Assembly (NCBI GenBank): GCA_950097015.1
Contig: CATNEN010000034.1
Span: 5,704,001 to 5,768,000, forward strand
Direction: 5' to 3'
DNA length: 64,000 nt
DNA from: Macrostomum hystrix
Lineage: Eukaryota; Animalia; Platyhelminthes
The position numbers and the translations under genes are program-made. Shown piece after piece: positions 1 through 64,000 of the stretch (position 1 is its first letter; each line of letters opens with the position of its first letter). The notes beneath the pieces are model-generated. The model was not told the DNA's origin, did no database searches, and saw only the letters and a list, made by a program, of their open reading frames with translations.

Positions 1-31
1 CTATATCTCAAACAGCTTTACTCAACGGGTG

Positions 32-292
32 CTATTTCTCATCGCACCTGCCTATGAACATGCTGGCGGATCTGGGCCAATAGCAGGTGAGATTGGCACA
101 GCACTCGGTGTCAAAATAGCAGGCCATCTCGCGGCTTTGACAGCTGATTCCAGGCTTGACGCATGCCAGTGTGGGCTCGGGTTGACAGGCAAGCAGCAGA
201 AAAGCGGAGAATAGCACAGTCAGCACTGGAAGGAGGCTTGACTGTATACTTACTGATTGTCCCAAATGTACCGGAGGCAGAGCTGCAGTCAT
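32..292 (-). CDS. Small secreted cysteine-rich peptide, inhibitor-cystine-knot (knottin)-like
   Basis: 86-aa ORF (ATG 292, TAG 32). Hydrophobic signal-like stretch LLPVLTVLFSAFLLLA, then C-x6-C-x5-CC-x4-C-x12-C spacing (CQSREMAC YFDTE CC ANLT C YWPRSASMFIGR C), the classic ICK pattern, plus one extra upstream Cys. Confidence 0.55.
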   Translation of the reverse strand: MTAALPPVHLGQSVSIQSSLLPVLTVLFSAFLLLACQPEPTLACVKPGISCQSREMACYFDTECCANLTCYWPRSASMFIGRCDEK

Positions 293-481
293 GGCTCATT
301 CAGCTGGCTGGCTTCCTAATCTGAACTATTTTTAATTGAATAAGATTTTATATATTGAAGTCCATCACTAACGCATTTCGTTGAGAACTTTGAGCTAGGG
401 TTAGGCCATAGACTAGGAGCCAGCTACCAAGTACTAATGCGGGCCAAAGATCGAAGCCGAAATACGACAGCAGGCTTGATT

Positions 482-549
482 GACAGTGGAGAGATGAGAC
501 ACGCGAGAGATGAGACACGTGAGAGTTGAGACAGTGGAGATATGAGATA
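482..549 (-). repeat. About 4 degenerate copies of the 16-bp CTCTCCCGTGTCTCAT repeat, inverted relative to the 4731-5610 array
   Basis: gagatgagacacgcgagagatgagacacgtgagag is the reverse complement of the 16-bp unit. Confidence 0.75.
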
Positions 550-680
550 GGGCTGTTAGTATTTGAAGGGGCCTGTAGTGGTTCGGATTCGGTAGCTTTT
601 GACCGACCCAGCCATCAACGAAATAAATCGGAAAGTCATGTGACATTCTATGAATTAGCTGTGCAGCAGAAGCCGTCGCT

Positions 681-1075
681 AGAATCTCCACAGGATTCCT
701 AGTTAGAATCACCACAGGATTCCTAGTTAGAATCGCCACAGGATTCCTAGTTAGAATCTCCACAGGATTCCTAGTTAGAATCACCACAGGATTCGTAGTT
801 AGAATCGCCACAGGATTCGTAGTTAGAATCGCCACAGGATTCGCAGTTAGAATCGCCACAGGATTCGCAGTTAGAATCGCCACAGGATTCGCATTTAGAA
901 TCGCCACAGGATTCGTATTTAGAATCGCCACAGGATTCGCACCTGGAATTGCCACAGAATTCGCAGTTTGAATCGCCATAGGATTCGCAGTTAGAATCGC
1001 CACAGGATTCGTATTTAGAATCGCCACAGGATTCTTATCTGGAATCGCCGTTGCTAGAATCGCAGCAGAATCGAA
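681..1075. repeat. 24-bp minisatellite AGAATCGCCACAGGATTCGCAGTT, about 16 copies
   Basis: Direct tandem repetition; explains ORF 434..1123. Confidence 0.95.
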
Positions 1076-1321
1076 ATAAAACCTTGCAGGTTTAACGATA
1101 AATGGAATTTGCCAGAGCAACACCTACGAGCTACTATGAGTAGCTTCACTCAGCAGTTGAAAAAGCTTCACCAATAGGGTCACGGGCACTGACTGGACAG
1201 GGCAAATATAGCGGACACAGCGAATGAACTTCAACTGGAGAGCAACATTTTTGCACAGATAAAAAAAGAGAATTCACAAGGCTTCTTGTGGTGCTTAGGA
1301 AAGGGAAAGTTTGTTTTCTAG

Positions 1322-1576
1322 CGTCCTCCTTAGCAAAGGCTGTCGAAAAAGGAAAGAAGTTGTCTACGGAAGTCAAAACACCTGCGAAAGGTAAGCGATA
1401 ACATGTTTCCTAGAATTCCCACGAATATCCAGCTACAGAAGTTTCTCTTTCCTCTAGAAGGAGCAGCTGGGACCTGTACAGCTGAGACTGGGATATTTGA
1501 GAGCGGGCCGAGAATTCCCCGGCCCCGGCCGCTAAAGCCATCGATATTTTCTTTCTGGAACTGTGTTTGCCTATAG
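1322..1576 (+). CDS. Candidate last two exons (1322-1390, 1458-1576) of a gene entering from upstream, ending in a CaaX-like CVCL
   Basis: Strong splice signals (tttgttttctag|, AG|gtaagc, tttctctttcctctag|), 67-nt intron, phase-consistent reading SSLAKAVEKGKKLSTEVKTPAKEGAAG...SIFSFWNCVCL-stop. No homology recognised. Confidence 0.3.
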
Positions 1577-1738
1577 AGACTGAAGAGGGGGAGGCCCATA
1601 TAGGTAAACATTGGTTCTGCCGAACTTTCATTTCGGTGCGTCAGGGCCTTACGGCAAACCGCGCTGATATTCAATCAATTCAATGTCAAACATCATTCAG
1701 TTTCTGCTCAGAACAGTTTAACACGAATTAGCACGAAC

Positions 1739-2762
1739 TTCTCTTCTCTCCCGTTTCTTCTCTTCTCTTCTCTTCTCTTCTCTTCTCTTCTCTTCTCTTC
1801 TCTTCTCTTCTCTTCTCTTCTCTTCTCTTCTCTTCTCTTCTCTTCTCTTCTCTTCTCTTCTCTTCTCTTCTCTTCTCTTCTCTTCTCTTCTCTTCTCTTC
1901 TCTTCTCTTCTCTTCTCTTCTCTTCTCTTCTCTTCTCTTCTCTTCTCTTCTCTTCTCTTCTCTTCTCTTCTCTTCTCTTCTCTTCTCTTCTCTTCTCTTC
2001 TCTTCTCTTCTCTTCTCTTCTCTTCTCTTCTCTTCTCTTCTCTTCTCTTCTCTTCTCTTCTCTTCTCTTCTCTTCTCTTCTCTTCTCTTCTCTTCTCTTC
2101 TCTTCTCTTCTCTTCTCTTCTCTTCTCTTCTCTTCTCTTCTCTTCTCTCCCCCTCTCTTCTCTTCTCTCCCCTTCCCTTCTCTCCTCTTCTCTTCTCTTC
2201 TCTTCTCTTCTCTTCTCTTCTTTTCCCGTATCTCCCCTTCTCTTCTCTTCTCTTCTCTTCTCTTCTCTTCTCTTCTCTTCTCTTCTCTTCTCTTCTCTTC
2301 TCTTCTCTTCTCTTCTCTTCTCTTCTCTTCTCTTCTCTTCTCTTCTCTTCTCTTCTCTTCTCTTCTCTTCTCTTCTCTTCTCTTCTCTTCTCTTCTCTTC
2401 TCTTCTCTTCTCTTCTCTTCTCTTCTCTTCTCTTCTCTTCTCTTCTCTTCTCTTCTCTTCTCTTCTCTTCTCTTCTCTTCTCTTCTCTTCTCTTCTCTTC
2501 TCTTCTCTTCTCTTCTCTTCTCTTCTCTTCTCTTCTCTTCTCTTCTCTTCTCTTCTCTTCTCTTCTCTTCTCTTCTCTTCTCTTCTCTTCTCTTCTCTTC
2601 TCTTCTCTTCTCTCCCGTTTCTTCTCTTCTCTTCTCTTCTCTTCTCTTCTCTTCTCTTCTCTTCTCTTCTCTTCTCTTCTCTTCTCTTCTCTTCTCTTCT
2701 CTTCTCTTCTCTTCTCTTCTCTTCTCTTCCCTTATCTCCCCTTTCCTTCTCTTCTCTTCTCT
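1739..2762. repeat. (TCTTC)n pentanucleotide microsatellite, about 1 kb, polypyrimidine/polypurine
   Basis: Near-pure TCTTC repeats with a few interruptions; explains the EKRRE ORF 1728..2783. Confidence 0.99.
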
Positions 2763-3216
2763 GCCTATATTAGTCAATAACAAGCTCTCGCTATATTTTC
2801 TGTACGGGAAACTTCAATTTAGACACTTGGCAAAGAGACTGGAATTGAATTCAGTAAGGAAGGATAACTGCAGGAATGTGGGATTGAGAAAAATCTATGC
2901 GCCGAAATCAGCAATGTCCCTAGTGCAGTGTTTTGATTTCATTTTTTATCAATCTAAGAATCAACTATGTATGAAAGCCGTATTTATTCATCTTGGTTTA
3001 AAGCGACAAAAAGTGCATGTGCACTTTTAGGTACAGATATTTTTTAATTAGAGTCGCAACTTATGATTCCTTGACAAATTTTTGCGCAAACAAACCACTG
3101 ATGCTTTCGATGACAGGTGAAGATGAAGAGACAAGAGGTCACTGCATTGACTTGGCCATGCAAAACAAAAACTTTCTACTGCTAGATTGACTTTATCAGA
3201 CTAGTGGTTATTGTTG

Positions 3217-4069
3217 TGTGAGAATGGATTAGAGTAGATAGCAGGGTGTGAGAATGGATTAGAGTAGATAGCAGGATGCGAGAATGGATTAGAGTAGATA
3301 GCAGGGATGTGAGAATGGATTAGAGTGGATAGCAGGGTGTGATAATGGATTAGAGTAGATAGCAGGGTGTGAGAATGGATTAGAGTAGATAGCAGGGTGT
3401 GAGAATGGATTAGAGTAGATAGCAGGGTGTGATAATGGATTAGAGTAGACAGCAGGGTGTGAGAATGGATTAGAGTAGATAGCAGGGTGTGAGAATGGAT
3501 TAGAGTAGATAGCAGGGTGTGATAATGGATTAGAGTAGATAGCAGGGTGTGATAATGGATTAGAGTAGATAGCAGGGTGTGATAATGGATTAGAGTAGAT
3601 AGCAGGGTGTGATAATGGATTAAAGTAGATAGCAGGGTGTGAGAATGGATTAGAGTAGACAGCAGGGTATGAGAATAGATTAGAGTAGACAGCAGGGTAT
3701 GAGAATGGATTAGAGTAGACAGCAGGGTATGAGAATGGATTAGAGTAGACAGCAGGGTATGAGAATGGATTAGAGTAGACAGCAGGGTATGAGAATGGAT
3801 TAGAGTAGACAGCAGGGTATGAGAATGGATTAGAGTAGACAGCAGGGTATGAGAATGGATTAGAGTAGACAGCAGGGTGTGATAATGGATTAGAGTAGAT
3901 AGCAGGGTGTGAGAATGGATTAGAGTAGACAGCAGGGTGTGATAATGGATTAGAGTAGATAGCAGGGTGTGAGAATGGATTAGAGTAGACAGCAGGGTAT
4001 GAGAATGGATTAGAGTAGACAGCAGGGTATGAGAATGGATTAGAGTAGACAGCAGGGTATGAGAATGGA
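3217..4069. repeat. 30-bp minisatellite GAGAATGGATTAGAGTAGATAGCAGGGTGT, about 28 copies
   Basis: Direct tandem repetition with T/C, G/T and G/A variants in blocks. Confidence 0.97.
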
Positions 4070-4730
4070 CCCTAGCGATGATTGAAGGTCATCGGATGAT
4101 CGATCGGTCATCGATGATTGAAGGATTTTAAAACGAAATTGTATTTTTAGTAAAGCAAATTTGTTTTAAAAAATGACATTTCTACGTGCTTTTTAAAGCA
4201 GCGATTCAAGACTTCGCAATCGTGCGAGAGCACAATAATGCAGTGGGACTTTTTCACCCATTTAATTAGTCTAATGGGTCTGAGATTTTATCATTTTTTC
4301 CTACTATCCAGATTGTCCTGTTGATTATTTTTGATCCCAGTTATGCATAGGTGAGACACGCCAGATCCTATCTCTCTTTTCATAAAATCCCAAATCACAA
4401 GCTGTGTCGCGACTCACTCATGTAAAATCTAATCTAAACCAGGAATTTCTCTCTAAACGTAAAGTTCAAATAGGTCACTCTTATTCTTAGATCTACCAGA
4501 CCTCTCTCTGCAAGACATTTCAGCTTAATTTAAACCAAGGATTTGGTCATAATCCTCAAATAATCGATTGGAATTGAAAGTCAGGGAAATCCTCAACGGC
4601 AAAAGAGGGAGTTTTAGTGAGTCATTCGTTTAGGGCGGCCGGCGGTTGGGCAAACTCGAAGGTAAACTTGGCCTGCGAAAAATCCTGCGAAATGGCCTAT
4701 TGACACAAATTTTCAATTGTCCAATCTCTA

Positions 4731-5610
4731 CATTGTATCATCATCTCTCCATTGTATCATCTCTCCATTGTATCATCTCTCCATTGTATCATCTCTCCAT
4801 TGTATCATCTCTCCATTGTATCATCTCTCCATTGTATCATCTCTCCATTGTACCATCTCTCCCCTGTCTCATCTCTCCTGTGTCTCATCTCTCCCGTGTC
4901 TCATCTCTCCCGTGTCTCATCTCTCCCGTGTCTCATCTCTCCCGTGTCTCATCTCTCCCGTGTCTCATCTCTCCCGTGTCTCATCTCTCCCGTGTCTCAT
5001 CTCTCCCGTGTCTCATCTCTCCCGTGTCTCATCTCTCCCGTGTCTCATCTCTCCCGTGTCTCATCTCTCTATTGTATCATCTCTCCACTGTCTCGTCTCT
5101 CCACTGTATCATCTCTCCCGTGTCTCATCTCTTCAGTGTCTGATCTCTCTAATGGTTCATCTCTCCACTGTCTCATCTCTCCCGTGTCTCATCTCTCCCC
5201 TGTCTCATCTCTCCCGTGTCTCATCTCTCCCCTGTCTCATCTCTCCTGTGTCTCATCTCTCCCGTGTCTCATCTCTCCCGTGTCTCATCTCTCCCGTGTC
5301 TCATCTCTCCCGTGTCTCATCTGTCCCGTGTCTCATCTCTCCCATGTCTCATCTCTCCCGTGTCTCATCTCTCCCGTGTCTCATCTCTCCCGTGTCTCAT
5401 CTCTCCCGTGTCTCATCTCTCCCGTGTCTCATCTCTCCCGTGTCTCATCTCTCCCGTGTCTCATCTCTCTATTGTATCATCTCTCCACTGTCTCGTCTCT
5501 CCACTGTATCATCTCTCCCGTGTCTCATCTCTTCAGTGTCTGATCTCTCTAATGGTTCATCTCTCCACTGTCTCATCTCTCCCGTGTCTCACCTCATTCA
5601 TGTCTCATCT
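4731..5610. repeat. 16-bp minisatellite CTCTCCCGTGTCTCAT (5' variant CTCTCCATTGTATCAT)
   Basis: 16-bp period, seen as a 16-aa period in the overlapping ORFs 4646-5710; ends just before the acceptor at 5620. Confidence 0.96.
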
Positions 5611-5633
5611 CAGATTTCAGGTCTTATCAAAGC

Positions 5634-8600
5634 ATGCATTTGCAACTTCCGCTACTGCTGCTTCTGCTGGCCCTGGTCTCGGTGAGCCGGGCTGCTCGGA
5701 GCTCCGCTGAGAACACGTGAGTATAGTAGATAAAGCTGTTCTCAAAATGTTCTATCTTATATTATCCATGTTTGTTTTTTGGCTTCTGCAGAAAACGGAT
5801 AATTGACAGGATTCTAAAGAACTACACTAGACAGAACAGCCCGAATGGAGGTAATCTTAGCTAGTTTATTTATTGATAACATTTTCGGATAAGATAAGAT
5901 TTTCTCCATAATTAATTCTATAAAAAATCTACAAATTTCAGACTCCACAACAAATGTTTACATTGGCATCTACATTATCGGATTCTATTCCATTAGTGAG
6001 GCCACCATGGTGAGCATATTGCATCTACTAATTTACTCTAGACAGTTCTCGAGAACCGCTACGCCACTCACCCCAAGACATTGATCGATTTGGTTGAATC
6101 CTAAGGGTAAGATTCGAACTTCAGACCTCACGGTCAAGATTCCGTGAGAACTCTAAGCTCAACTCTATATTGACTCTTCTGATTCTGCTATTTACTCACA
6201 GCTCTGCATGATATGTATGTCTAGCCTAATAACCTCTTACTGACAAGGCTCTCCGAACTGCATGTACTTCATAACCCAATCCCAAGCACCCAAGCAGGCG
6301 ATTGAGTTTCATATGTAACTCTGATCTGCTGTAGCAGGCAAACTCTAATTTTTCAGTTTATACAGCGTTGATATTGGAGATGGACAAGTTGGTTAAATGA
6401 TTCCCTACTAGTTTAGACTGGTTGTACAGATTATCGAGAAAAATAGCATATCACTTTTCCAACCGGACCTGGTATTTCATATTATTTTTTCTAGTTAGTA
6501 CGAGTATTTAGGCCGAGAAATAGCAGCAATTTACATGAAAAACATTATAAATACTCGTAACTTGAATATTTGTTCACTAGTACTAGCACAGATGCTTCCT
6601 ATAAAAAAATATTTGTTTCTAAGGTTACTTCACGCAAATGCGCAGCAACAGACCTTCAATAACTGCTTGGAGGGGTGTACCTGACAATTCCTGCTTAACT
6701 TCTACAGGACTATTCCTTGACAATCTACTTGCGCCAGCAGTGGACAGACCCGCGCTTGAGATTCAACAGCAGCTTGGTTGGCGGCAAGACGAAGATTAAA
6801 CTCGAGGACAAAATCTGGGAGAAGATCTGGGTGCCGGATGTGTTCCTCAGGTGAAGTCATTATCCCATTGCTGTTTCTGGTGTTGTTATAATATAATAAT
6901 AATAATTGCAGGAGGGCTGCGGGCAATGGCACATCATTTAGTGACACTAGACCCCAGCCAGCGAGGAGGCAATTCTGCCCATTTCGCTGACTCCTGAGCA
7001 CACACGCACACAGATACTTTACGCAGGCACACACTCACGCAGGCGTGTACATCTGCCCTGACTTTCTCATCGTCAGGCAGTGTACACTCTCACTTTGTCT
7101 TGGAGGTTGGCCCTCAAGGGCGTAAATTGCACGACAAGCCCTCAAGCCTTCTCTCCGCGGACGCTGGTTGTAGCACAACATGGAACATAGTCATATAGTC
7201 GTGTAGTACAGGGGGGGGAACAAAAGTAAATAAAACGAAGCGATTGGAAAATTCTTGAGAGAGTGGAGAATGAAGAATAGAGACTACTCAACGGTGGTAT
7301 GGGACCAAAAGTGAGCTCAAAGGACCAGATGAAACAGGCTGCTTCGAGTTGGTCAGGGAGAATAAAAATCAATTTGTAGGCATCGATTTATTGGGCTCAG
7401 AGCAGCTCGGGCTCAGGAGTCTGGGTTGAATGGCAGCTGCAGACACTGTCCTACGCCGAGTTCGGTTTTGAGTTGTTTTTCTCCAGCAGGGACCGGAAGA
7501 TAGGCACCCCTCTTGTGTGCTCCTGGTTTTGCCACGATCTTTCCGAGGCCCTAGCTACCCCATGTGTGTAAGACGTGACAAGCGGCATTTAATATTCGAT
7601 CGCCAGTTCCATCTTGTCCAGCTGGCCGAGACCCCGACGGCTCAGGATGAACGAGAATCGCTGGTTAATATGCTTGCGCCGTAGTTGACATATAGTCAAT
7701 GGGAGGACTTTTATTGCCAATCTATGATAGTAAGGAAGCTGTCGATTTATAGGACCAACCCGATAGACGCAAAGGACGACCTGTCCTGTCAGAACTGATA
7801 AGTTGTGAATGATATGTAAAATTAAATTATTTATAATTCATCATTTTTCGGCTGAACGGCGTTCACTTTAATTGTCGATAAGCAGGAAAATTTTTAATTA
7901 CGCAGTCTTAATCTGGCTATTTGAAACGATTGATCTTAATTCACATTAGGAACAGATCTTTCTTACGCGCGTAATTATCTACGATTTGTGTTATCCAACA
8001 TTTTCGACTCGCAGAAACGAGAAGAAAGCTGACTTTCATTCAGTGACAATTCCCAATCGTTTCATGAATCTGCAGAGCGATGGCCAAATCTGGTATGTAA
8101 TCAAGTAAGTCGCCATGAAGTTTTTGGTCAACACTGTTTTAACACACAATCAAGGCCACATGTCTTAACCTGGGTCAAAATCCCGTGCGGTTATAGTCTG
8201 CTATTACTAAATATAGTAATAAGTTAGCATTGTAGGTTTTGCACAATCAGAGCAAGGAGAAACAGCTGGACCCTGGCCTAAACCGATTATAGCCTGTGTA
8301 CTGTCTGAAGCCGACACACGACCAGCTGTGCTATACCTTTCCTTCCCGCAGACTGTCCGTCACCCTGTCCTGCGAGATGGACTTGAAGAAGTATCCGCTT
8401 GACACCCAGATGTGCCCCATGATGTTTGAGAGCTGTGAGTGGCAGAGACTAGCTTGTTTCTGTGCTAGCAACTGTCGTGCTTTTGTTTAAATTTAAAGGA
8501 TATTTTTTCGATAGTTTGTCGAATCCATTTTCCAATATCGAAATCGCTACAATATTTTTAATCGCTTAACAGTAGAAAGACGACATTTTTCCCCTGTGGA

Positions 8601-10372
8601 TAGACCATGGGGTATTTCAAATACTCACTGCCTACTTCACGACAGCTCCCGAACCGAATGGTCACTCTCGTGAAAGTCCACCAAATGGATCGAAATTTTC
8701 CGCCCTTTACGACCAACTAACTTTCAAAGGCGTCCGACGTCAACATCGTCGAGTTATTCAGCGATTCTTGTCGAATCGAAGATGTTTTGTGGTTCTCGAA
8801 GTTGTTTCATCTGATAGAGCGGATAATTTTAGTCAGTGTTCTGGAATTTCATTCCGATTGGTTGAATATTAAAGGAGATACAGAAAAAAATTCGTATGTA
8901 TTTGTATTTTATATGTGAAGGTCTTTCTACTCTTAACCATTTTAACCAATCAGTTGGCCACACCATGGACACCGTGGCATTCTATTGGCTGCAGCCGCCT
9001 AGGCGACCAGACGACAGACCGGACGACCTCACCATGCCGCAGTTTGATCTGCGCAAAATTCATCTGAAATCATGCGGCCTGAACTACACCACCGGCGCCT
9101 ATCCCTGTCTGCAGATGACCTTCGAATTGAAGCGCGATTTCGGCTACTTTCTCATTCAGGTGTCTGCTGATATTCTCCAAATAAACTACTTTTTATACTT
9201 TACTGACTACTCGCAAGTAGAAATCTCAGCGCATTTTTGCCAACTTATGATTATTTTTATTCTACGCGATACGCAGATCTACATACCGACCATGCTGATT
9301 GTGATTCTGAGCTGGTTTGCATTCTGGCTGAACATCGACGCGGTGCCCGCCCGAGTTAGTCTGGGTTTGCTGACTGGTGAGTAGGGGTTGGTCATCGTGA
9401 GTCCTTCTTGCCACTGCTGCTCTAAGGCTCTTGATGTGTCGGTTGCGTTTCTGTATCACACCCGATTGCTGCTGACCCATGAGCACACACGCACACTGAT
9501 TCGTATACAGGCTTGCTGATCATATACTGCTCACATACTGCTCACATACTGCTCACATACTGCTCACATACTGCTCACATACTGCTCACATGCTGCTCAC
9601 ATACTGCTCACATACTGCTCACATACTGCTCACATACTGCTCACATACTGCTCACATACTGCTCACATACTGCTCACATACTGCTCACATACTGCTCGTC
9701 AGGCCTTGACGATTGTAGTAAACTGAATCTGGCTCGAACTAAACAATTCCAGTTTTGACCATCACAACCCAAGCGTCTGGCTCGAAGTCTTCCCTGCCGA
9801 AGGTGTCCTACATAAAGGCCATCGACGTCTGGATGAGCGCCTGCCTGGGCTTTGTGTTCGCCTCCCTGCTGGAATTCGCCATCGTGAATGTGTACAGTCG
9901 GCAAGGCGGCACAGGCGCAGGCGGTAGCGGAGGCCGTGGCCGCGTCAAACGGTCTAGCGCAACAAAGACGGGCGAGACAAAGAAGACTGCTAGAAAGTCG
10001 GCTGGCCCAGCTGCGGCGTCCCGACGACGCTTCCGCGGTCCTTGGAGCAGCGGCTGCAGCGGAGCGACAGGCAGCGCTAGCGGCGGCGTCGCCGGGGCTG
10101 GCGGCATCGGCAGCCGGAGCGACTCGCCAGTATTCGTGAGAGAACCGGCCGCTACTGCCGCCTTGGCGGCCGCTCCCGTTGCCACCGTATCTCATACCTC
10201 TCTGAATGTTGAGCCGCCACCGCCGCCACCGCCTCCGGCGCCGCAGCCGCCGACGCAGCCGCAGTTGCCGTCGATTGCAAAGCGCATTGACAAGTTCTCG
10301 CGGCGATTCTTTCCTCTCAGCTTCCTGCTGTTTAACGTGGTCTACTGGGTTTACTATATGATCATCGCCTGA
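5634..10372 (+). CDS. Cys-loop ligand-gated anion channel subunit (GlyR/GluCl-like), 9 exons, 483 aa
   Basis: Exons 5634-5716, 5792-5850, 5942-6009, 6708-6850, 8015-8104, 8352-8434, 8954-9159, 9277-9376, 9753-10372 are all GT-AG and sum to 1452 nt in frame. Signal peptide [20 protein letters not shown], loop A IWVPDVF, Cys loop [15 protein letters not shown], second Cys pair [12 protein letters not shown], anion-type M2 [21 protein letters not shown]3 IKAIDVW, M4 [10 protein letters not shown]. Confidence 0.95.
6890..7165 (-). mobile_element. Dispersed retroposon-like repeat (family A) with (ATT)n tail, in an intron of the channel gene
   Basis: Similar to 22681-22935, 37726-37919, 40817-40917 and 11868-11910. 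Shared blocks: cagccgcgg head, gtgtacac-ctgcc..ggcag-tgtacac hairpin, gcctcctcgc, tgtcactaaatgatg, cctcctgcaa followed by an ATT-rich tail. Confidence 0.7.
9523..9697. repeat. 11-bp tandem repeat CATACTGCTCA in the M2-splitting intron of channel 1
   Basis: About 16 direct copies. Confidence 0.95.
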
Positions 10373-10565
10373 TCGGAAAATTAAAATCTGCCACACGCTT
10401 AACTGTGTCGTCAGAAAAAAATAAACAAAAGTTTTAACTCCAAAGGAACATTTGACAAACTTTGATTTGCTTTGAAAAGCACGCTAGCTTAGAGAAAATG
10501 CACTTGCTCCTCTTGAAATCTGTAATAAGAAGCCGATAACGCCTGTTCGGTTCATTTAGTTCAAT

Positions 10566-11208
10566 CGGGTCACTCAGTACAGACAGTTCACTTCGGGTCA
10601 CTCACTACAGATAGTTCCATCGGGTCACTCAGTACAGACAGTTCACTTCGGGTCACTCACTACAGATAGTTCCATCGGGTCACTCAGTACAGACAGTTCA
10701 CTTCGGGTCACTCAGTACAGACAGTTCACTTCGGGTCACTCAGTACAGACAGTTCACTTCGGGTCACTCAGTACAGACAGTTCACTTCGGGTCACTCAGT
10801 ACAGACAGTTCACTTCGGGTCACTCAGTACAGACAGTTCCATCGGGTCACCACTACAGACAGTTCACTTCAGGTCACTCAGTACAGGCAGTTCACTTCGG
10901 GTCACTCAGTACAGGCAGTTCACTTCGGGTCACTCACTACAGATAGTTCCATCGGGTCACTCAGTACAGATAGTTCCATCGGGTCACTCAGTACAGACAG
11001 TTCCATCGGGTCACCACTGCAGACAGTTCACTTCGGGTCACTCACTACAGATAGTTCCATCGGGTCACCACTACAGACAGTTCACTTCGGGTCACTCACT
11101 ACAGATAGTTCCATCGGGTCACCACTACAGACAGTTCACTTCGGGTCACTCACTACAGATAGTTCCATCGGGTCACCACTACAGACAGTTCACTTCGGGT
11201 CACTCAGT
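10566..11208. repeat. 27/28-bp minisatellite CGGGTCACTCAGTACAGACAGTTCACTT between the two channel genes
   Basis: About 23 copies, with alternating -CACTT and -CCAT variants. Confidence 0.95.
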
Positions 11209-11867
11209 AAAGTTACTAATTTAGTTCATATGCGTTTAGAAGAAAGTTTAATATATGACCGTAAATGTTAACTTTTCATGGATTTAAAATTTTAGTAGTG
11301 CAAAATATATTGAGTCAGAACCACACATCACAGATTTGTATTATTTCTAAATGCACATTGCACTAAAGTATTCGATTTCAATCGATTTGTTCTCTGGGAT
11401 TTACAACAGCAATAACTACAAAGTACAACAATGTACGCTTTCAAGATGAAAAGAAAGCTAGGGATTCTTTCTCTCGACTGCATTCTAGTACCTAATTCAT
11501 TTGCCTCATGAACCTGGGTCTTCGGGTTAGGGTTGACTTCGGGTAGAACCGTTCTGACATTACTTGCAAAAACATTCTCTGCTCTTGACGACTAGCAGAG
11601 TGAAAAAGTTGAAAGACAGAGTACAGAGAGAAAGAACAGGAGAGAGAGAGTGGCTGCTGTTCCATCTGAAAACGCAGCTTTCACGAAATATCAAGAATAA
11701 TCTTTATTTCCAGTGACTAAGTGTTTAAATGTTCAGCAACTAGAAAATCGACGCCTTTTGTGACTTTTACCACGCAGTGATTCTTCTCTAGAAATTTTCT
11801 AACATCAAATAATCTGCAGGCCTTGGAGGTCTTCGAATACATTTGCCTCAGTGAGTAGCTAAGATTT

Positions 11868-11910
11868 GGGGCGCAGCCGCGGAGAGAAAACTTGGAGGCT
11901 TGTCGCGAAC
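11868..11910 (+). mobile_element. 5' fragment of family A repeat
   Basis: ggggcgcagccgcggagagaaaacttggaggcttgtcg matches the heads of the 22681 and 7165 copies. Confidence 0.5.
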
Positions 11911-12209
11911 AAGAACAGGACAGTCTGAGAAGGTGATAGAGTTAAGTGAGCGAGAGACAACTTCCAACTAATGCACGTTGAGATAAGGTAAATCTATCAT
12001 TTCCCTTTCAGATTGAAAGTGCCAAAGAACTATTCGCAAGTTTGGAGTCAGAATGCAGCAGCGCCACAATGCCCTGTCACTGATTTTGGTCCTGCTGACG
12101 GGTTCCGTGGCACTTTCTGCCGGTCAGCCTGCTCGAAGCTCATTGACATCTTGAGCAACCAATGAACAATTTTAATGAATACCTTTTTTGTCACCAAACA
12201 CCTTCTTGT

Positions 12210-12380
12210 TATTGAAAACCTTCCTGTTCTTGAACACCTGCCAGTTACTTTTCTGTTCTTGAACACCTGCCAGTTACCTTTCTGTTCTTGAACACCTTCT
12301 AGTTCTTGAACACCTTCTAGTTCTTGAACACCTTCTAGTTATTGAACACCTTCTATTTCTCGAACACAAGTTGTCGAACA
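12210..12380. repeat. Short degenerate 18-bp tandem repeat CTTGAACACCTTCTAGTT
   Basis: Several direct copies in the first intron of channel 2. Confidence 0.7.
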
Positions 12381-13050
12381 CTTTGACACACACTTTGTTG
12401 CTTTTCATTTGCTGATGCACTAAGAACGCAGCTAATGGACGAAATTCTGAAGAACTATAGCCGGATCGACAGTCCAAGCAGGGGTGAGACTGCTCCTTGC
12501 TCCTTGCCTTGCTTATCAATAGGATAAAATGATTATTGAATAATTTTATACAATAATTCATGCTTGTCCTGTTCAGATTCCACCACAAACGTTTACATTG
12601 GTGTCTACATTACTGGAATTCACTCGGTTAATGCTGCCGAAAACGTAAGTGGGATAGTTGTACACTGATTTGTGAATACATAATAATATACATAGCGATA
12701 GTAACCTCATAATATTATTGCCAGGAATACACAATGACATTTTACCTGCGTCAGAAGTGGACCGACTCGCGACTCAAGTTCGACTCGAATCTGGTTGGGG
12801 GCAAGAGCCAAATCACTCTGCAAGACAGCACACTGGAGAAGATTTGGGTGCCGGACGTGTTTTTCAGGTTAGAGTTCGACAAATTCATTGCGAAATCTTT
12901 TCCTATTCTCCCGTTTTTCATGTAATTTTTTACATGAGATTTTTGGTTGAACGAAAAATGACTGGTTATAAATAAGTATGAAGTCATATCCAAACCAAGA
13001 TATTAATATTCGAAGATTATATCGAAGCTTGTGACACTTACATAAGCCGA

Positions 13051-13273
13051 ATCTCGTCCTCGATGTACGCAGACGACATCTCGTCCTCGATGTACGCAGA
13101 CGAAATCTCGTCCTCGATGTACGCAGACGAAATCTCGTCCTCGATGTACGCAGACGAAATCTCGTCCTCGATGTACGCAGACGAAATCTCGTCCTCGATG
13201 TACGCAGACGAAATCTCGTCCTCGATGTACGCAGACGACATCTCGTCCTCGATGTACGCAGACGACATCTCGA
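13051..13273. repeat. 27-bp tandem repeat ATCTCGTCCTCGATGTACGCAGACGAA, intronic
   Basis: About 8 copies; explains the MYADEISSS ORFs. Confidence 0.95.
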
Positions 13274-13851
13274 CCCCAATGTACCCTAATGACCCAAATC
13301 GCCACCCGCTACTTCGTGCGAATTTTTTACATTTAAAGGCGGATCCCTCTAAAGTCACTCTAAGCCTTTGCAAACTTGATAGCTCTTAGCGACTAAAGCA
13401 GACCCCAGTTTAGATTTCTTCCCCATTTGGCAACCAATTATTATTAATAGGAACGAAAAGAAGGCCAAATTTCTCTCGGTTCCGATTTCAACTCGTTATT
13501 TGCAAGTGCGCAACGATGGTGGAGTCTGGTACGTCATGAAGTAAGCTTTTCATTCATTTTGGTATTAATTCCTACCCGTGTCTGCAGATGACATTCGAGC
13601 TGAAAAGAAACTATGGCACCTTCATTTTTCCGGTTTGCTCCCCGCGTTTCAGTTTTTATCATCTCTTATTGTTAATAAAAACGAATTATAGACAAAAAAT
13701 TTCACCACCTTTCCAGGTCTATTTCCCGAGCATTCTGATTGTTATGCTCAGCTGGCTGTCATTCTGGCTGAGCGGCAATGACACCGCTGCACGGGTCAGC
13801 CTGGGTCTACTGGGAGGTGAGCGAATGTAATTTCATTTATTATTTCACTGT

Positions 13852-14206
13852 GGTTATCAGCCATCGGTTATCAACCATCGGTTATCAACCATCGGTTATC
13901 AACCATTGGTTATCAACCATCGGTTATCAACCATTGGTTATCAACGATCGGTTATCAACCATTGGTTATCAACCATTGGTTATCAAACATTGGTTATCAA
14001 CCATCGGTTATCAACCATCGGTTATCAACCATCGGTTATCAACCATCGGTTATCAACCATCGGTTATCAACCATCGGTTATCAACCATCGGTTATCAACC
14101 ATCGGTTATCAACCATCGGTTATCAACCATCGGTTATCAACCATCGGTTATCTACCATCGGTTATCAACCATCGGTTATCAACCATCGGTTATCAACCAT
14201 CGGTTA
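13852..14206. repeat. 14-bp tandem repeat GGTTATCAACCATC in the M2-splitting intron of channel 2
   Basis: About 25 copies running up to the acceptor at 14212. Confidence 0.96.
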
Positions 14207-14934
14207 CTGCAGTCCTGGCCATCTTGATCCAGTCGACAGTGCTCCTGATATTCTATGCTCCGAGGACCTCCTACATCCGAGCCATAGACGTCTGGCTGAC
14301 GGCCTGTCTAGTGTTTATTTTCGCCTCGCTATTGGAATTCGGCGTCGTCAGTTTCTGCAGCCGCCACTTTGACCGCGCCGCTTCTGCCGCCTTCCCTATG
14401 GTTGCCATGCCAAACGAGGCAAAGGTGGAGGCGGCTGCTTCAGCTCAGCCGGTACAGCCTCGCCCGCAGCAGCAGCAGCAAGCCATAAACGCCGAGCTGT
14501 TGGACATGCTTGCCCGCGTAGGCTTCCCACTGGCCTTCCTGCTGTTCAACATTATCCTCTGGGCTTGCTGTCTGAGCTGAGCACCACACACACCAAGATC
14601 GTCAGTGTGCTGATTGTGCTGGGGTTGAAATCCCCCATAAACAATGGAGTCTTGGTAGCGTGCGGACCACTATTCTCATTTAGTTTTTCTGACTTTTTAG
14701 CATTATTGTCAATCTCCTGATCTCCTGATATGTACTATAGATTGCATATAAATTCGTGATCAAACACCTAGATCCTCGCCTAATTATCCCAAACTGTCTA
14801 CTAATTAGTCCTTTCCAATCATTTAGTTTTTTAGTTGGATCCGTCAACTCTCCAAGACTCTCTCTCGTTATTAAGCCACACAGAAGAGGATCTGCCGCTG
14901 TCTTTGTGTCTCTATTTTTATAAATGAAGATTAA

Positions 14935-16047
14935 GTGAATGAAGATTCCGTTAATAAGGATTCCGTGAATGAGGATTCCGTTAACAGTAGGACTACCAAG
15001 CCATTTTGCCGCCCGTTTTTATACCAAGGGGGGATTTTCCCCCCACCCTGAAATTTTTTTTGCCAGCGCCTGAATGCTTTGGGGGTGACTGATTGGTTGA
15101 CAGACTAGTCGAGGGTGTCCTGTGGTTCAGCTGCGCCTAATAGTTAGGCTTGAACAGTGAAATTGGAGAACTTCGCGTCAGGGTGTCCATAGTGGCCTAG
15201 TTCCACCTGTTGTAGCTCTTGAAGGTCTAGATAGATAAGAGAGATAGATATAGATAAAGGTCGGTGACCGCCGAAGTCGGAGATGATGCAAGCACATTCG
15301 GGTGACATGCTGATAAAGTTTGAAGGTCTGAAAAGGCCGCACTGAGGCGCAGTGCAAATTCGTGTATAGGGGTGTATGAAATACACTAGCTCATATGGGA
15401 AAAATCGGACCTTCGGCCAGAAACATTGAACATCTCGACGGTCTGAAGAGCTGGCGACTTGTTTCTTGTTTCAAAAGATGCGCAACAAAAAGTTGGCCCG
15501 TGTTCTAGAGTTTCGTGTGCTTGCATTGTTCCGTTCGGGTGCAGCAAAAAAATGGTCAGGGGGGGAAATCCCCCCTTGGTAGTTCTACTGATAATGAAGA
15601 TTCCGTAAATGAGGATTCTGTGAATGAGGATTCCGTGAATGAGGATTCTGTGAATGAGGATTCCTTGAATGAGGATTCCTTGAATGAGGATTCCTTGAAT
15701 GAAGATTCCGTGGATGAGGATTCCTTGAATGAGGATTCCGTGAATGAAGATTCCGTGAATGAAGATTCCGTGAATGAGGATTCCTTGAATGAAGATTCCG
15801 TGAATGAGGATTCCGTGAATGAAGATTCCGTGGATGAAGATTCCGTGAATGAGGATTCATTGAATGAGGATTCCGTGAATGAAGATTCCGTGAATGAGGA
15901 TTCCGTGAATGAGGATTCTTTGAATGAAGATTCCGTGAATGAAGATTCCGTGAATGAAGATTCCGTGAATGAAGATTCCGTGAATGAGTATTCCTTGAAT
16001 GAAGATTCCGTGAATGAAGATTCCGTGAATGAAGATTCCGTGAATGG
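14935..16047. repeat. 15-bp minisatellite GTGAATGAGGATTCC interrupted by a MITE
   Basis: About 3 units left (14935-14980) and about 30 units right (15595-16047) of the insertion; explains the NEDSV ORF. Confidence 0.93.
14985..15590 (+). mobile_element. Non-autonomous DNA transposon (MITE), 606 bp, copy 1
   Basis: TIRs CAGTAGGACTACCAAG / CTTGGTAGTTCTACTG (15 of 16 match), flanks TTAA and ATAA, subterminal GGGGGGATTT..CCCCCC at both ends; homologous over its length to 19476-20069. Confidence 0.9.
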
Positions 16048-16798
16048 ATGGAGCAGCCTTGGATGCGCCGTGAAATTATCCGATTCTTTGCTTGGGAAAG
16101 AACTAGGCCATAGAACAAACCGAGGTTAGCTGCTTCTTCATCTGAACTTAATTACTCGTACATTGAACAACTAACAAAGCGAAAAAAAATATATTTCTGC
16201 TAAGAATTTCATGATCAACTAACGCGAAATGCAGTGAGTGGAGGAGAACACACAGTGATGAAGTTTGGGAGACTGCATTCCGGTGAAAGCTAGGAAGACC
16301 TGACGACGTGTTTGGTGCAATCGCACAGTTCTGAAGAAATGGGCGTCATTGTGTTAGAACTCAAATTTACTGCGGTGTTTTTAAGAAAGACATGTTAACA
16401 ATGACTGTACTTTAGGCAGCCTGAAGAATCGCATGTTCAAACAAACACAAACAAACTACTATTAACAGTATGGGATGTGTACAGGCTAACGAGAACAAAT
16501 TTGAGAATTTTCGATCCTTTTAAGAGCAATAGGTAAGAATACGGCAGAAACGAATGCGAACTATATGATTGACAATAGATTAATTCTGCGCCCATTTCGC
16601 AATAAGAGCCATGCAGTCACGACTGTAAAGTTAGATCAGCTGATTGAAAAACCAACATGCGTCAGGGAGCTAATGATGTGGGCGCGGAAGACTAAAGACA
16701 CTTTGTTGGTTTTGTTAGACTAGAGGCTCTATATTACAGGGTCAAGTTTGTGATTTAGGTCACGAATGAGACTGAGAACCAGAGACAACGCTGCCCTG

Positions 16799-18382
16799 TC
16801 AGTGCTCTGCCAGACGGCGCCACATGAGCCGGTACCAGTGCTCGGTGTCGGCTGTGAAGGCCGGTACATTGGCCGGCTGAGTGACCAGCGGAGCCGGCTC
16901 GTACTCGTGCACCGAATTGCTCGTCATGTCGAAGCGGACACCGCGCCTCGGCCCGGCCGACTGACTCCGAGCCCGCAGGCTCAGCTTGCCGCTCTGCATG
17001 GTGGCTGCGCGTCGAACTGTCGGCCGACGACTGGCAGCTGGCGCTGGCGCCGGCTGGTCTTCAGATGGCGTCGGCGTCTGCAGCTGTTGCGCTTCTGGCG
17101 CTACAGACGCTGGCGGTGGCTGCTGCTGCTTCAACCCAAAACCGACTGCCGTTTTGGGCCGCACAGCGGCTGAAAGCTGCTGCCCGTTTGCAGCTGCTGC
17201 GGCAGCGGCCGCCTTCTTCAAGATTGACTTGATCGGATAGATCTCCGTGGTGCAGCCAGTGCCATCGGTAACAGACATCAACGGCTTTGGCTGCTGACTG
17301 TCCGACGGTGTTGAAGTCGCAGCTGTTGTTGAAGTTGTTGTTAACGATGCTGCAGCCGCGGCTGTCGTTAGAGTCGGCGCGGTGACAGCAGCTGTCGATG
17401 GCTCCATCTGAGCGTACGACGGAGGCTGTTTTGGACGTGGAGATGCTGACGTCATGGGAAGTGTCTGCTGCTGATGGCTTGGGCTCTGGTCTGTCTGACG
17501 ATTCAGAAAGTGCATGTAGGAAATACTCGTCACACTTCCATTCGCTGCCATCGATACCGTTTGTGTGGGCTGCGGAATCGGTTGTGCAGGTGGCTGCGGT
17601 TGCAAAGTTTTCAGGGGAGCCCTGGCTGTGCTACCGCTTGCGTCGCTACCGTGAGCCGCTGGTGCAGATTCGATATTTGATCCGTTAGTAGAGGCTTCTG
17701 ACTCTACTGATACTAAAGTCTTGTGTTCACCATTTTGTTTGCTGTTAGCCATGGTTTCGGCTGAGTCTGTGCCGGCGGGAACGGCTGAAGCGATCGAAGA
17801 GGAGCCACCATTAGTTCGACTGCCTCGGCGGCCAGATCGGCCGCGAACAACCACAGTGTGATAAGCCGGCGACGGAGCTTCGGCCTCCATCGACGGAAGC
17901 AACGCGGGTGTTTGCTGCACAGACTGGGTTGGCACCGGGGGCAGGGGAGTCAGCGAAGAACCCAAATTTGACGCTGAGGACGATACGGCTACCGCCATCT
18001 GCGGGGTGACGCGGCCGCCGCGCGACGGCGCCAAGTAGCCGCCCTGACCGGCTGGCGGCTCCGGCGTCGGAGTCCTTCGGTTGTGACCCCGCGCTCGCCT
18101 TCTTGCGGCGCTGTGGGCGCTGACGGCGCGGACGGCTCCCAGCGGACGCTGCTGCTGATGCTGGTGGTGCACTGCGGTGACCGGCCTGCCTGCGCCTAGC
18201 GGTGTCGGGAGCGGAAGCTGGCTCAGCGGCGCGTCTTTGAACACGGCGGCGCCGCTGCCGAGCCAAGGTGGCGGCGACGCTCGAGCGCGCCAGGTGCCCG
18301 CGGCTCCGCCGAGCCAGCGCGGCTGCTCGGCTGCATCTGTGAGCGCCTGCTGCTGCTGCTGTTGCTGGTTATTGTGATTCAT
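16799..18382 (-). CDS. 527-aa intronless low-complexity protein with SILK and RVxF PP1-docking-like motifs
   Basis: Long open GC-rich frame rich in Q/A/P/S/T; KSILKK at 17213-17230 and RGVRF at 16931-16945 followed by DMTSNSVHEY. Confidence 0.75.
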   Translation of the reverse strand: MNHNNQQQQQQQALTDAAEQPRWLGGAAGTWRARASPPPWLGSGAAVFKDAPLSQLPLPTPLGAGRPVTAVHHQHQQQRPLGAVRAVSAHSAARRRARGHNRRTPTPEPPAGQGGYLAPSRGGRVTPQMAVAVSSSASNLGSSLTPLPPVPTQSVQQTPALLPSMEAEAPSPAYHTVVVRGRSGRRGSRTNGGSSSIASAVPAGTDSAETMANSKQNGEHKTLVSVESEASTNGSNIESAPAAHGSDASGSTARAPLKTLQPQPPAQPIPQPTQTVSMAANGSVTSISYMHFLNRQTDQSPSHQQQTLPMTSASPRPKQPPSYAQMEPSTAAVTAPTLTTAAAAASLTTTSTTAATSTPSDSQQPKPLMSVTDGTGCTTEIYPIKSILKKAAAAAAAANGQQLSAAVRPKTAVGFGLKQQQPPPASVAPEAQQLQTPTPSEDQPAPAPAASRRPTVRRAATMQSGKLSLRARSQSAGPRRGVRFDMTSNSVHEYEPAPLVTQPANVPAFTADTEHWYRLMWRRLAEH

Positions 18383-19475
18383 AATATTGCTTAATGCCAG
18401 CTCTCAAGCTTCGGGACGGAGGCTTCAAGGCCTCCTAGTAATGGCAACTGTCTCTGCTCCGGTATTCGTTTCCAGAGCTTCGATGGTGGCTTCAGGCCCA
18501 ATTTATTGCGCGGCGTCAAATTTTAAGTGGCGGAGGGCGAATTTGGGGCTGAGGGGCCTGGGCCAAGGCAGCTGCAGCCTCCACCTCTTCTTAGTTGTCT
18601 GGGCCAGTCTCTCTCAGACTCCTGAGTTCTGTCTCAATACTAACAGCCCCCGGTTCCATAGGTCTGTGTGTGCGTGGCGTGTGTGTTTGTCTGCGTTGCG
18701 CTTTCTCTCTCTAATTTCTATCACTGAACCGCGGAGTACCCGCTGTGGCTCTCCTGCCCGCCGTTCCTTGCCTTCCTTTTCTTCTCTTCTTTCGTCTATT
18801 CTGCCCGCGCGCGCAGGCAGACTATAGCAACGCAGCGTGATGAAAAAACTGCAGTTCTTCAGAGACCATACTGCTATGGGCACTACTGAGAAAAAACCCT
18901 GGCTGAGAAGAGAGAAGTGAGAAGAGAGACGAGAGAGAATGCGGTGCAACAGCGCAGGGCGAGGGCTGTTGAGTTCTCTGCTTAGCTGCTCAGTTGCAGT
19001 CGCAACCTCTGCTTCTCTCTTTGCAGGCCTCATTTAAAGCCAGTCAGTGTCTGGCACTTGCACTCCAAATAATAATGTTAAAGAAAAATATATATGCTGC
19101 TTATTTTCTCGCCACGCCTTTATGATACTAAATGCACCCTTGGATTGCGTCTTCTTTTACAAGGATTAAATTGGGGCCAGGCTGTGCCAAACCCCCCCGT
19201 CGAGAGCTAACCATACGAATGGCACCTTAGTAGGGTAGATCTGCTTTTTATTGCTTACACCGAGTATTGCGCGTTGTCTTTCCGCTTTGTTTGGCGTGTA
19301 GTTATTCTTATACGAGCTATGCCTAAAGCGACAGAACTTTGCCTTGCAAAAAACTAGCATTAGCCTCCTGAGTTGAGAGCTGTGTAAATTTGCTGCTAAT
19401 TACTGAAAACCTGCGAGCCAGGCATGTAGCAAATATAACTGCGGCGGCTCAAACACTCCAACCTGATGTCATTAA

Positions 19476-20069
19476 CAGTAGAACTACCAAGGGGGGGATT
19501 TCCCACCCCCCTGACAATTTTTTGCTGCACCCGAACGGAACAATGCAAGCACACGAAACTCAAGAACACGGGCCAACTTTTTGTTGCGCATCTTCTGAAA
19601 CAAGAAACAAGTCGCCAGCTCTTCAGACCGTCGAGATATTCAATGTTTCTGGCCGAAGGTCCGATTTTTCCCACAAGAGCTATGGTTATTTCATACACCC
19701 CTATACACGAATTTGCACTGCGCCTCAGTGCGGCCTTGCCAGGCTTTCAAAATTTATCAGCATGTCACCCGAGTGTGCCTGCATCATTTCTGTCTTCGGT
19801 GGTCACCTGCCTTTATCTAGACTGACTGCTGGACCTTCAAGGGCTACAACGGGTGGAACTAAGCTACTATGGACACCCTGACGCAAATTTCTCAAATTTC
19901 AATGCTCAAGCCAAAATATTAGGCGCAGCTCAACCACAGGACACCATCGCCTAGTCTGTCAACCAATCAGTCACCACCCAACGCCGTTAGCTTTCGGGCG
20001 CTGCCAAAAAAAATTGTCATGGGCCCTTGGTATAAAAACGGGCGGCAAAATGGCTTGGTAGTCCTACTG
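19476..20069 (-). mobile_element. MITE copy 2, 594 bp, inverted relative to copy 1
   Basis: TTAA|CAGTAGAACTACCAAG ... CTTGGTAGTCCTACTG|TTAA with a perfect TTAA duplication (19472-19475, 20070-20073). Confidence 0.92.
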
Positions 20070-20454
20070 TTAAGAGAATCTTAATTGTCTATGGCCTTTT
20101 GATGCCAAGAAAATAATGTGCATTAAAAACTAATCGCACATTTTACAATGCGTCTAACACTAAGTTTTGAGTGCTGATAACGTCTATGGCACTCGTGCGC
20201 TGCGCGCACTCGAGCCAAGACGTTATCAGCACTCAAAACTTAGTGTCAATCATACATTGCACTTATTGATAACTGTCTATGAGCGATACCAGGTCATTTT
20301 TTCTTTCGGGTAGTTTACAGCAAAGCTTTAAAAGCAAATTAAAGCAATAAAAATTAAAAAAGCAACAAGACAACGGCTCAGAATTCGATAATGGCTGAAA
20401 CTGACTATCAGTCGCTGGCCCGTCAGTTGGTCTCATGGGAAGGTAGATGGCGGC

Positions 20455-20544
20455 ATGTCCTGCGCCAGGGGCTATCACCTGCTGCGGATTCCGTGTGACC
20501 TTTTTCACTGGCTAATTAGGCAGCATCAGCCGCTGCAGGAACAA

Positions 20545-20585
<41 letters not shown>

Positions 20586-22606
20586 ACAGCAGCAGCAGCA
20601 GCAGCAGCAGCAGTCGCCAGAGGAGGCTAGAAATGCACCTACAATTGACACGTTGACATCTTGCACTATCAGAACTCCAACCAGCACTGCCGCATCTTGC
20701 AACCTTCAGCAGCAGCAGCAGCAGCAGCGGCAGCAGCAGCAGCAGCAGCGGCAGCAGCAGCAGCAGCAGCCAAGGCGCCAGCGAGCTTTTAATCGGGCCG
20801 TCTATGAGAGAATGCGAGCGGTACTAAGGGAAGCTGGAGAGGATGATGAATCTGAAATAGAGGAGGCCGCAGCAGCTGCCTCGGTCGCCGATTCATGGGA
20901 CAGGATCAGCTTCGCTCCAAATATTCAGGAAGAAGACGAAGAGGAGGATGGTGAAGAAGATACCGAAGTGGTGACTCCGAGAGAGGAAGAGGAAGAGGAA
21001 GAGGAAGAAGAAGAGGAAGAGGAAGAAGAAGAGGAAGAGGAAGAAGATGAGAGAGAAGAAGAGGAAGAGGAAGAAGATGAGGAAGAGGAAGAGGAAGAGG
21101 AGGAAAAGGAAGAAGAGACAGACGATGATCGTGACGAAACTCGCACGGAGATGCTCATTGCAGCTGTGCGACGAGGCAGAGCACTTTCAAATGGCCCAAA
21201 CAGCGACTCCGCTTTTCAAATGATTGATGATACGACAACTCTAGGTGAGTGAATTCGCAGGGATAATTTTCGAGGTGGTGACAACCGATTGACTGGCTTC
21301 AGCATGCTAGAATGACATCAGATGTTTGTATTCCATAATCACATTGAAGACATCAAATGTTCAGTATTTCATCACCTCCTTGAATACATCAAACGTTAAT
21401 TATGTGAGCATGTTTTTTAATTGTTTTATTTCTTCCTATCTCTTCAGCATCGACCGAGGATGAGATACGGGCCGCATTGTCTTTCGAGCATAGGCAGCTA
21501 CAGCAGCAGCCGCAGCAGCAGCCGCAGCAGCAGCCGCAGCAGCAGCAGCCCTGCACAGCCAACCAGGCTCCGACAGTGATGGCAGAGAGATTCAGATATC
21601 GGTCTATACTGAAGAATGGAGATGCACAGAGAAGCTACCCTGCGAACTCGGGCGAAATGGTTAGTTGCACAACTGTCTATTGCAAATGGATTTTATTTGT
21701 TCTTCTTCAACCTTCCAACTATCAGTCTTTCGCAGGATAACCTTCTTAATACTTCCTAAGGTTTTCATAATTCTGTATATTCCCTATTTTCTATCGATCA
21801 ACCAATCCTAGCACCGGCTTATTTTTAGTTTAACTACAAAATGTAACGCGTTTAACTCTGCCGCCAGAGTCCCTAAGTTCAAATCGGCAGCGAGTCCACA
21901 TTTATTTTGCGTGTGTGAGTTCTCAGTCATTCAGCTGAATGCCCCTTCGGGCACTCGTCGCCCATTGCATAGAATTAATTGCCCGGCCCGTGGCAATGGG
22001 GTTGTTGGAAATTTTAACCAATGATGCTCAACGGAAGTCCGAGTTTAAGGCAATGGCCTTTGACACGAGCGGCGGTAGCCTTTGCCATTGCCTTAAACTT
22101 TGACTTCCGATGAACTCCCCATTGGTGCGAGAAGCAGACGCGTTAACCACTCTGCCACACGCCCCCTCAGCAGAGAAGTAACTAATAGCAGCTAATGATT
22201 TCTCTCTTTACAGTCTGTGAGACAAGTGAGAAGCCCGGAGCCTGATGTCATGAGCAGCAACGAGCTCAACGACTCCACCTTGTCGAGAATGCGGGCCCGC
22301 CAAGCTGAGCTCACCCGCTGCGTCCTCCTGGAGCAGCAGAAGGAGCGCGAGTTGCAGGCGTCGCGGATTCGAAGCTGCAGCGCCGGCGAGTCGGTTGGCG
22401 GCAGCCAACTCGAGGCTGCCATGCAGCATCGGCGCGCTGCTCTGGGTGGCATCGCGGCTGCGGTGGCCGCCACCTCTGATCTTGCAGACAATCTGGAGCA
22501 AAGGCAGCAACCGCAGCAGCAGGCTCAGTGGCGACAAGCCGGTGACGACAGCTCATATGGCTGGGCCAGCGAAGTGCCTAGCGCCCTTAGTGGTACTAGA
22601 CATTAG
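20455..22606 (+). CDS. Three-exon Q-rich and E-rich disordered protein with a C-terminal coiled-coil-like segment
   Basis: Exons 20455-21244, 21448-21659 and 22214-22606 join in phase (1, 0) through canonical sites; poly-Q, poly-E, RSILKN, ELTRCVLLEQQKERELQ. Start codon uncertain. Confidence 0.7.
21845..22166. mobile_element. Two tRNA-derived SINE-like copies arranged tail to tail in an intron
   Basis: Plus-strand head with B-box-like GTTCAAATC near 21878; minus-strand head GGGGCGTGTGGCAGAGTGGTTAACGCG with A-box TGGCAGAGTGG; both end in cggaagtc..gtttaaggcaatggc, forming an inverted repeat. Confidence 0.55.
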
Positions 22607-22680
22607 TTACTATATATTATTCATCGATACGACGGAAAGACTGAATTCTTTCGGATAGACGAGGGAGGCTACATTTATTT

Positions 22681-22935
22681 GGGGCGCAGCCGTTGAGAGG
22701 CTTGGGGGCTTGTCGTCCAATTTACACCCTTGAAAGCCAATGCCAACCAATCTGCCCTGATAGTAAGAAAGTCAAGGCAGGTGTACACACCTGTGTGAGC
22801 GTATGCCTGCGTACGGTATCTGTTTGCTTGTGTGCTCAGGTATCTGTGCTCAGGAGTCAGCGAAACGGGCAGATTGCCTCCTCGCGGGTGCACTGTCACC
22901 AAATGATGCGCGATTGCACGCGGCCCTCCTGCAAT
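22681..22935 (+). mobile_element. Family A dispersed repeat, near full length
   Basis: Collinear similarity to the reverse complement of 6890-7165. Confidence 0.7.
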
Positions 22936-23104
22936 GGAAGCCAATTCGGCACCTGGATGAATTGAAAAAGTAGGCAATCACATTCTTTTTGTAAGGACAC
23001 AAATAATTTCACCATGTCTAGATCCATTGAAAAAATAACTGGTCAGCAGGACAACAAACAGAACAGGAGTGATTTATCCACAATCTACCGATTTTTTTTT
23101 CCAG

Positions 23105-23460
23105 GAGTTGATTCAGGCTCCATGCCTCCACCTCTGCTGCCGGATTCAGCTCCGACCAGCTGTCGCCGGCGCTTCCAGCTGAACGGTCTTAGCGGCTTGT
23201 GTCGCGACCGTCGGCCACTCGTGACAAAATTCCGTGAAGCTCAGGGCCGTCCTGGCCCGTCCGCCGCCGTGGCTGCTGTCGACTTCGCTGTTGCTGCGGC
23301 CAGTTGTGGGGCGGCCAGTGCCCGACTGCCTCACGTGACGCAGCGATTGTACACCACCGAGGCGCCTTACAATGTGAACTCTACGGAGGCTCGTCTGTTC
23401 AGGCGGCTGTTCAGCAGGGCGTTAGATCCCAGTGTGCTACAGATGACCAGGGCGGGCTGA
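23105..23460 (+). other. Possible orphan N-terminal exon of a Cys-loop (nAChR-like) gene
   Basis: Acceptor tttttttccag at 23104, GC-rich open frame with a hydrophobic AAVAAVDFAVAAA stretch and TEARLFRRLFSRALDPSVL, resembling the first extracellular helix of nAChR subunits. No downstream exons found. Confidence 0.25.
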
Positions 23461-24975
23461 TTGCCTGTTTTCACCTCAGAGATTAGGGGCGGGCAGTCTC
23501 GCTCTGGACATCGGCATATGGAGTCACAGAATCCAAATTCGAGTTTTAGTTCAAGAAAAAATTCGCATAAGCCATTCGTAGTAAAACTAATATTTTTGTT
23601 AAGTCTGCTTAGTTTTAGGGTTCCAGAGATTTTTACAAACTCGTCATTTTTTGTTATTCCGTGTGCCTAAAAGTGTGCTTATCTTGAGCAATACTGGGAC
23701 TCGCCTGCTAGTCCAGCTCTTATTTTTTATCACATACCGTCTTCTTTCAACTACAACTTAGAGATGCTGATGAACGCACAGGCAATGAGAAGCAGTTTTT
23801 TTTAAACCAAAATAATTATAACAAACACTGCTCTGTTTCAGTGGATTCATGCACTCGTCATCTTTAGTCCACATTAAAGTTTAGTCCTACAGCTATAACT
23901 TTTATAACATGTTAAGTATATGTACTCAAGAATACATGCATGCATTGGTATATGCGAGACGATTTAATACCGTGTATGCTTGACTGCGATGGTAATCTGT
24001 AGAAAATGACAATTAACCAATCGCTGATTGATCGCTAGATCACGCTCAACGGTGCAGTCGCAAAGAGTCCCATTAGATTTCTACCACTCGAACTGCTCCA
24101 GGTGGCCGAGAACATCAATACGCTGACGCCTCAGACAAGTAATTAGGGCCAGTTTTGGGCGCTCTACTCGATGCGCATGCAGGTCGAATGTCGATCAAGC
24201 AGAGGTCAGGTCAGTGTCAACTTTTGAAAAGTTTTCAGACTTTTGAGAAGCTTTGCTGCCCGGCAGTGTGCATAACACGAGCTAAAACTTCTATATCAAT
24301 TAAACGACTCAGACAAATTATTTGAAGCTGTTGATTAAAATATTGTTTTAAAACGTGATATATTACTTCAGCTTTGGCTGATTTGCATCGGCTGATTTGC
24401 ATTACACTACTGAATTGCTATGTAAAAAGCAAAAATGAAAAATGCATAGGTTATACCATTATTTCTGAAATACACGCAGCTAGCTAATACAGAAATGCAA
24501 TTTTTCTCGATATCTTGGGCACATACGAAAGCAACTACGAAAAACGATAGCATTAACACACAAAGAAATTTAACAAACTAATTAAATAAGTTACACATAT
24601 CAGTTCTATGTTATGCATTACTTTTTAAATAATATTTCAGAGTTAGGTTTTGTTTTGACAGCTTCTATAACCTGAGTAGAATTCCAATTTGATTTCTTAG
24701 AAAGCATTATAAAATCCATTGTGCGCGCGTAATTTTATCGTCAAAGTAGCTGTCCTGCAGTTTCAGTATTAGTTTATATATTTATATATGCGTGTACTGA
24801 GTAGATATAATTAAGAACATATTTCATTCAATTTATATATCAACTCTCGAGCTACGCCTTTAGTGGTTTTATATTCGGACGCCTTCATTAAAAATCTGTT
24901 TAATTTGTAACCGCAAATGTACAAATTTATAATGATTTGATTGATAAACATAGGGTATATATAGTAAAAAATAGT

Positions 24976-27900
24976 ATGGATCGAATCGATAGACGAGATG
25001 GCGATCGCCACATATTTGCACGGCTCTATGTAAAAAGTCAAGTGTATCTAATGACTAAAGAGCGTGTTGTAGTAGGAAGAAACAGCAGTAAAGGAAGTGT
25101 TGATGTCGACATGGGCGTCTCCAACTTCATTTCAAGGAACCACCTTGAGCTTTTTCATTCCCAGAATCGCATATTCCTTCTCTGCAACGGAAAAAACGGA
25201 GTCTTTGTAAATAATGAGTTCCGAGCTCATTCAAAAGATCCTTACCTGCTACCAGAAAAGTAAGTATTTGTTACTTTTTCTATTTAACCTAAATACAGGC
25301 TGTAATATTGTTATAATTATCTTAATATGATCTTAATGCTATTGCTGATTATTCATAGAGTTATGCTATAACCAAATTTTTCCCATATCTGATTCTATAT
25401 AAAAGTATCTTTATCCATCACTAAAAAATTCCCATAACCTTCCATAACCTTCATATTATATGCATTGCTTCTATATAGATTTGTGTAACTCAGATAAATG
25501 ATATAATATATGTAGTTTACTCTCTACTATATTATTCTCTGTTAGGCACAACTTCCTTATAATGCTACATGTACATGGAAATTAAATCTTAAGAGCTGAA
25601 GTCCCCAATGCCAGCAAATCAAGAGTTTCCACTGTCAGTAGTCTTGAAGAAGTGCCTTTGTTATAATCCTATGATATCCTATCTATATTTAAAAGTTTAC
25701 ACCTACCAATATTTAACACACTATAGAGAACCCCAAATTTGTATGTGGCATTGAAATTTTAGAAGGGCTTGTGTCCCAAATACTAAAGAATTACGAGTTC
25801 CCATTTAGGCAGTCTGAAGTGTCTTCATATATATTTTTTGTCATTAGCCCTCATAAGGCTCTATATATTTTCATAGCCATCCTAATATCCCCCATAAACA
25901 TGCATGTAGCCTTGAAGTCTCAAAGGTCTTGAGTTTGTATTATTTTTTGTTTCTTTCTCTATCTCTTTCTTTTTTTCTTATCTTCGTTGTCACTGCATTG
26001 TTTGTTTTACTTATTTCGTTGCAAACTATATTTGAGAACTCAAGATATAAAAACTATATATATGAAACAGAAGTTCCTATAACCATATTCTTATCTATAA
26101 CTTCCCTTAGCCATCTGTAGTTATAGCAAAACTCTAATTATTCAGAATCAGAAGCTTATAATATATTTATTTCTTTGCAATACTAACCCTTGGTAGGAAA
26201 ATTATTTCAAAACCAAGTTTTTTGCTGCTTTCTTGTAGGTTTACAAAAGGCTTGTAGGCCTTTCACTATATAATAACTATATAACATGTACCTACTCGCT
26301 TGTAATAAGAAGTTCAATTGCAAAATATTTTTAACATTCTAAAGCTTAAAAAACTGAAAATGTGTCATTTTTTCAACAGTTAGCTAAGCAATTCTTATTA
26401 TATAGTTCTGTACAATAGAGTTTGTTTATTCTAAGCTTACATTTCAATATTTTTTTCCAATGTATGACAAGTTTATATTTTCCTCAATGATATAAGTAGC
26501 TATTTAAATATGTTATTTGTGTAAGTCAAAAGAGTCCAAAAAGTTATAAAAAGAAAAACATTAAGACTTGTGGTCTTTTGCCATTTTTATCAAAGCATAT
26601 AGCTTTTTTATTTTAGCATAAATAAACTAGCTAGCAACTGTTTAGTAAATTTGTTTTCTTTTATAGCTATTTTTAATGGAAGATTGCTATTTTCCATCTA
26701 GTTAATTTTATTCTTGTTTTTTGTTACTTACTATTACCTTTTAACTAATAGTCACAACATGTTTTAATGAACATTACATTTAAATAAAAGTTTACATAAA
26801 ACAACCAAACAAGCATTGTAATACACCTTCATATTGTTGTCATTTTGGTAACTTACTTAACTGTTACTGATGTGTTTATTGTTTTAATTTATATCCTTGT
26901 TAGAGTGTGCATATTTATCAAATCCATTATGGAGACAAATTTATATATAATATTATGGTATCTATATGTGCCAAGTATGGTTACATGTTACCTTATTTAT
27001 TATGTAGACTTTTCTGTTCATATATATTTTCTGGTATGAGACATTAAATTTTTACTTTATTAATATTATTTAGTCATTATTATTATTATCAAAAAGTCCA
27101 ACCCAAAGTATACCTACCAGTTCAGTTGTATCCCTGTGCATACCATATGATCCATGAGCATTATTTGTGTGGAAGCCAACAGACCATTTGTTAATATTAC
27201 TTTTTTTATATTTTTATTATAATTTTTTTATATTGTTAGTTATTCAGATATATAAATTCCGACCTATCAACAAGCTTTTTTAGTTACTTGAATATTTACT
27301 TCCGCGTTTTTTATAACGTTTGTTTGTCTAGTGCTTAACACTGAACCGAATTCCGCCAATTTTTAGTTGCAACATGAGATTCCCCAGCACCAATTTGAAG
27401 ATCTTTCTGGAGAGCTGCAAAGATGAAGAGCTTCACGTTCATCGGCAAAGTCAAAACCAGATGCTCAATCCGAGTCTGAGGTGAGCAGAGAAATCAAAAT
27501 TATTAGCTAGCGGGCCAAAGAAAAAAACTAAAAGACGACAGCGGGCCGCATTGACTGTAGAAGTATCAGATAGGGGAGAGATATACACAGAATAGATGAA
27601 AGGGGTAGACTGAGACCGAGGAGAGATGATACAGACGAATGGTAAAATATGATACTGTAGGTGTCGGAAAGGGCAACGGGCCGAACTTGGGAGCTTCGAG
27701 GGCCGCATCTGGCCCGCGGGCCGGAGTTTGCCGACCCCAGGTTTAGACACGAAATGAATGCCCAGAAATCCTAACGGCTTCCGTTCCAGCACCTCCGGCG
27801 GTGGCTCCTTGGACGGCGGCCTGTCTCCGCTGCACGACTACGACTGCAAGCCCGGCCTGGGGTCCAGCGAATCTGGCAAAAACGCTACAGACCGTTCCGT

Positions 27901-29020
27901 TATAGCTGGCGGCAATGGCAGTGGCGGAGCCTCCGCTGCCGCCGCCGCAGCTGCCGCCGCCGCATCCGCCGCCGCCGCCGGCATGCCTGACGACCTGCTG
28001 CTGCCGATTCGCCTGCCGGTGCCGCACGATGCTGACGATTTCCCGCCTGTGCCAGCCTCGAATGAGAAGCCGGCCTTCTCTTACGCCCAGCTCATAGTCC
28101 AGGCCATCATGAGCACACAGGAGCAGCAGATGACACTGAGTTCAATCTACAACTTTATCAGCCGGCACTATCCCTATTACAAGCCGTTTGAGAAGGGCTG
28201 GCAGAATTCCATCAGGCACAATCTGTCCCTTAATCGCTATTTCATTCGGGTGCCCAGGTCGCACGACGAGCCAGGCAAAGGTGCCTTCTGGACCATAGAC
28301 AGCGCCTATAAGCAGAAGCTGGCCGCCGGCGCCTACAGGCAGCGTCGGAGTCGCGGCGTGGCCGTCTATAGAAGCGACCCGGTGCTCATCAAGGCTGTGC
28401 AGCGCTACTCGCCAGATACAGGCGAGCTTGACTCACTTAGCAACTATATTCAGCACGCCCAGCAGATCAAGGCCAACCTTAGTCGGGACGCCTCGCCGGA
28501 GCCGCCAAGCTCAACTCAACAGCTCCTTCATCTTCATCATCAGCCGCACCAGATGTCGCACGACTCTTCTAATCTAGCCGGATCGTCGTCTTCGTCATCT
28601 TCGCAGCAGCAGCAGCAGCAGCAGGGTCATCATGCGCCCCCTAGTGGAAGCGGAGGCTCAACAGCATCGGCTTTGGCCGGTGCGGCCTCCAGCCGTGTTC
28701 AGCTACCAACCGGCGGCATTGTTCACACGCCCCGCCATCAGTCGGCCTCGTCTAACCTCATACAGTGGCGACGAAGCATCGCCGCCGCCAGGACTCCAAA
28801 CGCGTCGTTAACTGGCGCCGCTTCGTCCACCACCGCTGCCGTCGGCGACTCCTATGACGACGGTCCACCGCCGCCGAAATTGGCCCGGGAATTCGTTGTT
28901 GTAAACAGCTCAGCCGCTGACCGAGGCGACTCAGCGGCCGAGGCTGAGGAAGACGACGACGGATTGGCCGATGTCGATCCGGAGACTGAGCCCGACGATG
29001 ACGCCGGAGACAATGAGTAG
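24976..29020 (+). CDS. FOXK: Forkhead box K transcription factor (FHA + forkhead), 3 exons
   Basis: Exons 24976-25259, 27367-27480, 27766-29020 (phases 2, 2). FHA: VVVGRNSSKGSVDVDMGVSNFISRNHLE...NGKNGVFV...CNMRFPSTNLKI. Forkhead: KPAFSYAQLIVQAI...WQNSIRHNLSLNRYFIRVPRSHDEPGKGAFW. Confidence 0.95.
27686..27740 (-). mobile_element. One end of a hAT-like MITE in FoxK intron 2
   Basis: Minus strand GGGGTCGGCAAACTCCGGCCCGCGGGCCAGATGCGGCCC resembles hAT/Charlie-type termini; no matching opposite end identified. Confidence 0.45.
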
Positions 29021-29997
29021 CTTAAATTAATCCGGCATCAATCTTCACGTCCGATTATACACCTCTCTTTCTTTGAAAGTTCATCTGTCCAATCCAGTCA
29101 AGCTTAGATTTTTTATTCAGTTTTTTAATGTAAATTGTGTCATTCTGCTTTGTTCCTATCTAATTTCGTATATCTCGAATACCAGATCTAGATCTTAAAT
29201 AATCTCTGTTGTTAATAGCAATTATTACTGTCGGTCTAGTAAACTAGACTTCATTGTTCACAGTCAGTGAGTGCTTTGTCAATTGTCTTAATTTTTATTC
29301 TTATAATTTTTACTTGTTAAATTTATTGTCAAGCTGCATTGCTATTTGAGTTCGGACATAGATATTGTTGTATAGTGTCGCGCACAGCTTGCCAGTAGTA
29401 TGTTGTGCAAAAGACATACGTAATTTAATCTGTCCGTAAAAATGCGACATGGATTGTTGATCTGATCTTCTACTTGCTATTGCTGCCGTGCAATTGTCTT
29501 GGGCCTGTACGAACATTCTGATCCGCATTCTGGCACTGTTGTAAATTGATCCAGCCATTTTGTAAGCTTTAGGCGATGCCTTAAGCTTTTGTATGTACTA
29601 TGTCCTATTGTTAGGCGTACTTAGCTGTTGTTCATATTTTAAGAAATTCATTTTTTACATCTTCAATTTCTATTTATTTTAGTGAAGTCTATTAATTAGA
29701 ACACGCATGCAAATCTTTATTGATTGATTCGATTTGGTTAGTGGATTATTCATATTATATTATATCACTGCATGTAATATTGTATGAAACTATTCTATTG
29801 ACCATTGTTCAGTGGTGACCAGTTGCTTTGGTGGTTGGTTGAATCAATCAGCGCTTGTGACTTGTTTACGATGCGGAATGAAATGAATAAAATAATACTA
29901 ATTCTCCCAGCCGATAAATTCATTTTATAATTATATTTTTTAAGCCGACATTTTATGTAGATTAGAAATGTTGTTTGGAAACCAAAGCTCAAAGCTT

Positions 29998-31294
29998 AAA
30001 GCTCATTGAATAAGAATCCAAAGCTCATTGAATAAGAATCCCCCAAAGCTCATTGGATAAGAATCCAAAGCTCATTGGATAAGAATCCAAAGCTCATTGG
30101 ATAAGAATCCCAAAGCTCATTGGATAAGAATCCCAAAGCTCATTGGATAAGAATCCCAAAGCTCATTGGATATGAATCCCAAAGCTCATTGGATAAGAAT
30201 CCCAATGCTCATTGGATAAGAATCCCAAAGCTCATTGGATAAGAATCCCAAAGCTCATTGGATAAGAATCCCAAAGCTCATTGAATAAGAATCCCCCAAA
30301 GCTCATTGGATAAGAATCCCAATGCTCATTGGATAAGAATCCCAAAGCTCATTGGATAAGAATCCCAAAGCTCATTGGATATGAATCCCAAAGCTCATTG
30401 GATAAGAATCCCAAAGCTCATTGGATAAGAATCCCAAAGCTCATTGGATAATAATCCCAAAGCTCATTGGATAAGAATCCCAAAGCTCATTGGATAAGAA
30501 TCCCAAAGCTCATTGGATAAGAATCCCAAAGCTCATTGGATAAGAATCCCAAAGCTCATTGGATAAGAATCCCAAAGCTCATTGGATAAGAATCCCAAAG
30601 CTCATTGAATAAGAATCCCCCAAAGCTCATTGGATAAGAATCCCAAAGCTCATTGGATAAGAATCCCAAAGCTCATTGGATATGAATCCCAAAGCTCATT
30701 GGATAAGAATCCCAATGCTCATTGGATAAGAATCCCAAAGGTCATTGGATAAGAATCCCGAAGCTCATTGGATAAGAATCCCAAAGCTCATTGGATAAGA
30801 ATCCCAAAGCTCATTGGATAAGAATCCCAAAGCTCATTGGATAAGAATCCCAAAGCTCATTGGATAAGAATCCCAAAGCACATTGGATAAGAATCCCAAA
30901 GCTCATTGGATAAGAATCCCGAAGCTCATTGGATAAGAATCCCAAAGGTCATTGGATAAGAATCCCAAAGCTCATTGGATAAGAATCCCAAAGGTCATTG
31001 GATAAGAATCCCGAAGCTCATTGGATAAGAATCCCAAAGGTCATTGGATAAGAATCCCAAAGCTCATTGGATAAGAATCCCAAAGCTCATTGGATAAGAA
31101 TCCCAAAGCTCATTGGATAAGAATCCCAAAGGTCATTGGATAAGAATCCCGAAGCTCATTGGATAAGAATCCCAAAGCTCATTGGATAAGAATCCCAAAG
31201 CTCATTGGATAAGAATCCCAAAGCTCATTGGATAAGAATCCCAAAGCTCATTGGATAAGAATCCCAAAGCACATTGGATAAGAATCCCAAAGCT
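29998..31294. repeat. 23-bp minisatellite AAGCTCATTGGATAAGAATCCCA, about 56 copies
   Basis: Direct tandem repetition with occasional 22-bp and 25-bp variants. Confidence 0.98.
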
Positions 31295-32626
31295 GGTTGC
31301 TGGTAGAATCCCGAAAGTTCGATCGATAATTATTCGAAAATCTCACTTTTTCATTAATCCCAAGCGCTGCCTGGTTTAGGATTTTAAATCCTAAATCCTC
31401 GATCATTATCCTATTGATTCCATCGAAAAGTTTCATTGCTCTCTCTCTGTAAATACAGTAATAGAACAGCAAGTGCGCATTGTCACGTGTTTAGTTAACT
31501 ATTTAATTATTGTCTGCTGGATTTCCTTGTACTAGCTGGTTTGTGTATTTGTTAGTTTTCCTTGCATCTGTACCAGTCTAATTCTTTAGCATCTGGCGCA
31601 TCTCACACACCAATGGCTAACAGTGCACACACTGCGTGGTAATGCATATATATATATATTCTTATTTATTATAATATGTTAATTACACCAATCTATTATT
31701 CTTATTTAGAGCTAAAGCATGTGTACTTTCTCGTAGTTTAAATGTATCTAAACTTAAGTTTAAGTGAATCACAAATGAAATTTTTCAGTTTTTAATCGTG
31801 AAGAAAATGCGTTTAATTTTGTTCTCTGCAATTAATTTCACCTTTATGCCAGCTATCGATAAAGTGTAAGTGTGTTTCAATAATTAGCTGCCTAATAGAG
31901 AACGCATATATATTTGTAAATAGTTTGTCAACATGTCTAAACAGTGTTTTCTACCCCTTCCTATTCCGTATTGATGTTCTTTTATATATTATTATTAGTT
32001 TTAGTAGATTATTACTTGAGTGTAATTTTATTTCCAATGACGATTGTTAATACATTGATTCTTTGAAAGTTATCTAGGCTTTAGATATGATTTATCTAAG
32101 AGAAAATTTAAGACAAAAGTTGCTGGAGAGATAATATAAATGAAGAGAAGTTGGAAAAGGTTTTGTATCACTAAAGATCAATAATAACACGTATACATGT
32201 CCTGATCCCGTAATGATAGTCAATTTTGTAAATAAATTTCTGGTTTCTGGTAAGAAGCTAGCTATTATTGTTGCAGCACTTGTCGTTCTGGTTGACCAGG
32301 TGGCCATCTACCATATACGCTTGTTTAGAATTGAGGTGTGCCGCTGATAAGGCGCAAATGTTATTGTCTGACTTGACTGTGCAAATCCTATTTATTAATT
32401 CACGACGGCACCGCTTTTTTGTCTCTTTTTTTCTATATCAGTTTTGTTGTCAATGATAATAAATGTGTACAATTGATAATATTCTATCCTCTCCATGTCC
32501 TTGACATTCTGGCACTGCAAAAGCAAAAAATACCAAAAATGAAAACCCGGCTTTGTTTTGTGTGCAAGTGATTTCAAATTTATTTGTTTCTACTTTTACA
32601 ATAGTAATAGTTATTTCATAGAAATA

Positions 32627-33157
32627 TCAAAGTTCAAGTGCAGCCGATCGATAACTAGCTTTGATAGCGCCCATCCGGCTGTCCAATCGGAGCAGGCGCG
32701 CCTTCTCATTAGCTAGGGCTACAATGAGCGGCAGGGCAGACTCGAAGTCGTGCTTCGCGGCACGCAGGCTGGGCGGCGGCAGGGCGGCAAACCAGCGCAT
32801 TGCCCGGTTGCCAGCCTCTGGGCTGTGCGCCAGAGAGAAGTCATCAGCCAGTAGGTCGGCTTCGCTGTCCTCACTGACGCTCAACGAATTGTCAACGATT
32901 TCAACAGTGGACGAAGCCGCTCGCATGTCGGCCTCGCAGTACTGCAGTTGGCCGAGGCAGGCGGAGCCGCCGCCGCCGCCGCCCGCCGCCGGCATGGCGG
33001 AGCAGCGGGTCTTGCTGAGGCGGAGGCGGCCGCCTGCTAGGTGGACTTCCAGCGAGTTGGCCAGTGTTAGGTAGCGCGACACGGACTGCATGTAGAGCAC
33101 CAGTAGCCTGTCAAGACGGCCGTCCGGGTCGCTATCGTCTCCAACTTCGATGGACAT
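32627..33157 (-). CDS. CCDC115: V-ATPase assembly factor CCDC115/Vma22 homologue, intronless
   Basis: LDRLLVLYMQSVSRY...GRLRLSKTR N-terminal helix and MRWFAALPPPSLRAAKHDFESAL C-terminal motif typical of the family; ATG 33157 follows an acceptor at 33173. Confidence 0.8.
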   Translation of the reverse strand: MSIEVGDDSDPDGRLDRLLVLYMQSVSRYLTLANSLEVHLAGGRLRLSKTRCSAMPAAGGGGGGSACLGQLQYCEADMRAASSTVEIVDNSLSVSEDSEADLLADDFSLAHSPEAGNRAMRWFAALPPPSLRAAKHDFESALPLIVALANEKARLLRLDSRMGAIKASYRSAALEL

Positions 33158-33974
33158 TGTGTCCGATGATGGCTGCGGGATAATAGTATATAGTATTAGT
33201 ATTAGCAAAATAAAATTGCACGATAACGTAGCAGATATAGAACAGTTTAAAAAACCTCATCTTTTTAGCTTCTGGGCAAATGCAGACTTTCAGAAATTGC
33301 AAATAGTCAGGTATTGAGACTACTTAATACCTAGACACCTGGACAGATATTAGTCCATAGTCCATGGAAACAGCAGTCTTGAATCCCATGCCTAAAGTAG
33401 CAGTCTGAAATCCTAACCTTAACAAAGTCTGAAATCCCATCCTTGAAGCAGTTTAAATCCCATCCTTGAAGCAGTCTGAAATCCCACCCTTGAAGCAGTC
33501 TGAAATCCCATATTTTAAGCAGTACTGGTGAGTTAAGCACAAAAGGTAGATAAAAGATTTTGCTGCAGTACATGCAGAAAAACGAAATATCAATAAAACT
33601 GCAATATCAACAAAATGAAGCAACTTTTTCTTCGGGCAGACATGAATAGTGAAGTTGAAAACAAATTCCTTCAGTTTATTATTAATTTTTTAATTGAATA
33701 TTGTTTGTGACGTACATACGAAAATTGTAATAAAAACACAGGGCACTGAATTCTTTTAAACTTCTGTTACACAACGGTCTCAAAAATGAAAAAATGTAAT
33801 GGTCAGCAATCGTTAGGATTTAAGGGAGGAGGGACTAAATTGGTGGGACATTGGCGGGTGGGTCAATGAGAAGTTTTAAAAACTTTTTTTGATAGAAAAG
33901 GCTTTTTCTTTACAAATGAAACATAAGTTACAGAGTCCAACTGAGACATGATGGAAAATACAGGTACTAGGATG

Positions 33975-33976
<2 letters not shown>

Positions 33977-34025
<49 letters not shown>
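33977..34025. repeat. (CA)n microsatellite
   Basis: About 24 CA units. Confidence 0.97.
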
Positions 34026-34026
<1 letters not shown>

Positions 34027-36616
34027 GTACACAGCTCAAGGGACACTAAATAGTAATAAATAGTGTATCTATTATGTATATACGTAGATAAGTGTTGAAT
34101 AGGGAAATCATCTATATGGAGTCACTAAAACATACATACGAATTAACTATTTTATATTGCACTAGCCAGTACAATAAAAATAGTTTTACATTAGAAAACG
34201 TGAGCTTTAACTGCGTAAAACAAAATTTACGGATTTGTTACAAAGCAACAAAGAATCTTTTTTCTTGAATTGATTCCACAAAACAAGGACAAACAGAATA
34301 AGAACAGAGCGAGAGAGAAAGGAAATGACCAAAATTGAATGATAAACAGAACAAATGTTGGGGGACAAAAACACGGAACACACTAAAGCTAAAAATAAGA
34401 TATGCAGGACTATAAAAATAGTGTTTGAAGTACGGAATACTAAAGACTAACTACACTTATAAATTAACAATTCTTTAATTTAGGAAAAATGACAGATTTC
34501 GGATACAGTACACGGGGTCAATTATCCCAATTTTCATAGCCTTAAAAAAAAAACTTAGTGAACTTTTGCTTCTCACACTTACAATGCGCCAATATATTAT
34601 CATTATTCATATTTTACAGTCATTAGTTCCTCACGATTTTATATTTGATAGGCGGAAGAACTGTGGAGGCAGAGAGGGAGTTTAGAAATTAGGAAATAAA
34701 TGACAGCGCAAAGTATCAATTGATGCGCGGAGCAGGGCATCACATTTAGCGCGCATGTTTTAGGCAAATGATTTGCTTCAGCTTCGATTGGCTTTTCTGC
34801 ATTAGAAATAAACAGCGAGCTCGATATTTGAAACTATCAATAGAATAGTTGAATCCATATCATACAGCAGAGCATAGCGCAACGCGTTTTACAGAAGTAC
34901 TATTGGCGATCTCGACACAACGGTTTTGACCATAGACAAACGGGTGTGCTGTCCTGCGACAAACCCCCTTGTCCTTCATTTATTTTGTCTATGGTCAAAT
35001 TCGAATGGTGCGAAATTAGTGAAATTCTTGTTTGACGAATCAGTTCTGCCAATTTTTTTGCTGCCAAGCGATAACAAAGGGAACAAAAGATCGGATGATT
35101 AGCCGCCATTAGCCATTGAAAAACATGAGCGCGAAATAAGATTCTATTCTGTCGAAGCAGCAGCGCCTAACGCATTTTAGTTAACGCATCAGAATTCCGA
35201 TAGTTTTTCTAGCTAGAAAGCTCTCGAGCAGTTAAGTAGACAGTTCAGTAGTAATAGGCTGAGGAAATGTAAGCATAAACGCTGATTATTTTGGCCTGTC
35301 ACTTCAGCAACAAACCGGTGGGAGTGAAATGCAGATTTCTTAAGAGCTATCCTTTGTTAGCCTTTGTTTAACAAAACACGATTTTAGTTAATTACTGAGC
35401 CAAGATTCTCGCATTATCAAGCAATATTCGAGACTTCCGCTGTCAATTGATCGTTCAAAAACAAACGGTTGCGCCTTAAGTAAAAAAGCACAGTAAAATC
35501 ACTGAAATGCAATCACTTACCGAGGTGGCGAAGAAAGGTTTTATAGCTCTGCTTTAAAGAAAGGACAACTGAGTTAGTTGCTCTTCTGATCGCAAAAAGT
35601 AAGGCGCGTTTAGCCACTGATCTCGATCAACGCATATGAGATGTGCAGAGAGAGGCAGCGAGTACGTGCTACAAGGCGGCTCTTCAAATTCTTGCAGATT
35701 GCATTTAAGGATGGAGAGAAAGACAGACAGACAGAGTCGCAGAGATTGCAGACTAAAGAAAAACTAAGAAATGAGCCTGGGTACTCAGGGTAGCGCCCAG
35801 CTGAGCTAGCGGTTGGAAAGCAAAGACTCCGAAAAAATCCGGATCTAATGTGGTGCAAAAAGTAAGCTCACAAACACAATAAGTAATCTGCTGCCACTGC
35901 TGCTGCTGCTGCTGCTGCTGCTAAGCTCACATAGAAACCGGTTGTCCGTTTATCCTGTCTAAAGCAATACGCATCTGGCGTGAGAAACTAAGATCAGTAA
36001 CAATATCGGTGCAATAAGCTTGTTGATAGAAAGAAGACAAATGGCATTAATATACGAGTTGGGACATTGGGGGCTTTATTTAACTCGCTCGCAGCTTCTC
36101 AGGGAGCATGACATTTTGGGGAACAGGCTGTTGCGGAGAAGAAAATAATAACTAAAAAATGTAGACGAATAACAGTGACAGAAACACAATGACAGAAAAC
36201 AATAAATGTTAAAATGAAGAAAAACAAAGCAAGACCACACAACTATACCGAGAACTAAGGACAACAAGACAATTATAAAATAAAAAGACCGACAATGTCG
36301 ACAAACTGATGGACACAGAGCATGAGAGACGGATAGCATTGCTAGTTTGAATAACTTGAAAATCGTTATAAAATTTCAAGAATTCAAGAATAAAATCCGT
36401 TTCCCAAGCTCCGGCTTGGCTTAATGGCCGATGATAAATTTTATATCCAACCAATAAGACAGTATTACTTTAAGTAGTAGCTCCCCAGATAGTGCTTTAA
36501 AACCTAGGGCTGCCGATAAAAAACACAGACGTTGACCCTACCTTCCAAATAACTGCCCAGGACATCATACCCCAGTCCCTTATAGTTGTTTTGCCGCATA
36601 AATGATTCAATATGCG

Positions 36617-36850
36617 TTAGCCAGGATGCACCGAGCCTGAAGCCGTATAGCCGCCAGGCATGGAGGCGGTTGGCGGTAGGCCAGCGGCTGTGGCGCCGCC
36701 GTACATTGCGCCGTACATCGGTTGGGTGCCGTGGTTGGCGCCAGCGCCACCACCAGTGGCATAGTGCGAATAGGCACCCGGTGTGCCGTAAGCCGAAGCG
36801 GTGCTAGTGAAAGCGGCGGATGCCGAATAGGCCGATTGAGATTGCTGAGC

Positions 36851-36886
<36 letters not shown>

Positions 36887-38491
36887 AATCTGGGCTTGCT
36901 GGTAGGCCATTGACGAATCGGCGCCATTGGCTCCAGTGGCGTAGGAGCTGGGCGCGTAGCTCACTCCGCCATAGATTGAGGTTTGCGGAACAGAAGCGGC
37001 CGGATTGTAAGCGGCCGCAGGCTGGCTATAGCCGTAGGCATCGCCGGCGTAGCCGCCATAGGCCTCCATTCCAGTGGCGGCGCCACCGCCGTACATGGCA
37101 GCGGTAGAAGCGGCGGCGCCGTAGTTCTGACCATAAGTTAGCAGGTCGGCATAGTTTGGATAGTATGCCGCCTGCTGCTGCTGCTGCTGCTGGTCATAGT
37201 CCAGGCGAGGCATTTTACCACCGTCGCCACCGGGTTGACCGCCGCCGGCGCCCCCACCGAGGCTGCCGACACCGGACGCGTCGGCCGCGTAGCGCTTCTG
37301 CCTGCCGCCGCTATTTGCGTCGATCAAACCGGCGCCTAGACCGTCGCCGCCATTGGCGACCAGGCTGTCCATCGATGCGCCAACTAGGTCGGCCGGATTC
37401 GGGCCGCGCTGCTGTAGTCCGTAGGCCAGGAGGGGCTGCTGCTGTTGGAAGCCGTAGCTGGCTAGGCCGTAGGCTGGCTGCGCCTGCGGCAGGAAGGCCG
37501 CCGCGCCGCCCTGACTGCGATAAGTAAAATTTGGCATGTAGGCCATTTGGGTGCCGCCGCCGCCGACGCCACCGCGTGGACCGCCTCGCCTGTCGTTGCC
37601 TGGCTGGCCACGATTTCTAAAGAAAATAATTAAATTGGTTAGGTTTTAAACTGATTAGAAATGGGGAGATAGACTGCTTCAACTCTGCTACTGAGTTCCA
37701 TTCCGCGGCGAGGCCACACCAGTTTGGGACGCAGCCGCGGAAAGCATTAAGGCTTGTAGGACCAAACCCTGCACAGTGAGAGTGTACACTGCCTGACAAT
37801 AAAAAATCAAGGGCAGATGTACACACCTTTACGAGTATGCGCCTGTGTACATTATCTGTATGCGTGCTGCGGGTCGACTGTCACTAAATGATGTGCCAGT
37901 CCTCCTGCAAATATTATTACGCCCTCGACTGAAGCAAGGGGGTTCAACAGTCTTGTATTGACTTCAAGGCAAAATAACTGTGGGTTAACAGTAAGAGTTT
38001 TATGGCTCTGAACGAGGCACGTTAAGAGGGCGTGCGTGCCCTTTAGGCCGAGAGTCAATAATATATTTACCGAGAGATGAAAGGGACGTGGGGCGAAGAA
38101 AGAGAGATGACCTGCGAGCCAATCAGAGACGAGGGTGAGGGCCGACAGAGGGAGAGAGAAGAAAGTACCGTAAGGGTGCGCGCGAGCGAAAACAAAATAG
38201 AAATGATTAGCATTTAACAATAACAAAGTAATAACAAGTCTTGACCAAGAGATCATGTCATCACCTGTCTGGACGTCCAGGCTCCACGTTGACTCGCGAA
38301 TTGCCCAACATAGTCTTGTGCAAGCCGGCGATAGCCTTATTTGCCGCATCTTCAGATTCCATGTGCACGAAAGCATAATTAGAGATGAGGCGGCAGTCTG
38401 TCACAGTGCCGTACTTTTCAAAGGCGGAACGCAATTGTGTCTCAAAGTCTGGAGCCGGATCGTGAATGTTACCGACAAAAATCTTCACCAT
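36617..38491 (-). CDS. RBM4/Lark-like RNA-binding protein: one RRM, RGG linker and Y/G/A/Q-rich low-complexity tail, 2 exons
   Basis: Exons 38491-38265 and 37616-36617 join in phase 2. RNP2 KIFVGNI, RNP1 NYAFVHM, MVKIFVGN start like RBM4; tail rich in YG, AY and poly-Q. Confidence 0.85.
37726..37919 (+). mobile_element. Family A dispersed repeat with an internal deletion, in the RBM intron
   Basis: gggacgcagccgcgg head, gtgtacactgcctgac hairpin, tgtcactaaatgatgtgcc..cctcctgcaaatattatt tail. Confidence 0.65.
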
Positions 38492-38693
38492 TTTCCTGTT
38501 TTGAGCAATTTTGCTGCTTTTTAAGTGAAACTAGAGAAAAAAAGCAAAGCTTCCTTTCACTTGACAACTTGGTTAACGAATGCGGTGTCTCGAGGCTGCT
38601 GCAAACTAGAAATGCAAACAGATGGTCTGAAAATGAGGACAATGAAGTCTTTTTTGATAGCGTGTCTAATCTCCTGTCTGTCTGTTTGTCTGT

Positions 38694-39633
38694 TTCTCCC
38701 GTATCTAATCTCTCCCCGTGTCCTGTCTCTCCCGTATCTAATCTCCCCCGTGTCCTGTCTCTCCCGTATCTAATCTCCCCCGTGTCCTGTTTCTGAAGTA
38801 TCTAATCTCCCCGTGTCCTGTCTCTCAAGTATCTAATCTCCTCCGTGTCCTGTCTCTCCCGTATCTAATCTCCCCCGTGTCCTGTCTCTCCCGTATCTAA
38901 TCTCCCCCGTGTCCTGTCTCTCAAGTATCTAATCTCCCCCGTGTCCTGTCTCTGAAGTATCTAATCTCCCCCCGTGTCCTGTCTCTCCCGTATCTAATCT
39001 CCCCGTGTCCTGTCTCTCCCGTATCCTGTCTCTCCCGTATCTAATCTCCCCGATGTCCTGTCTCTCAAGTATCTAATCTACCCCGTGTCCTGTCTCTCAA
39101 GTATCTAATCTCCCCCGTGTCCTGTCTCTCAAGTAGCTAATCTCCCCCGTGTCCTGTCTCTCAAGTATCTAATCTCCCCGTGTCCTGTCTCTGAAGTATC
39201 TAATCTCCCCCGTGTCCTGTCTCTCAAGTATCTAATCTCCCCCGTGTCCTGTCTCTCAAGTATCTAATCTCCCCCGTGTCCTGTCTCTCCCGTATCTAAT
39301 CTCCCCCGTGTCCTGTCTCTGAAGTATCTAATCTCCCCCGTGTCCTGTCTCTCCCGTATCTAATCTCCCCCGTGTCCTGTCTCTCCCGTATCTAATCTCC
39401 CCCGTGTCCTGTCTCTCAAGTATCTAATCTCCCCCGTGTCCTGTCTCTGAAGTATCTAATCTCCCCGATGTCCTGTCTCTCAAGTATCTAATCTCCCCCG
39501 TGTCCTGTCTCTCAAGTATCTAATCTCCCCGATGTCCTGTCTCTCAAGTATCTAATCTCCCCCGTGTCCTGTCTCTCCCGTATCTAATCTCCCCCGTGTC
39601 CTGTCTCTCAAGTATCTAATCTCCCCCGTGTCC
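38694..39633. repeat. 32/33-bp minisatellite CTCCCCCGTGTCCTGTCTCTCCCGTATCTAAT, a diverged dimer of a 16-bp unit
   Basis: About 29 copies; both halves align to CTCTCCCGTGTCTCAT. Confidence 0.93.
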
Positions 39634-40224
39634 CGTCCCTCCAGTGTATAATTTCTTTTTTCCGCCAACATCAGAAATACCATGCACATTTAAAAATTAC
39701 CACGATAGAAATCATTAACTTGAAATGATACCAGACACTGAAATAAATACGCAAAAGCCACTTTGAACTAAACTTCTGTGAGAGAACAATGACTTAGAAG
39801 CCATGCAGTTCTCGTGTTGTTGATGTTACTATTGTGTATTTATTAACTCTAGTCAGCGCAAACCGATATTAGTTTTAGAATAGGAAACTTTGTGTTGCAA
39901 TCTCTAGATCATTGCAAACTTAATCAAATAAGGACAATATTAAACATAGCTTTTTATATAACTATGTAAACGTTAGTTAGTTGTCTGATGTACAATATAA
40001 TTCTACTCATTTAAGCCAAAAAGATTTTCCATGATAGACACGAAGAGTGAGTCCAGTCTCGCTGTTTAAATCCAATTTAAACATGCGAAACTGGACAATC
40101 TAAGATTTTATATCTAAGGATAATTTTTAAGCTAAGGAAAGTAAGTTATTAGAATATTATAATAATAATTTCTAGCACTCTAACCAGTTGCAGGCTAATT
40201 AAGACAGTCAATTAATCATAAATT

Positions 40225-40702
40225 CTACTTGTTCTCGTCCAGCGCTTTGATGACAGATTCGAATGCTTCAACCTCGACGGCGGCCTCCGCTCGCGACAGT
40301 TCGTCAGTGGCAGCGTTGGCGGCCTGCTGGGCCTTGGCTAGGCCGTCTCGCGCGGCCGCAGCGTCGAGCTGGGCCAGGGAGGCCAGCTCCTCGGCTAGGA
40401 TCTGCACAGACGAGTCGTCATTGATGGTGATGGAGCCGGAGCTGACAAAGAATTTCTTGATACTTGCCGTCCTCTTCATGCACGGCAACCACGCCAGGTT
40501 TTAGGCAGCCCAGAAGCGGCACGTGATTGGCTAGGACACCAATGCTGCCATTGAGGGTGGGTACATCAACCTGGCGCACTTTGGCCGACCTGTAGAATAC
40601 TTCGCCAGGCGAGGCCAAGGTGAAAGCCATGTCGGAGAGGCGGCGCACACTAGCGGCGGCAGCGGCCGGATTGCGCAATAGTCTAGCACCGGTGCGAAGC
40701 AT
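40225..40702 (-). CDS. ATP5F1D: Mitochondrial ATP synthase F1 delta subunit with an apparent +1 frameshift near 40462
   Basis: Targeting peptide, then MAFTLASP, QVDVPTLNGSIGVLANHVPLLGCLKPGVV in one frame and KKFFVSSGSITINDDSSVQILAEE...AEAAVEVE in another; one extra base between EDGK and IKKFF. Confidence 0.88.
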
Positions 40703-40816
40703 TGCCCGCTATTAGATTGCTGCACTGAAAGCAAATGACAGGTCAGACAACAGTAAGAGTAACAATGCAGCGACAAATACGATTGACTATTACTATTCAC
40801 TATGTTTGGAGACTGG

Positions 40817-40917
40817 ATAATAATAACAATTGCAGGTTGGCTGTAGGTACTAGCTCATTATTTGGTGACACTAGACCCGCAGCCAGCGAGGAGGCAATTC
40901 TGTACATTCCTCTGACT
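40817..40917 (-). mobile_element. 3' part of family A repeat with (TTA)n tail
   Basis: gtgacactagacccgcagccagcgaggaggcaattctg nearly identical to 6940-6980. Confidence 0.65.
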
Positions 40918-41567
40918 TTAAGTGAAAGTGGCCTCGCCACGGAATTGAGCTCGGGGACATTGGTGCGAGAGGCAAACGCGATGGACCGCTCTGCCTCTCA
41001 CCCCCCCGGAGACTGGGATATTATTAATTTAATCTAAGGGCAACTGCAGAAAGAGTTTATTGTTTATTATGACTAAAATTTGAAGACGTGGAAGCCACTT
41101 TTCCTATTTATTAAAAGTCTATTGTTATCTCGCGGGAAAGTTCAATTTAATCTAGTACACATTTTTACACACATTAGCTGCTAAAGAAAAATAATTGGGA
41201 AAAGAAACATAGCTTTAGGTTCACAATCTGTAGTAGCATTTACGAAAATGTAACAAAACCTGTACTTGAAATAAGGCTTAAAATTGTCTAAAATTGTGTT
41301 TTGAGGGGCATGCTAAAAAGAACAAAACATCGTTATTTGTCCCGCATTTGTGAGTGCAGAGAAGCACAAAGTAAACATCGAAATATCTACGATACGATAC
41401 TAATAATACTAAAAGAAGAGATTTAACTAAATAATAGATGAGGCGTTGCGCGACTATCAATAACTAAATTAGTTTTTGTTTCAATTGTGAAAGCAGCTGA
41501 TAATAACCTTAGAGATAGTCATAGTTGTTTTCTTGCTTTTACTATTAACGATGTTTTATGCAAATCA

Positions 41568-43116
41568 CTACTCAATATTGTTAATAACGGCGTAAGTGAA
41601 CTCAGAAGTGCGCGCGTGACCGCCCAGATCTCTAGTGCGAAATTTGCCAGCTTCGATTACGCGAAACACGGCCCGACGGATGCGCTGACCGTAGACTGGT
41701 AGGTTCAGATGGTGCAGCATGTTGGCCGCGGCCAGAAACATGGCGGTAGGATTGGCAATATCTTTGCCAACCGCCTGAGCAAACGGATGCCTGGCGCCAG
41801 ACTCAAAGATGACGCAATCGTGAGAATACGAAGCGCCGGGTACAACTCCGGCACCGCCGACTAATCCGGCAGCCAAGTTGTCAATGATGTTGCCGTAGAG
41901 GTTGGGCATCACCATTACGTCGAATTGTTCGGGTTTGGCAACCAGTTGCATACAGCAATTGTCAATGATCATGTTCTCTAGCTCGATGCCTGGATAAAGT
42001 TGGCTTACCTGACGGGTAACAAAAGTGAAAAAATGAATTGCTTTTTTTACATAAATTACATGCCAATTCTCTAGCCAGCCTGACATTTTATAAACCCATA
42101 TTAAAACCAAAGTTAACTGATTGGACAGCTGAAAGATAACACTGAAGCTGATAAAAACACTGATTGGTCAACTTACTGAAAGATCACTGATTAGTCAACC
42201 CACTTAAAGATTCATGATATGTCCATCTACAGATTTTAAAGATTTACCCATTTTACCAAGTAATCACGGATTTGATTGATCGCATAAGTGTAAATCAAAA
42301 CAGTAAATAATAAAATAATAAAGTGCAATACTAACCTCCTTGCACGACTCCAAGAATAGGCCATCGCCAAGCTTCATAATGTTAGCTTTGTGCACAGCGG
42401 TCACGCGCCGGCGGCCATTCTTAACCGCGTAGTCGAAAGCGAATTTGGCAATTCGTTCGCTATTCTTACGCGTAACAATCTTTAACGATTCGACAACACC
42501 TGGCACTGTTTCGTGCTCGAGAGCGCTGTACTCGCCCTCTGTCTGTTCGCGTATGATCACTAAATTGATGTTTTTATGCCTACGGCTGAGGCCGGGCACG
42601 GAGCGGACATTAACACAGCTGGCGAACATGTCTAGTCGACGGCGCAGTCGCATGCTACTGCTGGCAAGGTCGGAACCGTAGGCCGGGTGTGACATAATAC
42701 CCATGAGGGCGACCTTGTTGCGTTGAATCGATTCCGCCAGTGTGTCAAGGGGTTGGCTCAGGCTGCGATTAACGTCGCTAACGTACACCTGCTCGTAGCT
42801 TAGTGGCGCACCGGCGGCTTTTAGTACCTAAAAATTGACAGTGCCGAAGGGTTAGAGAAAAGGCTTAGGTTTAGCAATTAGAAAATGTAAACCAGTGATT
42901 AGAGCACATCATTGAATATACATATGAACTACAAATTCGATAATATTGCATACAAACCTGCTTTGTGGCATCCAGTAGTTCGGGAAAGACGCCATCGCCG
43001 GGTACCACTGTCACTGTTTGCTGCTTTGGCGGACTGGATGGCACAGCAGCCGAGGGCTGAGTAGACAGGCCGCGGCTAGCCAAAGGAGCCAGGCGTCTCA
43101 ACTGCTGCATGAGCAT
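41568..43116 (-). CDS. IDH3B: NAD-dependent isocitrate dehydrogenase subunit beta, 3 exons
   Basis: Exons 43116-42958, 42827-42336, 42008-41568 (phase 0, 0). [63 protein letters not shown] match the beta subunit. Confidence 0.93.
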
Positions 43117-45338
43117 GTCTCTGTAAATTCGCTAAAACATGTTCGACGTTTTTTATAAATAAAACATATACAACACTATTAACTAAGATAAGGTAATTAG
43201 CAGGATTAGCAATACACTTGTATCTAGACTGAAAACCTGTGATTATACTGGTATTCAGTACTGGGCTTCATTCTCAAATCAAGAAGACTATTATCTTCGA
43301 AATTTTTACTAGAAATATTGGACTCTGTGCCAAACTTTGGAAACCTAACTGAAGATGACAAATAGCATATACGAGTACCTAATTGTGCAAGAAAGTAAAG
43401 AACTGACAGGAAAAACTAGTGTTGTTCATAAAAAGAATAAATCGAATTAAAGAAAGTGCACAGCTGTACCGACTAATTTTATGTTTCAATTTGGCATGAT
43501 AATTCAATGATAATACAATAATTACAATTTTACAACACATGCAATAATACAGCAAGACAATATTGACAACACCAAAAAATGTGGTTTTATTCTTTAGAAA
43601 CAGGTCAATATTTATCTTTTTTTATTTTTTTTGCCATGGAAAATGTTTGCTTTTTGTTTTTTGCTTTGCTTCTTCTTCTTTCTTGGTTTTGTTTTTACTC
43701 CTTTTTGTTTTTTAACTTATAGTTTCAATTAAAAAATAAAAAACAGCACATAGTTTGAGTGAAAATACACATAAAAACAAAATAATAAAATTAAATAAGT
43801 GTTATATGATTTTATATTAGTTTGGTTAATATTAATAATAATTGATTACACCTGCCCCAATTGGGTAAGATGATATTGGTAAAAAATGTAATAAAAATTA
43901 CACATACAAATCATTTAATGTAACTTTGTGGAAAAATGTAATAAATGATAACTATTTTAAACCATACTTTGGTTTAAATTTTTTACAAAATAAATTGGTT
44001 TTTGTGACACACAATGTATTAGTTAAAAACTAGAACTGATTAAACTCATTATGGTGACCAAAAATTGCAGCCAAATATAAACAAGCAACAATTAGAAAAT
44101 CTACATTTGAAATGACAATGGGGTCTATAAATAAGCCTTTGTATTTATCATTTCAAACTATTTGTTATAGTCCTTTTCAGCAATACATCTAAATTGATAA
44201 CTGACATTATAGCAAATTTCATATTATGCAGTATATATTGAGATATAATATTTGCAAATGAGAGTTACTAAAAGTTACTAAGTTACTAAGAACAAAATTA
44301 TTACCAAAACCATTACAATTTTATATAATTTTTTTAGAATAATGTCCTAGGCAAGAATATTGACCATTTTACCAAACAATTTTGTTAATTACTAGAAATA
44401 TGAGATGGCTAATAATAATTAGATAATATTAACCATCAAATCAATAGTGACCTACTTTACTATTGGATTACTTAATTGCTGTCAAACACTAGCTTATCCT
44501 TGGCCCCACCAACCTCACAGCTACCTACCCCAAGCTATCCAATACTAAACCATCAGTCATTTCTCCGAATCCCACAGTTGTGGCTATCTTGGTCCTAAAC
44601 AACAAAAATAGGAAACTGCCTTTCTTTTATCTTGTGAATGAATAAAACAGTTGAATTAGGCAAAATATTATAGAGAATAAAAAAGGGTATGATCCACAAT
44701 TCTACTTTGAGCTTCCAAATTTGAATATTCTGCATAGATCAATAATACACTCATAATTATAACTTATGCCTTAGGTCTTTGGATTTCATTACTTTGACTT
44801 TGGGCTTTTACATAATTGTAAATGGAACATAATTGATTACTATTCTATAACATAGCTATTCATTTTTATCATTTATTTTGTTTCAATAAAAACTACTAGT
44901 TTCCACTTGTTTAATACTTTTACAGTATATTCATTGGTCACTCTAGCTATTCTTTTTCCAATTCTGCTAGAGGTAAGGAAGATTCCAGATATGATACATT
45001 TTTATTTTACTTTAGCTAATTTGCTGCAACATTGTACATATAAGTCTCACCTGTTGAACAAGAATAGGTCAACTAGTTAACTACTTTGAATAAAAGTGTA
45101 CTTGTAGTGAACAGTATTAAAGAATAAAGTATGCAGCAATCAATACAATTGTAGCTTGACTAAAATATGAGTATCTGCATCTCCTTTCAAAGGTCCCTTT
45201 GTGCTCTTTCAACCTCTAATCATTATAACTAGGCATAGGTTCATGCCACATCAGCATAATATTTTAAATGCTGTGTTATGATGAACTAAAACAAACTATT
45301 CAGCTGCTATTCCTACCGATTGGTTGATAATTAAGTGA

Positions 45339-47626
45339 CCCCTAATGGAGTGAATTTAAAAAAGCTGCGGACACTCCTGCTAGGTGCGCAGGTGGTTTCA
45401 AGAAAAAGAGCGCAAATGCACAATTGCTATATATTTTCAGTCTGACACAATGTTGTGATTGATTTCGCGAAAAAAATGACGAAAGAACTTTTATGATCTC
45501 CATAGTGTGTTTCTATAATTAGAACAGCTAAGGTTGTCTTTTCGCACTCAAGGACTGCAGAGCATGTAGTCCTGTTTGCGAATAAATGTGCAGCCCTCTA
45601 TCAAAAAATTTCTGTAACTGTGCCTGGTTAGAATTGCACCTACATGTACATGTAAGTTTATTTTAATATGTAATTGTATACCTAAGCACACAATAGTGTG
45701 GATGTATGGTATGGGTGCACTTGACTTACTTGACTTAGCGGCAGGGAGCCTCCATGACGGACGCAGCGAGGAGGCGGCTGATGCCACCCATATCGCTAAC
45801 CCCTGGCAGCCAGACAGCCTCCAGCGAGGCGGTGCCGCTCAGGGTGGTCCGTCGGTCGATTTCGCCGCGCGATCTTCCTCGCCATAGGCTGGGAAGAAAT
45901 CAGCTCGGCCGGTATCCCGGAGGAAGTGGGCGAGCTGTGGGATGTTCTCGGGCGAGCAGGCTTCGGCGAGAGTCGGTGCCGGCCCGAGATGTTTTAGCCT
46001 GGCCTGGGTGAAGGCCAGGCAGTGGCAGATGAAATGCTCTGCATTTTCGCGTCCGGAGCAGCAGAAGGGACACGTTTCCTCAGGCACGTGGCCTTGAAGG
46101 TAGCGGTGTCTGGTGAAGCAGCCATGTCCCGAAAGAGCCATAGTGACTGCTCTTAGGTCTCTGCGGTTAAGCCTGAGTAAGGCCTTACGCAGGTTACTAG
46201 AGGGGGTTGGCACCGCAGCCCTGGACTGGCGACAGTTCAGGGTGCTGGACCACCTCCTCCGGTGCTGGGTCTCCATCCAGCAGTTGATGCTGGAGTTGAC
46301 AACTGAGATGGGGATCGGGGACTCCGGGCCCAGGCCCATCAGGGAGCTGGCTGCTCCAGCCTTAGCAAGCTGGTCCGCCATCTCATTCCCTGTGAACCCG
46401 GCATGCCCAGGGATCCACAGCAGCTCCACCTTGTTAGACTGTGCCAACCCGTTTAACTGGGTGTTGCAGTCCAAGGTGGTTCTGGAGTGAGAGGTGCAGC
46501 GGCTGAGGGCCTTGAGGGCTGCTTGACTGTCGGAGTGAAAAAAGATCCTCTGACCAGCCAGCTGCCTCTGGCGCAGCTCAGCCGCACAGAAGCTGATGGC
46601 GAGCACTTTGTTTTGGAAAATGCTAGAGCTCTTGCCACAGTATTGGGAGTGGGTCCAGAGGACCTCACCACCTGAGGCGACGCACACTCCGAATCCCGAT
46701 TTACCGTTCATCAGAGAGCCGTCAGTGTAACAGTGGACTGCCGGGTCATCCCAGCAGTCCTTTACCTCATTACGAGGGGAGATGCTGACTTTGTACCTGT
46801 GGCTCCAGAGTAAAGTGGCCGGGGCCCCGTCCGAAAGGATGGTGAGCCCTCCGCACTCGCCCAGAGTTTTCAGGCAGAGGTCAGAGTGAGGCAGAAGGGA
46901 GCGCTTCGAGAAGGCTCGCGAATTCTGGAAGGAGACACCCGCATCAAGAAGACGACGGGTGGACTTTGCTGCTTCCCCCTTGACGAAAATGTCAATGGGT
47001 GTAGCGTTGAGGAAAGCATTCATGCCTTCAAAGGGAGTGGAGGGTGGGGCGCCCAGCGTCATACGACAGACTCTGCCCTGCACCCTATAAAGCGCCTCCA
47101 GGTTTTTCTGGATGCCCATGGCGCTGGCCCAGATGAGGCCAGCATAAGCGACGGACGGTCTAATGATCGCCGTGTAAATCCACCAAAGGTTCTTGGGGGT
47201 TAGCCCCCAGGTGGTGCCCACGGCACGCCTGACTTGCGCCAGTATGGCCAGGGGTATGGGTGCACACTGCTATTACCATGTGCACCTATAGATGTACATT
47301 TAAATGTATTTTATGTGTCCTAATGTACATATATTTAAACACACAAGGTGCGAGTACAGAGGCACTGGCATTCACTACTAACATTGCATCTACATGTACT
47401 TGTACATGTAAATGTATTACAAAAAAGAAATTTATAAAGAACACAAGACGTTAGTGTAGGGGCACAAGGGCGCACTGTTTGTTATACATCTACATACTTA
47501 TAACAACTTAACGCACACAAGGCGCAGCTGCGCGGACAGGATTTTCTTTCTGCACAGCTGCGCAGGCAATTTTTAACAAGTGCGCTGGACACTGTCCGCA
47601 AAAACCCCTATTGGCTCCGATAGGGG
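45339..47626. mobile_element. Putative non-autonomous DNA element hosting the LINE
   Basis: Imperfect TIRs CCCCTAATGGAG / CTCCGATAGGGG (10 of 12) flanked by a direct AAGTGA (45333-45338, 47627-47632); about 740 bp without the LINE. Confidence 0.45.
45721..47252 (-). mobile_element. 5'-truncated non-LTR retrotransposon with RNase H (I group, LOA-like)
   Basis: Open frame 45839..47221: [18 protein letters not shown] (RT C-terminus), RNase [31 protein letters not shown], terminal CPFC..HFICHC; short tandem tail TAAGTCAAG; perfect 13-bp TSD GGTATGGGTGCAC (45708-45720, 47253-47265). Confidence 0.93.
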
Positions 47627-50600
47627 AAGTGACCAATGTTTTGTAGGGTCTACCTTGGTATGATCAAGTGACCAAGTGCAAAAAGAAATAGGTAAAATGT
47701 CATTTCACTAAAGATTGTAGGCCCTATGACAAATTGAACTAGGCCTATGGCAATGGACTGCAACAGACCACAATGAGACTGAAATATAAATGTTGTTGTA
47801 GATAATTCTTGATGATATTCTGCTATCTTAATAACAAAAAATGGCAAACAACATGTTACATAATCATTTACTTGGTGAAAGATGTGCAAGTTTATATTTT
47901 ATGTGAATTTTGTTTTCAAAACAAGAGTAGAGAAAAAAGAAACAAAAAACCTTGACACTGAGATAATCAAATTACTGGTTTCTAATAATTGCTAAAGGCT
48001 TTTGCCTTAAATTTGAAAGTAAGCTAAAAGAAATATAACTTTTAAAATGAAATAATGAAATATGACGAAATAATGAAATTTTGTCTTTTGTTTTGTCTGT
48101 ATTAATGAAATACAGACAAAACACTTTTTTCATTAAAACAATAGCTTGCTGCTATTTGTATTCAATAACTTTGCTTAACTGTATTAAGTTTTATATTTCA
48201 GTTGAATTATAATGAATATTAACTGGACATCTATAGTTCTTTAGGAATATTATAAATAACTACTGCTTAGGGTAATGTATCATCAACCAAACAAGAATAT
48301 GTATTTTTTTAACTTCAAACCTAAGCTACAGATTTTCTATTTAAGATATGATGATAAATTAAAAGCCAAGTTATAGAAAACAGTTACATCTTTCTAAAAA
48401 GTATCTGCTTTTGCTATTTTGTCAAATAGAAAAAAAGTTATTCCTGCTTTTTATCTAAAACCGAACAATGATTTTCATGTATCTTCAAACCAAACAGAGA
48501 ATTTGATGTTTGGTTGTACAATTTGAGTGAGTGGTTTAATCTTATTTTAAGGAGTGAACTGTCATGAATTATGTAATTTGAAAGCATTTTTCATGCTCTA
48601 TAAATAACTACATTTATGGTCATTTAATTGGCAAGCAACCACATACAATCTTTGTTTAAAGTATATACTGAAAAAATGTTGTTAAAAAGTATGCTTTTGC
48701 AATAAAAATTTCTACTGAAACATCAATATCTTTCTTTTCTCTTAATGCTTCATTGCACATCATGCCTCAGCTTGTAGATAATTTCTTCAACTTTTAAATT
48801 AGTTGTTCTGTGAAACACAATAGCTTGTTTCTATCTTGCACAAGACCAAGGAAGGAGTCAAAATTCTTGTTCGGTTTTGAAGATACACTGTTCGGTTGAT
48901 GATACATTACCCTACCTATACAAGGATAGTCCATTGCAGTCTGTTTTGGTCAATTTCTGTATTTATCTGGACCTTCCTAGGCTCTTAGTTTTTTAATGCT
49001 TGTGTTTTAACTTTTATAGGCCTAGGCATCTTTGATTGGGCACTAAAGAATTTTATTTAGCTAAGATAGTCTTATCTTATCTTATTTTACTAAGATAAAA
49101 GTATCTGCTAATACAAATTTTGTATACAAAAGTTGTTAGGCCTATTGAAAGTGTTGTCTACCTACTAAGGTGTCTATTAACTATTACCAAATTAGTTCTA
49201 ACATTTTACCAAAATGGAAATAAAATAATGAATAAAAGATTATGTAGCTAAAGTTTCAAAGGTTACAAGTACAACATTAGGCTTTACTAAGTACCACATT
49301 AGTTTAAAATTCATCAAACATAAGGCTTATAGGTCTATTTTAGATTGGCAACAAAGTATTGAATAAAATCTATGTAGGCCTACTTAATAGCTCTGCCTAT
49401 GGTTGATAACCAAGCAAAAAAAAGAAAACGGAAGTAGCTAGATTACATAGAAATGGCATGGCAAGGGCCATGTTTTGGCAAAGGACTTAGTTTTGGCATA
49501 AAAAAGTGGGGGCCATGGCTCCACTTGCCCCCCATTCCTATGCCTATGATAACATGCCTAAGCCTATGCCTAAGATAATGAAAAAATAAACTATATGCTT
49601 TTGGAATTTTTAAAATCCATTAAAAAATATAAAAAGTTATTGCAATTTTATATGTTTTCAAAGTCAAATCTATCTGGTCATCTGGATCACAGCCCCTTAT
49701 GGGAAAAATACATTTCGAACACAAAAAACTTAAATGTTGATCAAAAAATTGTTATAACTTTTTTACTACTTGACCAATTTTGATGATCGAGGTGTCTCTT
49801 AACTCAGACAAGCAAGAGCTGTAACATAAGAAAACAAAAAATATGCAATATTTTAAATTTCTCACTGAAGCCCCTACCTATGCTAGATGACAACATTGTA
49901 AGAAACCATACAATACAAACACAAACACTACCATTTATTGACAAACTACTTATCAACCTAGCAATTTTTACGAATAAACTGTTATTAAGGATACAATGAA
50001 TTATACGAAAAACAAAAGTTAACTTATAAACATAAAAGCTTGCTTATACTCGAAACTCGAAAGTAGGTCTATTTATATCGAGTTAGATCAGTTTGCATTT
50101 GAACAAGAATAACTAGGACATGGGACGCAATCGGCAAGACGGAAATTTTTTCAAAAAATAATTTATAAGGGGCTTAATGTTACTAACTTCTACGCGTTAA
50201 ACTAGATAGTCGTAGAAGTAGTACCTAGCAAGAATTATATCTGTAGATGTTTCTTGTACATTAAAAAAATTAAACAGAGTTTAGCTTTTTAAACACGCAG
50301 AATAAAGGAAATAAAAAGTGCTTCACACATATATATATATGGTTATATAGCGTATTTAGTCCGTTAAATAGCACAAATGCAATCTATACTACTTTATTTA
50401 AAGAGTTCTGGATGTATATTTGTTTTTCCTTACTTTATCTATGAAACCAAAATTAGACTTTTCAATATTATTCAGATTTTTTTCTATTTGACCGTGCAGA
50501 AGAACGTGACTCGAATATTTTTCTTGTTATCTTAATCTATCGTAATTTATATTAACTTATAAAAAACGTAAATGATTTTTGTGTTGCTATGAAATTTGCT

Positions 50601-51581
50601 GAAACGTGTGTTCAAACTAGCTAAAAATGTTTGCAGCTTTTACTATGTCAATCACATAATAGCATGTTAATACTTGTTAATACCAATTGTCATAATTGGT
50701 GGCTTATTTATTGGTCAAGTTAAGTATATTGTTATTAAAATATTGTTAATAGTAAAGCAATTTGACTGTAATACAAATCTTAGAGGTTTATTATAGGCCA
50801 AGGTTAAGTTACTGTCCATAAGTAGGCCTAGAATTATATTAATATATACATATTAGATTTTTCTTATTATTGCCCGTTGTTACTTTTGTAAGCCTACTTT
50901 TCTAAAAGTATTTCTAGCATCTAGTTCATTATTTTAAACAATCAACTAAAATCTGTAAGATTGTAATTTGATATTATATCATTTTTATGTTTTAAACATT
51001 AATATTTATGTATGTATATACCATTGAAATTTTTAAAAGCATTATATGTGAATTTGTTAATTGTTTTTTATTTTTAATTAGGCCTATTCAAACACTTTTT
51101 GCATTTAATTTGTTATGATAAAAAAACTTGTTTGTGATATTTGCTAAAATTAGTTTTTTCTTATGGAGTCTATAGTATAATGTTTCTTGGTTTATTTTCT
51201 CACCTAGAAATACAATAGCCCCTTGACATATCTAAGCCTATAAAAAATATATATATTAAATTGTAATCTAAAAAGTGTAGCTATATTTTTTAAAATAAAT
51301 ATGCTGTTTTTTATTGATTACAATTTATAGCTAGTCATATATTGTTATATTCTTCATACTTCTAAATATTTTAATATATTTTCATTTTTATATTTTAAAA
51401 AGGCATAAACTTACTTTTGTTTGAAATAAGTAAGAAGTAAGAAATTATTTTCTTATTTAAAAATGTTGAATGAATGAAGTGGATAACTGTCAACTGGTAA
51501 TAGGACCTGGTAAGAAACATTTTTAAATAACACTGAGCATTGCTCGGTTCAGTACAATGCAGTCCTGACTGTCTCAGATTC

Positions 51582-52492
51582 CTAAACTGGGTAATAATGA
51601 CAAATCCAGTACAGAATGCTGCCAAAAGCCTTGGCAGGCCCCGGGTGAAGGCACCGCCATAGATACTCTTGGATGTGTGATTCAAAGAGGGCATTGCTAG
51701 TGCCATAGTGCCATGCATGGCCCAAAATTTCACTTTGCAGTTGCCCCACGTCCCTTTCAATCGTGTTTGTGTGCAGTGTGGGGTCATTGGGGTCCACAAA
51801 GTGGAGCCTATGATTCACAACACCATGGTCACCATGACCACCAACAGCATTTGCCACTTGATTATATGCCTGCCAGCTGTCTGTCAGGATCCGCATGCTA
51901 GGGTAGGATGTACTGCTGGATGATGGGCAGCAGTTACAGCAGTGGACCTGTCCAGGTACAACCACCATGATGCACTTAAATGAGCCTCGTTCCACCATTC
52001 CGAGCACCCAGTGACCATCACGGTAGGCTCCCTGGTGATACTTGCGGTGGAAGAACCAACTTTTGTCAATCTCAACCATGTGACCAGGGCCACCCAGCTG
52101 CATCGGGTGATCCACAAAGTACTGGCAACTAGAGGTTGCGAACAAAATTGAGCCAGTCGACTGGCAGTGCGGCTACTGATGCAACACTTGTGCATGATGG
52201 TTGACATGGACTCGTTTTTGGCCCAGCATTGCAACAGGGTGATCAGCTGCTGTTGGTCCAGATGGCTGGCCTCAAAAAAGGAGCCCTTGTGTATGCTCTC
52301 CTGGTGTTGACAGGTTTTACAGTCCCAGGCATAGCCATCAATGAATCACTCTCCATTGCGGTGCTGCAGATTCATCAGTGTATGTGCGGCACATGGGCAT
52401 GTCTGTTGGTTGGCCAATAGTCCATGATGAGCAAGTCACCACATAGTCTTGTCAGTACTTGCCGTCACTGCCATCAGATCCCTTGAATTCAT
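51582..52492 (-). pseudogene. Decayed Merlin (IS1595/ISXO2-like) transposase
   Basis: HGLLANQQTCPC..DGYAWDCKTC..SIHKGSFFE, QLGGPGHMVEIDKS, WVLGMVER, ILTDSWQAY, VNHRLHFVDP..HTNTIE, SHIQEYLWR, with stops, frameshifts and DE changed to DK. TIRs not located. Confidence 0.85.
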
Positions 52493-53069
52493 ATTTAGTT
52501 CCTGTCAGTGCCTGTGCTGGCAGAACTTCATTCGGTAGCTACAATCCACGAGGGTCTTGGGGGCCATCCAGCCATTTGCAAATCAGAAGAGTCTCAAAAA
52601 TCCAAACTATAGTGAGGGCTCATTAAAAATCTGCCGAATTTTTGTGCCCAAAACAACTCTATGCAGCTACTATGGGCCATAGACAACTCCCATTCGTCAT
52701 TCCACATCATTGGCACCATTTTAAAAGAAGAAAATAATTTCGCGAACCGAAAGTAAATTTACTGCAAAAAAAATACATAAACCTGACGTTTTTTTAGCAG
52801 TTTTCTCTACCTAGTTTGATTAATAGTAATGAATTAATTAATATATTCATAAATATAATTTTTTCATGATGTAATCTTGGTAATATTCTAGATCAGTGAT
52901 TCTATATCAGTTCAACCCAATTTGCTATCTTGCAAATATTTATTCATTTAAGTAATGTTTGCATGCATGAATATTTCAAAATAAACCAAAATCAAAATAG
53001 CCAAAAAAATTGTTTTCAGAAGCCTGTCTAAAAAAAATTAATAGTTAGCTAATTTCTTTTTTACAGACA

Positions 53070-56000
53070 ATGACAATGAAAAAGGCAAAGCCTATTGAAT
53101 TCTGCAGGGTATGCAATGATGTGTAAGTTAGTCTCTAAAAATGTTTATTTTATTACACATTCTTTTGCATGTTCATCTAGCATGTTTTTTGCACATAGCA
53201 TAATTACTCCAATCTCACTACTGGTCTAATAAACTGTTAAAGTATATTTCATGAGATGATATTTCATGATTTTATGACATTACCTTAAAGGTAGATAAAA
53301 ATCTTTAACCCATATTTAGCTCAAGTGGAATACACTATGGCATTGAGGCCTGTGAAGGGTGCAAAGGATTCTTTAAGCGCAGCATTCAAACTCCGCGCAA
53401 TTACAAGTGTGCCAGAGACAACATGTGCGAAATTAACAAGACCAGCCGCAATGTCTGCCAGTGCTGCCGGCTAGCCAAGTGTCTGAATGTTGGCATGGAC
53501 AAAGACTGTAAGTATGCTTCTCATTAATTAGCTTGTAGAAATGAATGGCTTCATCTATATATTTTCAGATACAGTAAGGCGATCAGGAAAACCTCCGTCT
53601 AACATTCCTATGTCTTTAGCACCTATTTAAAGACTCGTTTGACACTTTCAATAGGCTTAGCTGCACCCCTACAACGTGACTTCCATAAGCTTTAGGCTTC
53701 TTTTTTATTTTGCTTCTTTACTATCTTTAATTAATTAGTCTGGACCGCTTCTATAGTTATTTCTTGAGTCAGTCAAACTGGTTTAAAGCTACTTTTGGCG
53801 CCCCTCATTTGAAAAAATAAATTTCGTAATCTCTAGATGGTTTCTCAAATTGCCCCAACTTTAGTTTCAAAATAACATAGACAAAAATCTATGCCGTTCG
53901 GGAAGACGTGTATGTCGTATTCTCCTCTTATTTGGACTCAAACGAATGGATGTCTTAAGCCATGCTTTCAGACTAGACTCTGTTCGCACAATTGATTAGC
54001 ATTCTGGAAATTTCTCGAGCGTTCAAAGCTCATCAGCTCTCGCAGTCTTGAGACTGAGATTTTCGAGTTTTTAATCATTGATAAGCAGCGGAAATTACAG
54101 TCTTACAATGATGCCAGTCTCTGTTTGATGCAGTCGTCGCATGTGCCGATTTCCTGATTCCCTTTTGTGAATTCCTCATATTGACCTCTTTAACGAGTCC
54201 TCGCAGACAGGGTGGGGCTATTGTATTGAATTTCCCTAGTGAAAAGCCGATCCCATCCTGTCTCTACGCGGCTTTGAGTCGCGTGATTCGTGAATTTGCT
54301 TTGAAATTTTATGTGATTGAAATTTGATTTTCTAAGAATTTGTTTGGCTTCTGAAATCTCGTCTTTTTCTGTTGCGTTGGCTTGCGTGTCTACAGTCAGG
54401 GCTACAGTTCTGTATTGGGTTTGTGTGCATTTTATGGACAGAAATTTATATGCGAATCTGTATATTGCATTTCTGTTCCGCTGACGTTCATTGCCACTGT
54501 TTATTTCCATTAAAATTAACTTATTAAAGGTCGCTTCAAATCCCGCAGATGATCAGGATTAGGGATTACATAAAGCAGAAGTAGCCAAGAAATTGCAGCA
54601 CAAGAGAAACAGTCACAGAAGGGCTAGCAGCACAAGAGAAACAGTCACAGAAGGGCTAGCAGCACAAGAGAAACAGTCACAGAAGGGCTAGCAGCACTAG
54701 AGAAACAGTCACAGAAGGGCTAGCAGCACAAGAGAAACAGTCACAGAAGGGCTAGCAGCACAAGAGAAACAGTCACAGAAGGGCTAGCAGCACAAGAGAA
54801 ACAGTCACAGAAGGGCTAGCAGCACAAGAGAAACAGTCACAGAAGAAGGGCTAGCAGCACAAGAGAAACAGTCACAGAAGGGCTAGCAGCACTAGAGAAA
54901 CAGTCACAGAAGGGCTAGCAGCACAAGAGAAACAGTCACAGAAGAAGGGCTAGCAGCACTAGAGAAACAGTCACAGAAGGGCTAGCAGCACTAGAGAAAC
55001 AGTCACAGAAGGGCTAGCAGCACAAGAGAAACAGTCACAGAAGGGCTAGCAGCACAAGAGAAACAGTCACAGAAGGGCTAGCAGCACAAGAGAAACAGTC
55101 ACAGAAGAAGGGCTAGCAGCACAAGAGAAACAGTCACAGAAGAAGGGCTAGCAGCACAAGAGAAACAGTCACAGAAGGGCTAGCAGCACAAGAGAAACAG
55201 TCACAGAAGGGCTAGCAGCACAAGAGAAACAGTCACAGAAGAAGGGCTAGCAGCACAAGAGAAACAGTCACAGAAGAAGGGCTAGCAGCACAAGAGAAAC
55301 AGTCACAGAAGGGCTAGCAGCACAAGAATTGTCGATTCTGAAACTTTCCAACTCGCATTCTCCATTGCGCTCCCAGTGGTTCGGCCGGACCGTACGCCTG
55401 GCAACAGGCGAAAGCGGCCAAAGACGCCCGTTGGCAGCTCGCCGATGCTGCCTCCGTATCGGCATCGATCGGCCGTTCTGCCGCCGCCGCCTCCCCTGCA
55501 ACCGTCGCTGCATGTCGCCGGCAAGATGCGTTTACCCCGACTGGCGCCTAATCATCATCCGCCTCAGCAGAGTCTTCATCGTCACCTCGGTCATCAACAG
55601 CACCGACTTGGCCGACCCAGTGGCATGGGCGGTGCTCGCCCGCCTCAGCCCGACCTGGACATCAGCCAGCTGCCATCCTTCTCAGTCAGCGTGGCTGGAT
55701 TTAGCTCCCTGCTGCCGGCTCCTACGAGTGCTAAGCAGTCGAGGATTAAAATACAGCCGCCGGTTGGGGCTGGACCTCGTTCGTGTAGCGATGTGAGTCT
55801 TCTGTCATGCCTGTCTAACTTGTCTATATGTCTGTTTGTCAAGTTTGTCTGTTAAGTCTGTCTGTCTGACTGTCTGTCAAGTCTGTCTGTCACGTTTGTC
55901 TGTCTATCCTGTCTGTCTGTCTGTCAAGTCGGTCTGCCATGTCTATATGTCTGTCTGTCATGTTTGTCTGTCTATCATGTCTGTCTGTGGATCATGTCTG

Positions 56001-59000
56001 TCAGTCATGTCTATATGTCTGTCTGTCTGTCATGTCTATATGTCTGTCTGTCATGTTTGTCTGTCAAGTCTGTCTGTCTGACTGTCTGTCTGTCTGTCAT
56101 GTCTGTCTGCTTGTCATGTCTGTCTGTCATGTCTGTCTGTCATGTCTGTCTGTCATGTCTGTCTGTCATGTCTGTCTGTCATGTCTGTCTGTCATGTCTG
56201 TCGACCCTATTATCGAGTTTCTTCCATCCCAATGGCTTTGTGTGTGACTTGTCTATAATTCAGATTCTACTCTACGCTCATCATAATTTTGAGGCTGCTT
56301 TAAGAAAGTACGAGAAGAAGAAGAACTCGTAGAATCAAAATCTATTTTAGCCTCGTCTTTTACCCAGTAATTTAAAATGCTCGTTCCGTAACCATCTGCC
56401 CTGCTGTAGCTCGTAGAGGCCGTTGTCTGCTTTGATCTCTGCAGTAGAGAGAGTGTGTGTGAGAATTGAAATGAAAATTTCAATTGTCATTTTCAACTCG
56501 TGACTAAATGAATACTAACTCACCTACACAAAAGCCAACCCCGGCCAATTAAAGGAGCAGGAGCAGCAGAATCTGTCCTGCTACAGCAGCTGCGACCTTG
56601 ACGAGCTCTATCCGCCCATTGAGCCGGGCGTCACCGACGCTCGCATCGGCTCTCCATTCAATGGCTCCGGTCGCAGTGCCTATCTGCGGTTGCTAACTAA
56701 TAGTGAAACCAGCCGCTTTATCAGCGACCTGCTGGCACTGGATCCCAATAAGATACCGAAGATCGCTGAGCAGGGTGAGTTACTGCTGGAATGAGCTACT
56801 CCCATATTCACAGTTTCTGAGTCTCTATATTCACAATTTGTTCCCCTATAACAGTGTCGACAATTTGTATTTAGTCTAGCAGGTGAAACTTTCTATAGAA
56901 TCAATTGGAATACGTGGCACTAAAAAAACTACAGAGAAATCGGGAATGGAAACGAAAAACGTGTTTTTTTCAATCGATCGCGCTTGACTGCGGTTCTAAA
57001 TATTTTTTTGTCCTTAAAAAGATCCATTGTCAACTGTGTGACAATAGTGGCTCTCCATTGCGGGTGGCTTAGAAAATTTCGATCGGCCAGCCTACGATTT
57101 CACAAAACCTAGAAATATTTTTTTTAGTTGGTTACTTGGTCATAGAGCTAAAATTAAACTAATATTAAAATATTAAATATTAAACCAAACCTTTTAAATG
57201 CAACTAACTCGTAGTTAACATGACGATTAGAACGCCAAAATGAATGTTACATTTTTCTTCTTCATTTATTGAAGTCTAAAAACGAATGTGATATCCTGTG
57301 TTGCGCTGATCAACGCAATGTTCAATCCAATTTCAGTTTCTACCATAGACTAAAACGTCTAGCCGAACTCTAATATCCGTGTAGAGCAGCGCGATAGTCA
57401 ATCCAATCTCGGTTTTTACCATAGACTTAAGTGTCTAGCTGGACTCTTATATCCGTGTAGAGCAGCGCGATAGTCAATCCAATCTCGGTTTTTACCATAG
57501 ACTTAAGCGTCTAGCTGGACTCTTATATCCGTGTAGAGCAGCGCGATAGTCAATCCAATTTCAGTTTCTACCATAGACTATAGCGTCTAGTCGGACTCAT
57601 ATCCGTGTAGAGCAGCGCGATAACCGATCCAACTCCAGTTTCTACCCTAGACAAAATGAAGTGTTATTAAATTGAATTGATTATAATTAGCTTTTCAGAA
57701 ATTGCTTCGAGTTAATATCAAATTCATAAAAAAGAACTAATCAAGGTTATTCTTCCCCGTAAAAAATAGTTGCTATACCCGCATCGAATGTCTAATTTAA
57801 AAAATGCTTAGCTTTGCCTGACAAGCTTGAAGATGAAATGTAAGATAAAAAATTTAAAAGGGAAAATTTAATTTGCTAGATACGACACGAGTGAAGGATC
57901 CGGAGGCCAGGTGGGGGCGTCTTTCTCAGATCTCCAATCTAATTGGAAAAAATGGCTTTTCGTTGATACTACCCCCATCACCCGGCGTCCCCACCCTTTC
58001 CGGGATGAGCTTGTTGGATTAGTAAAGCAAGGATGGGAGAATTGAAAAATGTATCAAGGACCTTGGATGAGAGATGTGTGTGTATTGCCTCTTTTTAAGC
58101 GGCCCTCTTATTTCCTGCGTAGCGCCGAGAGAGATAGTTAATATATATTTTTAATGTCAAAAACTGTGAAACCGATTGCCTTATTACTTCTGGCCTTATA
58201 GTAGAAAGTGTGCAGTATAACTTTTATTTAATTTATTACACGAGTCCCAAATAGGGTCAGATGTGCTGTGGAGTCGACTGTTAATTCCATAGACTAAGAG
58301 GACGTCACCCACCACCCCAGCTAATGCTGGTACCCGTTTAGCAGAGTTATGTCTGTCGCTAAAGGACACAAATTGTTCCAGTGGAGTCGATAATCGAACC
58401 CCCGACCTTTAAGTCGTGAGTTCGACGCTGGCTACCTACAACCCCTTTACAGTATATTCTATTATTATAATAATCCAATGAGACTGATATTTCATACTTT
58501 AGTAGCTCGTAGTAGCTATAAAAAACTGTTCGAATAGAACTAAATAGAACCAGCTGTTCTTCAATAGACAGCTAGCAGCGGAGCATTATTCCCTTGGTTG
58601 ACTGTTAACTATCAAACACGCGCTCTGACAATCTCCGAGCAGTTCAGGGCTGTCTCTGCCTCACTCTCCTCTTTCTGTCCTTTTGCACTTTAACTTCAAC
58701 CCTGCCTCAGTCGCGCGCTCCCCTCCCAATCCCCCTTCTTCTCATCGGCAAAACAAGACGCCTAGTGATGGGTGCTAGATTAGCGAAAGCCGATTTCACA
58801 TTTTAGGCTGCCTTCGTGTCCTTTGTGTCCCCTGGGGACGCACTCTAAGGACGTTTTGCTCTTCTTAAAAGATTTGAACAGATCTCTAAGAGCTCAACAG
58901 GCAGGGGCCGGTTTGTTATGAGTGAGCGGACGCTAAACTAATTGTGCCAGTTCCGGCTATAGAATCCTCAGATGGATTACCTGTTGCTTCTGAGTATCTT

Positions 59001-61282
59001 CAAGTCTCTGACAGCGTTCTGAATGCGTCTTGCCTTTATTTACTTGTGCTGCATGGCGCTGAGCTACATTCTCGGCTTGTTTCCCTAGTAGCCTAGATAC
59101 CCGCTCTCATCAGGCCTTCCCTGCCCGTCGCGCCTTAACTCCCAACTCCCAGGCCTTACAAAGTTTTTTTCTGCTAGTTGCATTTCAACTTGTACAGCTT
59201 GTGTCTGCAGTCGGTTTGTTCTCTAGCCAAGCAAAAATTTCACAGGCCGCTTAATTGCTAGTACGCAGAAAACGTTTTTTAAAGCTCAACTGACATAGAC
59301 AGCTACTGTGTAAAATGTTTGATACCAAAAGGATCTAAAAAGACTAGAAAGCTTGATGCAGAAAAAGGCAAGGGGCATTGCGTCGCCTGGCAACCGTTGC
59401 TTTGGGGAGAAGCAATTTTTTAAGCCTAATCCCACTGTCCCTATATTCCTCTGTAACTCTCGGAGGTGAAAAAATGCTCACAAATTTCTACTCGTACCTT
59501 ATAGCAAGCTATTCTATTTTTAGAGTATGAAAACAAAAATGTGGAAGTTGGTTAGCAGAAGACTGGCGCATTGCTTTGTAGCAGCTAAAGTTTAATTGTT
59601 TTCCTCCTGCATAGCCAAACTACTACTGCATTGAGTACTCAACTCAAAACGAAGCAATTTGTCAATCATTGCAGGCTACTTCTGCTGCACTAGGCTTAAA
59701 TGCGGCCAGGCGTTCATGAACACAGCCTACCTGGAGGTTGAGAATATTGTCCGGTTCTGCAAGGATGTGCCCAACTTCTCCGAGTTGCAAATGGATGATA
59801 GGAAGCTGCTGATTCAGGGTGCCTTCTTGGATATTCAGATGATTCGACTGGCATTCAGGTAAGGCCTATAGATGAAATTTGTCTCATGTCGAATACAGAT
59901 TTTTATTTAATTTCGAAATCCCAGCTGTAATCCCGAATCCCCAAGTTCTGAATTCCAGCTGTAATCCCAAATCCCCAAGTTCTGAATTCCTGCTGTAATC
60001 CCAAATCCCCAAGTTCTGAATTCCTGCTTTAATCCCAAATCCCCAAGTTCTGAATTCCAGCTGTAATCCCAAATCCCCAAGTTCTGAATTCCTGCTTTAA
60101 TCCCAAATCCCCAAGTTCTGAATTCCAGCTGTAATCCCAAATCCCCAAGTTCTGAATTCCTGCTGTAATCCCAAATCCCCAAGTTCTGAATTCCAGCTGT
60201 AATCCCAAATCCCCAAGTTCTGAATTCCTGCTTTAATCCCAAATCCCCAAGTTCTGAATTCCTGCTTTAATCCCAAATCCCCAAGTTCTGAATTCCAGCT
60301 TTAATCCCAAATCCCCAAGTTCTGAATTCCTGCTTTAATCCCAAATCCCCAAGTTCTGAATTCCAGCTTTAATCCCAAATCCCCAAGTTCTGAATTCCAG
60401 CTGTAATCCCAAATCCCCAAGTTCTGAATTCCTGCTTTAATCCCAAATCCCCAAGTTCTGAATTCCAGCTGTAATCCCAAATCCCCAAGTTCTGAATTCC
60501 AGCTGTAATCCCAAATCCCCAAGTTCTGAATTCCTGCTTTAATCCCAAATCCCCAAGTTCTGAATTCCTGCTTTAATCCCAAATCCCCAAGTTCTGAATT
60601 CCAGCTTTAATCCCAAATCCCCAAGTTCTGAATTCCAGCTTTAATCCCAAATCCCCAAGTTCTAAATTCCAGCTGTATCCTAAAATCCCCAAGTTGTTAG
60701 TTTCAGCTTTAATCCCAGATCCCCAAATTCCTGATTCCTGATTTCATCTAAGATCTTTCTGAAATTCTGAGTTCTGGCTTTTTATCCCTAATCCCTAAGT
60801 GCTGAGTTCTGTTTGTAATCCATAATCCTCAACTGCTGAAGTTCGGGTGAAGAAGTGAAGAATTAAATGCGGGTCGGGTTGAATGCTTTTGTGTTTAACA
60901 CTGGAAGCCGTATTAGCTAGTGTCTTGGACTTTAATGACCAAAATAGAAAGCAGTCTAGAGGCCATTATAGAGAACGAAATGACCATAGTCTTCAGTCCC
61001 ATTGCTATGTGAAGTATAGTGCCTTTCTGCGGCAAGCGCTTTGATATAACCCTTTCCCCGGCCCTTTAAACCCGAATCTTTGCAGAACAATGGAACTAGC
61101 CCAGCCCAAGCGTGTTATGTTTAGCCAAGGCATGGAGTTTGATATTCACCAGACTCGCTATTACACTGGCTATCCTGATAGCTTATTTCTTCTAGTCCAA
61201 GAGATTGTACACTGCATGCAGTACTTCAATGTGGACGTTGTTGATTGCGCCCTGCTGCAACTGCTAACTCTCTACAGCGACA
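53070..61282 (+). CDS. Nuclear hormone receptor (DBD, hinge and most of the LBD), 3' end not found
   Basis: Exons 53070-53122, 53320-53507, 55377-55792, about 56555-56774 (acceptor uncertain), 59675-59858, 61086-61282. Zinc fingers [33 protein letters not shown]; LBD signature [23 protein letters not shown]. Confidence 0.88.
54597..55326. repeat. 32-bp minisatellite GCACAAGAGAAACAGTCACAGAAGGGCTAGCA (35-bp variant with extra GAA)
   Basis: About 22 copies, intronic, ending about 50 nt before the acceptor at 55376. Confidence 0.97.
55800..56200. repeat. Degenerate (CTGT)n / GTCTGTCTGTCAT microsatellite
   Basis: Begins directly after the donor at 55793; explains the Cys/Val/Ser-rich ORFs. Confidence 0.9.
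57323..57650. repeat. 76-bp tandem repeat, about 4.3 copies
   Basis: caatccaat recurs at 57323, 57399, 57475 and 57551. Confidence 0.88.
58250..58440 (-). mobile_element. tRNA-derived SINE-like element in a nuclear receptor intron
   Basis: Minus strand reads ...gcgtcgaactcacgacttaaaggtcgggggttcgatt (B-box GGTTCGA) then tgtgtcctt and a gggtaccagc body, as in common metazoan SINEs. Confidence 0.5.
59918..60690. repeat. 34-bp minisatellite TGTAATCCCAAATCCCCAAGTTCTGAATTCCAGC, intronic
   Basis: About 23 copies; 34-aa period in overlapping ORFs. Confidence 0.97.
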
Positions 61283-61974
61283 GTGAGTCACCGTTTATTG
61301 TGTCTTCTCTCTCTTTATCTCTGGCTATCAGGGAGTGTGTGTGTTTTCAATAGCTAGCCATTGTTGTGCTAGTATATAGTAGCTATTGTAAAGGGCAAAC
61401 TAGCACATGTAGTGCTTAATTGTTTTTTATAACTTAATTTTGAATTATAAAGCACTTAAATGAGTAGTATAATAAGTTTAAAGCTTATTGAAATTATATG
61501 CTATGTTTACATGACCTTCACTGTGACCTTCACAATTAACTTTTTATTGATAATGCTCTAGCTCTCTTCTCAGTCGCGCTTCCTTCGCTAGATAAAGCAG
61601 GCTCAGCTTGTATGTGCCATTCTATTGTTGTGTATTGTTCCTCTGTTCCGTACTGTAGATCAATCCGGAGCTACTGTCTGTGATTAGCTTCCTCTTTTTT
61701 GTTAAATTAATGCTTTATTCTCATATTGTGCGGGTCATAGGGATTATATTTTGTGAAAAAAAGCTAGTACACACACAAAGCTTCCTTTCATTCGTTGGTG
61801 AGAATGGTGGGTCTGTTGGGCTAGCTGAATGATCTTCTGTAGATTGGTTTTTATTTTAGTTGTTTTTTTCATTCTTCCTAAGATTGAAATAATTGACACT
61901 TTGTTCCTTAACGATCTTCCCAAAAAGCTGTTTCGTGACATGTAGCCCTTTCTTCTAACTCCTTTTTAACGACT

Positions 61975-62575
61975 CAGATGCTTCTCTAATGACTCAGATG
62001 CTTCACTAATGACTCAGATGCTTCTCTAATGACTCAGATGCTTCTCTAATGACTCAGATGCTTCTCTAACGACTCAGATGCTTCACTAACGACTCAGATG
62101 CTTCACTAATGACTCAGATGCTTCTCTAATGACTCAGATGCTTCTCTAATGACTCAGATGCTTCTCTAATGACTCAGATGCTTCTCTAATGACTCAGATG
62201 CTTCTCTAATGACTCAGATGCTTCACTAATGACTCAGATGCTTCTCTAATGACTCAGATGCTTCTCTAATGACTCAGATGTTTATCAGCTACTCAGATCA
62301 TGCTTCTCTAGCTACTCATATACTTCTCTAGCTACTTATATACTTCTATACCTACTCATATACTTCTCTAGCTACTCATATACTTCTCTAGCTACTTATA
62401 TACTTCTATACCTACTCATATACTTCTCTAGCTACTCATATACTTCTCTAGCTACTTATATACTTCTATACCTACTCATATACTTCTCTAGCTACTCATA
62501 TACTTCTATACCTACTCATATACTTCTTTCGCTACTCAGATGCTTTTCTAGCTACTCAGATGCTTCTCTAATGAC
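61975..62575. repeat. 20-bp compound minisatellite GACTCAGATGCTTCTCTAAT grading into CTACTCATATACTTCTCTAG
   Basis: Same 20-bp period and shared ACTCA..T..CTTCTCTA core in both blocks. Confidence 0.93.
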
Positions 62576-63326
62576 AAAAGCTTGTCTAGCGAATCTTAAA
62601 AGCCTTTTCCGAGACGCGTTCGACGCATTCCAGTAGTGCAGCAAAGTAGCAAATCTAAAAGGCTTCAAACGGACGTAAGAACAAACAAGACCTATTTTTT
62701 ACGTCGCGCTTGACTCTTTGTGCCGTACTTCCTTTCGGTCGCCGATTCTATTTTTACGATCGAATTCGAGACTAAGGCATTTTTCGCTCCATTCAGAGGC
62801 TTCTTACAATAGACTATTTTAAGACACGCTGTTTTGCTCTCGCGCAAAAATTTATATCCTTCAATAACCCGCGAAGAGACTATTCTACCAGAGGTTTTTT
62901 CATCGGGTCTCCTTGTCTCTTGTATTAGTTGAAAATTAATTGTTTTAATGTTTGTTACGCCTACACTTTATAAATTCACATAACTAACAACTAACGTTTT
63001 CGTTATAAAAATCTTACCAGCGACTAGTCTGGAGTCCGTGCTATTTCTGCCTGAAGGTGGGTATTTCATTATGGGATAACACAATAACTCGTTCACATCA
63101 GTTCAGGCTATAAGCTATTAAGCTTAATTTTCTGCATCCGTTTCGTCAGTTGTGCCTAAGTCTCTGTAGTGATAAAAAACACATTTTTGTTTAAAGTCGT
63201 CTAGTGCTTGTTCTGTTCAGTGCGTCTTGTCAGATTTTGGTTACCTCATGGGGCGTTAAGGCGACTGTTAACAATATTCGATAATTTAATACGTACTCCC
63301 ACTATTAAAAACACTTTTGGCAAAAA

Positions 63327-64000
63327 CACTCAGAGAATCGCCTTCAATCCCTGCAAAATCACTCAGAGAATCGCCTTCAATCCCTGCAAAATCACTCAGA
63401 GAATCGCCTTCAATCCCTGCAAAATCACTCAGAGAATCGCCTTCAATCCCTGCAAAATCACTCAGAGAATCGCCTTCAATCCCTGCAAAATCACTCAGAG
63501 AATCGCCTTCAATCCCTGCAAAATCACTCAGAGAATCGCCTTCAATCCCTGCAAAATCACTCAGAGAATCGCCTTCAATCCCTGCAAAATCACTCAGAGA
63601 ATCGCCTTCAATCCCTGCAAAATCACTCAGAGAATCGCCTTCAATCCCTGCAAAATCACTCAGAGAATCGCCTTCAATCCCTGCAAAATCACTCAGAGAA
63701 TCGCCTTCAATCCCTGCAAAATCACTCAGAGAATCGCCTTCAATCCCTGCAAAATCACTCAGAGAATCGCCTTCAATCCCTGCAGAATCACTCAGAGAAT
63801 CGCCTTCAATCCCTGCAAAATCACTCAGAGAATCGCCTTCAATCCCTGCAAAATCACTCAGAGAATCGCCTTCAATCCCTGCAAAATCACTCAGAGAATC
63901 GCCTTCAATCCCTGCAAAATCACTCAGAGAATCGCCTTCAATCCCTGCAAAATCACTCAGAGAATCGCCTTCAATCCCTGCAAAATCACTCAGAGAATCG
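63327..64000. repeat. 33-bp near-perfect minisatellite AAAATCACTCAGAGAATCGCCTTCAATCCCTGC, runs off the window end
   Basis: About 20 essentially identical copies; one A-to-G variant near 63785. Confidence 0.98.

Follow-up and report, generated by a model that had tools for sequence, protein, structure and literature searches.

A tandem Cys-loop channel duplicate of Macrostomum hystrix without a Cys loop is probably a young, still transcribed pseudogene

Introduction

The human gene dup-alpha7 (CHRFAM7A), a partial duplication of CHRNA7, is without part of the ligand-binding domain, keeps the membrane segments M1-M4, and is discussed as a dominant-negative partner; it has a continuous reading frame that runs from new 5' exons, and it is demonstrably expressed. 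In Cys-loop channels, the M2-M3 linker couples the Cys loop to the pore. In the oscillator allele of mouse Glra1 (spd-ot), a microdeletion shifts the reading frame of an anion-selective Cys-loop subunit; transcripts but no protein were found in vivo, and the allele is a null (PMC4891346). The lesion is a 7-bp deletion in the region of the M3-M4 loop, and complementation between the split domains requires their over-expression in vitro (PMC4891346).

The window analysed here, meaning the whole 64 kb stretch of Macrostomum hystrix DNA in which all positions are counted, contains two Cys-loop anion-channel genes head to tail on the + strand, which we call copy 1 and copy 2. Copy 2 descends from the Cys-loop family yet cannot encode a full member of it. 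The original prediction for this locus had offered three readings: a pseudogene, an assembly gap, or a transmembrane-only pentamer subunit accompanied by a secreted partial ligand-binding fragment. We put a probability of about 0.7 on copy 2 being a young, unprocessed, still weakly transcribed pseudogene, or a fixed null allele, of a tandem Cys-loop anion-channel duplicate.

Results

Exons were searched singly, and frames across exon junctions were counted in scripts; the resulting maps of both genes are given in Table 1. In copy 1, the Cys loop (C-x13-C) is encoded by exon 6 (8352-8434) and the loop-C cysteine pair by exon 7, and the gene carries PAR (Pro-Ala-Arg), the anion-selectivity motif located before M2 at its cytoplasmic mouth, in addition to M1-M4. 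The Pfam profile Neur_chan_LBD (PF02931) matched its exons 4 and 6, and Neur_chan_memb (PF02932) its exon 9. The solved structures nearest to the exons of copy 2 were glycine, GABA and GluCl receptors, by which the pair was assigned to the anion-channel branch. An orthologue-like match to copy 1 was found in the UniParc entry P0024, with 74-94% identity per exon; its UniParc number falls in the range of a Macrostomum lignano protein. P0024 has 1001 aa and is probably a fused gene model, and its residues 479-489 hold about nine residues at the place of the 27-residue Cys-loop exon (compare 8352-8434 in the window), so that the small Cys-loop exon may have been missed in its annotation.

Table 1. 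Exon maps of the two tandem Cys-loop channel genes, in window positions.
Feature	Position	Strand	Description
Copy 1	5634-10372	+	nine exons, 1452 nt, terminal stop only, 483 aa; frame and splice sites counted by script
Copy 1 exons	5634-5716, 5792-5850, 5942-6009, 6708-6850, 8015-8104, 8352-8434, 8954-9159, 9277-9376, 9753-10372	+	canonical borders throughout
Copy 2	12053-14580	+	second gene of the tandem pair
Copy 2 exon 1 (signal peptide)	12053-12150	+	starts at ATG 12053; ORF meets TGA 12152
Copy 2 exon 2	12425-12483	+	59 nt; length and phase as copy 1 exon 2
Copy 2 exon 3	12577-12644	+	68 nt; length and phase as copy 1 exon 3
Copy 2 exon 4	12725-12867	+	143 nt; length and phase as copy 1 exon 4; retains the ligand-binding-domain motifs WTDSRL and WVPDVFF
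Copy 2 exon 5	13451-13540	+	90 nt; ends two nt into a codon (AA); donor GTAAGC
Deletion scar	13541-13569	+	29 AT-rich nt from the exon-5 donor to the exon-7 remnant
Copy 2 exon-7 remnant	13570-13632 (start near 13570)	+	second loop-C cysteine, pre-M1, first M1 residues
Copy 2 intron between exons 7 and 8	13633-13716	+	84 nt, multiple of three, stop-free
Copy 2 exon 8	13717-13816	+	100 nt; length and phase as copy 1 exon 8; rest of M1, start of M2
Copy 2 intron 8	13817-14212	+	occupied by a minisatellite with a 14-nt unit (13852-14206, about 25 copies)
Copy 2 exon 9	14213-14580	+	368 nt; end of M2, M2-M3 linker, M3, short intracellular loop, M4, stop
Probable copy 2 3' UTR	14581-14783	+	end estimated from how long the X2 contig is; TATAAA at 14747

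The internal exons of copy 2 have canonical AG/GT borders and correspond in length to exons 2-5 and 8 of copy 1; the exact agreement of these five exons in length and phase, which the original prediction had noted, held when it was re-derived in scripts. The eight remaining exons contain no stops or frameshifts, and their splice sites are canonical with the exception of the exon-1 donor. PF02931 matched exon 4 with an E-value of 1.2e-10, above the curated cut-off, and the Neur_chan_LBD domain of copy 2 is incomplete, with about profile positions 46-89 represented in addition to the neighbouring exons. PF02932 matched exon 8 (positions 1-30, E 1.3e-9) and, in two stretches, exon 9, in which M3 and M4 aligned with glycine receptor alpha chains at E 6e-16. 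The segment before M2 reads AAR where copy 1 reads PAR. The C-terminal half of M2 and the M2-M3 linker (14215-14260) read LAILIQSTVLLIFYAP, which is hydrophobic and unlike the family norm; the linker is without the usual Ser/Gly-rich stretch and without a basic residue to match the Lys of copy 1, and no compensated frameshift behind it was found by eye.

Compared with copy 1, copy 2 misses 226 coding nt, a length that is not a multiple of three: the 83 nt of exon 6 are gone entirely, and exon 7 has lost its first 143 nt. This figure and the distance of only 29 nt between exon 5 and the exon-7 remnant had both been stated before and were re-derived here. The counterpart of the 29-nt scar in copy 1 is the interval 8105-9096, which spans 992 nt and contains exon 6 together with the 143 nt of exon 7. 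What is left of this exon in copy 2 reads SYPCLQ/MTFELKR and is identical to copy 1 at 25 of 28 nt across the border. Similarity between the scar and intron 5 of copy 1 was not significant, with 521 of 2000 shuffles scoring as well. As read from exons 6 and 7 of copy 1 rather than mapped residue by residue, the deletion would have taken the Cys loop and most of the remaining ligand pocket, including the first loop-C cysteine. No Cys loop is encoded by copy 2 or by any part of the window outside copy 1, and tblastn found no counterparts of copy 1 exons 6 and 7 elsewhere in the 64 kb.

The immediate stops that had been predicted downstream of exon 5 were reproduced: splicing 13540>13588 gives AA/A TGA, and retention of the gap gives AAG TAA. 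When exon 5 was joined straight to exon 8 or 9 in a reading by hand, the frame was shifted as well. Two in-frame cryptic joins, 13532>13588 and 13540>13608, are possible on paper, the acceptor at 13608 being without a pyrimidine tract. The ATG at 13588, preceded by ctgcag, does open a frame of 45+100+368 nt that encodes 170 aa with M1-M4, and by our own reading this frame stays open, at about 198 aa, when the 84-nt intron is retained. The deletion did not, however, create this start: throughout the family, an internal Met is ordinarily encoded here, and Leu-Gln-Met, within LQMTFELKR, is found in copy 1 exon 7 too.

Exon 1 of copy 2 aligns with exon 1 of copy 1 through a common ARSS segment; the donor position reads GTGAGT in copy 1 and TTGAGC in copy 2. 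When all GT and GC donors before TGA 12152 were combined with the two possible acceptors of exon 2, no canonical in-phase GT donor was found, and the donor/acceptor pairs that keep the frame were weak or non-canonical only. Loss of the exon-1 donor is probably a second lesion, independent of the deletion; it is graded as probable rather than certain because the exon-1 alignment is short and diverged. The same loss makes a secreted N-terminal fragment harder to uphold, as it would be without a proper signal-peptide join. Such a fragment would also end part-way through the ligand-binding beta-sandwich, as exons 6 and 7 of copy 1 supply the remainder, and this half of the transmembrane-plus-secreted reading found no support.

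The region of the junction was then compared with contigs of public runs over 13272-13852, a range that avoids both neighbouring minisatellites. In run X1, one contig of short-read DNA type covers this range with no differences at a word depth of 72; it is unbroken between the two minisatellites, with no branch at the scar, and no second allele was seen. X1 behaves as genomic DNA, given that a contig of an unrelated paralogue in the same run has a depth of 70. In run X2, another sample under a different organism code, a contig of 1145 nt is identical over 13272-13816. X1 and X2 come from one study, and the assembly itself may have been made from the X1 sample, so that their agreement is not population evidence. 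A second X1 record matches 13729-13767 with 3 differences and has flanks that are not in the window; judging by this match, it evidently belongs to another Cys-loop paralogue elsewhere in the genome that has the M1-coding segment in common.

The junction of copy 2 is no assembly artefact. The opposite case, in which the missing exons are present in the animal and were collapsed out of the assembly, could draw on the minisatellites in introns 4 and 8 that flank the region, as such repeats can mis-assemble, and on X1 being not fully independent if it is the assembly source. We regard this as exceedingly improbable: the scar is embedded in unique sequence, with about 260 nt between it and each minisatellite, the de Bruijn contig of X1 crosses it at full depth without a branch, X2 carries it without differences in a different sample, and the sequence of exons 6 and 7 occurs nowhere else in the window. 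The assembly gap proposed in the original prediction was thereby set aside, the contigs of both runs carrying the junction unchanged.

Past 13816, the X2 contig goes on for 30 further letters, which fit exactly at 14213, where exon 9 begins. Although its run bears the label 'DNA?', we take the contig to be RNA-derived because the 396-nt GT...AG interval (13816>14213) has been exactly removed. With a depth of 2.8, the contig is colinear through the end of intron 4, the scar, 13588 and the 84-nt intron; 13816>14213 is its one splice. The copy 2 locus is weakly transcribed and poorly processed, and its last intron is still spliced. As the sole transcript contig seen, X2 is without a continuous frame that has its own start, and it carries neither a spliced leader nor a 5' end at 13588; contigs can miss rare isoforms and starts. 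Minisatellites were observed at 5000-5611, 9516-9697, 10558-11209, 12197-12367, 13050-13284 and 13852-14206, that is upstream of, between and inside the channel genes, with unrelated units of 16, 11, 28/54, 18/29/36, 27 and 14 nt, in that order. Intron 8 of both copies carries one, and the units differ.

As a separate observation, among the 15 introns of the two genes, the intron between exons 7 and 8 is the only one that is both a multiple of three and stop-free, which it is in either copy. It measures 117 nt in copy 1 (9160-9276) and 84 nt in copy 2 (13633-13716), the two sequences are unrelated, and that of copy 2 is the intron kept in the X2 transcript contig. This may be due to chance, or may reflect a tolerated retained-intron form that adds 39 or 28 residues within M1.

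A transmembrane-only subunit had been the most far-reaching part of the original prediction. In its wider form, it would be a truncated functional subunit, either membrane-only, with M1-M4 translated from ATG 13588 or from a spliced-leader AUG at the ctgcag acceptor, or deleted for the ligand domain through a cryptic in-frame splice, and it would act as a silent or dominant-negative partner of copy 1 or of other subunits. The open 170-aa frame, the good conservation of M3 and M4, the transcription of the locus with splicing of exon 8 to exon 9, and the cryptic joins 13532>13588 and 13540>13608, in so far as they work on paper, are all in keeping with such a product, as is the fact that 2m6b, a solved structure of the glycine receptor transmembrane domain alone, was the top PDB match. 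Against this stands the sole transcript contig, which passes 13588 without a leader and keeps both upstream intron sequence and the 84-nt intron. ATG 13588, as an ancestral internal Met, is no novelty; the ELKR flank is net positive, and by the positive-inside rule would disfavour insertion of M1 with its N-terminus outside when there is no signal peptide. The M2-M3 linker is degraded, as is the PAR motif, the acceptor at 13608 is without a pyrimidine tract, and no similar short protein was found in the databases searched. Together with the conservation of the membrane exons, which is no better than that of the now useless ligand-domain exons, this makes a truncated working subunit unlikely, and the transmembrane-only product found no support in the transcript contig, which is colinear through 13588 with no start there. 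The specific proposal that the deletion made copy 2 a natural membrane-only or ligand-domain-deleted subunit (via Met 13588, a spliced-leader AUG or a cryptic splice) that co-assembles with full-length subunits to tune or silence them, and is the flatworm counterpart of dup-alpha7 by another route, is still more doubtful, and we would give it only a small chance.

Divergence was compared separately for the two halves of the gene. Between copy 1 and copy 2, the ligand-domain exons gave pN 0.22 and pS 0.71 with an omega of about 0.115, and the membrane exons pN 0.20 and pS 0.64 with an omega of about 0.155, dS being saturated in both cases; these omega values reflect the time before the deletion and not selection since it. 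For the greater part of the period after the duplication, both halves evolved under purifying selection. The dN/dS of M1-M4 against the intact channel, which had been named as a means of telling a plain pseudogene from a retained subunit, is the second of these values and measures the time before the deletion. That the ligand-domain exons look as constrained as the membrane exons fits a recent deletion, and not long-term retention of a membrane-only product. Against 53 outgroup receptors, the score of copy 2 fell below that of copy 1 in 7 of 8 homologous blocks, ligand and membrane domains alike, even though the outgroup receptors had been chosen with copy 2's own exon 9; this marks copy 2 as the faster-evolving duplicate throughout.

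Relatives of copy 2 were sought by several routes. Word searches in which exon 9, the 80-aa ORF at 13588 or the 224-aa ORF, cut down to exon 9, served as the query returned no match, and a HMMER scan of exon 9 against 1.84 billion representatives (50% clustering) gave no match below 1e-30. A close relative of exon 9 or of the M1 exon was not found in the word searches or the HMMER scan, and nothing nearer to copy 2 than P0024 emerged from them, which is weak evidence in view of the limits on length and of the clustering at 50%. The best HMMER match of exon 9, P0001, a fused model from Macrostomum lignano, proved to be a different paralogue. An exact-protein look-up of two ORFs of the window in public assemblies found nothing.

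Outside the channel genes, a single-exon ORF of 420 aa at 27758-29020 contains a Forkhead domain (E 1e-35) and represents a fox-family transcription factor gene. A 460-aa ORF with an RNase H domain, at 45839-47221 on the - strand, is probably part of a retroelement.

Discussion

Relative to its functional paralogue, copy 2 carries disabling lesions for which there is no canonical splice rescue, namely the 226-nt frameshifting deletion and, probably, the loss of the exon-1 donor. The frameshifting deletion, the lack of a canonical rescue, the loss of the exon-1 donor and a low-depth, incompletely spliced transcript contig together led us to the pseudogene reading, which was the best supported of the three that had been put forward. 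The open exons, the canonical splice sites, the transcription, the 170-aa frame, and M3 and M4 matching glycine receptors are points against it.

A genomic deletion with one end a little way into intron 5 and the other within exon 7 removed the 226 coding nt and shifted the frame. In the course of events that we envisage, the promoter and most splice signals of copy 2 would still work, and mRNA starting from exon 1 or 2 would meet a stop right after exon 5 and be degraded or yield an unfoldable stub; exon 1 would no longer be properly joinable. That the remaining exons are open and look constrained would be due to divergence between copies 1 and 2 that for the most part predates the deletion, and not to retention of a membrane-only product.

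A related possibility is that the deletion allele still segregates in the species: the null would then be fixed in the sequenced inbred line alone, and wild animals would carry intact copy 2 alleles. Published Macrostomum genome lines, which may or may not include the source of X1 and X2, are strongly inbred (PMC10468722); both runs are from one study, and the deletion looks young, with no further lesions in eight exons. As the exon-1 donor lesion suggests more than one disabling event, we judge a segregating allele to be very unlikely.

As a pseudogene, copy 2 would chiefly matter for annotation: automated gene prediction will probably yield either a spurious channel without a Cys loop or two fragment genes at this place, and such mis-annotation would inflate the counts of ligand-gated channels in flatworms. 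It would also offer a dated snapshot of gene death just after disabling, in which transcription and splicing persist while the frame is broken. If a membrane-only product were made and active, it would bear on the tolerance of pentameric channels for subunits without a ligand-binding domain.

Among the systems to which copy 2 can be compared, dup-alpha7 is likewise a duplicated Cys-loop subunit with partial loss of the ligand domain and with M1-M4 kept, but copy 2 is without the continuous frame and without evidence of a dedicated start. The isolated glycine receptor transmembrane domain 2m6b, the best PDB match of exon 9, corresponds to the M1-M4 frame of copy 2; it is, however, an engineered construct and not a natural product, and copy 2 has a divergent M2-M3 linker and selectivity motif. 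Oscillator and copy 2 are both frameshifting deletions in anion-selective Cys-loop subunits from which transcripts are made, and they differ in size and place: 7 bp in the M3-M4 loop against about 1 kb (on the scale of copy 1) in the ligand-binding domain. Like the unprocessed pseudogenes of Cys-loop subunits, copy 2 is a tandem duplicate that keeps its introns and exon structure, carries a frameshifting deletion together with a splice-site change, and is transcribed at a low level; it differs from them in being very young, with no other exon damaged.
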